NCBI GenBank assembly: GCA_950097015.1
Contig: CATNEN010000002.1
Span: 4,402,001-4,466,000, forward strand
Origin: Macrostomum hystrix
Taxonomy: Eukaryota; Animalia; Platyhelminthes
Length of the DNA stretch: 64,000 nt
Direction of reading: 5' to 3'
Part shown: positions 1-64,000 of the stretch, piece after piece
Position numbering within the stretch: position 1 is the stretch's first letter
Layout: each line of letters begins with the position of its first letter
Notes under the pieces: model-generated
What the model was told of the DNA's origin: nothing
Seen by the model: the letters and a program-made list of their open reading frames with translations, nothing else
Database searches by the model: none
Position numbers and translations under genes: made by a program

Positions 1-29
1 AAATTTTCATGCAAGTATAGGACAGGACG

Positions 30-1010
30 GAAGAAAGGGCAGTAAATAGGAAAGGACAGGACAAGACAGAGTACAGGATAGGACAGGACATAGGATAGGA
101 TAGAGGACAAGAACGGGAAAAGGACAGGATAGGACAGGATAAGGACAGGATAGGACAGGACAGAGGACAGGATAGGACAGGACAGAGGACAGGATAGGAC
201 AGGATAGGACAGAATAGGACAAGAAAGAGGACAGGATAGGACAGGACAGAGGACAGGATAGGGCAGGACAGAGTACAGGATAGGACAGGACAGAGGACAG
301 GATAGGACAGGAAAGAGGACAGGATAGGACAGGACAAAGACAGGACAGAGGACAGGATAGGACAGGACACAGACAGGACAGAGGACAGGATAGGACAGGA
401 TAGGACAGGATAGGACAGGAAAGAGGACAGGATAGGACAGGCCAGAGGACTGGACAGAGGACAGGATAGGATTGGATAGGACAGGACACAGGACAGGATA
501 GGACAGGATAGAACAGGATAAGGACAGGATAAGGACAGGATAGGACAGGATAGGACAGAATAGGACAAGAAAGAGGACAGGATAGGACAGGACAGAGGAC
601 AGGATAGGGCAGGACAGAGGACAGGATAGGACAGGACAGAGGACAGGATAGGACAGGAAAGAGGACAGGATAGGACAGGACACAGACAGGACAGAGGACA
701 GGATAGGACAGGACACAGGACAGGACAGAGGACAGGATAGGACAGGACACAGACAGGACAGAGGACAGGATAGGACAGGATAGGACAGGATAGGACATTA
801 CAGAGGACAGGATAGGATTGGATAGGACAGGACACAGGACAGGATAGGACAGGATAGAACAGGATAAGGACAGGATAAGGACAGGATAGGACAGGATAGG
901 ACAGGACACAGGACAGGATAGGACAGGATAGAACAGGATAAGGACATGATAAGGACTGGATAGGACAGGATAGGACAGGATAGGACAGGACAGAGGACAA
1001 ACAGAGCACA
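30..1010. repeat. GGACA/GGATA pentamer-based simple satellite
   Basis: Near-continuous GGACA, GGATA and GACAGA units. Blocks recur about 346 bp apart (e.g. ATTGGATAGGACAGGACACAGG near 471 and 817). The ORF 7..909 is a by-product. Confidence 0.97.
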
Positions 1011-1649
1011 GGACGGGGCAGATGATAATGCGTGGTTAGTTAAACCTATGCCAGAAATGCAACTGCCAGGGAAAGCCGTGGCCTCCTGCAGCCTGCATCC
1101 AGGGGGAATCCTATGCTAACACTTGACGCAGAAGGGAGAAATGAGAAGGAGAGATGGATAGAAATAAATTTGCATAGCAATGAAATGGTCCCTAGGAAAT
1201 AGCTTAGAAATTGTGCTAAAGAGAGTTTTTTTAGGACTCGAGATTGATATTCGCAGTAATTGCAGTTGGGGAGGGAGGGAGTTTTGCATCCGAATTAAAG
1301 GAATGAAATGTGCTCAGCTGGGCTCGCACTGGGGTCCCAAGCCTCACAATCTGGGACGGAGGTGAATTGACACTTTCCCGGGACTCAATGCGAAAGAAGC
1401 ACTTTTATTAAAAATCTGTTTTTGCTGCTCCTCTGAAAGGTATCCTGCCTGTCTACAGTGCTCAGTTAAGATGCATTAAATTCATTATCTTGCTCTTTGA
1501 TTCTGCGTCACAGACTGCACTCAGGGCTGCAGCTGAATTATAAAATGCGATGGATTTAAACGAGGTTAGATCTGCTCCATACAATGCGGAATTCCATTCG
1601 ATAAGACAAAATGGATATTTATTTGTACGCGGTCTTATCATTTAAAAAA

Positions 1650-4600
1650 TGGGTTGCTGCATGTTAGACAATCTATGCTACATGTTAGACAATCTATGCA
1701 ACCTGTTAGACAATCTATGCTACATGTTAGACAATCTATGCAACCTGTTAGACAATCTATGCTACATGTTAGACAATCTATGCAACCTGTTAGACAATCT
1801 ATGCTACATGTTAGACAATCTATGCAACCTGTTAGACAATCTATGCTACATGTTAGACAATCTATGCAACCTGTTAGACAATCTATGCAACCTGTTAGAC
1901 AATCTATGCAACCTGTTACACAATCTATGCAACCTGTTAGACAATCTATGCAACCTGTTAGACAATCTATGCAACCTGTTAGACAATATATGTAACTGTT
2001 AGACAGTCTGCGTAACCTGTTAGACAATCTATGCAACCTGTTAGACAATCTATGCTACATGTTAGAGAATCTATGCAACCTGTTAGACAATCTATGCTAC
2101 ATGTTAGACAATCTATGCAACCTGTTAGACAATCTATGCAACCTGTTAGACAATCTATGCAACCTGTTAGACAATCTATGCAACCTGTTAGACAATCTAT
2201 GCAACCTGTTACACAATCTATGCAACCTGTTAGACAATCTATGCAACCTATTAGACAATCTATGCAACCTGTTAGACAATATATGTAACTGTTAGACAGT
2301 CTGCGTAACCTGTTAGACAATCTATGCAACCTATTAGACAATCTATGCAACCTGTTAGACAATCTATGCAACCTGTTAGACAATCTATGCAACCTGTTAG
2401 ACAATCTATGCAACCTATTAGACAATCTATGCAACCTATTAGACAATCTATGCAACCTGTTAGACAATATATGTAACTGTTAGACAGTCTGCGTAACCTG
2501 TTAGACAATCTATGCAACCTGTTAGACAATATATGTAACCTGTTAGACAGTCTGTGTAACCTGTTAGACAATCTATGCAACCTGTTAGACAATCTATGCA
2601 ACCTATTAGACAATCTATGCAACCTGTTAGACAATATATGTAACTGTTAGACAGTCTGCGTAACCTGTTAGACAATATATGTAACCTGTTAGACAGTCTG
2701 CGTAACCTGTTAGACAATCTATGTAACCTGTTAGACAATCTATGCAACCTGTTAGACAATCTGTGTAACCTGTTAGACAATCTATGTAACCTATTAGACA
2801 ATATATGCAACCTGTTAGACAATCTATTCAACCTGTTAGACAATCTGTGTAACCTGTTAGACAATCTATACAACCTGTTAGACAATCTGTGTAACCTGTT
2901 AGACAATCTATACAACCTGTTAGACAATCTGTGTAACCTGTTAGACAATCTATGCAACCTGTTAGACAATATATGTAACCTGTTAGACAGTCTGCGTAAC
3001 CTGTTAGACAATATATGTAACCTGTTAGACAGTCTGCGTAACCTGTTAGACAATATATGTAACCTGTTAGACAATCTATGCAACCTGTTAGACAACAATC
3101 TGTGTAACCTGTTAGACAATATACGTACGTAACCTATTAGACAATCTATGTAACCTGTTAGACAATATATGCAACCTGTTAAACAATCTATGCAACCTGT
3201 TAGGCAATCTATGCAACCTGTTACACAATCTATGTAACCTATTAGACAATATATGCAACCTGTTAGACAATCTATACAACCTGTTAGACAATCTGTGTAA
3301 CCTGTTAGACAATCTATGCAACCTGTTAGACAATATATGTAACCTGTTAGACAGTCTGCGTAACCTGTTAGACAATCTATGCAACCTGTTAGACAATCTA
3401 TGCTACATGTTAGAGAATCTATGCAACCTGTTAGACAATCTATGCTACATGTTAGACAATCTATGCAACCTGTTAGACAATCTATGCAACCTGTTAGACA
3501 ATCTATGCAACCTGTTAGACAATCTATGCAACCTGTTAGACAATCTATGCAACCTGTTACACAATCTATGCAACCTGTTAGACAATCTATGCAACCTATT
3601 AGACAATCTATGCAACCTGTTAGACAATATATGTAACTGTTAGACAGTCTGCGTAACCTGTTAGACAATCTATGCAACCTATTAGACAATCTATGCAACC
3701 TGTTAGACAATCTATGCAACCTGTTAGACAATCTATGCAACCTGTTAGACAATCTATGCAACCTATTAGACAATCTATGCAACCTATTAGACAATCTATG
3801 CAACCTGTTAGACAATATATGTAACTGTTAGACAGTCTGCGTAACCTGTTAGACAATCTATGCAACCTGTTAGACAATATATGTAACCTGTTAGACAGTC
3901 TGTGTAACCTGTTAGACAATCTATGCAACCTGTTAGACAATCTATGCAACCTATTAGACAATCTATGCAACCTGTTAGACAATATATGTAACTGTTAGAC
4001 AGTCTGCGTAACCTGTTAGACAATATATGTAACCTGTTAGACAGTCTGCGTAACCTGTTAGACAATCTATGTAACCTGTTAGACAATCTATGCAACCTGT
4101 TAGACAATCTGTGTAACCTGTTAGACAATCTATGTAACCTATTAGACAATATATGCAACCTGTTAGACAATCTATTCAACCTGTTAGACAATCTGTGTAA
4201 CCTGTTAGACAATCTATACAACCTGTTAGACAATCTGTGTAACCTGTTAGACAATCTATACAACCTGTTAGACAATCTGTGTAACCTGTTAGACAATCTA
4301 TGCAACCTGTTAGACAATATATGTAACCTGTTAGACAGTCTGCGTAACCTGTTAGACAATATATGTAACCTGTTAGACAGTCTGCGTAACCTGTTAGACA
4401 ATATATGTAACCTGTTAGACAATCTATGCAACCTGTTAGACAACAATCTGTGTAACCTGTTAGACAATATACGTACGTAACCTATTAGACAATCTATGTA
4501 ACCTGTTAGACAATATATGCAACCTGTTAAACAATCTATGCAACCTGTTAGGCAATCTATGCAACCTGTTACACAATCTATGTAACCTATTAGACAATAT

Positions 4601-7135
4601 ATGCAACCTGTTAGACAATCTATACAACCTGTTAGACAATCTGTGTAACCTGTTAGACAATCTGTGTAACCTGTTAGACAATCTATACAACCTGTTAGAC
4701 AATCTGTGTAACCTGTTAGACAATCTATGTAACCTGTTAGACAATCTATGCAACCTGTTAGACAATCTGTGTAACCTGTTAGACAATATATGTAACCTGT
4801 TAGACAATCTATGCAACCTATTAGACAATCTATGCAACCTGTTAGACAATCTATGCAACCTGTTAGACAATCTATGCAACCTGTTACACAATCTATGCAA
4901 CCTGTTAGACAATCTATGCAACCTGTTAGACAATCTATGCAACCTGTTAGACAATATATGTAACTGTTAGACAGTCTGCGTAACCTGTTAGACAATCTAT
5001 GCAACCTGTTAGACAATCTATGCTACATGTTAGAGAATCTATGCAACCTGTTAGACAATCTATGCTACATGTTAGACAATCTATGCAACCTGTTAGACAA
5101 TCTATGCAACCTGTTAGACAATCTATGCAACCTGTTAGACAATCTATGCAACCTGTTACACAATCTATGCAACCTGTTAGACAATCTATGCAACCTGTTA
5201 GACAATCTATGCAACCTGTTAGACAATCTATGCAACCTATTAGACAATCTATGCAACCTATTAGACAATCTATGCAACCTGTTAGACAATATATGTAACT
5301 GTTAGACAGTCTGCGTAACCTGTTAGACAATCTATGCAACCTGTTAGACAATATATGTAACCTGTTAGACAGTCTGTGTAACCTGTTAGACAATCTATGC
5401 AACCTGTTAGACAATCTATGCAACCTATTAGACAATCTATGCAACCTGTTAGACAATATATGTAACTGTTAGACAGTCTGCGTAACCTGTTAGACAATAT
5501 ATGTAACCTGTTAGACAGTCTGCGTAACCTGTTAGACAATCTATGCAACCTGTTAGACAATCTATGCAACCTGTTAGACAATCTATGCAACCTGTTAGAC
5601 AATCTATGCAACCTGTTACACAATCTATGCAACCTGTTAGACAATCTATGCAACCTATTAGACAATCTATGCAACCTGTTAGACAATATATGTAACTGTT
5701 AGACAGTCTGCGTAACCTGTTAGACAATCTATGTAACCTGTTAGACAATCTATGCAACCTGTTAGACAATCTATGCAACCTGTTAGACAATCTATGCAAC
5801 CTGTTAGACAATCTATGCAACCTATTAGACAATCTATGCAACCTATTAGACAATCTATGCAACCTGTTAGACAATATATGTAACTGTTAGACAGTCTGCG
5901 TAACCTGTTAGACAATCTATGCAACCTGTTAGACAATATATGTAACCTGTTAGACAGTCTGTGTAACCTGTTAGACAATCTATGCAACCTGTTAGACAAT
6001 CTATGCAACCTATTAGACAATCTATGCAACCTGTTAGACAATATATGTAACTGTTAGACAGTCTGCGTAACCTGTTAGACAATATATGTAACCTGTTAGA
6101 CAGTCTGCGTAACCTGTTAGACAATCTATGTAACCTGTTAGACAATCTATGCAACCTGTTAGACAATCTGTGTAACCTGTTAGACAATCTATGTAACCTA
6201 TTAGACAATATATGCAACCTGTTAGACAATCTATTCAACCTGTTAGACAATCTGTGTAACCTGTTAGACAATCTATACAACCTGTTAGACAATCTGTGTA
6301 ACCTGTTAGACAATCTATACAACCTGTTAGACAATCTGTGTAACCTGTTAGACAATCTATGCAACCTGTTAGACAATATATGTAACCTGTTAGACAGTCT
6401 GCGTAACCTGTTAGACAATATATGTAACCTGTTAGACAGTCTGCGTAACCTGTTAAACAATATATGTAACCTGTTAGACAATCTATGCAACCTGTTAGAC
6501 AACAATCTGTGTAACCTGTTAGACAATATACGTACGTAACCTATTAGACAATCTATGTAACCTGTTAGACAATATATGCAACCTGTTAAACAATCTATGC
6601 AACCTGTTAGGCAATCTATGCAACCTGTTACACAATCTATGTAACCTATTAGACAATATATGCAACCTGTTAGACAATCTATACAACCTGTTAGACAATC
6701 TGTGTAACCTGTTAGACAATCTGTGTAACCTGTTAGACAATCTATACAACTTGTTAGACAATCTGTGTAACCTGTTAGACAATCTATGTAACCTGTTAGA
6801 CAATCTATGCAACCTGTTAGACAATCTGTGTAACCTGTTAGACAATATATGTAACCTGTTAGACAATCTATGCAACCTATTAGACAATCTATGCAACCTG
6901 TTAGACAATCTATGCAACCTGTTAGACAATATATGCAACCTGTTAGACAATCTATGCAACCTATTAGACAATCTATGCAACCTGTTAGACAATATATGTA
7001 ACCTGTTAGACAATCTGTGTAACCTATTAGACAATCTATGCAACCTGTTAGACAATATATGTAAAATTTTAGACAATCTGTGTAACCTGTTAGATAATCT
7101 GTGTAACCTGTTAGACAGTCTGCGTAACCTGTGTA
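1650..7135. repeat. 21-bp tandem satellite (GCAACCTGTTAGACAATCTAT) with higher-order structure, inside a glutamate receptor intron
   Basis: About 260 monomers. Diagnostic variants (ATATACGTACGTAACC, GACAACAATCTG) recur near 3100, 4450 and 6510. Degenerate monomers persist at about 7352-7440. Confidence 0.98.
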
Positions 7136-7140
7136 ACGCC

Positions 7141-7236
7141 CGCACAGGTGTGTACATCTGCCCTGACTTTCTCCTCGTCAGGCTCTGTACATTTCACTGT
7201 GCCTTGGAGGTTGGCCCTCAATGGCGTAAATTGCAG
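7141..7236 (-). mobile_element. tRNA-derived SINE family A, internal fragment
   Basis: Matches the GTGTACATCTGCCCTGAC...CACTGTGCCTTGGAGGTTGGCCCTCA core of the copies at 14465, 25390, 44783 and 51171. Confidence 0.8.
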
Positions 7237-7466
7237 GAATTTGGAATTGCACCTAATCTGGAGGTGCTACCTTTTACACAATTTTTACCAGTTCACACAC
7301 TTACGTGTTAAGTGTCCTCTCGCTTCTTTAATTGTTAGAATAAGATATTCGCCTATTAGACAGGCTTCTACCTGTTACACAGCAGTGTCTCCTAGTGAAC
7401 AAGGTCGTGTCACATGGCGCCTCACAGTTCTAACAAGCTATTAGACATGGAGTGAGCAAGACTCAC

Positions 7467-7737
7467 CCCCTGGCTCCGGGCCTCCTTCCCAGGCACAATC
7501 TTCGACCACAAGTCGATCTTCTGTCGCATCTGGTCAGTGAAATCGTTGGTGCTCAGCAGGTTGGTAAGGGTGGCGGCCAGATCTCGACCTGGCTTCAGTA
7601 GAAGGGGGCTGATGGCAGCGATGTAGCCGACTCTGCCAAACGGTTTGCCGACAACCTCGATGCTCTTGGCTTGATTGGTTTTGAGCAGGTACTGGAGCAG
7701 CTCAGTTTCGTACAGGAAGGCTCCGATTTCGCCGCGG
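7467..7737 (-). CDS. NMDA-type iGluR exon, S2 ligand-binding lobe (last exon visible in the window)
   Basis: Hand translation: RGEIGAFLYETELLQYLLKTNQAKSIEVVGKPFGRVGYIAAISPLL...QKIDLWSKIVPGKE. Matches the S2 xAFIxD/E...G..F...GY pattern. AG acceptor at 7739-7738 and GTGAGT donor at 7466; phase matches the upstream exon. Confidence 0.85.
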
Positions 7738-7961
7738 CTTTGTTCAATTGTTAACGGGAGTGAAAGGAGTGGCTTTTAGTTTTGTTGAAACTTTTCATGC
7801 TTTATAGTGTCAACTGCAACTTTTTCGATACATATCGGCTAGTCATGGCCTTATTAACATTGCATACCAAAGCTCCCGAACTTTTTAGACGGAGTTATGC
7901 GATGGCACGCCCTATGGGGCCAATAACTCTATATTGTTTATCTAAACAGCTACTTTATCTA

Positions 7962-8295
7962 AGAGGTTGTAGCCTAGTGAGAGGTTGTAGCCTAGTGGTT
8001 AGGGCGTCGGACTTACGACTTGAAGGTCGGGGGTTCGATTCCCGACTCCACTGAAACAATTTGTGTCCTTTAGCAAGACACTTAACTCTGCATTGCTTCA
8101 GTTCACCCAGCTGTTAAATGGGTACCAGCATCAGCTGGGATAATTGAAGGTGGGTGTGGCGTCCCCTCAGTCCGTGGACTGAACAGCTGTACGCAGCCTT
8201 CAGATGCGCCGCGCATTAGCTGCGGCTGTGCTGTCGGCTGCACATCTGGCCCGATTGGGGCAGGTGTAATAAATTATTATTATTATTAATTATTA
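7962..8295 (+). mobile_element. tRNA-derived CORE-SINE (family B), full length
   Basis: A box (TAGCCTAGTGG), B box (GTTCGATTCC), CORE-like TGTGTCCTTTAGCAAGACACTTAAC...CTTCAGTTCACCCAGCTGTTAAATGGG, and an (ATT)n tail. The first 18 bp are duplicated. Confidence 0.9.
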
Positions 8296-9162
8296 CTCTA
8301 TATGAAAGTAAACGAATAGCGATGTCAGGGCAATGAGAAAGTCCGTGCCGATGTCTTAATTGTTCGTGTAGTATGCGTACTCAAAATGGCCTCCTTACTA
8401 CCTTCAGGTTGATTTTACATACAATTGTAAATTTTAATTCTGGTAGAAGAAAATTAGCTAACTGCTGTGCTAATTTACCAAATGAGGTGAATGCTTCGTC
8501 AAGTTTCGGATAAATTTGTCAATTTTTGGGATAATCAAGCAAATGAGGGAGATTATTTACCAACTTTGGGATAATTTTCAACAAAAGCTTGAGGAATTAT
8601 ATAAGGATTTTCCAACTTGGGAAAACGTATGAACTTGGGAGAGCCAGAGCCTATGAGAATCCCAAAAAGTTCCCATATCCAAGCCCCAATTCGCCGATTT
8701 TCCCCGTTCAGCCACCTAACTCCCAACAGCCTTCAAAAGCAGCATCTTCCATAAAGTATTTTTTTCTCATAAGCTGATAGAAGTCGAATGGATGGCTCAC
8801 GAACCCGTGTGTCTTATTTATTGAAACTGAATAACTGATGCGGCCTGACTGTCAGTTTGCGCCAGCGAGTTTTCGTATTTTTTTTATCGGCCCCAATCAA
8901 TCCGGATAGTCCCCCAGATCGACACTTCTATCAAACTCGCGTTCTCTTATCGCACTTCTATCATAGATGGCAGCACAGAGACATCAAATATTTGCATTAT
9001 AACCAATTCATTTAAGTGAAGATATCTCATCAACGGCCGACATAATACTGCTAAAAACTTTGCATCGGAAAAGGGGCATATACTCGAATGTACTTTTATA
9101 ATAATTAAATTGTTTAACCTTATTTGAAAAACGAATGTAGAAAATAATATGAGCAGGCTTAC

Positions 9163-9296
9163 CTCAAAGCAACCATGGCTTCATCGGCCGTAGTGAAGAA
9201 CTTCATGAACTTAAAGAGGTTGGGGTGCGTTCTGTTCAGCTCCACCTCGGTGCCGCTGCCAGTCACCGTGCCAAGAAGGATTTCACCTCGCTGAAT
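9163..9296 (-). CDS. NMDA-type iGluR exon, start of S2
   Basis: IQRGEILLGTVTGSGTEVELNRTHPNLFKFMKFFTTADEAMVAL(S) carries the GTV.GS.TE motif. CAG acceptor and GTAAGC donor; phases 0 and 2 fit both neighbours. Confidence 0.88.
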
Positions 9297-9319
9297 CTGA
9301 GAGAAAAAGGTGATAGTAA

Positions 9320-9836
9320 ATGAATGCTGCTGCTACTTCTACTGCCAATGCTATCGATACTGCATCTGCTGCTGCTGCTACTACTTTATCTACCAGTGCT
9401 ACTGATGCTGCTGCTGCTGCTGCTACTACTTTATCTACCAGTGCTACTGATGCTGCTGCTGCTGCTGCTACTACTTTATCTAATAGTGCTACTGTTGCTG
9501 CTGCTGCTGCTGCTACTACTTTATCTAATAGTGCTACTGATGCTGCTGCTGCTGCTGCTACTACTTTATCTACCAGTGCTACTGATGCTGCTGCTGCTGC
9601 TGCTTTATCTAACAGTGCTGCTGATGCTGCTGCTACTGCTGCTGCTACTACTTTATCTACCAGTGCTACTGATGCTGCTGCTGCTGCTGCTTTATCTACC
9701 AGTGCTACTGATGCTGCTGCTGCTGCTGCTTTATCTACCAGTGCTACTGATGCTGCTGCTGCTGCTGCTGCTGCTACTTTATCTACCAGTGCTACTGATG
9801 CTGCTGCTGCTGCTGCTTTATCTACCAGTGCTACTG

Positions 9837-9871
<35 letters not shown>

Positions 9872-9904
9872 ACTTTATCTACCAGTGCTGCTGCTGCTGC
9901 TGCT
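9320..9904. repeat. (GCT)n-rich minisatellite (ACTTTATCTACCAGTGCTACTGAT(GCT)n), split by a LINE
   Basis: Units of variable GCT length. The same unit resumes at 12699-12760 beyond the LINE. Confidence 0.93.
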
Positions 9905-12698
9905 GTTGTTGTTGTTGTTGTTGCCGGCGCTCACGCCGAGGGGGGCGGGCTGAGACCCGTCCTCCTCGCCAGCGTGACCACGGCTGCTGGGCTGGTAGCG
10001 AGGACTTCAAGCTGGGGCACTGGCGTCCCAAACACTGCCGTCCTGACGGCGTACAGTGCCGGGCATTCCGCCAGCCAGTGCTCCACGGTTTCGGGCGCCT
10101 CTCCGCAGCGCTGGCAGGTGGGGTCCGCTGCTGGGTTAACCACCTGGCTGTAGGCGCGGAGGGCGCTGCAGTGGCCCGCTCTGAGGCGGGCGAGGAGGAC
10201 GGCGTCCCGGCGGCAGCTGATCTCACGGCGGTCGCGTTCCTCCGAGTGACCGGCATATGCGAGCGCCGTGCGGGCGTGCTGTCGCGGGGGGTCCAGGATG
10301 GAGCGGCTGATGAGTGCTCTGGCGCAGGCAAAGGTGGCCGGCAGCGGCGCGGGACCTGGCTCAGCGGCCGCGGCCGCGCCGGCCAGGGCGTCGGCCAGCT
10401 CGTTGCCTGGCAGGCCGCAGTGCCCAGGGACCCATTGCAGGGTGGTGGGCCCGCGGCGCTCGTTTAGCAGCCTGCAGAGAGGCAGTACGCTCGAGTTTAG
10501 GCTGTCCAGGGCGGTCAAGAGGGCCCGGCTGTCGGTGGCAATGGTGACCTGCCCCTCCGGGCCGTGGTCAGCCAGCCAGCGCAGGGCGCAAGACATGGCC
10601 TGCAGCTCCTCCTGGAAAGAAGAGGTCAGCTCGTGGCCTCGACCGCTCGCCTGGAACTGGGCCACCGGGAGCTCCGGGTCGCCGGTCGTAACGGCGAAGG
10701 CATGAGCGCCGTTCCTGGTGCCCTCGGCTGCTGAGCCGTCGGTATAAATGGTGACAATGCCCTGGTGACTGCGGATGGCTTCAACTGCGGCGCGGCGGAG
10801 GGCCGGCTGGCTTTCTTCCTTGGTGAGGCCGCCAGGCAGGTCGCAGCAGACCCGCCAGCCCGCCCGGCTGAGTTCCCAGGGCGGCAGGTCGGTGCGGGTG
10901 AAAGGAGCACGGGAGGCCAGGGCGGGTGGGAGCGACGCCGCCAGCAGATTGGCGGCGCGGCGCCAGCTGGAGCGCACGAGGCGATGTGGTGTCACTCCTG
11001 AGGCGGCGAGGCGGGCCGGGTGCGAGTCGGGCAGGCGGAGGGCGCGCTCCAGGCTGGTGGCGACCAGGCGGTTGCTGGTGGTGCGGTAGGTCGGGAGGCC
11101 CGCTTCCGCGTGGAGGGCCTCGAGCGGGGAGGACCTCAGCTGGCCGGTGACAATGCGCAGGGCCGAGTTCTGCGCGCGCTCCAGGCGGTCGAACACGGTG
11201 TCCGAGAGCCAGGGCTGCCAAGCGGGGGCGGCGAAATTGAGCACGCTCTGCTGCATCGCGAGGTAGCAGCGGCGGAGCGACTCCTTGCACCAGCCCCAGT
11301 CTCTGGCGGCCAGGCACATCAGCATGCGGTTGCGGGCTGCAACGCGGCGGGTGACCTCTGTCACATGCTTGGAGAAAGACAGGACGCGGTCCAGGAAGAC
11401 GCCCAGGAAGCGCGGGGTGGCGTTGAAAGGCAGCTGACGATTGTCGATGGAAACGGCGGGTTGCCATTCGGCCTCCTGGGTAGCGGTGGAGAAAAAGGCC
11501 ACCTCGCTCTTCTCCACGTTCAGGAGCATCTTTCGTGAGCTGCTCCAGGCGGCAACGGCAGTCACGGCGACTTGCAGTTGCTGAGCCGCTGTCGATTTGT
11601 CGTGGTGCTGGGCCAGGAGAGCGACGTCGTCCGCGTACATGGAGTTGGAGACGCCCCGCGGGATGACTTCGACTACCTCATTGATGTACAGCAGGAAGAG
11701 GAGCGGGGCCAGGACAGAGCCTTGAGGCAGGCCCTGCCTCAGCCGAAAGCTGCGACTCTGGCTGCCGAGGATGTCGACACGGGCTTGTCTGTTCAGCAGG
11801 AAGCCGCCCGTCCAGCGCAGGAAGTGGCCGGGGATCCCTTTGTGATGCATGGAGAGCAGCAGCCGCTCGCGCCACACCCGGTCGTAGGCTCGCGAGTAGT
11901 CCAGCAGGGCCATGACCGCCCGCAAGGCCGGGCGGGCCTGGAAGCCGTCGCTGATCAGCTGCGTCACCCGGAGGACTAGGTCCTCACACGAGTGCAGCTG
12001 GCGGAACCCGGCCTGAGTGGGAGAGAGCCAGCCGCGCGTCTCGGCCAGGTGGTACAGCCTGGCGTGGACCATTCTCTCCAGGAGCTTGCCCACGCAGGAG
12101 GTGAGGCTGATCGGCCTGAAGGACGAGATGGCGCTCGCGGGCTTCCCGGATTTCAGGAGCGGGATGATGGTGGCGGTGCGCCAGCACTGCGGCGTCTGGC
12201 CTAGCCTGAAGGACAGGTTAAAAATATTCAGCAGGGCCGAGAGGGCCCTGGGCCCCAGGGCCTTCAGGAACGAGGGCGGAATGTCGTCTGGGCCCGGGGC
12301 GCCGTTGGTGCGCATCCGGCGAATGGCCGCCTTGAGCTCATCCATCGAGAAGGCAGAGCAGCTTGTGTCGTCGACAGCGGGGGAGCGCAGCAGGACCTTG
12401 ACTTGGCGGTTGATGGCGCGCTCCTCGGCCGTGAAAGCGAGGCGGCTGACGGACGCATAGAAGCCAGCAAAGGCGTTGGCCTTGCTGGACGGCGTGGTCA
12501 GGTTGCGGCCATTGTGGACCAGGGCCTCATTCGGGCTGTTGCAGTCCGGCGTGCCGCTCAGGGACCTGATGAGACGCCAGGACTTGCCAGGGTCCGGCGA
12601 AAACTCCATGTCGGCGAGGAAGTCGCGCCAAAGGGAGTCCTTGGCCTCGATCACCGCGCGGCGGGCCTCGGAGCAGGCCTCGATCCATTCCTGGCGTA
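9905..12698 (-). mobile_element. 5'-truncated non-LTR retrotransposon (I/Ingi-like group, RT-RNaseH-CCHC) with (CAA)n tail
   Basis: Uninterrupted ORF to the stop at 9931. Tail (AAC)6 at 9905-9922, 8 bp after the stop. (GCT)5 flanks both ends (9890-9904 and 12699-12713). The frame is open right up to the 5' junction and there is no endonuclease domain. Clade is inferred from domain order. Confidence 0.93.
9931..12654 (-). CDS. LINE ORF2 fragment: reverse transcriptase, RNase H, zinc knuckle
   Basis: Motifs [39 protein letters not shown]; RNase H YTDGS, TDS, WVPGHCGLPGNELAD; CQRC...ETVEHWLAEC. Confidence 0.95.
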   Translation of the reverse strand: MIEAKDSLWRDFLADMEFSPDPGKSWRLIRSLSGTPDCNSPNEALVHNGRNLTTPSSKANAFAGFYASVSRLAFTAEERAINRQVKVLLRSPAVDDTSCSAFSMDELKAAIRRMRTNGAPGPDDIPPSFLKALGPRALSALLNIFNLSFRLGQTPQCWRTATIIPLLKSGKPASAISSFRPISLTSCVGKLLERMVHARLYHLAETRGWLSPTQAGFRQLHSCEDLVLRVTQLISDGFQARPALRAVMALLDYSRAYDRVWRERLLLSMHHKGIPGHFLRWTGGFLLNRQARVDILGSQSRSFRLRQGLPQGSVLAPLLFLLYINEVVEVIPRGVSNSMYADDVALLAQHHDKSTAAQQLQVAVTAVAAWSSSRKMLLNVEKSEVAFFSTATQEAEWQPAVSIDNRQLPFNATPRFLGVFLDRVLSFSKHVTEVTRRVAARNRMLMCLAARDWGWCKESLRRCYLAMQQSVLNFAAPAWQPWLSDTVFDRLERAQNSALRIVTGQLRSSPLEALHAEAGLPTYRTTSNRLVATSLERALRLPDSHPARLAASGVTPHRLVRSSWRRAANLLAASLPPALASRAPFTRTDLPPWELSRAGWRVCCDLPGGLTKEESQPALRRAAVEAIRSHQGIVTIYTDGSAAEGTRNGAHAFAVTTGDPELPVAQFQASGRGHELTSSFQEELQAMSCALRWLADHGPEGQVTIATDSRALLTALDSLNSSVLPLCRLLNERRGPTTLQWVPGHCGLPGNELADALAGAAAAAEPGPAPLPATFACARALISRSILDPPRQHARTALAYAGHSEERDRREISCRRDAVLLARLRAGHCSALRAYSQVVNPAADPTCQRCGEAPETVEHWLAECPALYAVRTAVFGTPVPQLEVLATSPAAVVTLARRTGLSPPPSA

Positions 12699-13605
12699 GC
12701 TGCTGCTGCTGCTACTTTATCTACCAGTGCTACTGATGCTGCTGCTGCTTTTGCTTCTGCTGCCACTACTACTTTGCTTTTTCTGCTATCACGACTACTT
12801 CTACTTGTGCTGCTGCTTCCACTATTTTTACGGCTGCAGCTGTTGCTGCTGTCGTTGCTGCAGTCAATTCTATTATTACAATCGCTACAGCCTCAACTTC
12901 TTTGTGGCTATTATTCTAATATAAAAATATTACACAATCACAGTTGTATCATAGCAACTGCAATTACAAGCTGATGTTTTAATACCTACCTCTGTAGGTA
13001 ATTCAACTTTTCCCTAATTAAAATATATCGTCACCAGCGCTCATTTCTCAACTATGGGTGTGCCTTATCGTCGGATGTTTACAAGTGCAGAGTACAAGAT
13101 AAATCGCTTGGAACAACTAATGCCCTAATTCAGCTCGTGAGCGGAGTTAATTAATATTGGGATGCCGGATTAACTGTACACACTCCCAACCCGCAGGGAA
13201 ATCTGTGAGAGCTTGGTGCCAATGCATAGGTTTGGAATGGGGAATTGTTTGCCGAGCTGTAGACACAGTTTGTCACTCAGGCTGCAGTCTGGAGCAATGG
13301 GAGTCGCCATGAGGAGAAAGACCGAGAATGCCTGTGAAACTGTAGATGAAAGCCGAGAAGCGTATGGATTGGGACTTGTACTGGGGACGGGACGAAAGCT
13401 GGAAATTTATCTCGGCAATTTTAGTTTTTAGGCTAAAAAATTTCAACATGAAAGAAAAGCTATTTTCTAGTTCAAAAACCTAGAAAGTATGTTAAATAAA
13501 AAATTATAAGACGAATAGATCTAACTTCTGTTGACATGAGGATATTGTGTCTCGGTTAAATAATAGATCTAAAAATCTCACTAGAGTCTACACCTTATCC
13601 TTCCT

Positions 13606-13895
13606 GGGAGGTTGTAGCATTGTGGTTAGAGCGTCGGACTTACCACTTGAAGTTCGATTCCCGACTCCACTGGAACAATTAAGCAAGACACTTAACTCTG
13701 CATTGCTTCAGTTCACCCAGCTGTCAAATGAGTACCAGCATTAGCTGGGGTAATTGAGGATGGGTGTGGCGGCCCCCCAGTCCATGGACTGAACAGCTGT
13801 ACGCAGCCTATGGATGCGCTGCGCAATAGCTACGGCTGGGCTGCACATCTGGCCCAATTTGGGCAGGTGTATTCAATTATTGATTATTATTATTA
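13606..13895 (+). mobile_element. CORE-SINE family B copy
   Basis: Colinear with 7980-8295, including the B box, CORE segment and ATT tail. Confidence 0.9.
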
Positions 13896-13965
13896 CTCCT
13901 GTTCTATAGATTTCCTGTTGCCCGCCTAACTTGAGAATAGGCTCAAGATAGGAACTCGTACGCAC

Positions 13966-14418
13966 CCGCGCATCTTGAATGCCAACGATGTCGGATGACT
14001 CGCTGTCGTCCACCATGAAGGCAGCCAGGTTGGCGGTGTAGCTGGCGATGAAAACCAGACAGAAGATGGCGTACACATTCAGCAGGAACCTGGAGCTCCA
14101 GCACTTTGGCGATTTCGTCTGCACAGTGTGCGAGAACAGCACCGACCAGGTGAGGGTCAGGGCGCTCGGGAAGCCGAACACTCGGTCCCGGTTCCGACCC
14201 CGCGGCGTTTGGCCGAACGGACTCATCCATTCGTAAATGGCGGCGGCCACCGCGGCCAGTTGGACTGTGGAGAAAATGCACAACCAAGTCGTGGCGTCGA
14301 AGGGGTACAGAAAGCCCAGGCGGGTGGCGCGACCGCTGAGCTTCTCGGTCTTGTTGACAACGATAGATACGGACGTCTCCAGGTAGGGATCCGTCACCAG
14401 GAACTCGTCACGCCAGTC
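13966..14418 (-). CDS. NMDA-type iGluR exon: end of S1, M1, M2 pore loop, M3 (GluN3-like)
   Basis: PYLETSVSIVV...YPFDATTW...YEWMSPFGQTPRGRNRDRVFGFPSALTLTWSVLFSHTVQTKSPKCWSSRFLLNVYAIFCLVFIASYTANLAAFM. SYTANLAAF gate is intact, and the segment closely resembles GluN3 (YEWKSPFG.TPKGRNR, PKCW). GTGCGT donor at 13965. An alternative in-frame acceptor lies near 14461. Confidence 0.93.
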
Positions 14419-14464
14419 CTGTTTCGAGAAAATTATTGCTTTCTTCATAGTCCTACAGGACTGT

Positions 14465-14820
14465 TAATAATAATGCAGGAGGGCTGTGAGCTTCGGCACA
14501 TCATTCGGTGACACTTGACCCGCAGCCAGCGGGGAGGCCATTATACCTATTTCGCTGACTTCTGAGCACAAAAGCACACGGATACGGTACGCGGGCATAC
14601 GCTCATACAGGTGTGTACATCTGCCCTGACTTTCTAATCGTCAGACAGTGTATTCTCACTGTGCCTTGAAGGTTGGCCCTCAAGGGCGTAAATTTCACGA
14701 CAAGCCCCCAAGCCTTCTCTTCGAGGCTGCGCACCAAATGAATGTGGCCTCGCCGCGGAATCGAGCTCAGGGACCTTTGTGCGAGAGTCAAACCCGTTAG
14801 ACCACTCTGCCACTCACCCC
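14465..14820 (-). mobile_element. tRNA-derived SINE family A, full length
   Basis: Head GTGGCAGAGTGG (A box) and GCTCGATTCC (B box), shared body, 3' end CACAGCCCTCCTGCATTATTATT. Confidence 0.88.
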
Positions 14821-15676
14821 CTTCAGGACCGTTTGTGGATGACTTCAGTTTTTTGCGTAAGTTATATGCAATGTACTATAGCGTGATCGATTAAAGCATG
14901 GCTAAGTACTTCATTAGTCGAAGCATCTACCTATTCTCCTATTATTATTGTGCCTGGTAAATTCATCTCAGAACACGCAGAAATGCAGGTACCTATAATC
15001 TCATATTTTTTATGTATTTTTTATATATCTGAGAATAAGCACATTGTCTCAATGTTCCAAGACTAGAATATAAGATCTCTTGCCATTAGAATAAGCTATA
15101 GTTGCCATTAGCTTACAACCATAGCTAGTGTTGGATTCTATAATTCAGTTTTAGGCATCCGTAGAGGTTTACTGGCCATGTAGTTTTCAGTATCTGAGCA
15201 ATAAAGTTGTAAACTACCTCCCAGGTAATCGGAAACTCAATTGAATTAAGCCTTCACTAATACACGCGCAGCATATTGCTCTTAAATAACCCCTGAAAAA
15301 CTATATATTTATAGGGCCGCCAAACAGAAAGCCGCCCTATTCCTTGCCCACCCGGACCACTTTGCTGAATAGCTGAACAAATATCAATAACACTACATTA
15401 GAGCTTAATGCCTTGCGCTGCTTGATCACTTGAGCTCTTGTCTCTGAGCACTAATAGCTCTGCTCTGTAATTCTGTCTATAGATTTTTGAACGAGAATTG
15501 AAATAACAGATTAGATTACACTCAGATAGGTTTTAGCGCTACCGTCTGCAACCAAACTGGTTTGTTGTTTAACCAAATATTTGTATTCCAGTACCGTTAC
15601 TTGTCATTTTATCTTCGCGTGCAAAAGCTTCATCTTGAAATTCGTTTTAATGCGTCCAAAATCCGGCAAGACTCAC

Positions 15677-16397
15677 TTTGGAGCTGATGACCTTGGAGCC
15701 AATAGCCATGTTGGCGCGGCCGCTTCTTAGGCCCTCCATCATGCAGTTGGTCTCGGCCACGCTGATGTTTGGCCACACCGGATGCATCCGACGACCGATT
15801 CGACAGGCATCCTTTGCGAACACGCGCAGCTTCGGCGTTGAGATGATGTTGGGCATCTCCTTGCAGGCAGTGCGCTGCTGCGACAGCGACTCCTGGCTCA
15901 GCATCTTCTCGCACTGCAGCATCAGGGGAAATTCCACGCTGAGGAACAGGAAGTCAATGACGATGCCGAAGCAGCAGCGGGGACGCGGGTCCTGGGTGCC
16001 GTTGCGGTAGATCAGGTAGCACAGTCGGCCGTGCTTGCATTCCCAGCTGAAGTCGTCCGAGTTGGCGCTGTCCCTGCTGAACTCCTTCACCCGAATCAGC
16101 GGATCCTCTTCATTCAGGAGAATCTCCAAGTCCAGGTTGCGGTGCTCGACGCTCAGCCGGCCCCAGGTGTTAGCTGCCGACGATGTAGATGCGGCTGCGT
16201 AGGCCGAGGTCGCGTTCCAGTGAACGCGGAAGTCGTGCGCGAGTCGCCATACCAGGCGCGGCAGATCGTTCACGTTCAGATTAGGGTCTGGCAGGCTGAC
16301 GCCGTTCAGGAGCTTCTCCAAGTCGTGAAAGCACGTCGGCTTCTGCAGCTGCTCCCAGAGGCGCGGCCGGCAAAGGGACTCTGGGCAGGTGAAAAAT
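15677..16397 (-). CDS. NMDA-type iGluR exon: end of ATD and S1
   Basis: Contains PRCCFGIVIDFL and CMMEGLRSGRANMAIGS, the NMDA S1 motifs CC.G..ID.L and G.A.MA. CACAG acceptor and GTGAGT donor; phase fits the 111-bp upstream intron. Confidence 0.88.
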
Positions 16398-16508
16398 CTG
16401 TGGATGAAAGGTTTGCGAATTGCTAAAGTCTCGACTGAGCCAACATATCTATTCGTATCATTTTTCTACTCGAGCGGAGTTTAAGTGCAACCCTAGGGCT
16501 CGACTCAC

Positions 16509-17239
16509 TCCAGTGTGTGGTGGTAATGCTGCTGCAGGATCTCCCAGCAGGCCAATGGATCGTCCCAGCAATGGGCGGGCCGCACGGAAGTCGAGTTTCC
16601 CAGAGCGCCCAGACTCTCCTTCGCCATCAGAGCGTCGAACGCCCGGGCTAAATTTCGCGACGAATTGATGGCGTACTTCGACAGCACCGGAAAATTCACG
16701 TGCTCCAGTCTGAACAGGATCATCTGCAGCTGCTCGGAGAAGTACCACGACTGGTCCTTCTCGTTGTCATCCGGCTCCTCTCCTGGGCCAAACACGTGGC
16801 TGCTGAAGCTGCTGGTCAGGTATCGCAACTGTCTCTGGCCATCTGGACTGTCGATCAGCACATTGAAGGCGAACATATCAACGAACCCGAATAGGAAGGC
16901 GCGATTTCTGATGAGACCTCCAGGGAGCGTCTCGCGTTCGAGGTGGCCGCTGATGTTCGCCAGACTGACAGCCCGCTCAACTCGAAACAGGAAGTAGTGC
17001 TGCAACTGCAGGTCGTCATCGGTCCAATACGATCGATGCCTGTCCGAGTTCGGCTTGAACTCGTGGAACTGGCGCTCCAGCAGGTGACGCACTAGGAACT
17101 CCCTGACGAACAGGTAGCAGTCGGATAGGACAAGCGCCACTCGCTGAAAGATTTGCCTGTTCTCCTGCAGGTAGATTAGCAGGCTCTTGACGTAGTAGCA
17201 CTGTGGCTCGTCGATTTTTACGTAGCGAAACTCCCGACT
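16509..17239 (-). CDS. NMDA-type iGluR exon: amino-terminal domain
   Basis: Open frame SREFRYVKIDEPQCYYVKSLL...WEILQQHYHHTL(E). CCGCAG acceptor and GTGAGT donor; joins the next exon in frame. Confidence 0.8.
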
Positions 17240-17650
17240 CTGCGGATGTGGCAGGGTTGTCGGATTAATTGTAATATGCTTGGCTTTTTAACCACTTCTC
17301 TACGAAAGTACGAGTATCGTGTATCAAAGCTCGGTGATATCTTATCTTGCTTTACAAGAAGTGTTTGAAAGGCCAAATCTAGGCGCTAGCGCTGAGTTTC
17401 GCTAACGAGTTTGCCGAGACAGTCATTAATCAACTGTCGTGCCTATGACACGCGGCTAAAATATATTTTCGGCCGATCGATCTGTCAGGCGCTACAAACT
17501 TTCGCCATTTGCACAAATAGGCCGTGTGCAGGGGGACCAACGGTATCCCTGCTTTTAAAATTAGAAGTCGAGCGGTTGTGATAGATCCTCGTGAACTGTT
17601 TAGAACTTGTTTTATCGGTTTTGGAACGGTTTCGAAAACTGCCAGTGTCG

Positions 17651-17727
17651 CAATGGGTCAGCGTCACAATGGGTCAGCGTCACAATGGGTCAGGGTCTCA
17701 ATGGGTCAGGGTCTCAATGGGTCAGTG
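17651..17727. repeat. Short 16-bp tandem repeat (CAATGGGTCAGCGTCA), about 4.5 copies
   Basis: Directly visible. Confidence 0.85.
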
Positions 17728-18430
17728 TGCAATAATGCATATTAATTACAGCTAGCCCAGTGGGGCCAGGCGTGTATACCGCAGCTATTGCTCGGGCTAA
17801 CTGGCAAACTGACAGTTTTTTAATACCTGAGGGAAACGAAGCGATGAGAAATGCAAAATGTCTTGCTTCAGAGTAGAGATACGAACCCCGGACCTCTCAG
17901 TTAAAAGCTCCACTCCACGAGTCACTTGAAGTCACATAGGCTAAATTTTCATTATCTTGCGATATAGTTTGATAAAATTCTGTTTGTCAGCATTAACACA
18001 GGCCATGATGCCGGGCACAGGCTTACAAGGAGTTCAACATCCGATACTTTGATGACCGGCACAAAGTAAAAGCAAAAAAAATGAAAAGATGATCGAAGCA
18101 TTGCAGGCCCAGCTTGCCATGTCTCTCATTTCCAGTCTGGGGGCCTAAAAGCATGAAGCATCAAAACTGATAAGAAGTAGATGTTATGTGCCATCTACTC
18201 AGGTGCGATCTGAGAGCCTATGCGGGTCTATCCCGATTCCTACCCGATCTTAGACTCGGGCGATCCTTCTAACATAAATGCGGCTCGATCTAGATGTTGC
18301 TTATTCGTCAGTTCCGTTGAGATTTGACAATCATTTCTTCGCTGAATTTCAACCAATCGCCTTGAAAATCCTAAAAAGGCAAAAATTTTACCATAGGACG
18401 GCTTTGAAAGTTAGTTCATCGTTAAGGGCG

Positions 18431-18508
18431 GAAAATGTTGATCCATATGATGGAATTTCACGAAATATCGGTCATTCGGTTTGGGAGGTTTGGTGAAATA
18501 GGCAGCGG
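18431..18508 (+). repeat. Dispersed repeat fragment, second copy at about 38285-38362
   Basis: Both sites share GAAAA..TTGATCCATA...TCGGTCATTCGGTTTGGGAG.TTT.GTGAA.TAGGCAG. Confidence 0.75.
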
Positions 18509-18858
18509 GTATTTAAAATACCCTCCGTGGTCCTCTGTCACTTCACTGATACCCAACAAAACACACGTGCACCTGGTGAAGGCAAATGAAAGCCATCTAT
18601 AAAATTAGTCGCAGACACTTTTTTATTGAGGCTCAAACTTCTCAGGCGATCCACCTAAGTTAAAAATCCCGCTTTTTAGTTACCACTCCGACCTGATCCC
18701 CAAACGTACGCTTTCTCTCCTTTCACTTTAATTTTTGCCTCGCCATTTCACAACGCTATCTATCTAGGAGTGGACACAAGCAGATTTTTCAGACGCTAAA
18801 ATCATCTCAATTTCGACTCGGTCCATGCCAGCGAGTAAATATTGAATTAATCTCTTGC

Positions 18859-18984
18859 CTGTGAGGGGTGGTTGAGTCTGGCGCTATCTCCCGCGTTCCT
18901 GTTTGGGTGCTTGCACCCCAGAACCTGACGCCACAGCCAGGTGAACAGCTTCTCGTCCGCCTCGCAGAGATTTATTTTATTTTT
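18859..18984 (-). CDS. Candidate additional iGluR exon with GC donor
   Basis: 126 nt, phase 0/0, KNKINLCEADEKLFTWLWRQVLGCKHPNRNAGDSARLNHPSQ. TTTAG acceptor and CAG|GCAAG donor; it slots in frame between the flanking exons. Confidence 0.45.
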
Positions 18985-20529
18985 CTAAATTTTGATTTGA
19001 TGAAATTTATTTTCCGATTGGTGGAAAAAGTCGGACTGGTAAAATTTTTACGCGAGCGCAAGATGTACTTTCCAAGTGTGACAGTGTGATTTTTTCCCTG
19101 AAACTTCTTCCATCCTAGTCGGTGTTGGGCCGAAGTCATTGATGTTTAAATTGGCAGTATCAACCCTTTTAAATATATATTCAAAAATTTTAAATGCCTA
19201 ATAAAGACCAAAACATGGCAAACTCTAGTAATATTGTCGTCGAAAACATAGTCCATACTTAGACACCCTTAACGAAAGCGGCAGCAGCAACATCAAAGCT
19301 AATAAACTGGATGGGACCTCCACACAGACTCTAAGCCTGTGTAACCTGTATTATGTGTCTTTGAGGGTGATATTCGAACTCACAACCTCATATAGAATTT
19401 TTGGGCTAAATAAGCACACCCGACCAGACATTGCAACTGTCAACAGGTACAGATAGAAAAATAGGACATTGCCAAAATTTTTGTTGCATACTTATAATCT
19501 ACATCATAAGCTATTGATAAATATTTAGGCCTGTCTCCAGGTCACTCAAAATGCTTGCCAGTGTGAGTACTATTTTGAGCCGGATGTGTCAGAAGTATGC
19601 CAGAAATTTTTTATTGTTACAGTAAAGTCATAAATATCACCCTAGCCTCTCTCTACCACTCTCGCGTCAGTTCTTTGGCAAGCAATGACCAACATTGTGC
19701 GGAGTGTTATAAAACATTGCCTAGAAAGTATGAACGTTGCATTTTCTCCATGCTAAAGTTTGACGTTGCTTGGCTTGTATGCGAGCAAGTTTTCCACTTT
19801 GTAGGGCTCACAGTTAGTTGGAAGGTATAAGTGGGGAGGTCTTAGCCGTTACTAATGGCAACGAAAAAATAAGACTATAGCATTAGAATCATAATATATG
19901 TACGAGCTATTCAAAGAATTTTATTGTAAATGTCGATTGATAAGACTATTATTTAGAAGGCCAGTTGACTGAGTATGACTCGCATTGAAGCTGTCAAATG
20001 TCTGAAATAGTTTTAGACCAATAATATTGAACGTAGAAGTCATGAGTACACATGTTCTAACAAAAGTGCTTCGGAACTCGTGCATATACAAAGTTTGCAC
20101 TACTAGGTCTGACACAGGTCTGACACGATTGACACAGATGAACACAGCTATTCAGTGCCTGCATTGTTTGACGGACTTAACTCGGAAACAGGTGGCAGTG
20201 TTGGACAGTGGATTCCGTTTCTGGCTCACATAGAGGACTCAAACTGCTTCTTTGAGCCAATGCGCTCAAAACCCCACTGGCCTGAATCGGTATGCACTAG
20301 AGCTCTCGGCTAGGGAATACGTTGAATAAAATTCAGCCTTTTCAGATGCATCTTAATATTGAAGTACCAGAGTAATGTGCATTACAACTGCTAGTAATTC
20401 AAATGCTCAATCTATGTGACAAACAATGTCGCAAAACTAAAAGGTGTGTCAAGTATTTCAGGGCGAGCAGAATAATTAAAAAAGGACACATTTTTTTCTT
20501 ACGATTGTAGAGTCTTCACAAGAGTCAAC

Positions 20530-23300
20530 GACGAATACAATAATCTTCACGAGATTCAAAGACGGAGATAGAATAATCCTCATGAGAATCAAAGACGGAG
20601 ATAGAATCCTCATGAGAGTCAAAGACGGAGATAGAATAATCCTCATGAGAATCAAAGACGGAGATAGAATAATCCTCATGAGAATCAAAGACGGAGATAG
20701 AATAATCCTCACGAGAATCAAAGACGGGATGGAATAATCCTCACGAGATTCAAAGACGGAGATAGAATAATCCCCATGAGAGTCAAAGACGGAGATAGAA
20801 TAATCCCCATGAGAATCAAAGACGGAGACAGAATAATCCCCATGAGAATCAAAGACGGAGATAGAATAATCCCCATGAGAGTCAAAGACGGAGATAGAAT
20901 AATCCCCATGAGAATCAAAGACGGAGACAGAATAATCCCCATGAGAATCAAAGACGGAGATAGAATAATCCTCATGAGAATCAAAGACGGAGATAGAATA
21001 ATCCCCATGAGAATCAAAGACGGAGATAGAATAATCCTCATGAGATTCAAAGACGGAGATAGAATAATCCCCATGAGATTCAAAGACGGAGAAAGAATAA
21101 TCCTCATGAGAATCAAAGACGGAGAAAGAATAATCCTCATGAGAATCAAAGACGGAGATAGAATAATCCCCATGAGAATCAAAGACTGAGATAGAATAAT
21201 CCTCATGAGAATCAAAGACGGAGAAAGAATAATCCTCATGAGAATCAAAGACGGAGATAGAATAATCCCCATGAGAATCAAAGACTGAGATAGAATAATC
21301 CTCATGAGAATCAAAGACGGAGAAAGAATAATCCTCATGAGAATCAAAGACGGAGATAGAATAATCCTCACGAGAATCAAAGACGGGATAGAATAATTCT
21401 CATGAGATTCAAAGACGGAGATAGAATAATCCTCACGAGAATCAAAGACGGTGATAGAATAATCCTCATGAGAATCAAAGACGGAGATAGAATAATCCTC
21501 ATGAGAATCAAAGACGGAGACAGAACAATCCTCACGAGATTCAAAGACGGAGATAGAATAATCCTCACGATAATCAAAGACGGAGATAGAATAATCCTCA
21601 TGAGAATCAAAGACGGAGATAGAATAATCCCCATGAGAATCAAAGACGGGATAGAATAATCCTCACGATAATCAAAGACGGAGATAGAATAATCCTCATG
21701 AGATTCAAAGACGGAGATAGAATAATCCTCACAAGAGTCAAAGACGGAGATAGAATAATCCTCACGAGAATCAAAGACGGAGATAGAATCCTCATGGGAG
21801 TCAAAGACGGAGATAGAATAATCCTCACGATAATCAAAGACGGAGATAGAATAATCCTCATGAGAATCAAAGATGGAGATAGAATAATCCTCATGAGAAT
21901 CAAAGACGGAGATAGAATAATCCTCACGAGAGTCAAAAACGGAGATAGAATAATCCTCAAGAGAATCAAAGACGGAGATAGATTAATCCCCATGAGATTC
22001 AAAGACGGAGATAGAATAATCCTCACGAGATTCAAAGACGGAGATAGAATAATCCCCATGAGAGTCAAAGACGGAGATAGAATAATCCCCGTGAGAGTCA
22101 AAGACGGAGATAGAATAATCCCCGTGAGATTCAAAGACGGAGTTAGAACAATCCTCATGAGAATCAAAGACGGAGATAGAATAATCCTCATGAGAATCAA
22201 AGACGGAGATAGAATAATCCTCACGAGATTCAAAGACGGAGATAGAATAATCCCCATGAGAGTCAAAGACGGAGATAGAATAATCCCCGTGAGAGTCAAA
22301 GACGGAGATAGAATAATCCCCGTGAGATTCAAAGACGGAGTTAGAACAATCCTCATGAGAATCAAAGACGGAGATAGAATAATCCTCACGAGAATCAAAG
22401 ACGGGATAGAATAATCCTCACGATAATCAAAGACGGAGATAGAATAATCCTCATGAGAATCAAAGACGGAGATAGAATAATCCCCATGAGAATCAAAGAC
22501 GGGATAGAATAATCCTCACGATAATCAAAGACGGAGATAGAATAATCCTCATGAGAATCAAAGACGGAGATAGAATAATCCTCATGAGAATCAAAGACGG
22601 AGACAGAATAATCCTCATGAGAATCAAAGACGAATATAGAATAATCCTCATGAGAATCAAAGACGGAGATAGAATAATCCTCATGAGAATCAAAGATGGA
22701 GATAGAATAATCCTCATGAGAATCAAAGACGGAGATAGAATAATCCTCACGAGAGTCAAAGACGGAGATAGAATAATCCTCACGAGAATCAAAGACGGAG
22801 ATAGAATAATCCTCATGAGAGTCAAAGACGGAGATAGAATAATCCTCATGAGATTCAAAGACGGAGAAAGAATAATCCTCACGATAATCAAAGACGGTGA
22901 TAGAATAATCCTCACGAGAATCAAAGACGGAGACAGAATAATCCTCACGAGAATCAAAGACGGAGATAGAATAATCGTCACGAGAATCAAAGACGGAGAT
23001 AGAATAATCCTCACGAGAATCAAAGACGGAGATAGAATAATCCCCATGAGAATCAAAGACGGAGATAGAATATTCCTCATGAGAGTCAAAGACGGAGATA
23101 GAATAATCCTCATGAGATTCAAAGACGGAGAAAGAATAATCCTCATGAGATTCAAAGACGGAGAAAGAATAATCCTCACGAGAATCAAAGACGAATATAA
23201 TAGAATCTTCACGAGATTCAAAGACGATTATAGAAAAATCCCACATGAGAATCAAAGAAGAAGACGAAAACATCCTCACGAGAATCAAAGACGGAGACAG
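20530..23300. repeat. 33-bp minisatellite (GAGAATCAAAGACGGAGATAGAATAATCCTCAT) in the first iGluR intron
   Basis: About 80 monomers with recurring 1-bp and 3-bp deletion variants. The MRIKDGDRIIL ORFs are artefacts. Confidence 0.97.
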
Positions 23301-23398
23301 AATAATCATCATACGAACCAATGACGTGTGGAGAACTGCGTTAGATTTCCATGGGCTATCGAAGATGAGAACAGTGCTCAGGAGAACGCCAAGCTCAC

Positions 23399-23920
23399 CA
23401 GTTCAGCCCCATATGGCAGACTTGGCTGCATTCCGTAGCCAATGCACACAAGTCTCAGCTGGTTGCACACCAGCACCAGCTCAGGCGACAGCGTTGGCGA
23501 GTAGATCACCGCGACTCTCCGGCTGTCATTGGTCTCTGACTCGCGAATCAGGTTCACAAGCGCCAACAGATCTCGAGTGTCGGTGCCCAATTTCTCAACC
23601 ACCTCCAGGTAGTTTTCCTGGTACCGCAGATCGCCTTTCAGTTTGTGCAGGTAAACGTCGAATACGCTTGTGACCTTGAAGTAGCTCTGAGGCATTCTTC
23701 GTGCAGCCACGGGTCGCTTGGGATCCATAATTAGCAAGGCTTTTAATTTGGGCAGCGGCTGGCCTTCCACAGAGGCGAGCTTTGCAGAGAGGCCGGATGT
23801 CGCCGGCAAGAGCAGAAGCAGCAGAGTCAGCAACAGTAGCGGCAACAGCGACGCCGTCGACAGCGATGTATGACTTCCTCCGAGAAGCGGCTGCTGACAG
23901 CGAGGTCCCGACGGGTCCAT
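23399..23920 (-). CDS. First coding exon of the NMDA-type (GluN3-like) receptor, signal peptide and start of ATD
   Basis: ATG followed by the hydrophobic run LLPLLLLTLLLLLLPATSG, then a globular sequence and a GTGAGC donor in phase 0. Linkage to the downstream exons is inferred from strand, phase and domain order. Confidence 0.75.
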
Positions 23921-24228
23921 TGGAAGACCCTGGAGGGCTTTCTGTGCTTACTCTACTCTCTCTTTCACTTTCTATTTCTCTGCGTTAACTCAGCTCTTTC
24001 TGTCTGCCGGTCCGCGATAATCAATTTGGCGATCAATGATCTGTCCCCCGCTGCCCGTCTCGCTCTGTCTCTAGCTCCCCGCTTCTGCCGGTGGCTCCTT
24101 AAGAAGACGGCGGTGCTGTCTCTTACAGTGTTTAAATACCGTAATAGTGTTTTTCTCTTTCTGTGGGGCAAATCGCCGCCTTCGATCTGGCAATGGGGGA
24201 AGCGAGAGTAAAAAAAATCTGAATTCGA

Positions 24229-24253
24229 GCGAGAGAGAGAGAGAGAGAGAGAA
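24229..24253. repeat. (GA)n microsatellite upstream of the iGluR start codon
   Basis: Directly visible. Confidence 0.9.
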
Positions 24254-25389
24254 ATCAGGAGGGGTAAAAGAAAGAGGAAAAATAGAGCTAGTGGTCTTTT
24301 AAAATAGGCAATGGCAACAGCAGCAGCAGCCGCTGTCGATGAAGCAGTGGTCTTCGAAAACTCAGCCAACCATGGCCCGTTGACCGCTTCGGCTCCCCTC
24401 CCTGGCCAGACGAACCAATCAGCGAGCTGCAAGTTGACAAATCTGCCCTGCCATGCCACAACTCTCTGTATCTTCTCGCCCATTCCCGCTCTACCCTCAC
24501 TCCTCTATCATTCAGGTTTCGATTTACTTTTACAAGTGGCCACAGGGTGGAGCAGCGGTCCAGACGGTTGAGAGCTCGAGTTGATGAAAACGGCCCCGCG
24601 ATGTGGATGGGAAATCGGAGAATTCTGCCAGACTGGAGGATTCTGACAGACTTCACTGACGCTGTGGTTAAAATGGGAATTAGAGCGATACGATGGTGAA
24701 TCAAACAGACACAATACAATGTTACAATGACTACAATGTTAATATAGTGAAGAAGACAAATGAGAAAAGTGGGGAGATGAGAGTGGATGAGAGAACGGAG
24801 GACACAGGGGGAGGCAGTGGAGGAGACAGCCGAGAAGGCAGTGAAGGAGGCAATGGAGGTGGCTGGAGGGCAGTGGATGAGACAGCGGAGGAGACAGCGG
24901 AGAAGGCAGTGGGGCGGTGGAGGAGGCAGCGAAGGAGGCAGCGGAGGAGGCAGCGGAGGAGAGAGCGGAAAAAATGCTGCACTTTTATTTTAAACTTCGA
25001 GTATAGAATTGAAAGCCAAATGTTGAAACGATCGAACTGTTAGAACTAATATTATTCTTGGAATTGAGAAAACCGTAACAAATATTCTTAGGTTTATTCT
25101 AACATCAGCAGCAAGCTAGCTGCCACAAACTCGCTCAATTTCTTTCTTCTTGTTTCATTTCTCCGTTCTCAGTTTCCGTCTCTGTTGAGCCTACTCTCCC
25201 TCAGGCTCTTCAGCGCCAAAGCTGCTCACGTCTCACAACTGGGAAATCAAACTTGCCATGCACTTACTGCATTTCTTCATCAACAGCCTCCTACTCACTG
25301 CCCCTGAGGACTTGTGACAATTTCGCATTTGAACTACAAAGTCACCCAGTCCGTTCGTAGCAAACTGTAGCAGCAGAAGGAGCAGCAAC

Positions 25390-25705
25390 GGGGTGAGTGG
25401 CGGAGCGGTCTAACGCGTTTGACTCTCGCACCAAGGTCCCTGAGCTCGATGCCACAGCCAGGCCTCATTTATTTGGGCGCAGCAGCCGAGAGAGTGCTTG
25501 GAAGCTTGTCGTGCAATTTACGCCATCGATACTGGCTGAAGATGAGATGAAGATCAGGGCAGATGTACACACCTGTGTGAGCGTGTACCTGTGTACGGTA
25601 TCTGTGTGCGTGTGTGCTCAGTAGTCAGGAGTGTGCTGGCTGCGGGTCGAGTGTCACCAAACGATGTGCCATTGCCCACAGCCCTCCTGCAATTTTTATT
25701 AGCAT
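25390..25705 (+). mobile_element. tRNA-derived SINE family A copy
   Basis: GTGGCGGAGCGG A box, GCTCGATGCC degenerate B box, shared body and 3' end CACAGCCCTCCTGCAATT. Confidence 0.85.
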
Positions 25706-26685
25706 TAATTAGCAACAATAGCACTAGCAGCAGCAGCAGCAGCGGTAGCAACCAGTAGCAGCTGAGGGATCAGCAGCAGCACAAGCAGCACCAGCCCGGG
25801 TCATGGTCACTGCTGGATAAGTGGCGTAAGAACGAAAGCGTCCTAAATTGTTGCTGGTGGAGGGTCCTGCGACTGACCAGGCGCTACCACCTTTGCTCAC
25901 TGGCCGGCTCACGCCCCCGGCATGGCCGCGTCCGGTTCTCTGGTTGGTACGTCTGAGATGACGTCAGCGTTGACTAGCTCCGGGGAGGATGATATACTAT
26001 GGCTTGTGCTGGCAGCAACTACCCCCTCCGGTGTCCGGGATGATGCGTGGCTCACTCGCCTTGTCGGACGGCCTGGCCTATGCCCGCCTGGTGTGCTAGC
26101 CTATTGGGGTAGGGCTAAAAGAAAGCAAAGCAAAGAAAGCAGCAGCAGCAGCAGTAGTCGTCGGTCACCATCGCTACTGGCAGCCGGCGTCTCGCGCGAC
26201 TCATCGACGGGACCAATCGCCGGGAGTGAGTGGGTAAGCGGCTAGTGTCGCTGCCTCACTTTCCAATGGTCGCTGGTTCGTTCCTCCCTCCAAGTCACGA
26301 TTATTTCGGGCTTAGTTGGAGGTTTGCGAAGTAGTGACTTGCGGAGATGCACCTTATTCTGTGAAACCAAAGCTAATTAAAAAATAGCTTAACCCCTACC
26401 TTCTGCATGTCTGCTTGTTTTTGTTTGCGTTATGTGCGTTGCACCGAGTGTGAGGCATTGTATGGGGAGTTGGGCGTGTGTGCACCGGCCATGCGTGCTC
26501 TGAGCGGCGAAGTTTTACGAGCCGTCTGCGTGCGTGGCTTGGTCCTCTCGTCCCTACCCTTCAGGCATCTTAAGTTCTCCCCTGGTTTGGTCTGCTCTGT
26601 GCGTGTGCGGGCCTGGGGTGAGAGGCATTCCGGCTGCCGCCCCCTTCCCCGCTTGGCTTGCTGCTGTGTGTGAGGTGCCTGAGTC

Positions 26686-26913
26686 GCTCGCACCGGCGGG
26701 ACACAATGCCTGTGTGGTATGAGTCAGACCAGGCCTACGGGCTAAGGTCTGCGATGCCTCACACCTGCAGTCGTTTTTTGAGCAGGCCTGGCAGGAAGGA
26801 GCCCTGTACCTCCGGGTGCAGGGATCCCTCCACGCTGTCCCGTCAGCTGACCCATGGGTACACGTCCCGCGAGTGTTCAAGGCTGACCCTAGGGCAGCCG
26901 GACAGAATGGGCA
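26686..26913 (+). ncRNA. HDV-like self-cleaving ribozyme (predicted) at the LINE 5' terminus
   Basis: P1 GCTCGC(26686-91)/GCGAGT(26869-74) with a G1.U wobble; P2 CCCAT(26851-55)/ATGGG(26907-11); P3 GGG(26856-58)/CCC(26866-68); L3 TACACGT; P1.1 AC(26860-61)/GT(26875-76); P4 hairpin 26877-26902; J4/2 CAGA with putative catalytic C26903. G1 is the first base after the TSD. Confidence 0.85.
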
Positions 26914-26954
26914 ACAGCGCTGGATGACCCATCCAGGGCCTCTGGCCAAACTGG

Positions 26955-27607
26955 GTACCTCTAGCCCTGGCTGGAGGGAAAGGTGTCACCCTTTGACCTT
27001 AACAGGGTATGCGGCGAGTCCGCAGCTTTCGTGCACCTGTGCGTGATCAGGTACCTCTGGCTACGGCTCTGAGGGAGAGGTGTTACCCTTTGACCTTGAC
27101 AGGGTATGCGGCCAGTCCGCAGCGTCTCGCGCACCTGTGCGTGATCAGGTACCTCTGGCTACGGCTCTGAGGGAGAGGTGTTACCCTTTGACCTTGACAG
27201 GGTATGCGGCCAGTCCGCAGCGTCTCGCGCACCTGTGCGTGATCAGGTACCTCTGGCTACGGCTCTGAGGGAAAGGTGTCACCCTTTGACCTTAACAGGG
27301 TATGCGGCCAGTCCGCAGTTTTCGTGCACCTGTGCGTGATCAGGTGCCTCTGGCTACGGCTCTGAGGGAAAGGTGTCACCCTTTGACCTTAACAGGGTAT
27401 GCGGCCAGTCCGCAGCGTCTCGCGCACCTGTGCGTGATCAGGTACCTCTGGCTACGGCTCTGAGGGAAGGGTGTCACCCTTTGACCTTAACAGGGTATGC
27501 GGCCAGTCCGCAGCGCTCGTGCACCTGTGCGTGATCAGGTACCTCTGGCTACGGCTCTGAGGGACAGGTGTCACCCTTCGACCTCAACAGGGTACGCAGC
27601 CAGTCTG
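26955..27607 (+). repeat. Tandem array of 97-98-bp monomers in the LINE 5' UTR
   Basis: GAGGGA.AGGTG marks unit starts at 26974, 27071, 27169, 27267, 27364, 27462 and 27559; the copies are near-identical. Confidence 0.96.
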
Positions 27608-27742
27608 CGGGCCTGGCACTGCTTTAGGTGTCCTCTTATGCCTAAGGTCTCACCGCGCTGAGGGGCTGAAAGGTCCGGGGAGTCTATCCGGCCATTAGCG
27701 GTTTTTATTTTTATTCTCTTCTTTCTCTTTTTCCAGCGACCT

Positions 27743-29230
27743 ATGGAGTCCCACTACAGCTCCAGCACGTCCCAGGACCCTGCTGAAACGCCGACCCCGG
27801 CCGGCGACGCAGATCCTCAGGACCAGCGCCAGGGCGACACCGGTTCCACCGGCGCCCAAAATTCATCCTGCTCCTCCGCCACTCAGGAAAACACCAGAGC
27901 GGCTGGATCAAAGAGCAAACGCTCCCCTTCCACGCAAGCCCGCAGCCTCGCCCGCCTCCAGGAATTCCGGCGGCGAAAACAGGAAGTACGGTTGGCTGCG
28001 AAATCCGCGCCAACCACCGCCCCCGAGGAGGGGGCCGGCAACTCTGCGAACATCGCGGAGGAACCGGCACCCAACAAGGAGGCGGACTCCTCGCGCCGTC
28101 CGGGAAATCCGGAAGCGCGGAAAAGTGCCGCCCAGGCCTCTGGGGCATCCGGTTCCTCTCGCGGCGGAACCTCTCACAGTCATCCGGAAACTCCGACGAC
28201 TGCTGGGGGGCCCGTTGCGGGAGGCGCCGGCCAAACCACAAGGCCAAAGCGCACTTACGCTGCTATGGCAAAGAGGCAGCCGGCCTTGGTTATCCGAGGC
28301 CAGGAGACGCCCCTCACAACAGCGCAACTCGACCAGATCTGGCGCAGATTGGACTCCCATCTGGTCAAACTGGCACTGAGCGGCACTGTACTGCACGTCC
28401 TGAAGACCGACATCCAGGACCAAGCCCTCATTGTCCAGCCTGCCGACAACCAGTCCGGACAGCAACTCCTCGAGATGCTGAAATCCTTCGACTGGGGCAC
28501 GGAAATGGGCAACCTGTTTATCTACAGGGAGGACGAGCGCCCCCAGACACACCGTCATCGTGTTTGGATTCCAGCTCGCAGCGCCATCACCAACGCCGGA
28601 GAACTGCGCCGCCTGCTGTTGGCAATCCACCCGGATCTGCCAGCAAACGGTGTCGTGGTTCATGAAACCATCACCAGACCTGGTGGAGACGGTTTCACGG
28701 CCATCCTAGGATTGTCGGACAGCTGGATGCTCCGCTGCCCAGACATGTCCTACATCAGTGCAGGCCTCACTCGAATGCAGATTTTCAGCTTCGAGTCCGA
28801 CGCCACTCGCCCGCCGCCCCCGGAAAAGCGGAAACGGACGAACCAGAGCTCTGCCGGGCCCCTGCGCCCTGGAACACAGACTCCTGATCGTCACGACCAC
28901 TCCGAGGATGCGGACCCTATCAGGGGCAAAGCCGCGCGAGCCGCAACGACAGGCGGACGTGGTAAGGGCCGGAAACCCGCCCGCAACACCATCCGTGCTG
29001 GCTTGACTCAGCGCGCCAGACAGCTGTCGGACCCCAACAGTGGACGCCACCGCAGCACCACCCGGCCCAATGTTTCATCGGAACCCCCAGCGGAAAACCG
29101 GGTTGAGGACACGGACGCCGCTGTTGCGGCAGCCCCGGCCTCAACTCTGGATCCGATTCAGGAGGAACCGATGGAGCTCGGGCAAAACACCGGCGAGGAC
29201 GAGGAATCGCTCCTGAACAACTCGCCGTAG
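27743..29230 (+). CDS. LINE ORF1 protein (495 aa)
   Basis: Intact ORF with disordered ends and a central globular region. HRVWIP...LLAIHPDL...AILGL...YISAGL resembles the DUF4780-type ORF1 domain of LOA-like elements (recognised by eye, not searched). Confidence 0.88.
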
Positions 29231-29265
29231 GCCAGCAGATAGCCGCACGGACCGCCCCTCCTGGG

Positions 29266-32200
29266 GTGAGCTTCCTGCAGCTGAACCTGCACCACTGCAT
29301 CGCGGCCTCGACCAACCTGGCGCGTGTGGTGGACTTCGAAAAACCGGGCATCATCCTCCTCCAAGAGCCCTGGACGAAGAAAGGTAAGATTCCGAACATT
29401 CCTGCTGGTTTTGACTGTTTTTTCATGTCCCAAAACCCCAGGGCTGCTGTGTTCGCGACTACCGATCTTAAAGCTTGGTATAGACCAGACCTCTCTGACA
29501 AAGACCTCTGTGTCATCCAAACCAACCACATTCTCCCGAACCGCACCGTCATCATCGCCTCTATATACATTCCTGGTGACGGTCCTGCGGTTCCGCCCAG
29601 TCTCACTTCCCTCGTGGACTACTGCTCAGACCGCGACTTTGAGCTGCTGGTGGCAGGCGACATTAATGCCCACCACACCCACTGGGGCAGTGTTACCTCC
29701 AACTGCAGAGGCGAGGATCTCCTTGCCTACATCTGCACCACAAATATTGAGTTCTGCAACTCGGGTGGCACACCCACCTTTGACAATGGACGATGGACGG
29801 AGGTCCTTGACGCCACCCTCGCCTCTCAGGGCCTGATCCCTCTGATTAGGAACTGGCAGGTGTGGGACGAAGAGGAATCTCTGTCTGACCATCGCTTCAT
29901 TCGTTTCCGGTTGCTAAGCTCCTACTCCAAGCCTGGTATTCTGTGGAGAAGGAACGCCCGGAATACTGACTGGACGGCCTTTGCGGAATCCGTGAAGCGC
30001 CAGACCAACCAGTTAGAATCCGTTGTTCCTGCCACCTGTCAAGAAGTGGACGATCTGGCTGATCTACTCAGCATGACCATCTTGACAGCTCATGAAACCT
30101 CTTGCCCTCTTAAAGCCTACAAAGGCAAAAAATCCGCTCCCTGGTGGAACCCAGCGCTTGGAACCCTCCGGCGAAAGGCCAAATCCCTCCAGCGGATTGC
30201 GCGGAAAAGCAAGGACCCAGCTGACCTGACCGCCTACCAGAATGCGATTCGTGACTTTAAGCGTGACACCAGGAAAGCGAAGTCCGAAAAGTGGCGCCAA
30301 TACTGCTCCGAGCTGGAGGGCGCCCGCCCAACTTCTCGCGTTGTAAAAGCGCTCACTCTTGACAAAATGTCGAAGCTCTCAGTGATCAAAAGACCGGACG
30401 GCCGGCTTGCTGAGAATCCTGGCGAATCGCTGGACATCATGCTCGCCAGCGCCTTCCCCCAGACTGCGCCGCTTCAGGACCCGCCGGACCACACTCCGGG
30501 TGGACACATCCTTGCGACAACTATTATCACTAGAGAACGGACAGCTCGCGCTGCTAACTCCTTCTCGCCTTTTAAGTCGCCTGGACCTGACAACATTTAC
30601 CCCGCCTTCCTACATGAAGCGGTAAAAAATGACAGGTTCCTCGGCCTCCTTTGCAACCTGTTCAAGGCCTGTATCACCCTCGGGTACGTACCCAGGTCTT
30701 GGCAGGAAGCCACTATCGTCTTCATCCCCAAACCTGGGAAGGGAGACTACCACTCCGCCAAAGCCTTCCGCCCCATCAGCTTAACATCTTTCTTTCTTAA
30801 GCTGCTTGAAAGGCTTGTTCTTTGGCGCCTCCTTCACGTTGAGCTGAGGAACTCCCCGCTCTCCGCCAACCAGCACGCCTTTCGATCCGGACGTTCCATC
30901 GAAAGTGCTCTGCATGCCATTGTCGACAAGCTGGAGCGCGCCGTGCTTGGCACCGGTTTTGCTCTCTCGCTTTTCCTCGACATTGATGGTGCCTTCGACA
31001 ATGTGCTCTTCGGAGCCTTTAGGCGAGCCCTGGAACGCCGGGCTACGCACGAGCACCTCACCCGCTGGATCATGTATATGATCTCTCACCGAACTGCCAC
31101 CTCGCACCTGCTTGGACACTCCCGTTCTGTGAATGTCCAGAAGGGAGGCCCGCAGGGTGGCGTTCTCAGTCCGATCCTTTGGAACCTTGTCATGGACGAA
31201 CTGCTCTGCAGCCCTGACCCGGACCCGGTCCAAAAAATCGGCTATGCTGACGACGTCACCGCCACCGTGGCCGGACCGTCTCCCCCGGTCCTTAGAGACC
31301 TTCTGCAAGCTTTCATCCACCGTGCCGAACGCTGGGCCAATGGCTGCGGCCTCAAACTCTCTGAGTCCAAGACCGTCGCCATTATGTTCACCAGCAAACG
31401 AAACTGGAGGATTGAGCCTCTCCTTCTCTATAACAAACCAATCGCCATGGAGAAGCAAACCAGATGCTTAGGTGTCATCCTCGACCACAGGTTGAGCTGG
31501 ACACCTCACGTCAAATTCAAAACCCGTAAAGCTCTTGCGACGCTCGCGCAGATTCGCAGAGCCTTCGGCGCCACCTGGGGCCTCACCCCCCGCCGTCTCT
31601 GGTGGATTTACACTACCATTGTAAGACCGGCCATCTCTTTTGCCGGCTTCATCTGGAATAGTGCCCTGGAGACCAAAGGGGTCCTGGAGGCCCTAAACAA
31701 GGTGCAGGGCCGTGCTTGTCGAGCCTTCATGAGTGCGGCACCCTCCACTCCCTTCGCTAGCATGAATGCCTTCCTGGACCTTCCCCCTTTAGATCTTTTT
31801 ATCAAGGGGGAGGCGATGAAGACGGCTCGTCGTCTTCTGGACGCGGGTATCTCCATCCGGAAGCAACTTGCCTTCAGCAAGCGGAACCTCCAGGCCCATG
31901 GCGACCTCAGCCTACGGGACCTGGACGCAGCAGGAGGTCTCAAAATTCTCTCCGACGGAATCCCGTCGACGCTGTGCCCACCGCAAAAATTCAAAACCAG
32001 CATTCCGCCTCGCCAGGAAGTACGTGACCACGGCCAACCCCGTGAAATTCACTGCTTCACCGACGGATCGCAAATCAACTCGGTCTCTGGTTTCGGCTAC
32101 TGCATTATGTCCGGAGGGAAAACTGTGGCGACCTTCTCCCAGCACACCGGCATAAACTCTACTGTTTTCCAGAACGAAGTTCTGGCCATCAGCTCCTGCG

Positions 32201-32970
32201 CCCTGGAGCTGATCTACCAAAACGTCCATGGAGCAGAAATCTTCCTCCACTCGGACAGCCAGGCGGCGATCCATGCCCTTGGACGCACGCACACCTGCTC
32301 GCGCACAGTCCTTGACTGCGTCGCGCAACTCAACCGCTTAGGGACCCACAACAAGGTGTCCCTAAGGTGGATTCCAGGGCACTCTGGCCACCCTGGTAAC
32401 GAATTGGCCGACAGCCTCGCCAAGGCCGGTTCGACGGGTTCGCTTTTTGGCCCCGTGCCTGCGGTCTCCACCCCTACCGCCGTCGTCAACACTCGGATTA
32501 ACCAGTGGGTGACCTCAAAGCACAAGGACAGATGGATCAATACCGCCGATTGTCGGCAGTCTCGCGCTGCTGTCCCTTGTCCCTCCACTGCCCTTCGCAA
32601 AGCCTTGCTTGGACTGAACCGCAAGGACATCAGGGCAGTCACCATGGCCCTCTCTGGCCATGGCTGTTTCGCCAGGCACCGCTTCCTGCAAGGCAAAATC
32701 CGCAGTGAGGAATGCCCCTTCTGCCTCTCCTATGTTGAGGATGCAGAGCATTTTATTTGCGACTGCCCCGCCTTCACTCAGGACCGGCTCACCTATCTCG
32801 GCCCAAACCCGGATCTCCCCGACGTTTTCAGGCCTGAGAACATCTGCCAGCTCGTCCGATACCTGAGGGCCACCGGGCGAGCAACCCTCCACCTCCTGGA
32901 CACTCCGGAGGAGGACCGCGCTGCGGACGCCGGCACCACCGGATCCCCCTGCGCGACACCGCAGCTCTAG
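29266..32970 (+). CDS. LINE ORF2: AP endonuclease, reverse transcriptase, RNase H, zinc knuckle
   Basis: APE motifs QLNLHH, LLQEPW, GDINAHH, LDATL, SDH; RT motifs [30 protein letters not shown]; RNase [25 protein letters not shown]; CPFC...[10 protein letters not shown]. Confidence 0.97.
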
Positions 32971-33186
32971 TTGCCCGTGGTCGCCAGGGGCTAGCGGAAT
33001 GGGCGGCAACGCCTCCCCGCTGCATCCGGAAGATGCCCCCTGCAGCTAAGTCAAGTCAAGAGGTGCCTGAGTCCAGGGGTCTAGATGGCGCGATGGGCGA
33101 CTCCCGCCTAGTTCGCCGGCCTGGGGGCATGCCGTTCCTGCGCTTGTGCGTCAAGTGCCCCAGGCCCCCCTGCAATTAATAAAAAA

Positions 33187-33552
33187 TAGGGACCAATGGC
33201 CGCGCTGTCGACATCAACGCTGTTACTCTCCCAGACACAATCCGCATCACAGTCGTCTTCCTGGCAACGAGCTCGCCGACACCGCCGCCAGAGAAGCAGC
33301 CCAACTGCGCGATGCCGACTCACCACGTGTCGTCGCCTTCGGGCTCGTCGCTGATTACTCGTCGTTCTAACTCGTTTTCGAAGGAAACCATTGAATACTG
33401 GCTGCTGGAGTTCCCTGCTCTTGACGCCCTCCGACTCCAGTTTTCTCGGCTAGGCGTCCATCGACCTCGCTGTCCTCTCCACTGACCGTCGCGCTGGCTA
33501 GACGCACTCTGAAGTGCATTACACACACACACACACACACACACTCACACAC
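33187..33552 (+). pseudogene. Degenerate, internally deleted 3' remnant of an RNaseH-bearing LINE with (CA)n tail
   Basis: Broken frames give LPGNELADTAAREAA, ETIEYWLLEFPALDALR and VALARRTL, homologous to the C-terminus of the 9931-12654 ORF. (CA)n at about 33521-33552. Confidence 0.7.
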
Positions 33553-35612
33553 ATTCGTGAACACAGACCTAGACTCAGACTCTGTAAAACAAATCTAGCC
33601 TTTTTGTTACTTTTCACGCTTCTGGGAGGAAATTCAGAGAACTACTGATACCTCTGGGGCTGTGGCGCGATGTGGCGTTGATGAAATCAACTTGCTTTTT
33701 TTGCTTTAGACTAGCCGAGGTTTAAACTTTTTGAATATCGAATAATACTGTACGCTTGTATCTGTGTGTAGTCAGAAGCGCGGTAAGGTCTATATTGCAG
33801 CCATGCAGCTCACATCGATGGCAAAAGGACAAATGTAAAAAGCCAATAAATTCGACACAGGCAATTTTGCACATCCACAACTTCAATGCAAAATTAAACT
33901 AATGGAATTGTTCAAATCTACAGTCACATATTAAGTATGTGAATTACAGTGCTATCATCCGCATTATATAGTCATAAATGATATAATAAATTACTAACTA
34001 CATTACAAGCAGACATAGTGATGTTAACTAGACTTGAACCCTGCAAGCAGTCGTTTTCGTCGATTTTTTTAATAAAATAAACTGAATTACCTCACGCCTG
34101 CGACTGGGGGTGGACAGACTTCTTGACAAGCAGCACAAATTAAATTCGAACAAGCGTTCAACGGCTTTTCACTTTCTTTGAAAGAGAATTTTCTGCTTGG
34201 CATCCGGTCGGTCGGTGGTGACTCCCCTCTTTATCAGTTGCACTGCATCTCTTGAGAATTTCTCTTCCAGTTCTTGACAGCCTTGACAGCGAATTCGGGG
34301 TGGTCGTACGGGCGTCCCAGTAGCAACCCTGCAAACTTCTTGTGCTAGAGAAAAAATGTGGCATGATAAAAAACTTAGTTATCTTCGTGCTCGCATCTGT
34401 CAATATTGTGCAGACTTTCCGTTCGAATCCCAATTCGCCAGTGCATCCATGGGATATTGCGTGGGACTAGAACCTTCTGGCCTTCGTTAGCCTTCCCAGC
34501 AGGGGATTCTGACTTCGAACCATCCCAACAATGCGAATTATCGCTCTCTGGTCAACTCAGTTTCAAAGCTAGATATAGTAGCTTTTCGAGTTTTGAAATT
34601 GGATTCGGTTAGTTTGAAATTCAATTTGCACCAGCCATTCATCTTAGTCTTTCAATTTCCTTGTGGCATTATTTGCTTAATTCATGTCAAAAACACATCA
34701 GTTTTCAAGTTTTGATTACATCCTCGTATTTGGTAGTAATTGGACCCAGAAATGGGCTAAACATCTACTGATCAACTTTAAATAAATAAAAAAATTAATG
34801 TCGAAGTGGTAATAGCTCGTAAAAGTTTAATTCGTTTATAAATTAAATATATATTTTTGTAACTGAAACTTAAAATCGTTGCTTTAGCTATGATTAATTC
34901 ATTCTAAAAAATTGTGTCCTGCAAAATACGATCTTACTACTCATTTGTTGTTATTGCAGTAGTATGGCTCTGTTCTACTTACTTCAGTATTTCTGTTATT
35001 TGCCTAAATAGTGCAGGTAGTCAACTTGGGTGTGAGTGTGTGTGCGTGTGTGCAGTGTACACTGCCCTTTTTGAGTCCAGCACATTTATGATAGAATGAA
35101 AGCATAAAGAGAGATTGCAGAGGACTAGACAGGAATAAACAAATGGAAGAGTGAGGCACGTTGAACGCCAATGCCTTCTCATCTCTAAGCGCTGTGCTCA
35201 AGTCCTTTTGAATCACCCACATACCCACTGCTGCCCCCTTGAGCTTATTAACTTATTATTCAGCCTCTCAAATGGCCCAGTAGACAGAAAAGGACAATGC
35301 TGCTGCTGAAGAGGTTAGGAAGCAGGCCGCTTCAGTGGAGACGCCATTTTCCATGCGTCTTGTCTGCCTCTCATTCTCTCCCTCTCCGATGTTGGCCTCA
35401 TAAACCCTGTTAAAACAACCTCCCCCTCAACTCCGCGCCCCAACTGCATGGCAACCAAAGCTTGAGTTGTGAAGGCAGGAAAAAGCAATCACAGAGAAGC
35501 TTGGGGACCCACCTGGATTGAGAATACCGGCCGATTGAGGCTCATTTTTAGCGAACTCGAGCTCTGTTAAAGAGATCTAATTCAAAAGCCCGAGCGGGGT
35601 CAATCTGGCATC

Positions 35613-38600
35613 ATGTACTCGCCCTACCTGCAGTTCCCGAGCGTCTGCGAGGTTCAGTACGATGCCGACGAGTACAGAGTGCCCTACCGGCTGCCGTCAT
35701 CCTCCGGCCAGTCGGCGCAGCGGTCCAAGACCAGCGTAGCCGACGGTGGCGGACTTCGCTGGCTTCCGAGAATCTCGCGAAGCGGCAGGCTGTCTGTTCA
35801 ACTTGTCGACGACGGCTACGGCGAAGGCTACGGCTTTGGCTACAACTATGGCTACGGGGATGCGAATAGGATGGCTAAATCAATGCCATTGTTTGGCGAT
35901 ACGGCTGAGGCTAGCGGCTACGGTTACGGCTACGGCTACGGTGAGGGCTACAGCTACGCCGACGACGAAAGCGACGATCAAGAGGCTGGCAGCGAGGCTC
36001 GACGGTTGCGTCGGTTGAGGCGCGATGAGCATGACGACCGCCAGGAGCCTGGCAGGCAGACCAGGATTCAGTTCAATGTGAGTGCGCGGCTTAAAATATC
36101 AAGGAGTTCAAAATGATGAACTCACGAATATTATTTCCAGTGAAATACATCTGAACATACTTGCGTCTTTAGCTGACCGAGCAGCAGCAGCAGCAGCATC
36201 AGCAGCGGAAAAGGCAGTCGCTTCTACTTGGCGATCGAAAATCCGCATCGCAGTTGACTTATCAGTCCTTTTACACTGGCGGCGCTGGGGCCTCATCAGC
36301 CACGGGCGGTCGGAGATCCTTTAACGATACGCTTGGACTTGATTCGGGCCTGGGAAGCGAGGAGATGGCGCCACCGCTCGAATGGATCGATGATCTCAGG
36401 AGGTGGATAGAGGTGAGGGACGGAGACGTTGCTGAGGATGCCTCCAAAGACCCCGGGGGACAACACCATGGCAGCCTGGGGTGAACGTCGCCATGAATGT
36501 CTGGGATGGACATCGCGAAGGATGTCTTTGTGGAAGTCGCGATGGATGCCTTGGGTGGACGTCGCGATGTATGTCTGGGTGAAAGTCGCGATGGATGCCT
36601 GGGTGGACGCCACCGTGAATATATGGGTGGGCGATGGGATGGATGCCCGGGTGGACGTCGCGATGGATATCTGGGTGAACGTCGCGATGGATGCCTGGGT
36701 GGACGCCACCGTGGATATATGGGTGGACGTTGCAATGGATATCTGGGTGAACGTCGCGATGGATGCCTGGGTGGACGTCGTCGCAATGGACGTCCGTGTT
36801 TAAATTAGTACCGACTTTTTCTAGATCTCTTTGAAGGAAAGCCAGAGTCCGGGAGGAAGATACTGCGTTGCGATGCAATAGGAGCATTGCGATGTTCCTA
36901 ATATATAGTCTAACTACCCATCTTTCAGTAGTAATTGGAGACGTAATAAGAGAGTTAGTAGCCAGTCTAATTTCAAGCTAGGGCACGTAGAACGCAATGA
37001 TTTAGTTGAGTTTCTTTGCGGGTTAAGCGGCTCATTTGCCAACCCCAATGGATAAGCTGCAAAGAGAATGAATTTAAAGCTCTTATTAATCTGGATAGCG
37101 TGTCTAAACACTTTCACAAAATACAACTTTCTCGCTGATCAAGCCATGCTACTTTGCTAGAATTTAAGTTCACCAGAGGGCCCAATAGAAGAGCAAAGGT
37201 TTGCAGAACGTTAGAATTTCAAATCAAATATTTATAGTTAAGTTTTGGTCTGGCTCAAATTTCTCTCCTTATTGTTTGAGTTTCTGGGAATGCAGACGTA
37301 CTTTAATTGGGCCTGAAATGTTATATATATTGAAAAGCTTTGATGAATATGGGATTAAATATTCCTGGTAGTCATGGCAGAGCAAACGCATAGCGACAAA
37401 TACCTGCTCAGTTTCCTGTGTGTCTGCCGACCGGAGGCTGTGGCTGCGCTGGCCGCAGCTCCAGGTCTTGATGGCCACTTCGTCTGCGGGCCGTGTTGCC
37501 GCCTGTTGTACAAATGCCGCAGCTTTGATCTATCCGACAGGCTGTTTGCCAGGGCAAGTGTTAAACTGGATTTTTTAATTGGTTCATCGGTCTAATGAAG
37601 GTTGCTATTGACATTCGTAATTTAAGAGTCTTAGGGTTTGGGTATTTCTGTCAAATTTTGCTGAAAAATCGTGAACATCGTGTTAATAAACTGCAGGTCC
37701 GGGAGGACACCTCCTACCTGTCGTTCGTAAGTCGAGCTCAACTTGGCGCCAATCCGAAGAGTCGACTTGACGGCGAAATCGATGACGCTGATTTGGGTCA
37801 CGGCCATCGGGGACAGCATGGTGACGAACTGTGCGATCGATTTTTGCATCATTTCAACCTGGCTCAGGAGCGTAAGGATGACCTGGTGAGGCCTTTATAC
37901 ATATACTTCATTTCTACCCGTGCTCGCCACTCTAGCGCTTAGCAGTAGAAAGTCCATACGGGGTTTTCAAATACAATTATTTATCTGTATCTCCTAAAAT
38001 ATTCAGCCAATTGCCTAATAATCAAATTCTTACACTCTAACAGATAAAAGACTTCCAGAATCACAAAACATCGGCATCGTCGATTTTCAACAATTCTTGC
38101 TGGGGTGTCGCGTGAAAAAAAACCACCGAAATTGGAATAATTTTGCGCTAAAAAATCTTAATTCTTGATTACATTTTACATTTTTACTGGTATAGATACG
38201 CCGTAGTGGCTTTATTAAAGAGCAATGTTAGCCGTCCATGTCACCTGGGTTTTCGACGAGAATCGCTGAATATCTCGACGGGTGGAAAAGTTTGATCCAT
38301 AATGGTGGACTTCCAGGAAAGTCGGTCATTCGGTTTGGGAGCTTTCGTGAAGTAGGCAGTGTCTTTCCTGGTCTTTCCCCAGCGGAAAATTGCTGTGGTT
38401 TGCTCTGGGCTCGCAGCACCTAAGGTGTCGCAGGTTCCTGCGGCACCACGGCCTGCTGGTGGACATGCCAAACCGCCGGCTGCTCGACACTAGCTCGCTG
38501 TCCAGCGCCCACCTGCTGCTCGGGTCCGGACCGGTCCCGCAGCTCGCCGCCGCAGTCGCTGGGGACCCGTACAGCCAGCTGCTCGCGGAGTTCCCGACGC

Positions 38601-41600
38601 TGACAGAGCCGAGGTTCCAGAAAGCCCGGCCGCTCCACGGGGTCAAACACCATATTCCTACGACGGGCCCCCCGTCCACGCCCGGGCGCGCCGCCTGCCG
38701 CCTGACAAGCTGGCGGTGGCCAAGGAGGAATTCTGCAACCTAGAGCAGCTTGGCATCATGCGGCGGTCTTGCAGCCCCTGGTCTTCGCCGCTGCACATGG
38801 TGCCAAAATCCTCCGGTGGTTGGCGGCCCTGCGGCGACTTCCGGCGCCTCAACGACGCCACGGTGCCCGACCGCTACCCGGTGCCGCACATCCAGGACTT
38901 TTCTGCGCAGTTGTCCGGGTGAAAATTTTTCTCCAAGATCGACCTGGTGCGGGGCTACCACCAGATTCCGGTTGCCGAGGCCGACATCGCCAAGACGGCC
39001 GTTATCACGCCATTCGGCTTGTTTGAGTTCCTCCGGATGCCATTCGGACTCAAAAACGCCGCCCAGGCCTTCCAACGGCTGATTGACACGGTCTACAAGG
39101 GCCTGGACTGTGTGTTCGCCTATATTGACGATTTCCTAGTGGCGAGCAGCGGCCCTCAGCAGCATCTGGAGCACCTGCGCACGCTGTTCCTGCGCCTGGC
39201 AGACAACGGCCTCCTCGTCAATCCAGCCAAGTGCCAGTTTGGCCGCAGCGAAATCGACTTTCTGGGCCACCGCATCAACAGCCGGGGCGCCGTGCCGCTA
39301 CCAGACAAAGTCGAAGCCATCGCCCGATTCCCACCGCCCGCGACCGTCAAGGGCCTGCAAGAGTCGCCGGCATGGTAAACTTCTATCACAGGTTCGTGCC
39401 GCGAGCCGCCCAGCTGCTGCGCCCCATCTACGGTGTCCTGGCCAGCAAGGACAAGACCGTTCGGTGGACACCGGAGCTGACGGACGCCTTCAACAGCACG
39501 AAGCAAGCCCTGGTTGACGCTACCATGCTTGCGCACGTGGAGCCCGACGCCCCAACGGCGCTGACGGTCGACGCCTCGGACACCGCCGTCAGGGCGGTCC
39601 AGGAGCAGCGTGCCGGCGAGGCCTGGCGGCCACTAGCTTTCTTCAGCCGCCAACTGCGACCTGCTGAACAAAAGTACAGCGCCTTCGACCATGAGTTATT
39701 CGCTCTCTATCTGGCCACGCGGCATTTCCGCTACTTTTTGGAAGGCCGCATCTTCACCGCTTACACCGACCACAAACCCCTGGTCGCCGCCATGGCCAAG
39801 TTGTCGGACCCTGGTCAGCGCGCCAGCAGCGGCACCTCGCATACGTGTCGGAGTTCACCACCGACATCTGGCACGTGGCGGGCAAGGACAATCCGGTTGC
39901 CGATGCCCTGTCCCGCTGCACCATCGCCGCCGTGCAGCCGCTGCTTTCGGAATCGACTACGCGGCCCTGGCACGCGCACAAAGGGCAGACGATCTTACGC
40001 TCGCCGGCACCGTCCTGCGGCTCGAGCGCGTGGCATTGCGTCCGGGCCTGGAGGTCATCTGCGACATCGGGACCGGCCGCCCGCGCCCGTTGGTGCCCGC
40101 CGACTTCCGCCGCGCCGTTTTCGACGCCGTCCACAGCCTGGCGCACCCGTCCGTACGCAGTACGCGGTGCCTAGTGTCCGAGAAGTTCGTGTGGCCGGGC
40201 ATCAACAGGGACGTCGGCCAATGGGCTCGCAGCTGCATCGCCTGCCAGACGGCCAAAGTGCAGACCAAAAACTATTGTGTTGCGTTTTTGCTTTTTAACC
40301 CAGATTCTTCCTTCATCTTGAATTTGGAAAAAAACCTAGTTTCGAACCATAAGCGAGCCAACAATAAAGCAATAAATTTCTGTTTCTCTCTAGGCTGCAG
40401 CCAGAAGATCGCAGAAGCGTCGTCAGCGACCAAGAAAGCCGGCGGAGGAGGACGCCGGCGCCAAACCCTCTCGCGGCAAGCTGTGGAAGGAACCACCTCC
40501 GCCACCTCCCAGACCAAAGCCGAAACCAAAGCGTGCGTTATTTTTGTTTTTCCGTCCTAAGCTCGTGTAGAAATAGGCAATGGGAAATGAGTATTTCATG
40601 ACAAAAGAATTGTCCGAAAACACGCAATTGAAACAAACTAGTTTTGTGCTACCTGACTCACGGACTCACGACTTGAAGGTTTGGGGTTCGATTCCTGAGT
40701 CCACAGGAACCAATTGTATCTTTTAGCAAGACACTTGCTTCAGTTCACTCAGCTGTGGGTACCAGCATTAGCTGGGGTAATTGAGGGTGTGCGTGGCGTC
40801 CCCCAGTCCATGGACTGAACAGCCGTATGCAGCTTTCAGATGCGCCACTCAATGCTTTGCTGTCAGCTGTACCAGCGTCGCCAAGCAAAGAATACAGATC
40901 TTGAAGAAAGATCCGTAATGATTGCAGCGGAAAGACAAAATAATATTTAGTAAAAATGACAGAATAGAACCTTAAAATTAAAGAGGCACATCAAAGCTCA
41001 ATCCTCAGTATTTATAGTCTACTTGTCAACTTGCAGGGTACGTGGCTCTGCCCCCGCCACCGCCACCTCCTCCGCCAAAGCGCCGCGACAGTCCAGAGGT
41101 GCCGCCCAGGGAACCGAAGACAGCTGTAGAAGTTCTACCGCCGCCACCGCCGCCACCCCCTCCGCCGCCGCCACCTCGCGAGCCAACACCACCGCCTCCG
41201 CCACCACCGCCGCCGCCACCTCGCGAGCCGACGCCACCACCTCCGTCACCACCAAAGTCGCCGACACCGGAGCTATCAACTGCTGAGTCAGGCAAGTCCA
41301 ATACGAGTTTAAAGTATAAATCTTATCTTTAAGACTCGCTAAAATAAGTATACTAGCGGTGTTAGTAAGACTTAAAAATATTCTTTAACAAAACCGTCAA
41401 CAGAGCCAGAGGAGTCGTCATATTCAAGCAGTGAACACGATGTCACGACGGAAGCCGATACTGAGACTGCCACCGGGACTGCCAAGTCGACCACCGAGGT
41501 AGAAAGTGAAGGTAAGTACGAGTAGATAGGTTCTTGATGTCTGATTCCCACAATACTAATACGCCGCGATTTTTTCTTCAATTCAAGCAAGAATTCACTT

Positions 41601-44600
41601 CAAGCAGTTAATTTTTTCATCGATTGAAAACGTAAGCAAAATTTCACTATAAAATTTTTTTTCAGAGGCTGAAAGCGAAGCAGAAAGCCACTGTATGAGG
41701 CCTTTATATGATACTTCCATTTGCCAATATTATCATATTTTTAACGACCATCCAACAAGTTTCAACAGTCTCACAACAGCCATTTGCAAGCGAAAACATT
41801 CAAGTGCTCTAATCAACTATATAAATTGGTGCCGGGGTCGCATAGACAGCGTTTATTTTAAAAAAGGTTTCGATTTGTTAGAATAATCTCAACCGTGTCG
41901 CGAAGCCATGATTATCCGTATAGCGCGCTTCTGAGAAGTTTTAATCCAAACTTTTTTATGTAAAATACTTTTTTTCCTTCTCGTAGTTAAGAGTCTTCAA
42001 GAGACTGCTCAGTCTGCAATGGCAGAAGCAGTGGGAGCAGATGCAGAATTAGGTGTGCCAACACCAGTGTGCCAGTGCTGCGATTGTAAAAACTGCAGCG
42101 CACCGACTGCTGCCACCAGTGCAGCCGGTGACGATGCACGGAAGCTGCCACTGAAACCAATGCACTCGGTGCCCCTACTGAACCAACCGAATGTTAATCC
42201 CAATCTAGGTAAAAGATTCCTTTTCCTTCATAGAGTGTGTATTTCACCTGTGTGCATCGTACCAAATATTTCTTGTCGTTTATTTATGTCGCTAAGTTCA
42301 AGGTTGCCTCAACGTTTTGAACTACTGTTTCCACCACAGTCATTTCCTCATGTCAAAACAGTGGAACTTATATTCTCGTACTCCGCTGTCACAGCCACAT
42401 CAGCGAGTCCACAGTCGCTGCCATCAGACCACACTGAGCCATCCACCGAGCAGCCGGCGACGATGAAAACGTCTGACATTCGGTCGACAAGCTCGTCTGC
42501 AACCGCCTCGTCGACTGGAAGTTCCAGCCGTGTGGAGTCGCCAGTTGCACCATTGGGCACAATAGTTCTTCCACCAATAGGTGTTATAAAATTGGCAACA
42601 AACTTTTATTAGAAACCTGATCCAGCATTTTGTACTATAAAAAAAATTCTATTATAGTACGCTTCGCACATTATCTTGCATTTATCTAGAATTGCGTCGC
42701 ATACATTTTCTATAACAATAATGACGTATCACAATGCTAGAACCGATGTCACACGGCATTTACCCACAGGGTGGATGATTTGTTCAATTATTAGTCATTG
42801 CAACAAACCGAGTATTTTCTGCTACACACTTGCATACCTGATTATTTATATTATTTATACTAGCTTTTTTGTACTATTTGTAAAAAAGCAGCTGCAAAAA
42901 CAGCAGTGCTCCACTACTCACATGCAACTAACTCGCATTTTACTGAAAAAGCTCAATAAAACTAGCTCACATTATATCAGTCGTTTATCCTTATTTCAGC
43001 GAGTTACCACATCAAGAGTGAGACTGAGACCGTCTACTCAGACCAGTCGATTGAGGGTAAGATTTGATACACTCCATCGATTGTCACATTGTGAAATTAG
43101 TATAAATCCAGCACTTAAGAAAGTAATCGAAACACTTTTGTTATGAATATTTCAGCTCCAGTCAAGCCACCATCGCCGACTCCAATCGTTGCTCCGCCTC
43201 CGAAGGTAAAAAAATTGCTTAACTGCGTTTTAAAGTGAATTGTTGTTATTTATCTTTATAACAAAACAGCGAGCGAATGTACTACTTTGTCGTCAGATAA
43301 GAAATAATATAAACTATTTAGGCAAATGCTTACCAAAAGTATTTAAAGACATTGAACATCTCATATCCACCACAATTCATGCTGAAATAATTTTTCACAA
43401 ATTTTGTCAGGTTTCAAAAGATTCTTTTGGTATTTCAGGATTTGAAGTACCAGTTTTTACATTCCTAAGAGCTCACGAAATCGAAATAAAAACCTGTGCA
43501 ACTGCTCAGCTAGCGTTGACAAGGTGTACTGCCACAATGCCTAATCTCATTGGGATATATTCTTTAGACTTTGCTTTACTTAAAGTTGTAGCAGTTGCTA
43601 TAACTCTTCGTGTGTTTGAATCAGCGCGAAGGCGGAGCAGGAACAGAGAGGGAGCGTGGTGGCAAGCGGAAGTTACTGTCCACGGGTGACCAATTTTCAC
43701 ACAACAAAGACCACAGTACCTACGCTGCAGTGGCCATTCGATAGACTATAGAGGCTGCTCAGCAAAATTCGTAAAACACACTCTTTGCAGGTGCTTCGTC
43801 AAATCCAAAAGAAGGTGAAAATTGCTCCGAAGAAGATGGTAGTCCAGTACACCGAGAAGAAAGTCGACGTCGCCTCCGCTCGCGAAGAGAACGTCGGCGA
43901 AGATTCCGACCACGAGCACGACGAAAGTGGCTCGTCGAAGGTCAGCTTCCTCACGGCATCGACGCCGCCGCTGCCCCCGGTGCCTGAGCCCGAGCCTCAC
44001 CAGCATCCCTCTCCTGTGAAGCCTGAGTCCGATGTACCCCTGCGACCGCGGATTCCGCGCGAGATGTATAAACGCTGGGGAGCGAAACGCGTGACTCACG
44101 ACCGAGAACTCGAGGCTGAGCGGGCGCGCCTAGCTGAGCTGCGCAAACAGAAGGCCGAGGAGATCTCAAGCAGGCTCAAAAAGATTATCCCCACTTCCAC
44201 AATGATTGGCGATGGCCCAGTGTACGAGGAGTGTAAGTCGTGTTTATAAAGCTGTGGCGTCTACCGTGAACAAATGAGGTTTCACCAGGTTCATATAAAA
44301 TATTTACCTACTACTTTCAGATGGATGGCTTGCAAAGTTCTGCATTCTCAACAGGAGTAATGTTCAAATGTTTATGGGCACATTTCAAGCGGTAAGAAAT
44401 TTTCTCTGCCCCTACCTCAACTCTGATTGGTCCGTTGAATGCCCCAGCTTATCTCGCGTAGTAGTTTTCCTTGTACGAAATTTTATTATCTTTCCAACCC
44501 AGGTTGACATCGATGAGCGCGGATTCCTTCATCCGGACGAGGTGCTGCTGGCCCTGAAGGCGGTCAATAGTCAGCTGACTGAGGCCGAGGAGCTGTACAT

Positions 44601-45729
44601 ATTTCGCGTGCTGGAGATGTGCGGCTACAGACTAAAGGCTGGCGCAGATTGCAAACTCTTTTGCGTTATCGCCGCCTTGTCACACAGAATTACATCGCTA
44701 GAGTGAGTTCTGCTCGAAGCTTTAGTGAATAGCCACACTAAAGCACTAGTTTTTCTTTGATGCAATGTATATTAACCGGACAGGGGGGTCGGTGGCAGAG
44801 CGGTTATCGCGTTTGCCTCTCGCACCACGGTCCTTAAGTTCGATTCCACGGCGAGGCCACATTTATTTGGGGCGCAGCCGCGGAGAGAGGGCTTGGGGGC
44901 TTGTCGTGCAATTTACGCCCTTGGCACGACTTTGAGAGCCAACCACCAAGGCACAGTGAAAGTGTACACTGCCTGACAATGAGAATGTCAGGGCAGATGT
45001 ACACACCTTTGTGAGTGTGTGTCTTGGTACATTATCTGAGTGCGTGTGTGCTCAGGAGTCAGCGAAATGGGCACAACTGTCACCTCGCTGGCTGCTGGTA
45101 TAGTGTCCTAGTGTCCCAAGGGTATACAGAGCATCAGACACAAAGTCTTAACTTGCATACCCTAACCATAAAACTAACACTAACATAGCAGCGTCTAAGT
45201 GTTATAAAAAATTTATGTGTTCCAACATAATGGACTGAATATTATTATGGCACGCGGCAATGTCATTTTAAGTTTATTATTTTTATGTTGTTTCGTGTGC
45301 GTCAAAGAGCGAAATACTATTTTACATTAATTCCTTGCAGCACCTGGATGAGAAACGCAATCAACGAGATCAGCTACAAAATCCTTGATATGAAACTCTT
45401 CCTTTGCAAGGTAAATACGATAAAAAACCCTTGTTTTTATGCATAAAAATTGCTTTTTGTCTACTAGTAGTATTTGCATCGCGAATTTTACTCTCCAGTC
45501 ACTGTGGGAGAGCTGCGTGCCAGATGGGCTCAAGACCATGAACATCGACCAGTTGGCCCTCGAGCTGCTGGCTGGTGGCGTTGCTGACAAGCACATCGAG
45601 GAGGTCCGCATGCGACTTGGGCCAACAAGAGAGTTTGACCTGCTGGACTTTCTCACCTACATTCCGCTGTTCATCCTGCTGCACACTGCCATAATTGACA
45701 ACCCGCTGTCCACTGCGCGGGACCTGTGA
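35613..45729 (+). CDS. 17-exon gene: uncharacterised protein with Gly/Tyr-rich N-terminus, Pro- and Ser/Thr-rich middle, C-terminal EF-hand-like domain
   Basis: Phase-consistent exons: 35613-36077, 36173-36402, 37412-37553 (splice sites less sure), 37697-37885, 40394-40532, 41037-41291, 41404-41511, 41666-41692, 41987-42208, 42395-42580, 43000-43056, 43156-43205, 43791-44232, 44321-44391, 44503-44702, 45341-45410, 45499-45729. The C-terminal region has an EF-loop-like [12 protein letters not shown] and ends [22 protein letters not shown]. Confidence 0.82.
36480..36800. repeat. About 24-bp GC-rich minisatellite (GATGGATGCCTGGGTGGACGTCGC variants) in intron 2
   Basis: Recurrent GGATGCCTGGGTGGACG units; the overlapping ORFs are artefacts. 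Confidence 0.85.
38420..40265 (+). mobile_element. Degenerate Ty3/Gypsy pol fragment (RT, RNase H, integrase zinc finger), no LTRs
   Basis: [76 protein letters not shown]...CIACQ. Interrupted by frameshifts and a TGA near 38920; lies in intron 4 of the host gene. Confidence 0.93.
40663..40855 (+). mobile_element. CORE-SINE family B copy (truncated)
   Basis: B box GTTCGATTCC, CORE segment with deletions, GGACTGAACAGC 3' block. Confidence 0.85.
44783..45110 (+). mobile_element. tRNA-derived SINE family A copy
   Basis: GTGGCAGAGCGG A box, GTTCGATTCC B box and shared body; lies in intron 15. Confidence 0.88.
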
Positions 45730-46446
45730 CAACCTTTTTGAGGCCGCTTAAGCAAAGTAAATTGCAGTAAATTATAATTTAATTCTAACATTTTATATAC
45801 CTACTCTGTACTATTATCTACGGAGATCAATATACCTTTTTATGTGATATTACGCGTACATGCATGTGATGATCGCAATTAACATTATCAAACATTAAAT
45901 ACTAAAAGAAAATGGGATAAAAACCTCATAATATTTAAAATTAGTGCTTTCCATTTGAGTAAAGAAATGTAGTCAATGCAAGGTAAAATTACCTATCGCA
46001 ACTATGCCTTTTATCTACTTAAAGTAGTTTAACTTCGGAATGGATATTTCTTTAAATTGAATTTGCAAGCTACGTCGGTAAAGCTGTGCTCTGAATTTCT
46101 GGAATATTACCCAATCTCTCAGCGCCTCTCGGGTTACGCAAATCGCAAGCAAGAAAAAATTATCAAAGCAGGAAAAAAGGATACAGAAACCTATTCATGG
46201 CAAGGAAATTAGGCACAGATTTGAAGCGAATGGCATTGCTGTTGGCATCGAAACAGAGAATCTCATTTCCACATCTGCAGACGGCTGATCCAGACCTCCA
46301 TTAAACATTAGATGTGACTTCCGTCTGCTGCAATGTCCTTATTTTACCTTAGCAACTTATTGCACTCGTATTTACCGGTTAAATTAATGAAAGAATTACA
46401 CAATTAAAGTACGAGCGTACTGCATGATTAAGATTATTTGACTAAA

Positions 46447-46882
46447 ATTGTGTCACTCTGAAATTGCGTCACTCTGAGATTGTGTCACTCTGAGATTGTG
46501 TCACTCTGAGATTGTGTCACTCTGAGATTGAGTCACTCTGAGATTGTGTCACTCTGAGATTGTGTCACTCTGAGATTGAGTCACTCTGAGATTGTGTCAC
46601 TCTGAGATTGTGTCACTCTGAGATTGTGTCACTCTGAGATTGAGTCACTCTGAGATTGTGTCACTCTGAGATTGTGTCACTCTGAGATTGTGTCACTCTG
46701 AGATTGTGTCACTCTGAGATTGTGTCACTCTGAGATTGAGTCACTCTGAGATTGTGTCACTCTGAGATTGTGTCACTCTGAGATTGTGTCACTCTGAGAT
46801 TGAGTCACTCTGAGATTGTGTCACTCTAAGATTGTGTCACTCTGAGATTGAGTCACTCTGAGATTGTGTCACTCTGAGATCT
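46447..46882 (+). repeat. 16-bp tandem array (TTGTGTCACTCTGAGA), left arm of an inverted pair
   Basis: About 27 monomers, ending at CTGAGATCT. Confidence 0.96.
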
Positions 46883-47689
46883 AAAGAGATTTTCGGGTTT
46901 CAAAAGTTTCTCTGTTTTTTTAAAATACTTTTTTTGTAAGTCAGACAACTAGAGCGACGATAAGACTGCACCTATAGTTCGCACCGCCTCGTGCAATTTA
47001 CGGGTCTTTCAATTCGAAACGCTGGGCCTTCAGCTTGTCGTGACGCCAGACTAAAATAAATAGAATTCTCGGCTTTGAATGACAGCCTGCTGAATCTCAT
47101 CAGCAGCACCCGGCCTTGGCTTATTTAGAAGTTGATTCTCAATTGAGAATATCTCAAACACCGCTTTCTCCCGTGCAGCTTAGAAGGACACGCAAACAGC
47201 CCCCAACTCCGTGTCCAACCACGATGCGACTCTGTTAAAGCGGTTTTTAAAAAAAATGGTCTCTCTTTTTAAAATTCCAGCCAGGTTACTCGTCCTCGTC
47301 AGTCGAACCGGCCCAAATATTATCCTTGCATAAAGTTTTTTAAAAAGCTCATTGTGGAATATAATGGCTTCGTAATTGAGTGGAGTATTATTAAGTTGAG
47401 AGTCTGAAGTTACTACGTGTGTTCTACCAGTTGCAAGAGGTCTCATTCAGACTACTCACGATTCCACAGCAGCCTCGCGAGAGCTGACGGCTGCCTCGAT
47501 AAGCTTTTACCCTGCAGCTGACTCTGTTAAATTCTCGCCTCAACAAAAGTACATTGTGAGAGCCACGCTTTTCAACTGCGAGTTTGTGAGCTCGTCATTG
47601 GCCAGAGAAACGCTGAGAAGGCTGAGTCTGCTAATGCCTGCAAGTTCTGACAGTTTGCTTCCGACCCAACTCATGAATTTGATGTTAGG

Positions 47690-48262
47690 GAGGGAGAGAC
47701 TGCGAGGGAGGGAGAGACTGCGAGGTAGGGAGAGATTGCGAAGGAGGGAGAGACTGCGAGGGAGGGAGAGATTGCGATGAAGGGAGAGACTGTGATGGAG
47801 AGAGACTGCGAGGGAGAGAGACTGTGATGGAGGGAGAGCCTGCGAGGGAGGGAGAGACTGCGAGGGAGGGAGAGACTGCGAGGTAGGGAGAGATTGCGAT
47901 GGAGGGAGAGCCTGCGAGGGAGGGAGAGACTGTGATGGAGGGAGAGACTGCGAGGGAGAGAGACTGTGATGGAGGGAGAGCCTGCGAGGGAGGGAGAGAC
48001 TGCGAGGGAGGGAGAGACTGTGATGGAGGGAGAGACTGCGAGGGAGAGAGACTGTGATGGAGGGAGAGCCTGCGAGGGAGAGAGACTGCGATGGAGAGAG
48101 ACTGCGATGGAGGGAGACTGTGATGGAGAGAGACTGTGATGGAGGGAGAGCCTGCGAGGGAGGGAGAGACTGCGAGGGAGGGAGAGACTGCGAGAGAGGG
48201 AGAGACTGCAAGGGAGGGAGAGACTGCGAGGGAGGGAGAGACTGCGTGGGAGGGAGAAAAAG
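47690..48262. repeat. 18-bp purine-rich minisatellite (GAGGGAGGGAGAGACTGC variants)
   Basis: Directly visible; the overlapping ORFs are artefacts. Confidence 0.93.
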
Positions 48263-48339
48263 ACCACAGGGAGAGAGAATATAAGTGCAATCTGTCCATT
48301 TCGAGAAGCATTTCAACACATTTTTGTGGTTTCTTGCAG

Positions 48340-48626
48340 CACTTCGCATTCAATTCAACCGTCTGTCTGAAAAACTCGTGGCAGAATTTTCGGCTCTCAG
48401 GCGAGGCGGTGTTACTGGGGCCAAGATCTGGCTGCCTGATTCTTGGCAGGAATTCAGTGAAGCTCTTCGTGAAGCTTGTCGGGTGGAGCTTGTTTCCCCT
48501 GAGTGGCTGCTACAATCGAATCGACGTCTGCACTTCTCAGACCTCGCCGCGTTGATGCGGAATTTCTTCCCAAACAGCCCGGCGGCCCCGGGCGCGAGCT
48601 CTCCCACAGAGATCAGTTTTCTCTGA
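48340..48626 (+). CDS. Candidate terminal exon of an unidentified gene
   Basis: Strong acceptor TTTTGTGGTTTCTTGCAG and non-repetitive frame LRIQFNRLSEKLVAEF...CRVELVSPEWLLQS...EISFL*. Upstream exons could not be assigned. Confidence 0.35.
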
Positions 48627-48731
48627 CATCCTCATTTTTGGCGCGTTGATTTTTCTATAATGGACGGGAAATTGAGCTGCATATTTGAAATACTCACCTC
48701 TAGCTGCTCTGCGCCATTCCGGAACGGAATG

Positions 48732-50031
48732 AGATCTCAGAGTGACTCAATATCAGAGTGACACAATCTCAGAGGGACTCAAGATCAGAGTGACACAATC
48801 TCAGAGGGACTCAAGATCAGAGTGACACAATCTCAGAGGGACTCAAGATCAGAGTGACACAATCTCAGAGGGACTCAAGATCAGAGTGACACAATCTCAG
48901 AGGGACTCAAGATCAGAGTGACACAATCTCAGAGTGACACAATTTAAGAGTGACACAATCTCAGGGTGACACAATCTCAGAGTGACACAATCTCAGAGTG
49001 ACACAATCTCAGAGTGACTCAATCTCAGAGTGACACAATTTAAGAGTGACACAATCTCAGAGTGACACAATCTCTGAGTGAGACAATCTCAGAGTGACTC
49101 AATCTCAGAGTGACTCAATCTCAGAGTGACTCAATCTCAGAGTGACACGATCTCAGAGTGACACGACCTCTGAGTGACACGACCTCAGAGTGAGCCAATC
49201 TCAGAGTGACACAATCTCAGAGTGACTCAATCTCAGAGTGACACAATCTCAGAGTGACACAATCTCAGAGGGACTCAATCTCAGAGGGACACAATCTCAG
49301 AGGGACTCAATCTCAGAGTGACACAATCTCAGAGTGACACAATCTCAGAGTGACACAATCTCAGAGTGACACAATCTCAGAGTGACACAATCTCAGAGTG
49401 ACACAATCTCAGAGGGACTCAATCTCAGAGTGACACAATCTCAGAGTGACTCAATCTCAGAGTGACTCAATCTCAGAGTGACTCAATCTCAGAGTGACAC
49501 GATCTCAGAGTGACACGACCTCTGAGTGACACGACCTCAGAGTGAGCCAATCTCAGAGTGACACAATCTCAGAGTGACACAATCTCAGAGTGACTCAATC
49601 TCAGAGTGACACAATCTCAGAGTGACTCAATCTCAGAGTGACACAATCTCAGAGTGACTCAATCTCAGAGTGAGACAATCTCAGAGTGACTCAATCTCAG
49701 AGTGACTCAATCTCAGAGTGACACGACCTCTGAGTGACACAGTCTCTGAGTGAGACAATCTCTGAGTGACACAATCTCAGAGTGACACAATCTCAAAGTG
49801 ACACAATCTCAAAGTGACTCAATCAAAATGTGACACGATCTCAAAGTGACACAATCTCAGAGTGACACAATCTCAGAGTGAGACAATCTCTGAGTGACAC
49901 AATCTCAGAGTGACACAGTCTCAGAGTGAGACAATCTCAGAGTGACACAATCTCAAAGTGACACAATCTCAAAGTGACTCAATCAAAATGTGACACGATC
50001 TCAAAGTGACACAATCTCAGAGTGACACAAT
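48732..50031 (-). repeat. 16-bp tandem array (TCTCAGAGTGACACAA), right arm, inverted relative to 46447-46882
   Basis: About 80 monomers of the reverse-complement unit, starting at AGATCTCAG. Includes a 32-bp dimer sub-array at about 48770-48925. Confidence 0.96.
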
Positions 50032-50939
50032 GTCTGAGATTGGCATTGACAGTGACAGTCAAATAGTGATTTTTTGACGCGTCTGTTAATAATTCGAGCA
50101 GATTTTTTAGGACGACAACTAAGCACGCGCAAGCTTCACATGCAGCTAAGAAGGACTTAAGATAGTTACAAAAAAGAATGTTCCAGCTTGTTCAGGCCAA
50201 GCGGGTGTCTGGTGCACTGTTTCTTCTAATTAAATTCTACTTTTGCACGCACAGGGCCGGGCCCTCATCATTCGGTCTGAAGGAGGCCAGCTGAATGCGA
50301 AGTCAAGAGTCGTTCAGAGCATCGGAGCTGCCTCGCTCAGGGCGAATATAAAGAGGCCGAGACTCGAATAGATGAATGAGAAAAACAAAACGTGCTGGAC
50401 ACAATTGAGCTGACTGGATTCCTCCGGCTCTCTCACTCTCTCTCCCTCTCTGTTTCCCCTATTTTTATCCTCATTTTGAGAGCCTTCGAGAGATGGAATG
50501 GTTCGTTGGCCATTAATTTTTGACCGCGTGTCCAAAGGCAAAATAGACGGCATGCAAGTATAGGCCTGATCAGTATATGCCGCCATCATTTCTGTTAGAT
50601 TCCTTTGAGGTCTGCGTATTTCCAACCCCTATTTGATTATTTTTGTCTTCCCTAACAGCACATTTTCAATGCTGTTGGCCGAAATTTCCGCTATCATTTT
50701 TTCTAGCTAAAGTCAAAGTCCAATTTTGCTCGTCTTTTTCATATTTAAAATGCGCGGCTCGGTTTCTATGGCAACCTCAGGTGGGCTTTGAGTTCATCTT
50801 CAACACTGTATCGAGTCTACATTAGATTCAAACAAGGGCAGCTCGCTCAAACTAAGATTAGGTAGATAATTTTTGTATTACCATAGATTAATACATGTAG
50901 TTACTATTGTGTTCGCCGCACTTCCAAAAGCTGTACAGT

Positions 50940-51025
50940 CCAAGGACTGGGAAGGCCAACAGTGCCACCCCAATTTCTACCTTCCCAGCTGATGCTGGCA
51001 CCCATTTTGCAGCTGGGTAAACTAA
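50940..51025 (-). mobile_element. CORE-SINE family B fragment
   Basis: CCCAGCTGATGCTGGCACCCATTTTGCAGCTGGGTAAACT is the reverse complement of the CORE 3' half. Confidence 0.7.
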
Positions 51026-51170
51026 ACTAAACTAAGATAAACTAAACGGGCAAAATTGTCACCCAATCACCCCCATAATTCCATGAAATGAATTCGATAA
51101 ATAAAGCGATGTTGTAAATCGATTGATAAACTGATTCAGAAGAAAAGCAAGGTAAATAATTTAGCCACTA

Positions 51171-51528
51171 AAATAATAATAACAATTGCAGAAGGCTGTG
51201 GCCCATGGCACATCATTTGGTGACACTAGACCCGCAGCCAGCGAGGAGAAAATTCTGCCCATTTCGCTGACTCCTGAGCACACACGTACACAGATACTAT
51301 ACGCAGGTATAAGCTCACATAGGCGTGTACATCGGCCCTGACTTTCTCATCGACAGGCAGTGTACACTCTCACTGTGCCTTGGAGGTTGGCCCTCATGGG
51401 CGCGAATTGCACGACAAGCCCCCAAGCCTTCTCTCCGCTGCTGCTCCCCAAGTAAGTGTGGCCTCGCCGCGGAATCGAGCTTAGGGACCTCGGTGCGAGA
51501 GGCAAACGCGTTAGTTACTCTGCCACCG
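51171..51528 (-). mobile_element. tRNA-derived SINE family A, full length
   Basis: Colinear with 14465-14820, including the tRNA head and ATT tail. Confidence 0.88.
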
Positions 51529-52965
51529 AAGTGAACCATTCGGGAAGACAACATCAGTTCAGTCAGCGAGCTGGCATTCTTTACTTCCTATCTGAATACG
51601 AAGGTTAATTAACGAGCCTCTTTCTGATTCCAAAGTGAAGCCTCTGCCATATGGGACCAAGATTAGTTTGAAGCAGTTTATGGCCGGATGATTGCTGCCT
51701 TTTTGTTAAGTTTCGTTTCGAGTTGTGAGTTTCATGTATGACAAGATGGGATAAATCCTCATTTAACATGGGATGAATTTAATGCGAGGAGCTAAGAAAC
51801 GCCTTGCCCTCACTCTAAAGTACCTACTGCTTTTTTACTATTCGTTTCTTGTTTTGGAAAACACGCACGCGTAAAAGAAAAATCGCGGGGATTAGGCCTG
51901 TGGTTTCGCCTCTCGCAAGATTATGAAGCCTTAGCTCAGATCCAAATTCTGACAAATATTCTCAATCCACCCGAATGGCACTATGAGGAGTAGAAAACCC
52001 GCTGCACTATATCAATTAACTAGTGAATGGAAGCCAAGGGCAGACTTTATTTTCAATTCTTCCTATACTTCCATAACTGACAATGGGCTAATGCTCGCTT
52101 CGACACCTGGCTCGCCAAGTTCCGATTAATTGAAGCTAAATTTATCAATGGCAACGAATTGTCTTGAGCGCAGAGAACCAGCGAGAGTACTATGCGGCAA
52201 TAGTCACAGGAAGAGCTGTGGGAGTTAGGACTGTCTCCTTTGTTTGCAAAATCGACTGCAAACTCAGGTGCTAGCAGCGAACTGGGGAATAAAGCGGGAG
52301 CATTTTAGGAAGATAATTCTCATTCTATCCACCTTATTTGATTACGGCAACTGGCTTTATTTCTTTATAGAGAAAGACCGCCTACTCTAGTACGGCACGG
52401 CAAATGACAAGTACGGCAAATTTCACAATTTTGAAGCCTTATCAGAAGCCATTCTTTCTTATTTTCATCTTCTATCCCTATTGTCTCTCGTACAAAGCAG
52501 CTCTCACCTGCGCTGCTTGCAAACACCTCTGCATGCACTGAATTCAACCTATTTTTAGCATATTCTCGTATTCTTCTATAATTTCGAGCAATCGTTGAGT
52601 TTCACCGCGTTCTCAGTCAAGGCAAAGCGCTTTGTTGAGTCATCGTAACTTATAACCTGTAAAAGTGCGCGGTGTGAGGCCAGGCCTGGCTGATCCTGCT
52701 TAAGCGTAATATGACACTGGGAAACTTTTAGGCCAACAGAAACTACCATTCCCAACTACCCCGTGTCTCATTCTCCGCTTCCTCAAATCTCACTAAAACG
52801 TTTATGCCTCCAGCAAGCCAGTATTTGAACAGCCAATCGATTTTAGACAGAAAAAACTATGAAGATATAGAAAAAGAACAGTCAGAAAAATGTAGAACAA
52901 CAAGAAGCTCCACAGGTTGAGCCCTGAGCTCATCGGGGGTACACACAGTGCTGCTTGTTTTGCAG

Positions 52966-53081
52966 GCTTTTTGTCAGCCACCTCAACCCCGCAGAGGGGG
53001 GGAAATCTCCAAATGGGATTCGGAATACGAACTGGGGAAAAACGTCTACGAATTCATAGTGACCAGCCAGAGGGGAATAAG
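52966..53081 (+). CDS. Candidate internal exon, gene unassigned
   Basis: Acceptor CTTGTTTTGCAG, donor AG|GTCAGG, frame AFCQPPQPRRGGEISKWDSEYELGKNVYEFIVTSQRGI. No recognised homology. Confidence 0.25.
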
Positions 53082-53843
53082 GTCAGGGCAGGCAGGCGGG
53101 ACGGTAGCATTCGGGCATGGCTTGGCAAGCGTCAGCGAGTTTGTTTCGCAATCGAGTCTGACAACTGGCGACTCTCATTATCAACACGCGCTACTGCCGT
53201 CAGCCACCGTCGTGAGGAGCAGGTCGGAGCCACGCAAAAGACCGATGGGACGGAAATCGAACAACGCTCTAGGATTGGTCAACTGGCCGTAATCCAACGA
53301 GAACACTTTCATGTCGTCTGCAGGGACATCCGCGGTCTGTAGGTTGCAGGGGCTGCCAACGCAGCGGCAGCAGCAGCAGCAGCTGCAGCAATGACTCTGG
53401 GGCACAGCGGGGTGGGTTTGTGGAGCGCCATTTCTCCATCCAACACTGACGCAGCTGGGAGGGAGAGAGTGAGAGCGGGCCCTCCATTTGGTTGTTCTCG
53501 ACCCACTGATCCCATTACTTCCCTATTTCCTTTCCTTTCCCAATTTTTCTCCGTCCAGTCTGCATCTCGTCCCAAACGTGTTCGCAAACTAGAAGCTAGG
53601 GTCTATCTCAGCAACTCCCGACTCAATCATACAATCTGCTCAACTCCTCCTTCAACGCTATCCGCAGCAACGCCCCGAACGTCCCCGTTGAAGCAGAGCC
53701 TTCACCAACACCAGCGTGTCCTGCGAAACAGGACACGACTTGCATGCCGAACCACCATCGCGCAGCCGTGGCAATATTCGGCAGGGCTGTTTGAATCAAG
53801 CGCCTCTCAAAAACCTCGAAGATCTGGACATTAGTAGCTCGCA

Positions 53844-56054
53844 ATGTCGTTCAGAGCTCGCGTCTCCCGCTTCGGAGTGTCGTCATTTGGCGACTCCACA
53901 TCACTGTTCGTGCACGAAGCGTCGCCGTCAGAGCGTCTCAGCGCGATGGTGTTCTCCTTCTCGAAGCGTTCCACCATCCACGGCCTGAACCACATTGCGC
54001 AGGCGAGAAGCGCTCGAAGGCGCATCTTCTGGATGATAATCTGCACCGCTGCCAGCTGCGGCTTCTTTATCAATCTCTATCACATCGCTGTAAAATATTT
54101 GCAGGTGCCAGTGCTCACAAATGTGAAGCACGACCACATGTCGTTCAAGTTTCCAGACATAACGGTGTGCAACATCAACCCGATCTACTTTCCGCCGCGG
54201 GGCACCAAGCAGTTCCAGGATCTTGTGGATCGAATAGAGGAGTACAATGAGAAGATTCGCTACTACGAACGAAAGATTGCAGCAGTGCCGACGCAGAAGA
54301 GGCCTTGGAAGTTGGTGTACATTTCGCGACTATTGCAAGTAGTAAAAATAGCTGACTATCTGTACATGAAGAGAAATATCAGCCTGTACAGCATACCGCA
54401 CGACACATTTGTACAGTATTGCAAGTACATGGGCCGCATCACCGTTTGCGCCAAGGAGTGGATCACTCACAGGCGTTGGCCGTACGGAGCCTGCTACCAA
54501 CTCAACATGACCAGCCTAGGTAGGCACGCAATCAGCACAGACAACAAGAAAGCCTTCAGCAGCGGGTTCAGGCCGGACCTATTTCTGCTGCTCTACAAAG
54601 GCGTTGAGTACCCCGAGGAATACCGGTACCTGGACTCCCATGGCGCCATCACCATTCCTTCTGGAGTCCTGCTGATGCTTCACGAGCCAGGAACCTATCC
54701 TCAAATTGGCGAGAGCTTCCTTTTGGACAAGTACGCTCAAGTCGACCTTCACATGACCCGGAAGCAGCATTTGAAAAAATTGAACCTTTGCGAGTCCCAC
54801 AGGGACACCTACGACTATATCGACATCGAGACCGGAGAGCGGCGCTTCTATAAGGAGACACGGACAGACTGCGTAGAGAATATATCGCAAACGGCGTACA
54901 AAGGCAACTGCGGCTGTCTTTCGCATGAATTCCCATTGAAGTATGACGATGCCAATTATCCATTCTGCGCTGATTTCGAATGGTTTGAGGCCAACTTCAC
55001 CGACCTGAACTGCTTGGTGGCTCATCAAAACCAGGTGGAGGCCGCTAAGCCATTGCAAACCTGCTACAAAGACTTGTGCGAGCACACATCTTATTCCACG
55101 GTGATCAGTCAGGCCAACTATCCTGCGGTGGTCGAGCGCAAGACTCACCACGGCTGGCTGCGTCAACTTGCCTTAATGGAACAGGCCGAGCTTAAAAAGT
55201 ACGGAGCAACAGATCTGGCCAGCAAAGCGCTGCACCTAAATGAAACCAACCGTGACAGCCTGAACATCAGCACCGCAATGAAGCATGGCTTAGTGAGCCT
55301 GCTCAACATTGAGTTTATAGAGCGCAATTTCATGTACTTACGCATCGTGCCGTCTTCTCTGTTTGCGGATGAGATGCTCGAGGACGAAGAGTACCCGCTG
55401 AGTCGCTTCCTCACCGATGTCGGAGGCTGCGTCGGCCTCTGGGTCGGCGCTTCGCTGATAACGGTTTTTGAGTTCTGCGACCTCATACTGGACTTCCTTG
55501 GCTTGGAGTCCATCTTCAGAAAGCGTCGCCATAGCCGACAGAACGGCCACGCCGGATCCGTAGCCGAGTCAGCGCAGGAGTCCGTCTCGCGAGTGGCCGG
55601 AATGCTTCAACTGCGCGAGGAGGCTGCAAATCTCATCGGTGACGGCACCGCCATGCTGCTGTACTCAACCACCGAGTATGATGACGAGCTGAGGAACAAT
55701 AACACCAACAACTCATCAACTCTGGCTCTGACTTGTCGCCGATTCAGCAAGGAGCCTACAGTGCTTCAGCAACAAATCGAGCAGCGGCCGCAGCAGCAGC
55801 AGCAGCAGCCGCAGGATTTTGAGAGACAGCAACGTTCGCTTCCTCAGGTACCACCGCAGCACCAGCCGATGCAAACGGCGCAGCAATCACCACTGCAAAA
55901 TCAGCAGCACCCGCAACAGCAGCAGCTGCAGCAGCAGCAGCAGCAGCAGCAGCATCATCAGTCAAATCTCACATGCAACTCTCTCAGCGACTGCACCAGC
56001 AGCAGGCGATCCGACACGCGAACGATTCAAATTGGCATGGTGTCCACAGTTTGA
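53844..56054 (+). CDS. Intronless DEG/ENaC (ASIC/FaNaC-superfamily) sodium channel subunit
   Basis: STIHGL (HG motif), RRIFW TM1, FPDITVCNINP, YGACYQLN, Cys-rich thumb, TM2 FLTDVGGCVGLWVGASLITVFEF with the GAS filter, and a poly-Gln C-terminal tail. Confidence 0.95.
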   Translation: MSFRARVSRFGVSSFGDSTSLFVHEASPSERLSAMVFSFSKRSTIHGLNHIAQARSARRRIFWMIICTAASCGFFINLYHIAVKYLQVPVLTNVKHDHMSFKFPDITVCNINPIYFPPRGTKQFQDLVDRIEEYNEKIRYYERKIAAVPTQKRPWKLVYISRLLQVVKIADYLYMKRNISLYSIPHDTFVQYCKYMGRITVCAKEWITHRRWPYGACYQLNMTSLGRHAISTDNKKAFSSGFRPDLFLLLYKGVEYPEEYRYLDSHGAITIPSGVLLMLHEPGTYPQIGESFLLDKYAQVDLHMTRKQHLKKLNLCESHRDTYDYIDIETGERRFYKETRTDCVENISQTAYKGNCGCLSHEFPLKYDDANYPFCADFEWFEANFTDLNCLVAHQNQVEAAKPLQTCYKDLCEHTSYSTVISQANYPAVVERKTHHGWLRQLALMEQAELKKYGATDLASKALHLNETNRDSLNISTAMKHGLVSLLNIEFIERNFMYLRIVPSSLFADEMLEDEEYPLSRFLTDVGGCVGLWVGASLITVFEFCDLILDFLGLESIFRKRRHSRQNGHAGSVAESAQESVSRVAGMLQLREEAANLIGDGTAMLLYSTTEYDDELRNNNTNNSSTLALTCRRFSKEPTVLQQQIEQRPQQQQQQPQDFERQQRSLPQVPPQHQPMQTAQQSPLQNQQHPQQQQLQQQQQQQQHHQSNLTCNSLSDCTSSRRSDTRTIQIGMVSTV

Positions 56055-57226
56055 TGCTGTCAGACGCAATGACCTGGTTGACCTGGTCAAATGACCTGGT
56101 CTTTTCAATTGTTTGGCTCCGCTAGAGAGGCAATGCAGTCTGTTTGTTTTTGTAAATAAGTCTGAGAAAGTAATAATTATGTTTCTTGATAGTTTGGGAT
56201 CGCGAACTATTACCTATCTTAGTTTTTATCCAAGAAAGAGAAACACATTCTTCTGGTAGTCGAAATCGACCTCGTGTGACGGACGTTAAATTAACTTACT
56301 TTTTTGTAGCAGGAGCTTCATAATGTAAAGTGCTTGTTTCTGTCTGCCAGCAGTATTTTATTTTTGCTCAGAATAATTGAGCTATAGTGACGATTCGGCA
56401 GTAAAAACTGAACTAATTTTTTTTCGTATTTGAGTAAAATGTTTGTGCTTACTGTCCATGCAAAGTGAATGCAAAAAAACTGGAACTTTTTCTATTATTT
56501 TCATACATGGAATGCTAATGCACAAAGTAAATTAAAAAATTCAATATTATTTTGACAGAACTTTCTTGTATTTACGCAATTAACGTTCTAACAAACTCGG
56601 GTTACATTTTTCCCAAAACAATTTGCGAAGTCTTCACTTCAGCAAAAAAATAAGTTGATTTGATTTTCACTTTTAAGCTTTTACTTTTTCTCGAAGTTCT
56701 TGCACAAAACTTTTGAGTTGTTTTGAAATGACCCTCAATAACGTTTTTGTACTCGAGTTGTGAGCTAAACATTTGTTTTTGTTTCTTCGTGTATGTTGTG
56801 CAACTAAAACTGCAGAGCTACAGTTCATTGTTTCCTAATTTTTACCAACTTGCTTGCCCTGATACTCATGCATGCATCATGATTTGCAAAACACAAAATT
56901 CGGGCTAAAATAAATTTTCATCCCTGTTACAGGATTGATCCTTTGACTTAAGCTACTCTCTACAGTATTTCTGTGGTTTCTTTGGAAAGACGAGTTGGAT
57001 GATGCCAGGCCGTTCGCTTGCCTACTTGATTCCTCTTCGAGTTTCGACTCTGTAAACAAAACTAAAGATGATTGGAATCTGAAAGGCTTAAAGTTAAAAA
57101 GAAAAAAACTGAGCTTAAATTGAAGCCTAACAAGGTAATGGATTTTAAAATTTTCAAACACGGATTTTGGAAACACACTCGGCATGAGACCTTTCGTTAG
57201 TGTACTTTAGCTGACTATACTGGCCC

Positions 57227-57610
57227 TAACAGGTGAGCAATACTGCCTAACAGGTGAGCATACTGTCTAACAGGTAAGCATACTGTCTAACAGGTAAGCA
57301 TACTGTCTAACTGGTGATACTGTCTAACAGGTGAGCATACTGTCTAACAGGTGAGCATACTGTCTTACAGGTGAGCATACTGTCTGACAGGTGAGCATAC
57401 TGTCTAACAGGTGAGCATACTGTCTAAGAGGTGAGCATACTGTCTAAGAGGTGAGCATACTGTCTAACAGGTGAGCATACTGTCTAACAGGTGAGCATAC
57501 TGTCTAACAGGTGAGCATACTGTCTAACAGGTGAGCATACTGTCTAACAGGTGAGCATACTGTCTAACAGGTGAGCATACTGTCTAACAAATAAGCATCG
57601 TGTCTAACTG
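57227..57610. repeat. 20-bp tandem repeat (ACTGTCTAACAGGTGAGCAT)
   Basis: About 18 monomers, homogeneous centre and degenerate edges. Confidence 0.95.
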
Positions 57611-57666
57611 GCAATTTTTTTGTCTAGCACGTAAAAAATTTATCTGAGCAGAGCATTAGTGAGACT

Positions 57667-58065
57667 TTATGCAACTTCAAACCAATGTGCCAGGGGGACT
57701 AGCAGTGGGTGATGAAGCCGAACAAGAAATGCTTTTACTGTTGAAGCCTCAATGTCAAGCAGCATGTGCTCATGCGCGTCAGCCTTCCAACCCGGGGTGG
57801 GGAAGGGCCGCGAGTTGCCATCATCTACTGCGCATGTAATGACATTTCCCACCAGCTCTGATGAAGCCATGCCAGCGAGCTCAGTTGGTAAGAGCTGCAG
57901 CGGGGGTTCGCCTGTAGCCTCACGCTGGGGTAGCCTCGCCTGTAGAGCCCGACAGCGACGCGACAGCGAGAAATTTTCAAGGCCAACTGCCGCAGGCGAG
58001 TTCGTGGACAGAATCTGGCAGCTCAGCAGCGCCATGGACTCTAGCCAGTACTGCAGCATGCTCAA
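57667..58065 (-). CDS. Unassigned 132-aa ORF, possible exon
   Basis: GC-rich island with a non-repetitive, protein-like frame (LQYWLESMALLSCQIL...KAFLVRLHHPLLVPLAHWFEVA). No recognised domain, and strand is uncertain. Confidence 0.25.
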   Translation of the reverse strand: MSMLQYWLESMALLSCQILSTNSPAAVGLENFSLSRRCRALQARLPQREATGEPPLQLLPTELAGMASSELVGNVITCAVDDGNSRPFPTPGWKADAHEHMLLDIEASTVKAFLVRLHHPLLVPLAHWFEVA

Positions 58066-59364
58066 CGAGCACTCGGTGAGTTAATCGTAGGATTAGTGCC
58101 AGACGGTTAGCCACCCGATCTCTGACAATGATGTACAGTTAATGTACTAATTCACTTTTTCATTAATAAAAGTGGCTAATGAGAAGGCTGGCTCGACATC
58201 AGAATCCAAACCACCATAGTGTTATAGGCTATCAGCATATACTGTGGAATCATAGTTGTCTTTTTTTAACACAAATGATCACGCGTGCTCGTATAGTACT
58301 CTGGTGCCAGTGTTTCGTTACACGTGTCTCGTAGGCTGGCTTTTATGCAATTACTCGTACTTCCGCAAGGGTCTGATTACCAGACCTGTTCGTCTACAGA
58401 TGTGACTCAAGCAACTAGCAGCTCAGATTAGTGCAGCTTGTATTTTGCACTTTTAGTCGCGAGGGAAGCTTGAAACAAATTGAACAGCAGTTAAATACGA
58501 AACCTGTCATTCGCTGCGAGCCATCCGAAAGCTGACATTGCAGAGGGGCAGATCGGTGGGTGTCATCCAGCTGCAATTTCGCTTTTTTCGCCGTTCAATG
58601 GCTGCGGTTTCGCCTACTGACCAGGACTTCTAAAATTTCTGCAGGGTCCCATCAGTTTGGGAGACAGACAGACAGCGTGGAGGAAGTAAAGACAGTTTAA
58701 CTGCAATACACCGAAAGTCCAATCCCATCATTCTTTTTTTCTTCCGCTGTTATCCACATGCTCCGTCTGTCACACAAATTTGGCATCATGAATAAATGAC
58801 GATGCCGCTGCAGTGCTGTACGCAAACTGCATGCGAAATTATTTCACATTCGCAATTCTCGTCACAATGCGCAAATTAAGCAACACACAATGCGTACTTT
58901 TCTGCTGCCTTCTCTGTGTTCGTGAAAAAAGGTTTTTTGTGACAAATTGGAAATTGTTTCGGTTCCTCATAATAAGCATGCCCAAGGACAGCTTCTATTG
59001 TGGCTTGGACCTCAAAAGGTTTTTAAAAATAAACATTTACGCTCGTATCTTGTAAAACACCGGACGTATACTTTTGTGCTCACCCTGTCACTGCCTTCCA
59101 CTTCCAACACCCACGCCATGGGCAAACTTTGCGAACTGCTGCTGCTGCTGCTGCTGCTGCTGTGTGTGGATGGTAAAAGCGGAACTGTAGAAAAAAAACT
59201 GCAGGGATTTAGATTGCACGATAACACAATCAATGTCATTATTGTTTTTTTAATAACTTCTTTAATCCAGCCCTATTTGTTCGTCTTATTCATACCGAAA
59301 GCCGCCACACTCACCTCGTATTTTACAGAGTGAACTGAAACACTTGAATTTTATGAAGGCTCCG

Positions 59365-59556
59365 TACTGCTGTTCAGTCCATGGACTTGGGGGACGCCAT
59401 ACCCACCCTCAACTCTAAGTGGTGCTGTTTACCATTTAACAGCTGAGTGAACTGAAGCAATTGCGAGTTAGAAGGGCACAAATTGTTCCAGCAGGTCGAT
59501 AATCGAACCCCCGACCTTAAAGTCGTGAGTTTGATTCTTCCCTAGGCTACAACCTC
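59365..59556 (-). mobile_element. CORE-SINE family B copy (3'-truncated)
   Basis: Reverse complement of GAGGTTGTAGCCTAG...GGGGGTTCGATT...CTTCAGTTCACTCAGCTGTTAAATGG...GGACTGAACAGC. Confidence 0.85.
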
Positions 59557-62500
59557 TGCCAAAACAGTTAAACAGCAGTTTTAGTATAGCTAGCGAACAC
59601 GAGCAATGAAGCTTTCTTTCTTTGCCACCACTTACAGCAGCCGTAAAAATTTTTAAAACAGTTTTTCGTAAACTTTCTCTCATTTGTGTATGCAAACTTC
59701 TTAAAACAAAATTTATTTTGGCGAAAACCAACTTTTTTTCCACGCAATTGGGTTCACAAAGTTATTGAAGCATCGATCTGACAATCTAATTTCCTCATTA
59801 GTGCAGACAGTTTGACGAAAAGAAGTTCAATTTGACCCTTTCAATGGATTCCCAGTCGCGACACTATTAGATTCATAAGTACGAATCGTGGCTTGATTTG
59901 TGTCCTGTGTAAAATCACCAGACGAAATAACTGTGAAATAAAAAATAAGCAGGCAATTTGTACGCTTTACAAGAACCGTTTAGCAGGAAAACTTACATTT
60001 TTACTAGTAAGAATAATGTCTTACGCATCGCATCAATGTCCTGAAAAAACTTCCCCCGGGTTTGCAGCTAACTCAACAGTGTGGAGTCGCTGACAGCTCA
60101 CTGACTTTTCCTCTTCAAATCCCTCAGCTTCACTGTCTCTATCTTACTTCCAGCAAGTCAGTCAGTCTACTCGCCCATTTGCTTAGGGACATTGGGACCA
60201 TCTAAGAGCTAATTTCAGTAGCGGCAACAAGAGAAAGAACAAGTTAGGCGAAGACGAGGAAAATAGTCTGCCTGAGAACGAATTAGCTGAACCATCATTG
60301 TCAAGAAGAGAAAAGTGACCCTTAAGACTGTAGGAGTAGCTTGACTAACTACTAATTAGTCAGTTCGGTGATGGTTTCTCCGCTCTCCATTTTTAGCTTT
60401 CTAGCCTGAAAACGATTTAAAAAACAAGCAGCTGAGCAGCTGTCAGCCTTTTTAAAGACTTCCGCAAAAAGAACTCATTTTCTAAAAAATATTTCGTTCT
60501 TTAAAAAACACAGCCTGTGCGCTTTAGCCAGACGTAGTTTATTTAAAAATGCACCGAGAAAAGGGGGCTTTTTGATAGTCTATTATACAAAACTGATCGG
60601 TACCAGACAATGGGATGGATTTAGATGGTTGATTGATAGATCTCTTCTGAATGATTAAGAAGGGCTAATTTAGGCCTGTCTCACCCTCGTGTTTTAGCGT
60701 ACAATAACCTTTTTCTTATGTTTTGCTTTTTGTTTTGTTAACATTTTGGGTAATCAGTTAGTGTATTACTAAAAAAGGAATTTCTTAGCACACCATAATT
60801 GATCTGAGTGTCTGGAGTGCTCAAACTTTGTACAAATTAGTGCACTTTCAATTTTAGTTAGTCTCTTTGACGCTAATCTAACTGAGGCCGCGTTGGAGGC
60901 CACCAAACATGTAGAAGCGTTTCAAACCAGTAAAAGTGCACAATAAAAACCAAACTACCGTTAGTTACCGCTTTGCAAAGTACATCTTCATCGCAGCTCT
61001 AGCTTCTTAAAACAGAGCATTATGCTACGAACACTGCGCTCATTAGCATGCATACTATTCTTATTAATATAAGCTGCTCGCACTGTTGTGCCAGAAACTC
61101 TTTTCTACTTTTTATGGGCACTGAAATCCGTCTCCAACATTCGATTTGACACACGCGCAGCTCTTACCCTTCGAGACTTCCTCCGACTCCATCCCCGGTG
61201 CATCCCACCTCCAATGGATTCCTCTTCCAACAAGTCATTGCAGGAAGATGGAGCGAGCGGCGAAGTGAGTCAGGAGGTCGCCAAAGTTTTTTCGTTTTCC
61301 TTCTTTCCTTATTCTCAGTTTCTTTCGCCGCTTCTTCTGAGGCCTACCCAGGCTGGGGCAATCAGTCTAATAAACTGAACAAATAGACTTTGCTCAGCCC
61401 CTGCTGCCCCGCGATCAATGGCAAATACCTGGGCTCGATGGAGGCCAGAGGCTGCACCGGGAAGGAAGGAATAAGGAAGGGCGAAGGATTGAGCCTAATT
61501 TTTAAGTTGTAATGACTTCTTTGTAAGGCCTCTTTCTGACAGACTATTCTCTTCAACCAACATATAATAGCAAAGTGAAAGATAAGGCATCTCTTTCCCA
61601 TCCTACCTCCATTACTCACCTGACTGCCGTCGAAGTGTAAAATCGATTGCACCCCTAGTCTACTCTGCTTAATGCTGAGAGCAGTGTTTTATCGGCACTC
61701 ATTTCTTGTCTGCCTATCACTTTTTTGTCTTGAAATTGGTGAGTAATTAGCCCGGACAGAGCACTGTGGACATGAATCGCTGTCAGGATCCTCCGGTCTT
61801 CAGTATTAATCTTGTCTGCATTTCAATTCTGCCCGTAAGCCACTCTATAACGCATTTAGCGCTGGTCTCTCTAGGGAAAGTGTCACATTAGAGCTGCCTT
61901 GCCGGCGGTAAAATATGACTGCGAACTGCTGCAGCAAAGTGCGGCCATCAGAGGAAGACAAGACATGCTCTGTCTAACCAGAGCGACGGACCACTCGTAG
62001 AGTTAAATAAAATCACATCACTTGAATGATCTACTACCAGTCGTATCGCTTTTCGAAATTCAAATTGACAGCGTAATCTTGCACCTTCGTCTGGACTTCT
62101 ACTTTGCTTTTCTGTCAACATCTGCCCGACAGCTTGCCATGTCTCCTGGAGTCTTGCTTCCGGCTTTCAGCAGCTCTCCGGGTGTCTCTGCTGACTTACG
62201 AGCTTACGAGTTTGGTGTCTGCTTTCGCGCCAGCCTGCCAGACCATGGCACCTCCACTCCGTAGCATTGGTCCGCTGCTTAGCAATTCATTTCTTTGAAA
62301 AGTAATCGGAAGGCCAAATCCGGAGCGGCCGGGTTGTGTTTTAAAATGTGCCAACCGCATGGACAAGCCAGCCGCGGATCATTTACCGAGTGCTTCCATT
62401 AGCTGGTCGGCTTCTTATCAGTCGAGGTGTAAAACTGTGCAATATTCTTCTGTGGCTAAGGAAGAAAAATGGTCGAATTTGTCGGTGGAATTCCTATCTG

Positions 62501-63596
62501 TCTTTTTTTCTTAGTCCGATAACTTTTCTTCATCTTCTTTTAGATTCGAAGCAGGAAATTGTTGAAATTTTTCTACGCACTCGTAACTTCCAATACCTCT
62601 CCGCGCATTTGAAATGCAGCTTTTATTGAGTTTTTTTTATCAAACAAATATTAGTTAAAAACATTCCCACTACTACTTAGCTGTCTGATAATTCAGTAGC
62701 TTACGTGAGTGAAAATTGCGCTTCTAAACTTCTGCTCTTACAGTTAACTCGTTGTTTCATGCTTTTCGCGAAGAAAGGCATGTGGGGTCAGGTCAGTGAT
62801 ACGAGTACTTAAATCTAATTCGTGGCGTTATTTAGGACCTAAAAATCGTATTTTTTAAGTACATGTTACACCGACGTCCACAGATGACTCTCAAACTGTC
62901 TCTCGAACTGCCAGACTGAGAATTCGCTTTAAGAACGGATTGTGCAGTTAGTGCCTAATAGTACTTGCAAGCGAGGTCCACTGCTTATGGAAGTGTTGTT
63001 CGAATTAGTAAAACATCGCTCGTTCAAAATTTTTGAGAACTTCTAATATCACAAGAAGCCTCTTAAAAAATAACAATAACATTCTAATTCTCAATTTTCT
63101 AATCATACGCTGGTACTTCACAAAAGTTCATATTAGCAGCGTTCACGTACTCCCCTAATCAAGTGCGCACGAACTCCACGTGAGAACCGAGACGAGACAA
63201 GGTTATTGACAGCTACATTTTGTAATTTGACGAGCGAGAGTCAACTGTCACTCTAAGCTCTGAAAGTAGATGCTGAATTGTTTCTACACGAAAACCTACT
63301 CAAAGTGAATCTCAAAGGCTTAACAATAGGTTATTGACAAGCAGTTCCATTGCTGTCAATCTGTTGAAAGAAGCACGACGCGGCTCACGCACAGCTCACT
63401 ATCAAATATTCATTCTCAAATGCTCACAATTTCCTTTATAGATCGTTCTCTAGGTGTGAATAATCTGTTGTGCAACCAGAGTATCTACTTCAAATTGAAG
63501 TCTCATCTAAAACATACGAGACTTCGCAATCGTTCTGTTTAGATACCTATCAGCTATATTTCCAAAAGGCTGCCTAAGAAGTCACTTTCGGTTGCC

Positions 63597-64000
63597 ATGC
63601 TGCTTCTGTTCATAATCACAATCAGTTGGCATCCCGTGACTGCGGGTGGCTCATTTCAGAGACTTTGGTGGTCGAGTCGCGAGAGCCTCGATAATTACCT
63701 GGCTGTGAGGTTGCGCTCATTTGTTAGTGAAGCCCATTGCATCGCAGCTGCCACTCCCGACTCCGCTGTGCAGCTGGTGGCCTTCAACGCCAGCTCAAGG
63801 CTGTGCACTCACTTCAGGTGTCGCCTGGGCCTGAGCCACTGCAGGAAGTGCCGCAATGCGAACCAGGGAGCTCAGCGAGTGTGGGTGAGTGACGGCTCAG
63901 TTCGCATCTTTTTAATGATGAGTGTTACCGTCTTAGCTGTTTTTACTCCGTGTCATCATTCCAGACAGCTACAAATGAGTGCTGGACCACCGTGCAGCAC
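63597..64000 (+). CDS. 5' part of a secreted Cys-rich protein gene (runs off the window)
   Basis: Exon 63597-63884: MLLLFIITISWHPVTAG signal peptide, then ...SEAHCIAAA...VAFNASSRLCTHF (PAN/apple-like spacing, by eye). 80-bp GTGAGT...CCAG intron. Exon 63965-64000 TATNECWTTVQH is in phase. Confidence 0.75.
   Translation, partial: MLLLFIITISWHPVTAGGSFQRLWWSSRESLDNYLAVRLRSFVSEAHCIAAATPDSAVQLVAFNASSRLCTHFRCRLGLSHCRKCRNANQGAQRVWVSDGSVRIFLMMSVTVLAVFTPCHHSRQLQMSAGPPCS

What the first reader, a model, noticed from the sequence alone, without database searches (positions are those of the whole stretch)
26686..26913. HDV-like ribozyme starting exactly at the first nucleotide of an intact LINE
Seen: every element of the HDV/CPEB3 nested double pseudoknot can be built in the correct order: P1 (GCTCGC/GCGAGT, G.U at the cleavage site), P2 (CCCAT/ATGGG), P3 (GGG/CCC), L3 TACACGT (CPEB3 has UUCACGU), P1.1, P4 (GGCTG-A-CCC-TA-GGG-CAGCC) and J4/2 C-A-G-A. 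P1.1 is AC/GU instead of the usual CC/GG, a compensatory change unlikely by chance. G1 (26686) is the base right after the 14-bp TSD, an independent marker of the RNA 5' end. Established: HDV-like ribozymes define the 5' ends of R2, RTE, LOA (Baggins), R1-group and L1Tc elements. Inference: this family excises its own 5' end from read-through host transcripts. I know of no description of this element, and the AC/GU P1.1 with a 6-bp P1 is an unusual variant.
Basis: partly seen in the sequence, partly recalled or inferred. Interest (0 to 1): 0.9.

Follow-up and report, generated by a model that had tools for sequence, protein, structure and literature searches.

The report
HDV-like ribozyme heading a flatworm LINE
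The first 226 bases of an intact jumping gene (a LINE) in a flatworm genome fold into the hepatitis-delta-type self-cutting RNA shape, and related elements keep that shape through matched base changes, so it is very probably a real ribozyme that trims the element's RNA to its exact start; this is a known trick, seen here in a new family.

Summary
Window 26686-33059 is a full-length LINE with ORF1 and an ORF2 carrying endonuclease, reverse transcriptase and RNase H domains. It is flanked by an exact 14-bp target-site duplication. Public contigs show the empty site, and other copies start at exactly 26686.

Bases 26686-26911 form every helix of an HDV-like double pseudoknot. The 159-nt J1/2 insert folds into a closed domain with a 9-bp closing helix (P1.2).

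"All helices can be drawn" is weak evidence alone: a loose descriptor hits hundreds of times per strand. A strict descriptor finds one complete hit in both strands of the window, at this site, and none in 2 Mb of shuffles.

The decisive evidence is comparative.
- A diverged family (L001, ORF1 47% identical) starts its contig at the homologous G1.
- L001 shows compensatory changes in P1, P1.1, P1.2, P2 and P4.
- Two further families keep the core.
- L3 (T...CGT) and a C four bases before the P2 3' strand are invariant.

No Rfam model matches, and cleavage is untested.

This is a new member of a known kind. 6-bp P1 helices, 1-2-bp P1.1 and large structured J1/2 domains are all published. Earlier notes of this scan report the same kind of ribozyme on other DNA of this genome. 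Interest is moderate to low.

The parts
26672..26685 (+). 5' copy of the 14-bp target-site duplication
   Evidence: Exact repeat of 33060-33073. Empty-site contigs continue from 26685 into the sequence after 33073.
26686..26691 (+). P1 5' strand (GCTCGC). G26686 is the predicted cleavage product 5' end and the first base of the LINE.
   Evidence: Pairs 6/6 with 26869-74. It is the only P1 candidate within 200 nt upstream of the core. Five contigs of run X1 and one of X11 start the element here with unlike flanks.
26695..26844 (+). Structured J1/2 peripheral domain, closed by a 9-bp helix P1.2 (26695-26703 with 26836-26844)
   Evidence: The insert folds on its own to a closed multi-branch domain, with the same architecture in L001. 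P1.2 differs from L001 by 5 double and 1 single compensatory change. The 5' half is 84% identical to L001 over 57 nt.
26851..26855 (+). P2 5' strand (CCCAT)
   Evidence: Pairs 5/5 with 26907-11. Relatives have different sequences that still pair: 6/6, 6/6 and 7/7.
26856..26868 (+). P3 (GGG/CCC) with L3 TACACGT (26859-26865)
   Evidence: P3 is invariant in 4 families. L3 keeps T at position 1 and CGT at positions 5-7 in all four.
26869..26874 (+). P1 3' strand (GCGAGT)
   Evidence: Two positions covary with the 5' strand in L001 (T-A to C-G, C-G to T-A).
26875..26876 (+). 3' side of P1.1 (GT), pairing with C26861 and A26860 of L3
   Evidence: L001 has AG pairing with T and C of its L3 (double change). 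L003 and L012 keep only the C-G pair.
26881..26899 (+). P4 hairpin
   Evidence: Present with unrelated sequences of 5-9 bp in all four families.
26900..26906 (+). J4/2, with the candidate catalytic C at 26903
   Evidence: A C lies four bases before the P2 3' strand in all four families. Its catalytic role is inferred from the HDV family, not tested.
26907..26911 (+). P2 3' strand (ATGGG)
26954..27608 (+). About 6.7 tandem 97-98-bp monomers in the 5' UTR, downstream of the ribozyme
   Evidence: Self-BLAST. The monomer is shared with L003 and L013 but not with L001.
27743..29230 (+). ORF1 (495 aa, no Pfam family)
   Evidence: The only named homologues are Macrostomum lignano proteins.
29266..32970 (+). 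ORF2 (1234 aa): AP-endonuclease, reverse transcriptase, RNase H
   Evidence: Pfam matches for Exo_endo_phos(_2), RVT_1 and RNase_H.
32971..33059 (+). 3' UTR ending in an (AAGTC)-type short repeat, with no poly(A)
   Evidence: Sequence. 83-88% identical to L001.
33060..33073 (+). 3' copy of the target-site duplication

Best explanation
Bases 26686-26911 encode an HDV-like self-cleaving ribozyme, a nested double pseudoknot of P1, P1.1, P2, P3 and P4. It forms the 5' end of an intact RNase-H-bearing LINE.

Proposed mechanism: transcripts that enter the element from upstream fold co-transcriptionally. The 159-nt J1/2 insert forms its own closed domain, and its 9-bp closing helix (P1.2) brings the distal P1 5' strand next to P2. 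C26903 in J4/2 then catalyses scission 5' of G26686. That leaves an RNA starting at the element's first base, so full-length new copies begin exactly there.

Shown: the fold, its conservation and covariation, and the coincidence of G1 with the element's boundary in two families.

Inferred: catalysis, the role of C26903, and the source of the transcripts.
For: (1) Boundary. The TSD is exact. Empty-site contigs exist, and at least 6 contigs in two organisms carry the element starting at 26686 with unlike flanks.

(2) Specificity. The strict descriptor gives one complete hit in 128 kb and none in 2 Mb of shuffles.

(3) Thermodynamics. With only the P2 strands held single-stranded, the unconstrained minimum-energy fold of both the window and L001 is exactly P1 + P1.2 + P3 + P4.

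(4) L001 (ORF1 47%, ORF2 74% identical). Its contig starts at the homologous G1 (GCCTGC), which is the only complement of its changed P1 3' strand GCAGGC within 250 nt.

(5) Covariation. Window against L001 shows 2 double and 1 single change in P1, and 5 double and 1 single in P1.2. P1.1 changes from A-T/C-G to C-G/T-A. P2 and P4 have different sequences but pair fully. Across four families 96 of 96 helix cells pair, against 32-43% when the 3' strands are slid.

(6) Core nucleotides. L3 T...CGT and the C four bases before the P2 3' strand are invariant in four families whose ORF1s are 33-47% identical where measured (L001 and L003).

(7) Conservation beyond the protein. The core of L003 is 78% identical in DNA although its ORF1 is 33% identical.

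(8) No variant at 10% share or more is listed in P1 or the core among genomic copies, while eight are listed in J1/2.

(9) Architecture. It matches the published P1.2 'pinch' domain (PMC4908430) and the long J1/2 loops of R2 ribozymes (PMC3774820).
Against: - No Rfam HDV-family model matches the window or the compact core of L003.
- The three bases after the candidate catalytic C are AGA, GTG, TGC and TGA in the four families. From my own knowledge of HDV and CPEB3, those ribozymes have G-A-A there.
- P2 is only 5 bp, and 3+6 nt of linkers flank P1.2. That combination slowed an engineered mosquito ribozyme (PMC4908430).
- The distal P1 is seen in only two families, because the other two contigs are cut inside J1/2.
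- There are no cleavage or RNA 5'-end data. The runs available were assembled contigs only.
Confidence: 0.8

Rival explanations
1. The conserved 5' structure is a non-catalytic RNA or DNA element, such as an internal promoter, an ORF-protein binding site or a translation element. The uniform 5' end at 26686 comes from transcription starting at +1, as in LINEs with internal promoters.
For: The 5' half of J1/2 is the best conserved part of the 5' UTR: 84% over 57 nt against 33% for the whole UTR. A uniform 5' end is also what an internal promoter gives. No Rfam match. No cleavage data.
Against: A promoter or protein site does not explain compensatory changes in a pseudoknotted set of five helices. 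Nor does it explain the invariant L3 and J4/2 C at the positions of the HDV active site, or P1 pairing that starts on the very first base in two families. The two functions can also coexist, as in L1Tc Pr77/L1TcRz (PMC3383444).
Confidence: 0.12
2. The ribozyme is real, but the operative P1 is formed by the 'local' hexamer just upstream of P2 (window 26838-26843, homologous to GCTCGC at L003 76-81). It would then cut about 150 nt inside the element, or switch between two cut sites.
For: The local hexamer complements the P1 3' strand at 6/6 (L003), 5/6 (L001), 5/6 (L012) and 4/6 (window) positions, compared by eye on the sequences; about 2.25 of 6 would be expected by chance (my estimate). It changes in step with the P1 3' strand in L001.
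Against: - In the window the local pairing has an internal C-A mismatch, and its first base is unpaired in three of four families.
- The strand-swapped conformer is 17 kcal/mol (window) and 12 kcal/mol (L001) less stable.
- Element copies start at 26686, not near 26838.
- The first 75 bases of L003 align to the window's J1/2 from about 26776, weakly (score 31 against shuffle mean 20.4, sd 3.7, max 36). That fits a contig cut inside J1/2, where the hexamer is simply the P1.2 3' strand.
Confidence: 0.05
3. Chance: a GC-rich 5' UTR that happens to allow an HDV-like drawing.
For: The loose descriptor hits hundreds of times per strand. With J1/2 up to 300 nt, many pairings are available.
Against: The strict descriptor is unique in the window and absent from shuffles. 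The hit is anchored on an independently defined boundary. It is conserved with covariation in families with 33-47% ORF1 identity.
Confidence: 0.02

Closest known systems
HDV-like ribozymes at the 5' ends of non-LTR retrotransposons (Drosophila R2, R4/Dong, Baggins1, RTE elements, L1Tc)
   Same: Nested double pseudoknot at the very start of the element. The cleavage site is the first base of P1 and of the element. The proposed role is release from co-transcripts (PMC3774820, PMC3185411, PMC3383444).
   Different: A different host lineage (a flatworm, probably Macrostomum by protein hits) and a different LINE family, with an RNase H domain and a short-repeat 3' tail. The exact clade was not determined here. 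No activity data. In Schistosoma mansoni the ribozymes reported for LINEs are twister variants (PMC8501958). The planarian R2 ribozyme cuts 28 nt upstream in the rRNA (PMC3774820).
Large HDV-like ribozymes with a structured J1/2 (P1.2) domain: mosquito drz-Agam-2-1, and silkmoth R2 with a J1/2 loop of about 250 nt
   Same: A long insert between P1 and P2 that closes with a helix next to both. Published work shows such a domain accelerates cleavage by 'pinching' P1 and P2 together (PMC4908430). Part of the silkmoth loop is required for activity (PMC3774820).
   Different: Here the domain is a 159-163-nt multi-branch fold. Its 5' half is more conserved in sequence than the catalytic core between two families. 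P2 is short (5-7 bp), not the 12 bp of Agam-2.
Mammalian CPEB3 ribozyme
   Same: As I recall it (not tested here), CPEB3 has L3 UUCACGU, a G-U after P1, and a one-pair P1.1 with a U.U. L003 and L012 show that same P1.1 state, and the window has L3 UACACGU.
   Different: CPEB3 is intronic, compact and has a 7-bp P1. The Rfam CPEB3 model does not match this sequence.

Membership tests
HDV-like self-cleaving ribozymes | Strand order P1-P2-P3-L3-P3'-P1'-(P1.1)-P4-J4/2-P2', giving a nested double pseudoknot | tested here: met
   all helices pair fully in the window, L001, L003 and L012.
HDV-like self-cleaving ribozymes | The cleavage site is the first nucleotide of P1, so the RNA product starts at G1 | tested here: inconclusive
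   At the DNA level G1 coincides with the element boundary: TSD, empty site and other copies, start of the L001 contig. No RNA-end or cleavage data.
HDV-like self-cleaving ribozymes | P1.1 of one or two pairs between L3 and the bases after P1 | tested here: met
   2 bp in the window (A-T, C-G), 2 bp in L001 (C-G, T-A), and 1 bp (C-G) in L003 and L012.
HDV-like self-cleaving ribozymes | A conserved cytosine in J4/2 (the general acid, C75 in HDV) | tested here: met
   A C lies four bases before the P2 3' strand in all four families; it is C26903 in the window. Its function was not tested.
HDV-like self-cleaving ribozymes | Helices supported by covariation | tested here: met
   double changes in P1 (2), P1.2 (5), P1.1, P2 and P4. 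P3 is invariant, so it says nothing either way. Only 2-4 sequences are available.
HDV-like self-cleaving ribozymes | Match to a curated Rfam covariance model of the family | tested here: not met
   No HDV, CPEB3 or drz family hit at E<=10 on window 26400-27200 or on L003 40-200. I take this as weak evidence: in my understanding these models are narrow, do not encode the pseudoknot, and would not tolerate a 159-nt insert.
HDV-like self-cleaving ribozymes | Mg2+-dependent self-scission giving 2',3'-cyclic phosphate and 5'-OH ends | not testable with these tools
   Needs in vitro transcription.
Large HDV-like ribozymes with a P1.2 peripheral domain | The J1/2 insert forms a stable domain whose closing helix lies next to P1 and P2 | tested here: met
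   a 9-bp closing helix 3-4 nt from P1 and 6-7 nt from P2 in the window and L001. It covaries.
LINE (non-LTR retrotransposon), RNase-H-bearing group | AP-endonuclease, RT and RNase H in ORF2, an ORF1, a TSD, and no LTRs | tested here: met
   Assignment to a clade (earlier notes say LOA-like) was not tested.

The most novel reading that the evidence does not exclude
The long J1/2 insert may be a functional module rather than a passive spacer. Four strands covary together. The P1 5' strand resembles the P1.2 3' strand, and the P1 3' strand resembles the P1.2 5' strand. A 5-bp hairpin between the P1 5' strand and the adjacent P1.2 5' strand is possible in both full-length families.

This could be a programmed strand exchange. 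The 5' hairpin would shield the P1 strand until the P1.2 3' strand is transcribed about 150 nt later, timing cleavage to co-transcriptional folding. The highly conserved 5' half of the domain could also double as an internal promoter or protein-binding site, as in the L1Tc Pr77/ribozyme dual system.
Probability: 0.12. Interest if true: 0.6.

Novelty: new member of a known kind. Interest (0 to 1): 0.35.

Why it matters
It adds a well-supported HDV-like ribozyme to an apparently active LINE family of a free-living flatworm. In flatworms the published cases I found are the twister variants of Schistosoma LINEs and the planarian R2 ribozyme. It supports the view that many LINEs rely on co-transcription plus self-cleavage rather than on their own promoter. 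It also provides a natural pair of diverged large-J1/2 ribozymes for testing how peripheral domains control HDV-like catalysis. It does not change the general picture.

Tried and rejected
- Rfam at gathering and permissive thresholds on the window and on the compact L003 core: no HDV-family hit.
- My first, loose motif descriptor was useless as evidence: hundreds of hits.
- RNAalifold on a MAFFT alignment of the window and L001 was misled by misaligned 3' halves. It did not recover the fold, though it picked out the 5' hairpin. I therefore counted pairs on explicit coordinates.
- Contigs for P0006, P0023 and P0126 carried no DNA.
- L011, L013 and L014 do not reach the ribozyme.
- L002 and L004, a sister subclade with a DUF4780-type ORF1, show no strict core in their first 1.5 kb.
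- Reading L003 as a compact ribozyme with its own local P1 was considered and judged less likely, because its first 75 bases align to the interior of the window's J1/2, although that alignment is only marginally above shuffles.
- The second strict 'core' in the window (45932-46026) is AT-rich, has no P1 partner and is not at an element end, so I take it as chance.
- Only assembled contigs were available for the public runs, so no RNA 5' ends could be mapped.

Full report
**What is there.** Window 26686-33059 (+) is a full-length LINE. It has a 1057-nt 5' UTR, ORF1 (27743-29230, 495 aa, no Pfam family) and ORF2 (29266-32970, 1234 aa). ORF2 carries AP-endonuclease, reverse transcriptase and RNase H domains. 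An 89-nt 3' UTR ends in a short AAGTC-type repeat rather than poly(A). The element is flanked by an exact 14-bp duplication, GAGGTGCCTGAGTC, at 26672-85 and 33060-73. The only named protein relatives are Macrostomum lignano predictions, so the host is a flatworm, probably of that genus.

**The boundary is independent of the RNA model.** I laid assembled contigs of four public runs on 26300-27500.
- The upstream flank is itself a high-copy repeat.
- Six contigs run from 26685 straight into the sequence that follows 33073 in the window. That is the empty site.
- Five contigs of one run and one contig of a run from another organism carry the element from exactly 26686, preceded by unrelated sequence.

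So 26686 is the first base of the element in many copies.

That alone is weak. A loose HDV descriptor allowing J1/2 up to 300 nt gives about 300-400 hits per strand of this window. A strict descriptor requires P2 adjacent to P3, a 3-bp P3, a 7-8-nt L3, a 6-bp P1 directly after P3', a 2-bp P1.1, a P4 hairpin, and a C four bases before the P2 3' strand. It finds two cores in 128 kb, and only one has a P1 partner, which starts at 26686. Shuffles give 0.06 cores per 10 kb and no complete motif in 2 Mb. The descriptor was tuned after seeing the candidate, so this is an order of magnitude, not a P-value. When only the P2 strands are kept single-stranded, the unconstrained minimum-energy fold of 26686-26915 is exactly P1 + P1.2 + P3 + P4.

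**Comparative evidence.** ORF1 and ORF2 searches led to three contigs that reach the region.

L001 is a Logan contig with ORF1 47% and ORF2 74% identical.
- It starts at the homologous G1 with GCCTGC.
- Its core lies at 170-237, and its P1 3' strand is GCAGGC. The only complement within 250 nt upstream is the first six bases of the contig.
- Against the window, P1 has two double compensatory changes and one G.U-to-G-C change.
- P1.1 changes from A-T/C-G to C-G/T-A.
- P2 and P4 have different sequences and pair fully.

L003 is a JGI metagenome contig with ORF1 33% identical. L012 is a second Logan contig. Both keep the core with their own P2 and P4 sequences. Both contigs are cut inside J1/2, so their distal P1 strands are not visible. 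The first 75 bases of L003 align to the window's J1/2 from about 26776, though this alignment scores only marginally above shuffles.

Across the four families 96 of 96 helix cells pair. When the 3' strands are slid by 1-3 nt, 32-43% pair. The helices were defined on these same sequences, so this control flatters them somewhat.

The unpaired positions that make up the HDV active site are constant. L3 is T-N-N-N-C-G-T in all four, and a C lies four bases before the P2 3' strand in all four. The L003 core is 78% identical in DNA to the window's although the ORF1s are only 33% identical.

Among genomic copies, variants at 10% share or more are listed at eight J1/2 positions. None is listed in P1 or the core, but 27 variants were not shown.

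**The J1/2 insert.** It is 159 nt in the window and 163 nt in L001. In both it folds on its own into the same closed multi-branch domain. The closing helix is 9 bp: window 26695-26703 with 26836-26844, and L001 11-19 with 154-162. It lies 3-4 nt from P1 and 6-7 nt from P2, and differs between the two by five double and one single compensatory change. This is the 'P1.2' peripheral domain described for large HDV-like ribozymes, where it accelerates cleavage by bringing P1 and P2 together (PMC4908430). The silkmoth R2 ribozyme has a J1/2 loop of about 250 nt, part of which is required for activity (PMC3774820). The same papers state that P1 is 6 or 7 bp and P1.1 one or two pairs.

**Mechanism proposed.** Transcripts that read into the element fold as they are made. 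The J1/2 domain closes, P1 forms between the first six bases and 26869-74, and the core assembles. C26903 then promotes scission 5' of G26686. The RNA starts at the element's first base, and full-length reverse transcripts reproduce that end. The structure and its conservation are shown. Catalysis, the identity of the catalytic base and the origin of the transcripts are inferred from the HDV family and from other LINEs (PMC3774820, PMC3185411).

**Evidence against, and rivals.**
- No Rfam HDV-family model matches the window or the compact core of L003.
- The three bases after the conserved C vary (AGA, GTG, TGC, TGA). From my own knowledge, HDV and CPEB3 have G-A-A there.
- P2 is short, and the linkers around P1.2 total 9 nt. 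That combination slowed an engineered mosquito ribozyme (PMC4908430).
- An internal promoter starting at +1 would also give uniform 5' ends, and the 5' half of J1/2 is the best conserved stretch of the 5' UTR: 84% over 57 nt against 33% overall. But a promoter does not explain pseudoknot covariation, and the two functions coexist in L1Tc (PMC3383444).

**A local alternative P1.** The hexamer just upstream of P2 (window 26838-43) is the P1.2 3' strand. By eye on the sequences, it complements the P1 3' strand at 4/6, 5/6, 5/6 and 6/6 positions in the four families, and it changes in step in L001. The P1 5' strand can also form a 5-bp hairpin with the adjacent P1.2 5' strand in both full-length families; RNAalifold picks this hairpin out. 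The strand-swapped conformer is 12-17 kcal/mol less stable, and copies do not start near 26838. I therefore read it as at most a transient folding intermediate, and record it as the most novel reading not excluded.

**Comparison and novelty.** HDV-like ribozymes that define LINE 5' ends are established for R2, R4/Dong, Baggins, RTE and L1Tc (PMC3774820, PMC3185411). A full-text search for Macrostomum with ribozyme found nothing relevant. In flatworms the literature I found reports twister variants in Schistosoma LINEs (PMC8501958) and a planarian R2 ribozyme (PMC3774820). Earlier notes of this scan report HDV-like ribozymes at LINE 5' ends elsewhere in this same genome. They include 228-234-nt forms, one of which lies 4.3 Mb before this window's start. 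Those notes are unchecked leads. They agree with what I find but were not used as evidence.

**Verdict.** This is a new member of a known kind, of moderate to low interest.

Noticed in passing
window 26686-26703, 26836-26844, 26869-26874; L001 1-19, 154-162, 189-194: Four strands covary together. The P1 5' strand resembles the P1.2 3' strand, and the P1 3' strand resembles the P1.2 5' strand. A 5-bp hairpin between P1 5' and P1.2 5' is possible in both families, with one double compensatory change. The hexamer before P2 complements the P1 3' strand in all four families. This may be a folding switch or a relic of a duplication.
   Followed up: partly
window 26714-26770 and L001 30-86: The 5' half of the J1/2 domain is 84% identical between two families whose 5' UTRs are otherwise about 33% identical. 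It contains a conserved nested hairpin. It is a candidate second function, such as a promoter or a protein-binding site.
   Followed up: partly
window 26954-27608: About 6.7 tandem monomers of 97-98 bp lie between the ribozyme and ORF1. The monomer also occurs in L003 (232-300) and L013 but not in L001.
   Followed up: partly
window 26300-26685 and 33074 onward: The LINE sits inside another high-copy repeat. Public contigs show very high summed depth there, several internal deletions ('skips') and unoccupied copies.
   Followed up: no
window 32971-33059 and L001 3' end: The 3' UTR is 83-88% identical between the two families, more than ORF2 DNA (74%). This fits a LINE whose reverse transcriptase recognises its own 3' end.
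   Followed up: no
window 26912-26960; L001 238-290; L003 153-200: A block just downstream of the P2 3' strand (GCAAC-R-GCGC..., then GGCYAAA..GGTAC) is conserved in three families. Its function is unknown, and it is outside the ribozyme as drawn.
   Followed up: no
window 7981-8050: The only Rfam match at gathering score in the window is a tRNA (33.3 bits) with a shortened T arm.
   Followed up: no
window about 1500-2600+, 20596-22000+, 46456-49225+: Large minisatellite arrays with periods of 21, 33 and 16 bp.
   Followed up: no
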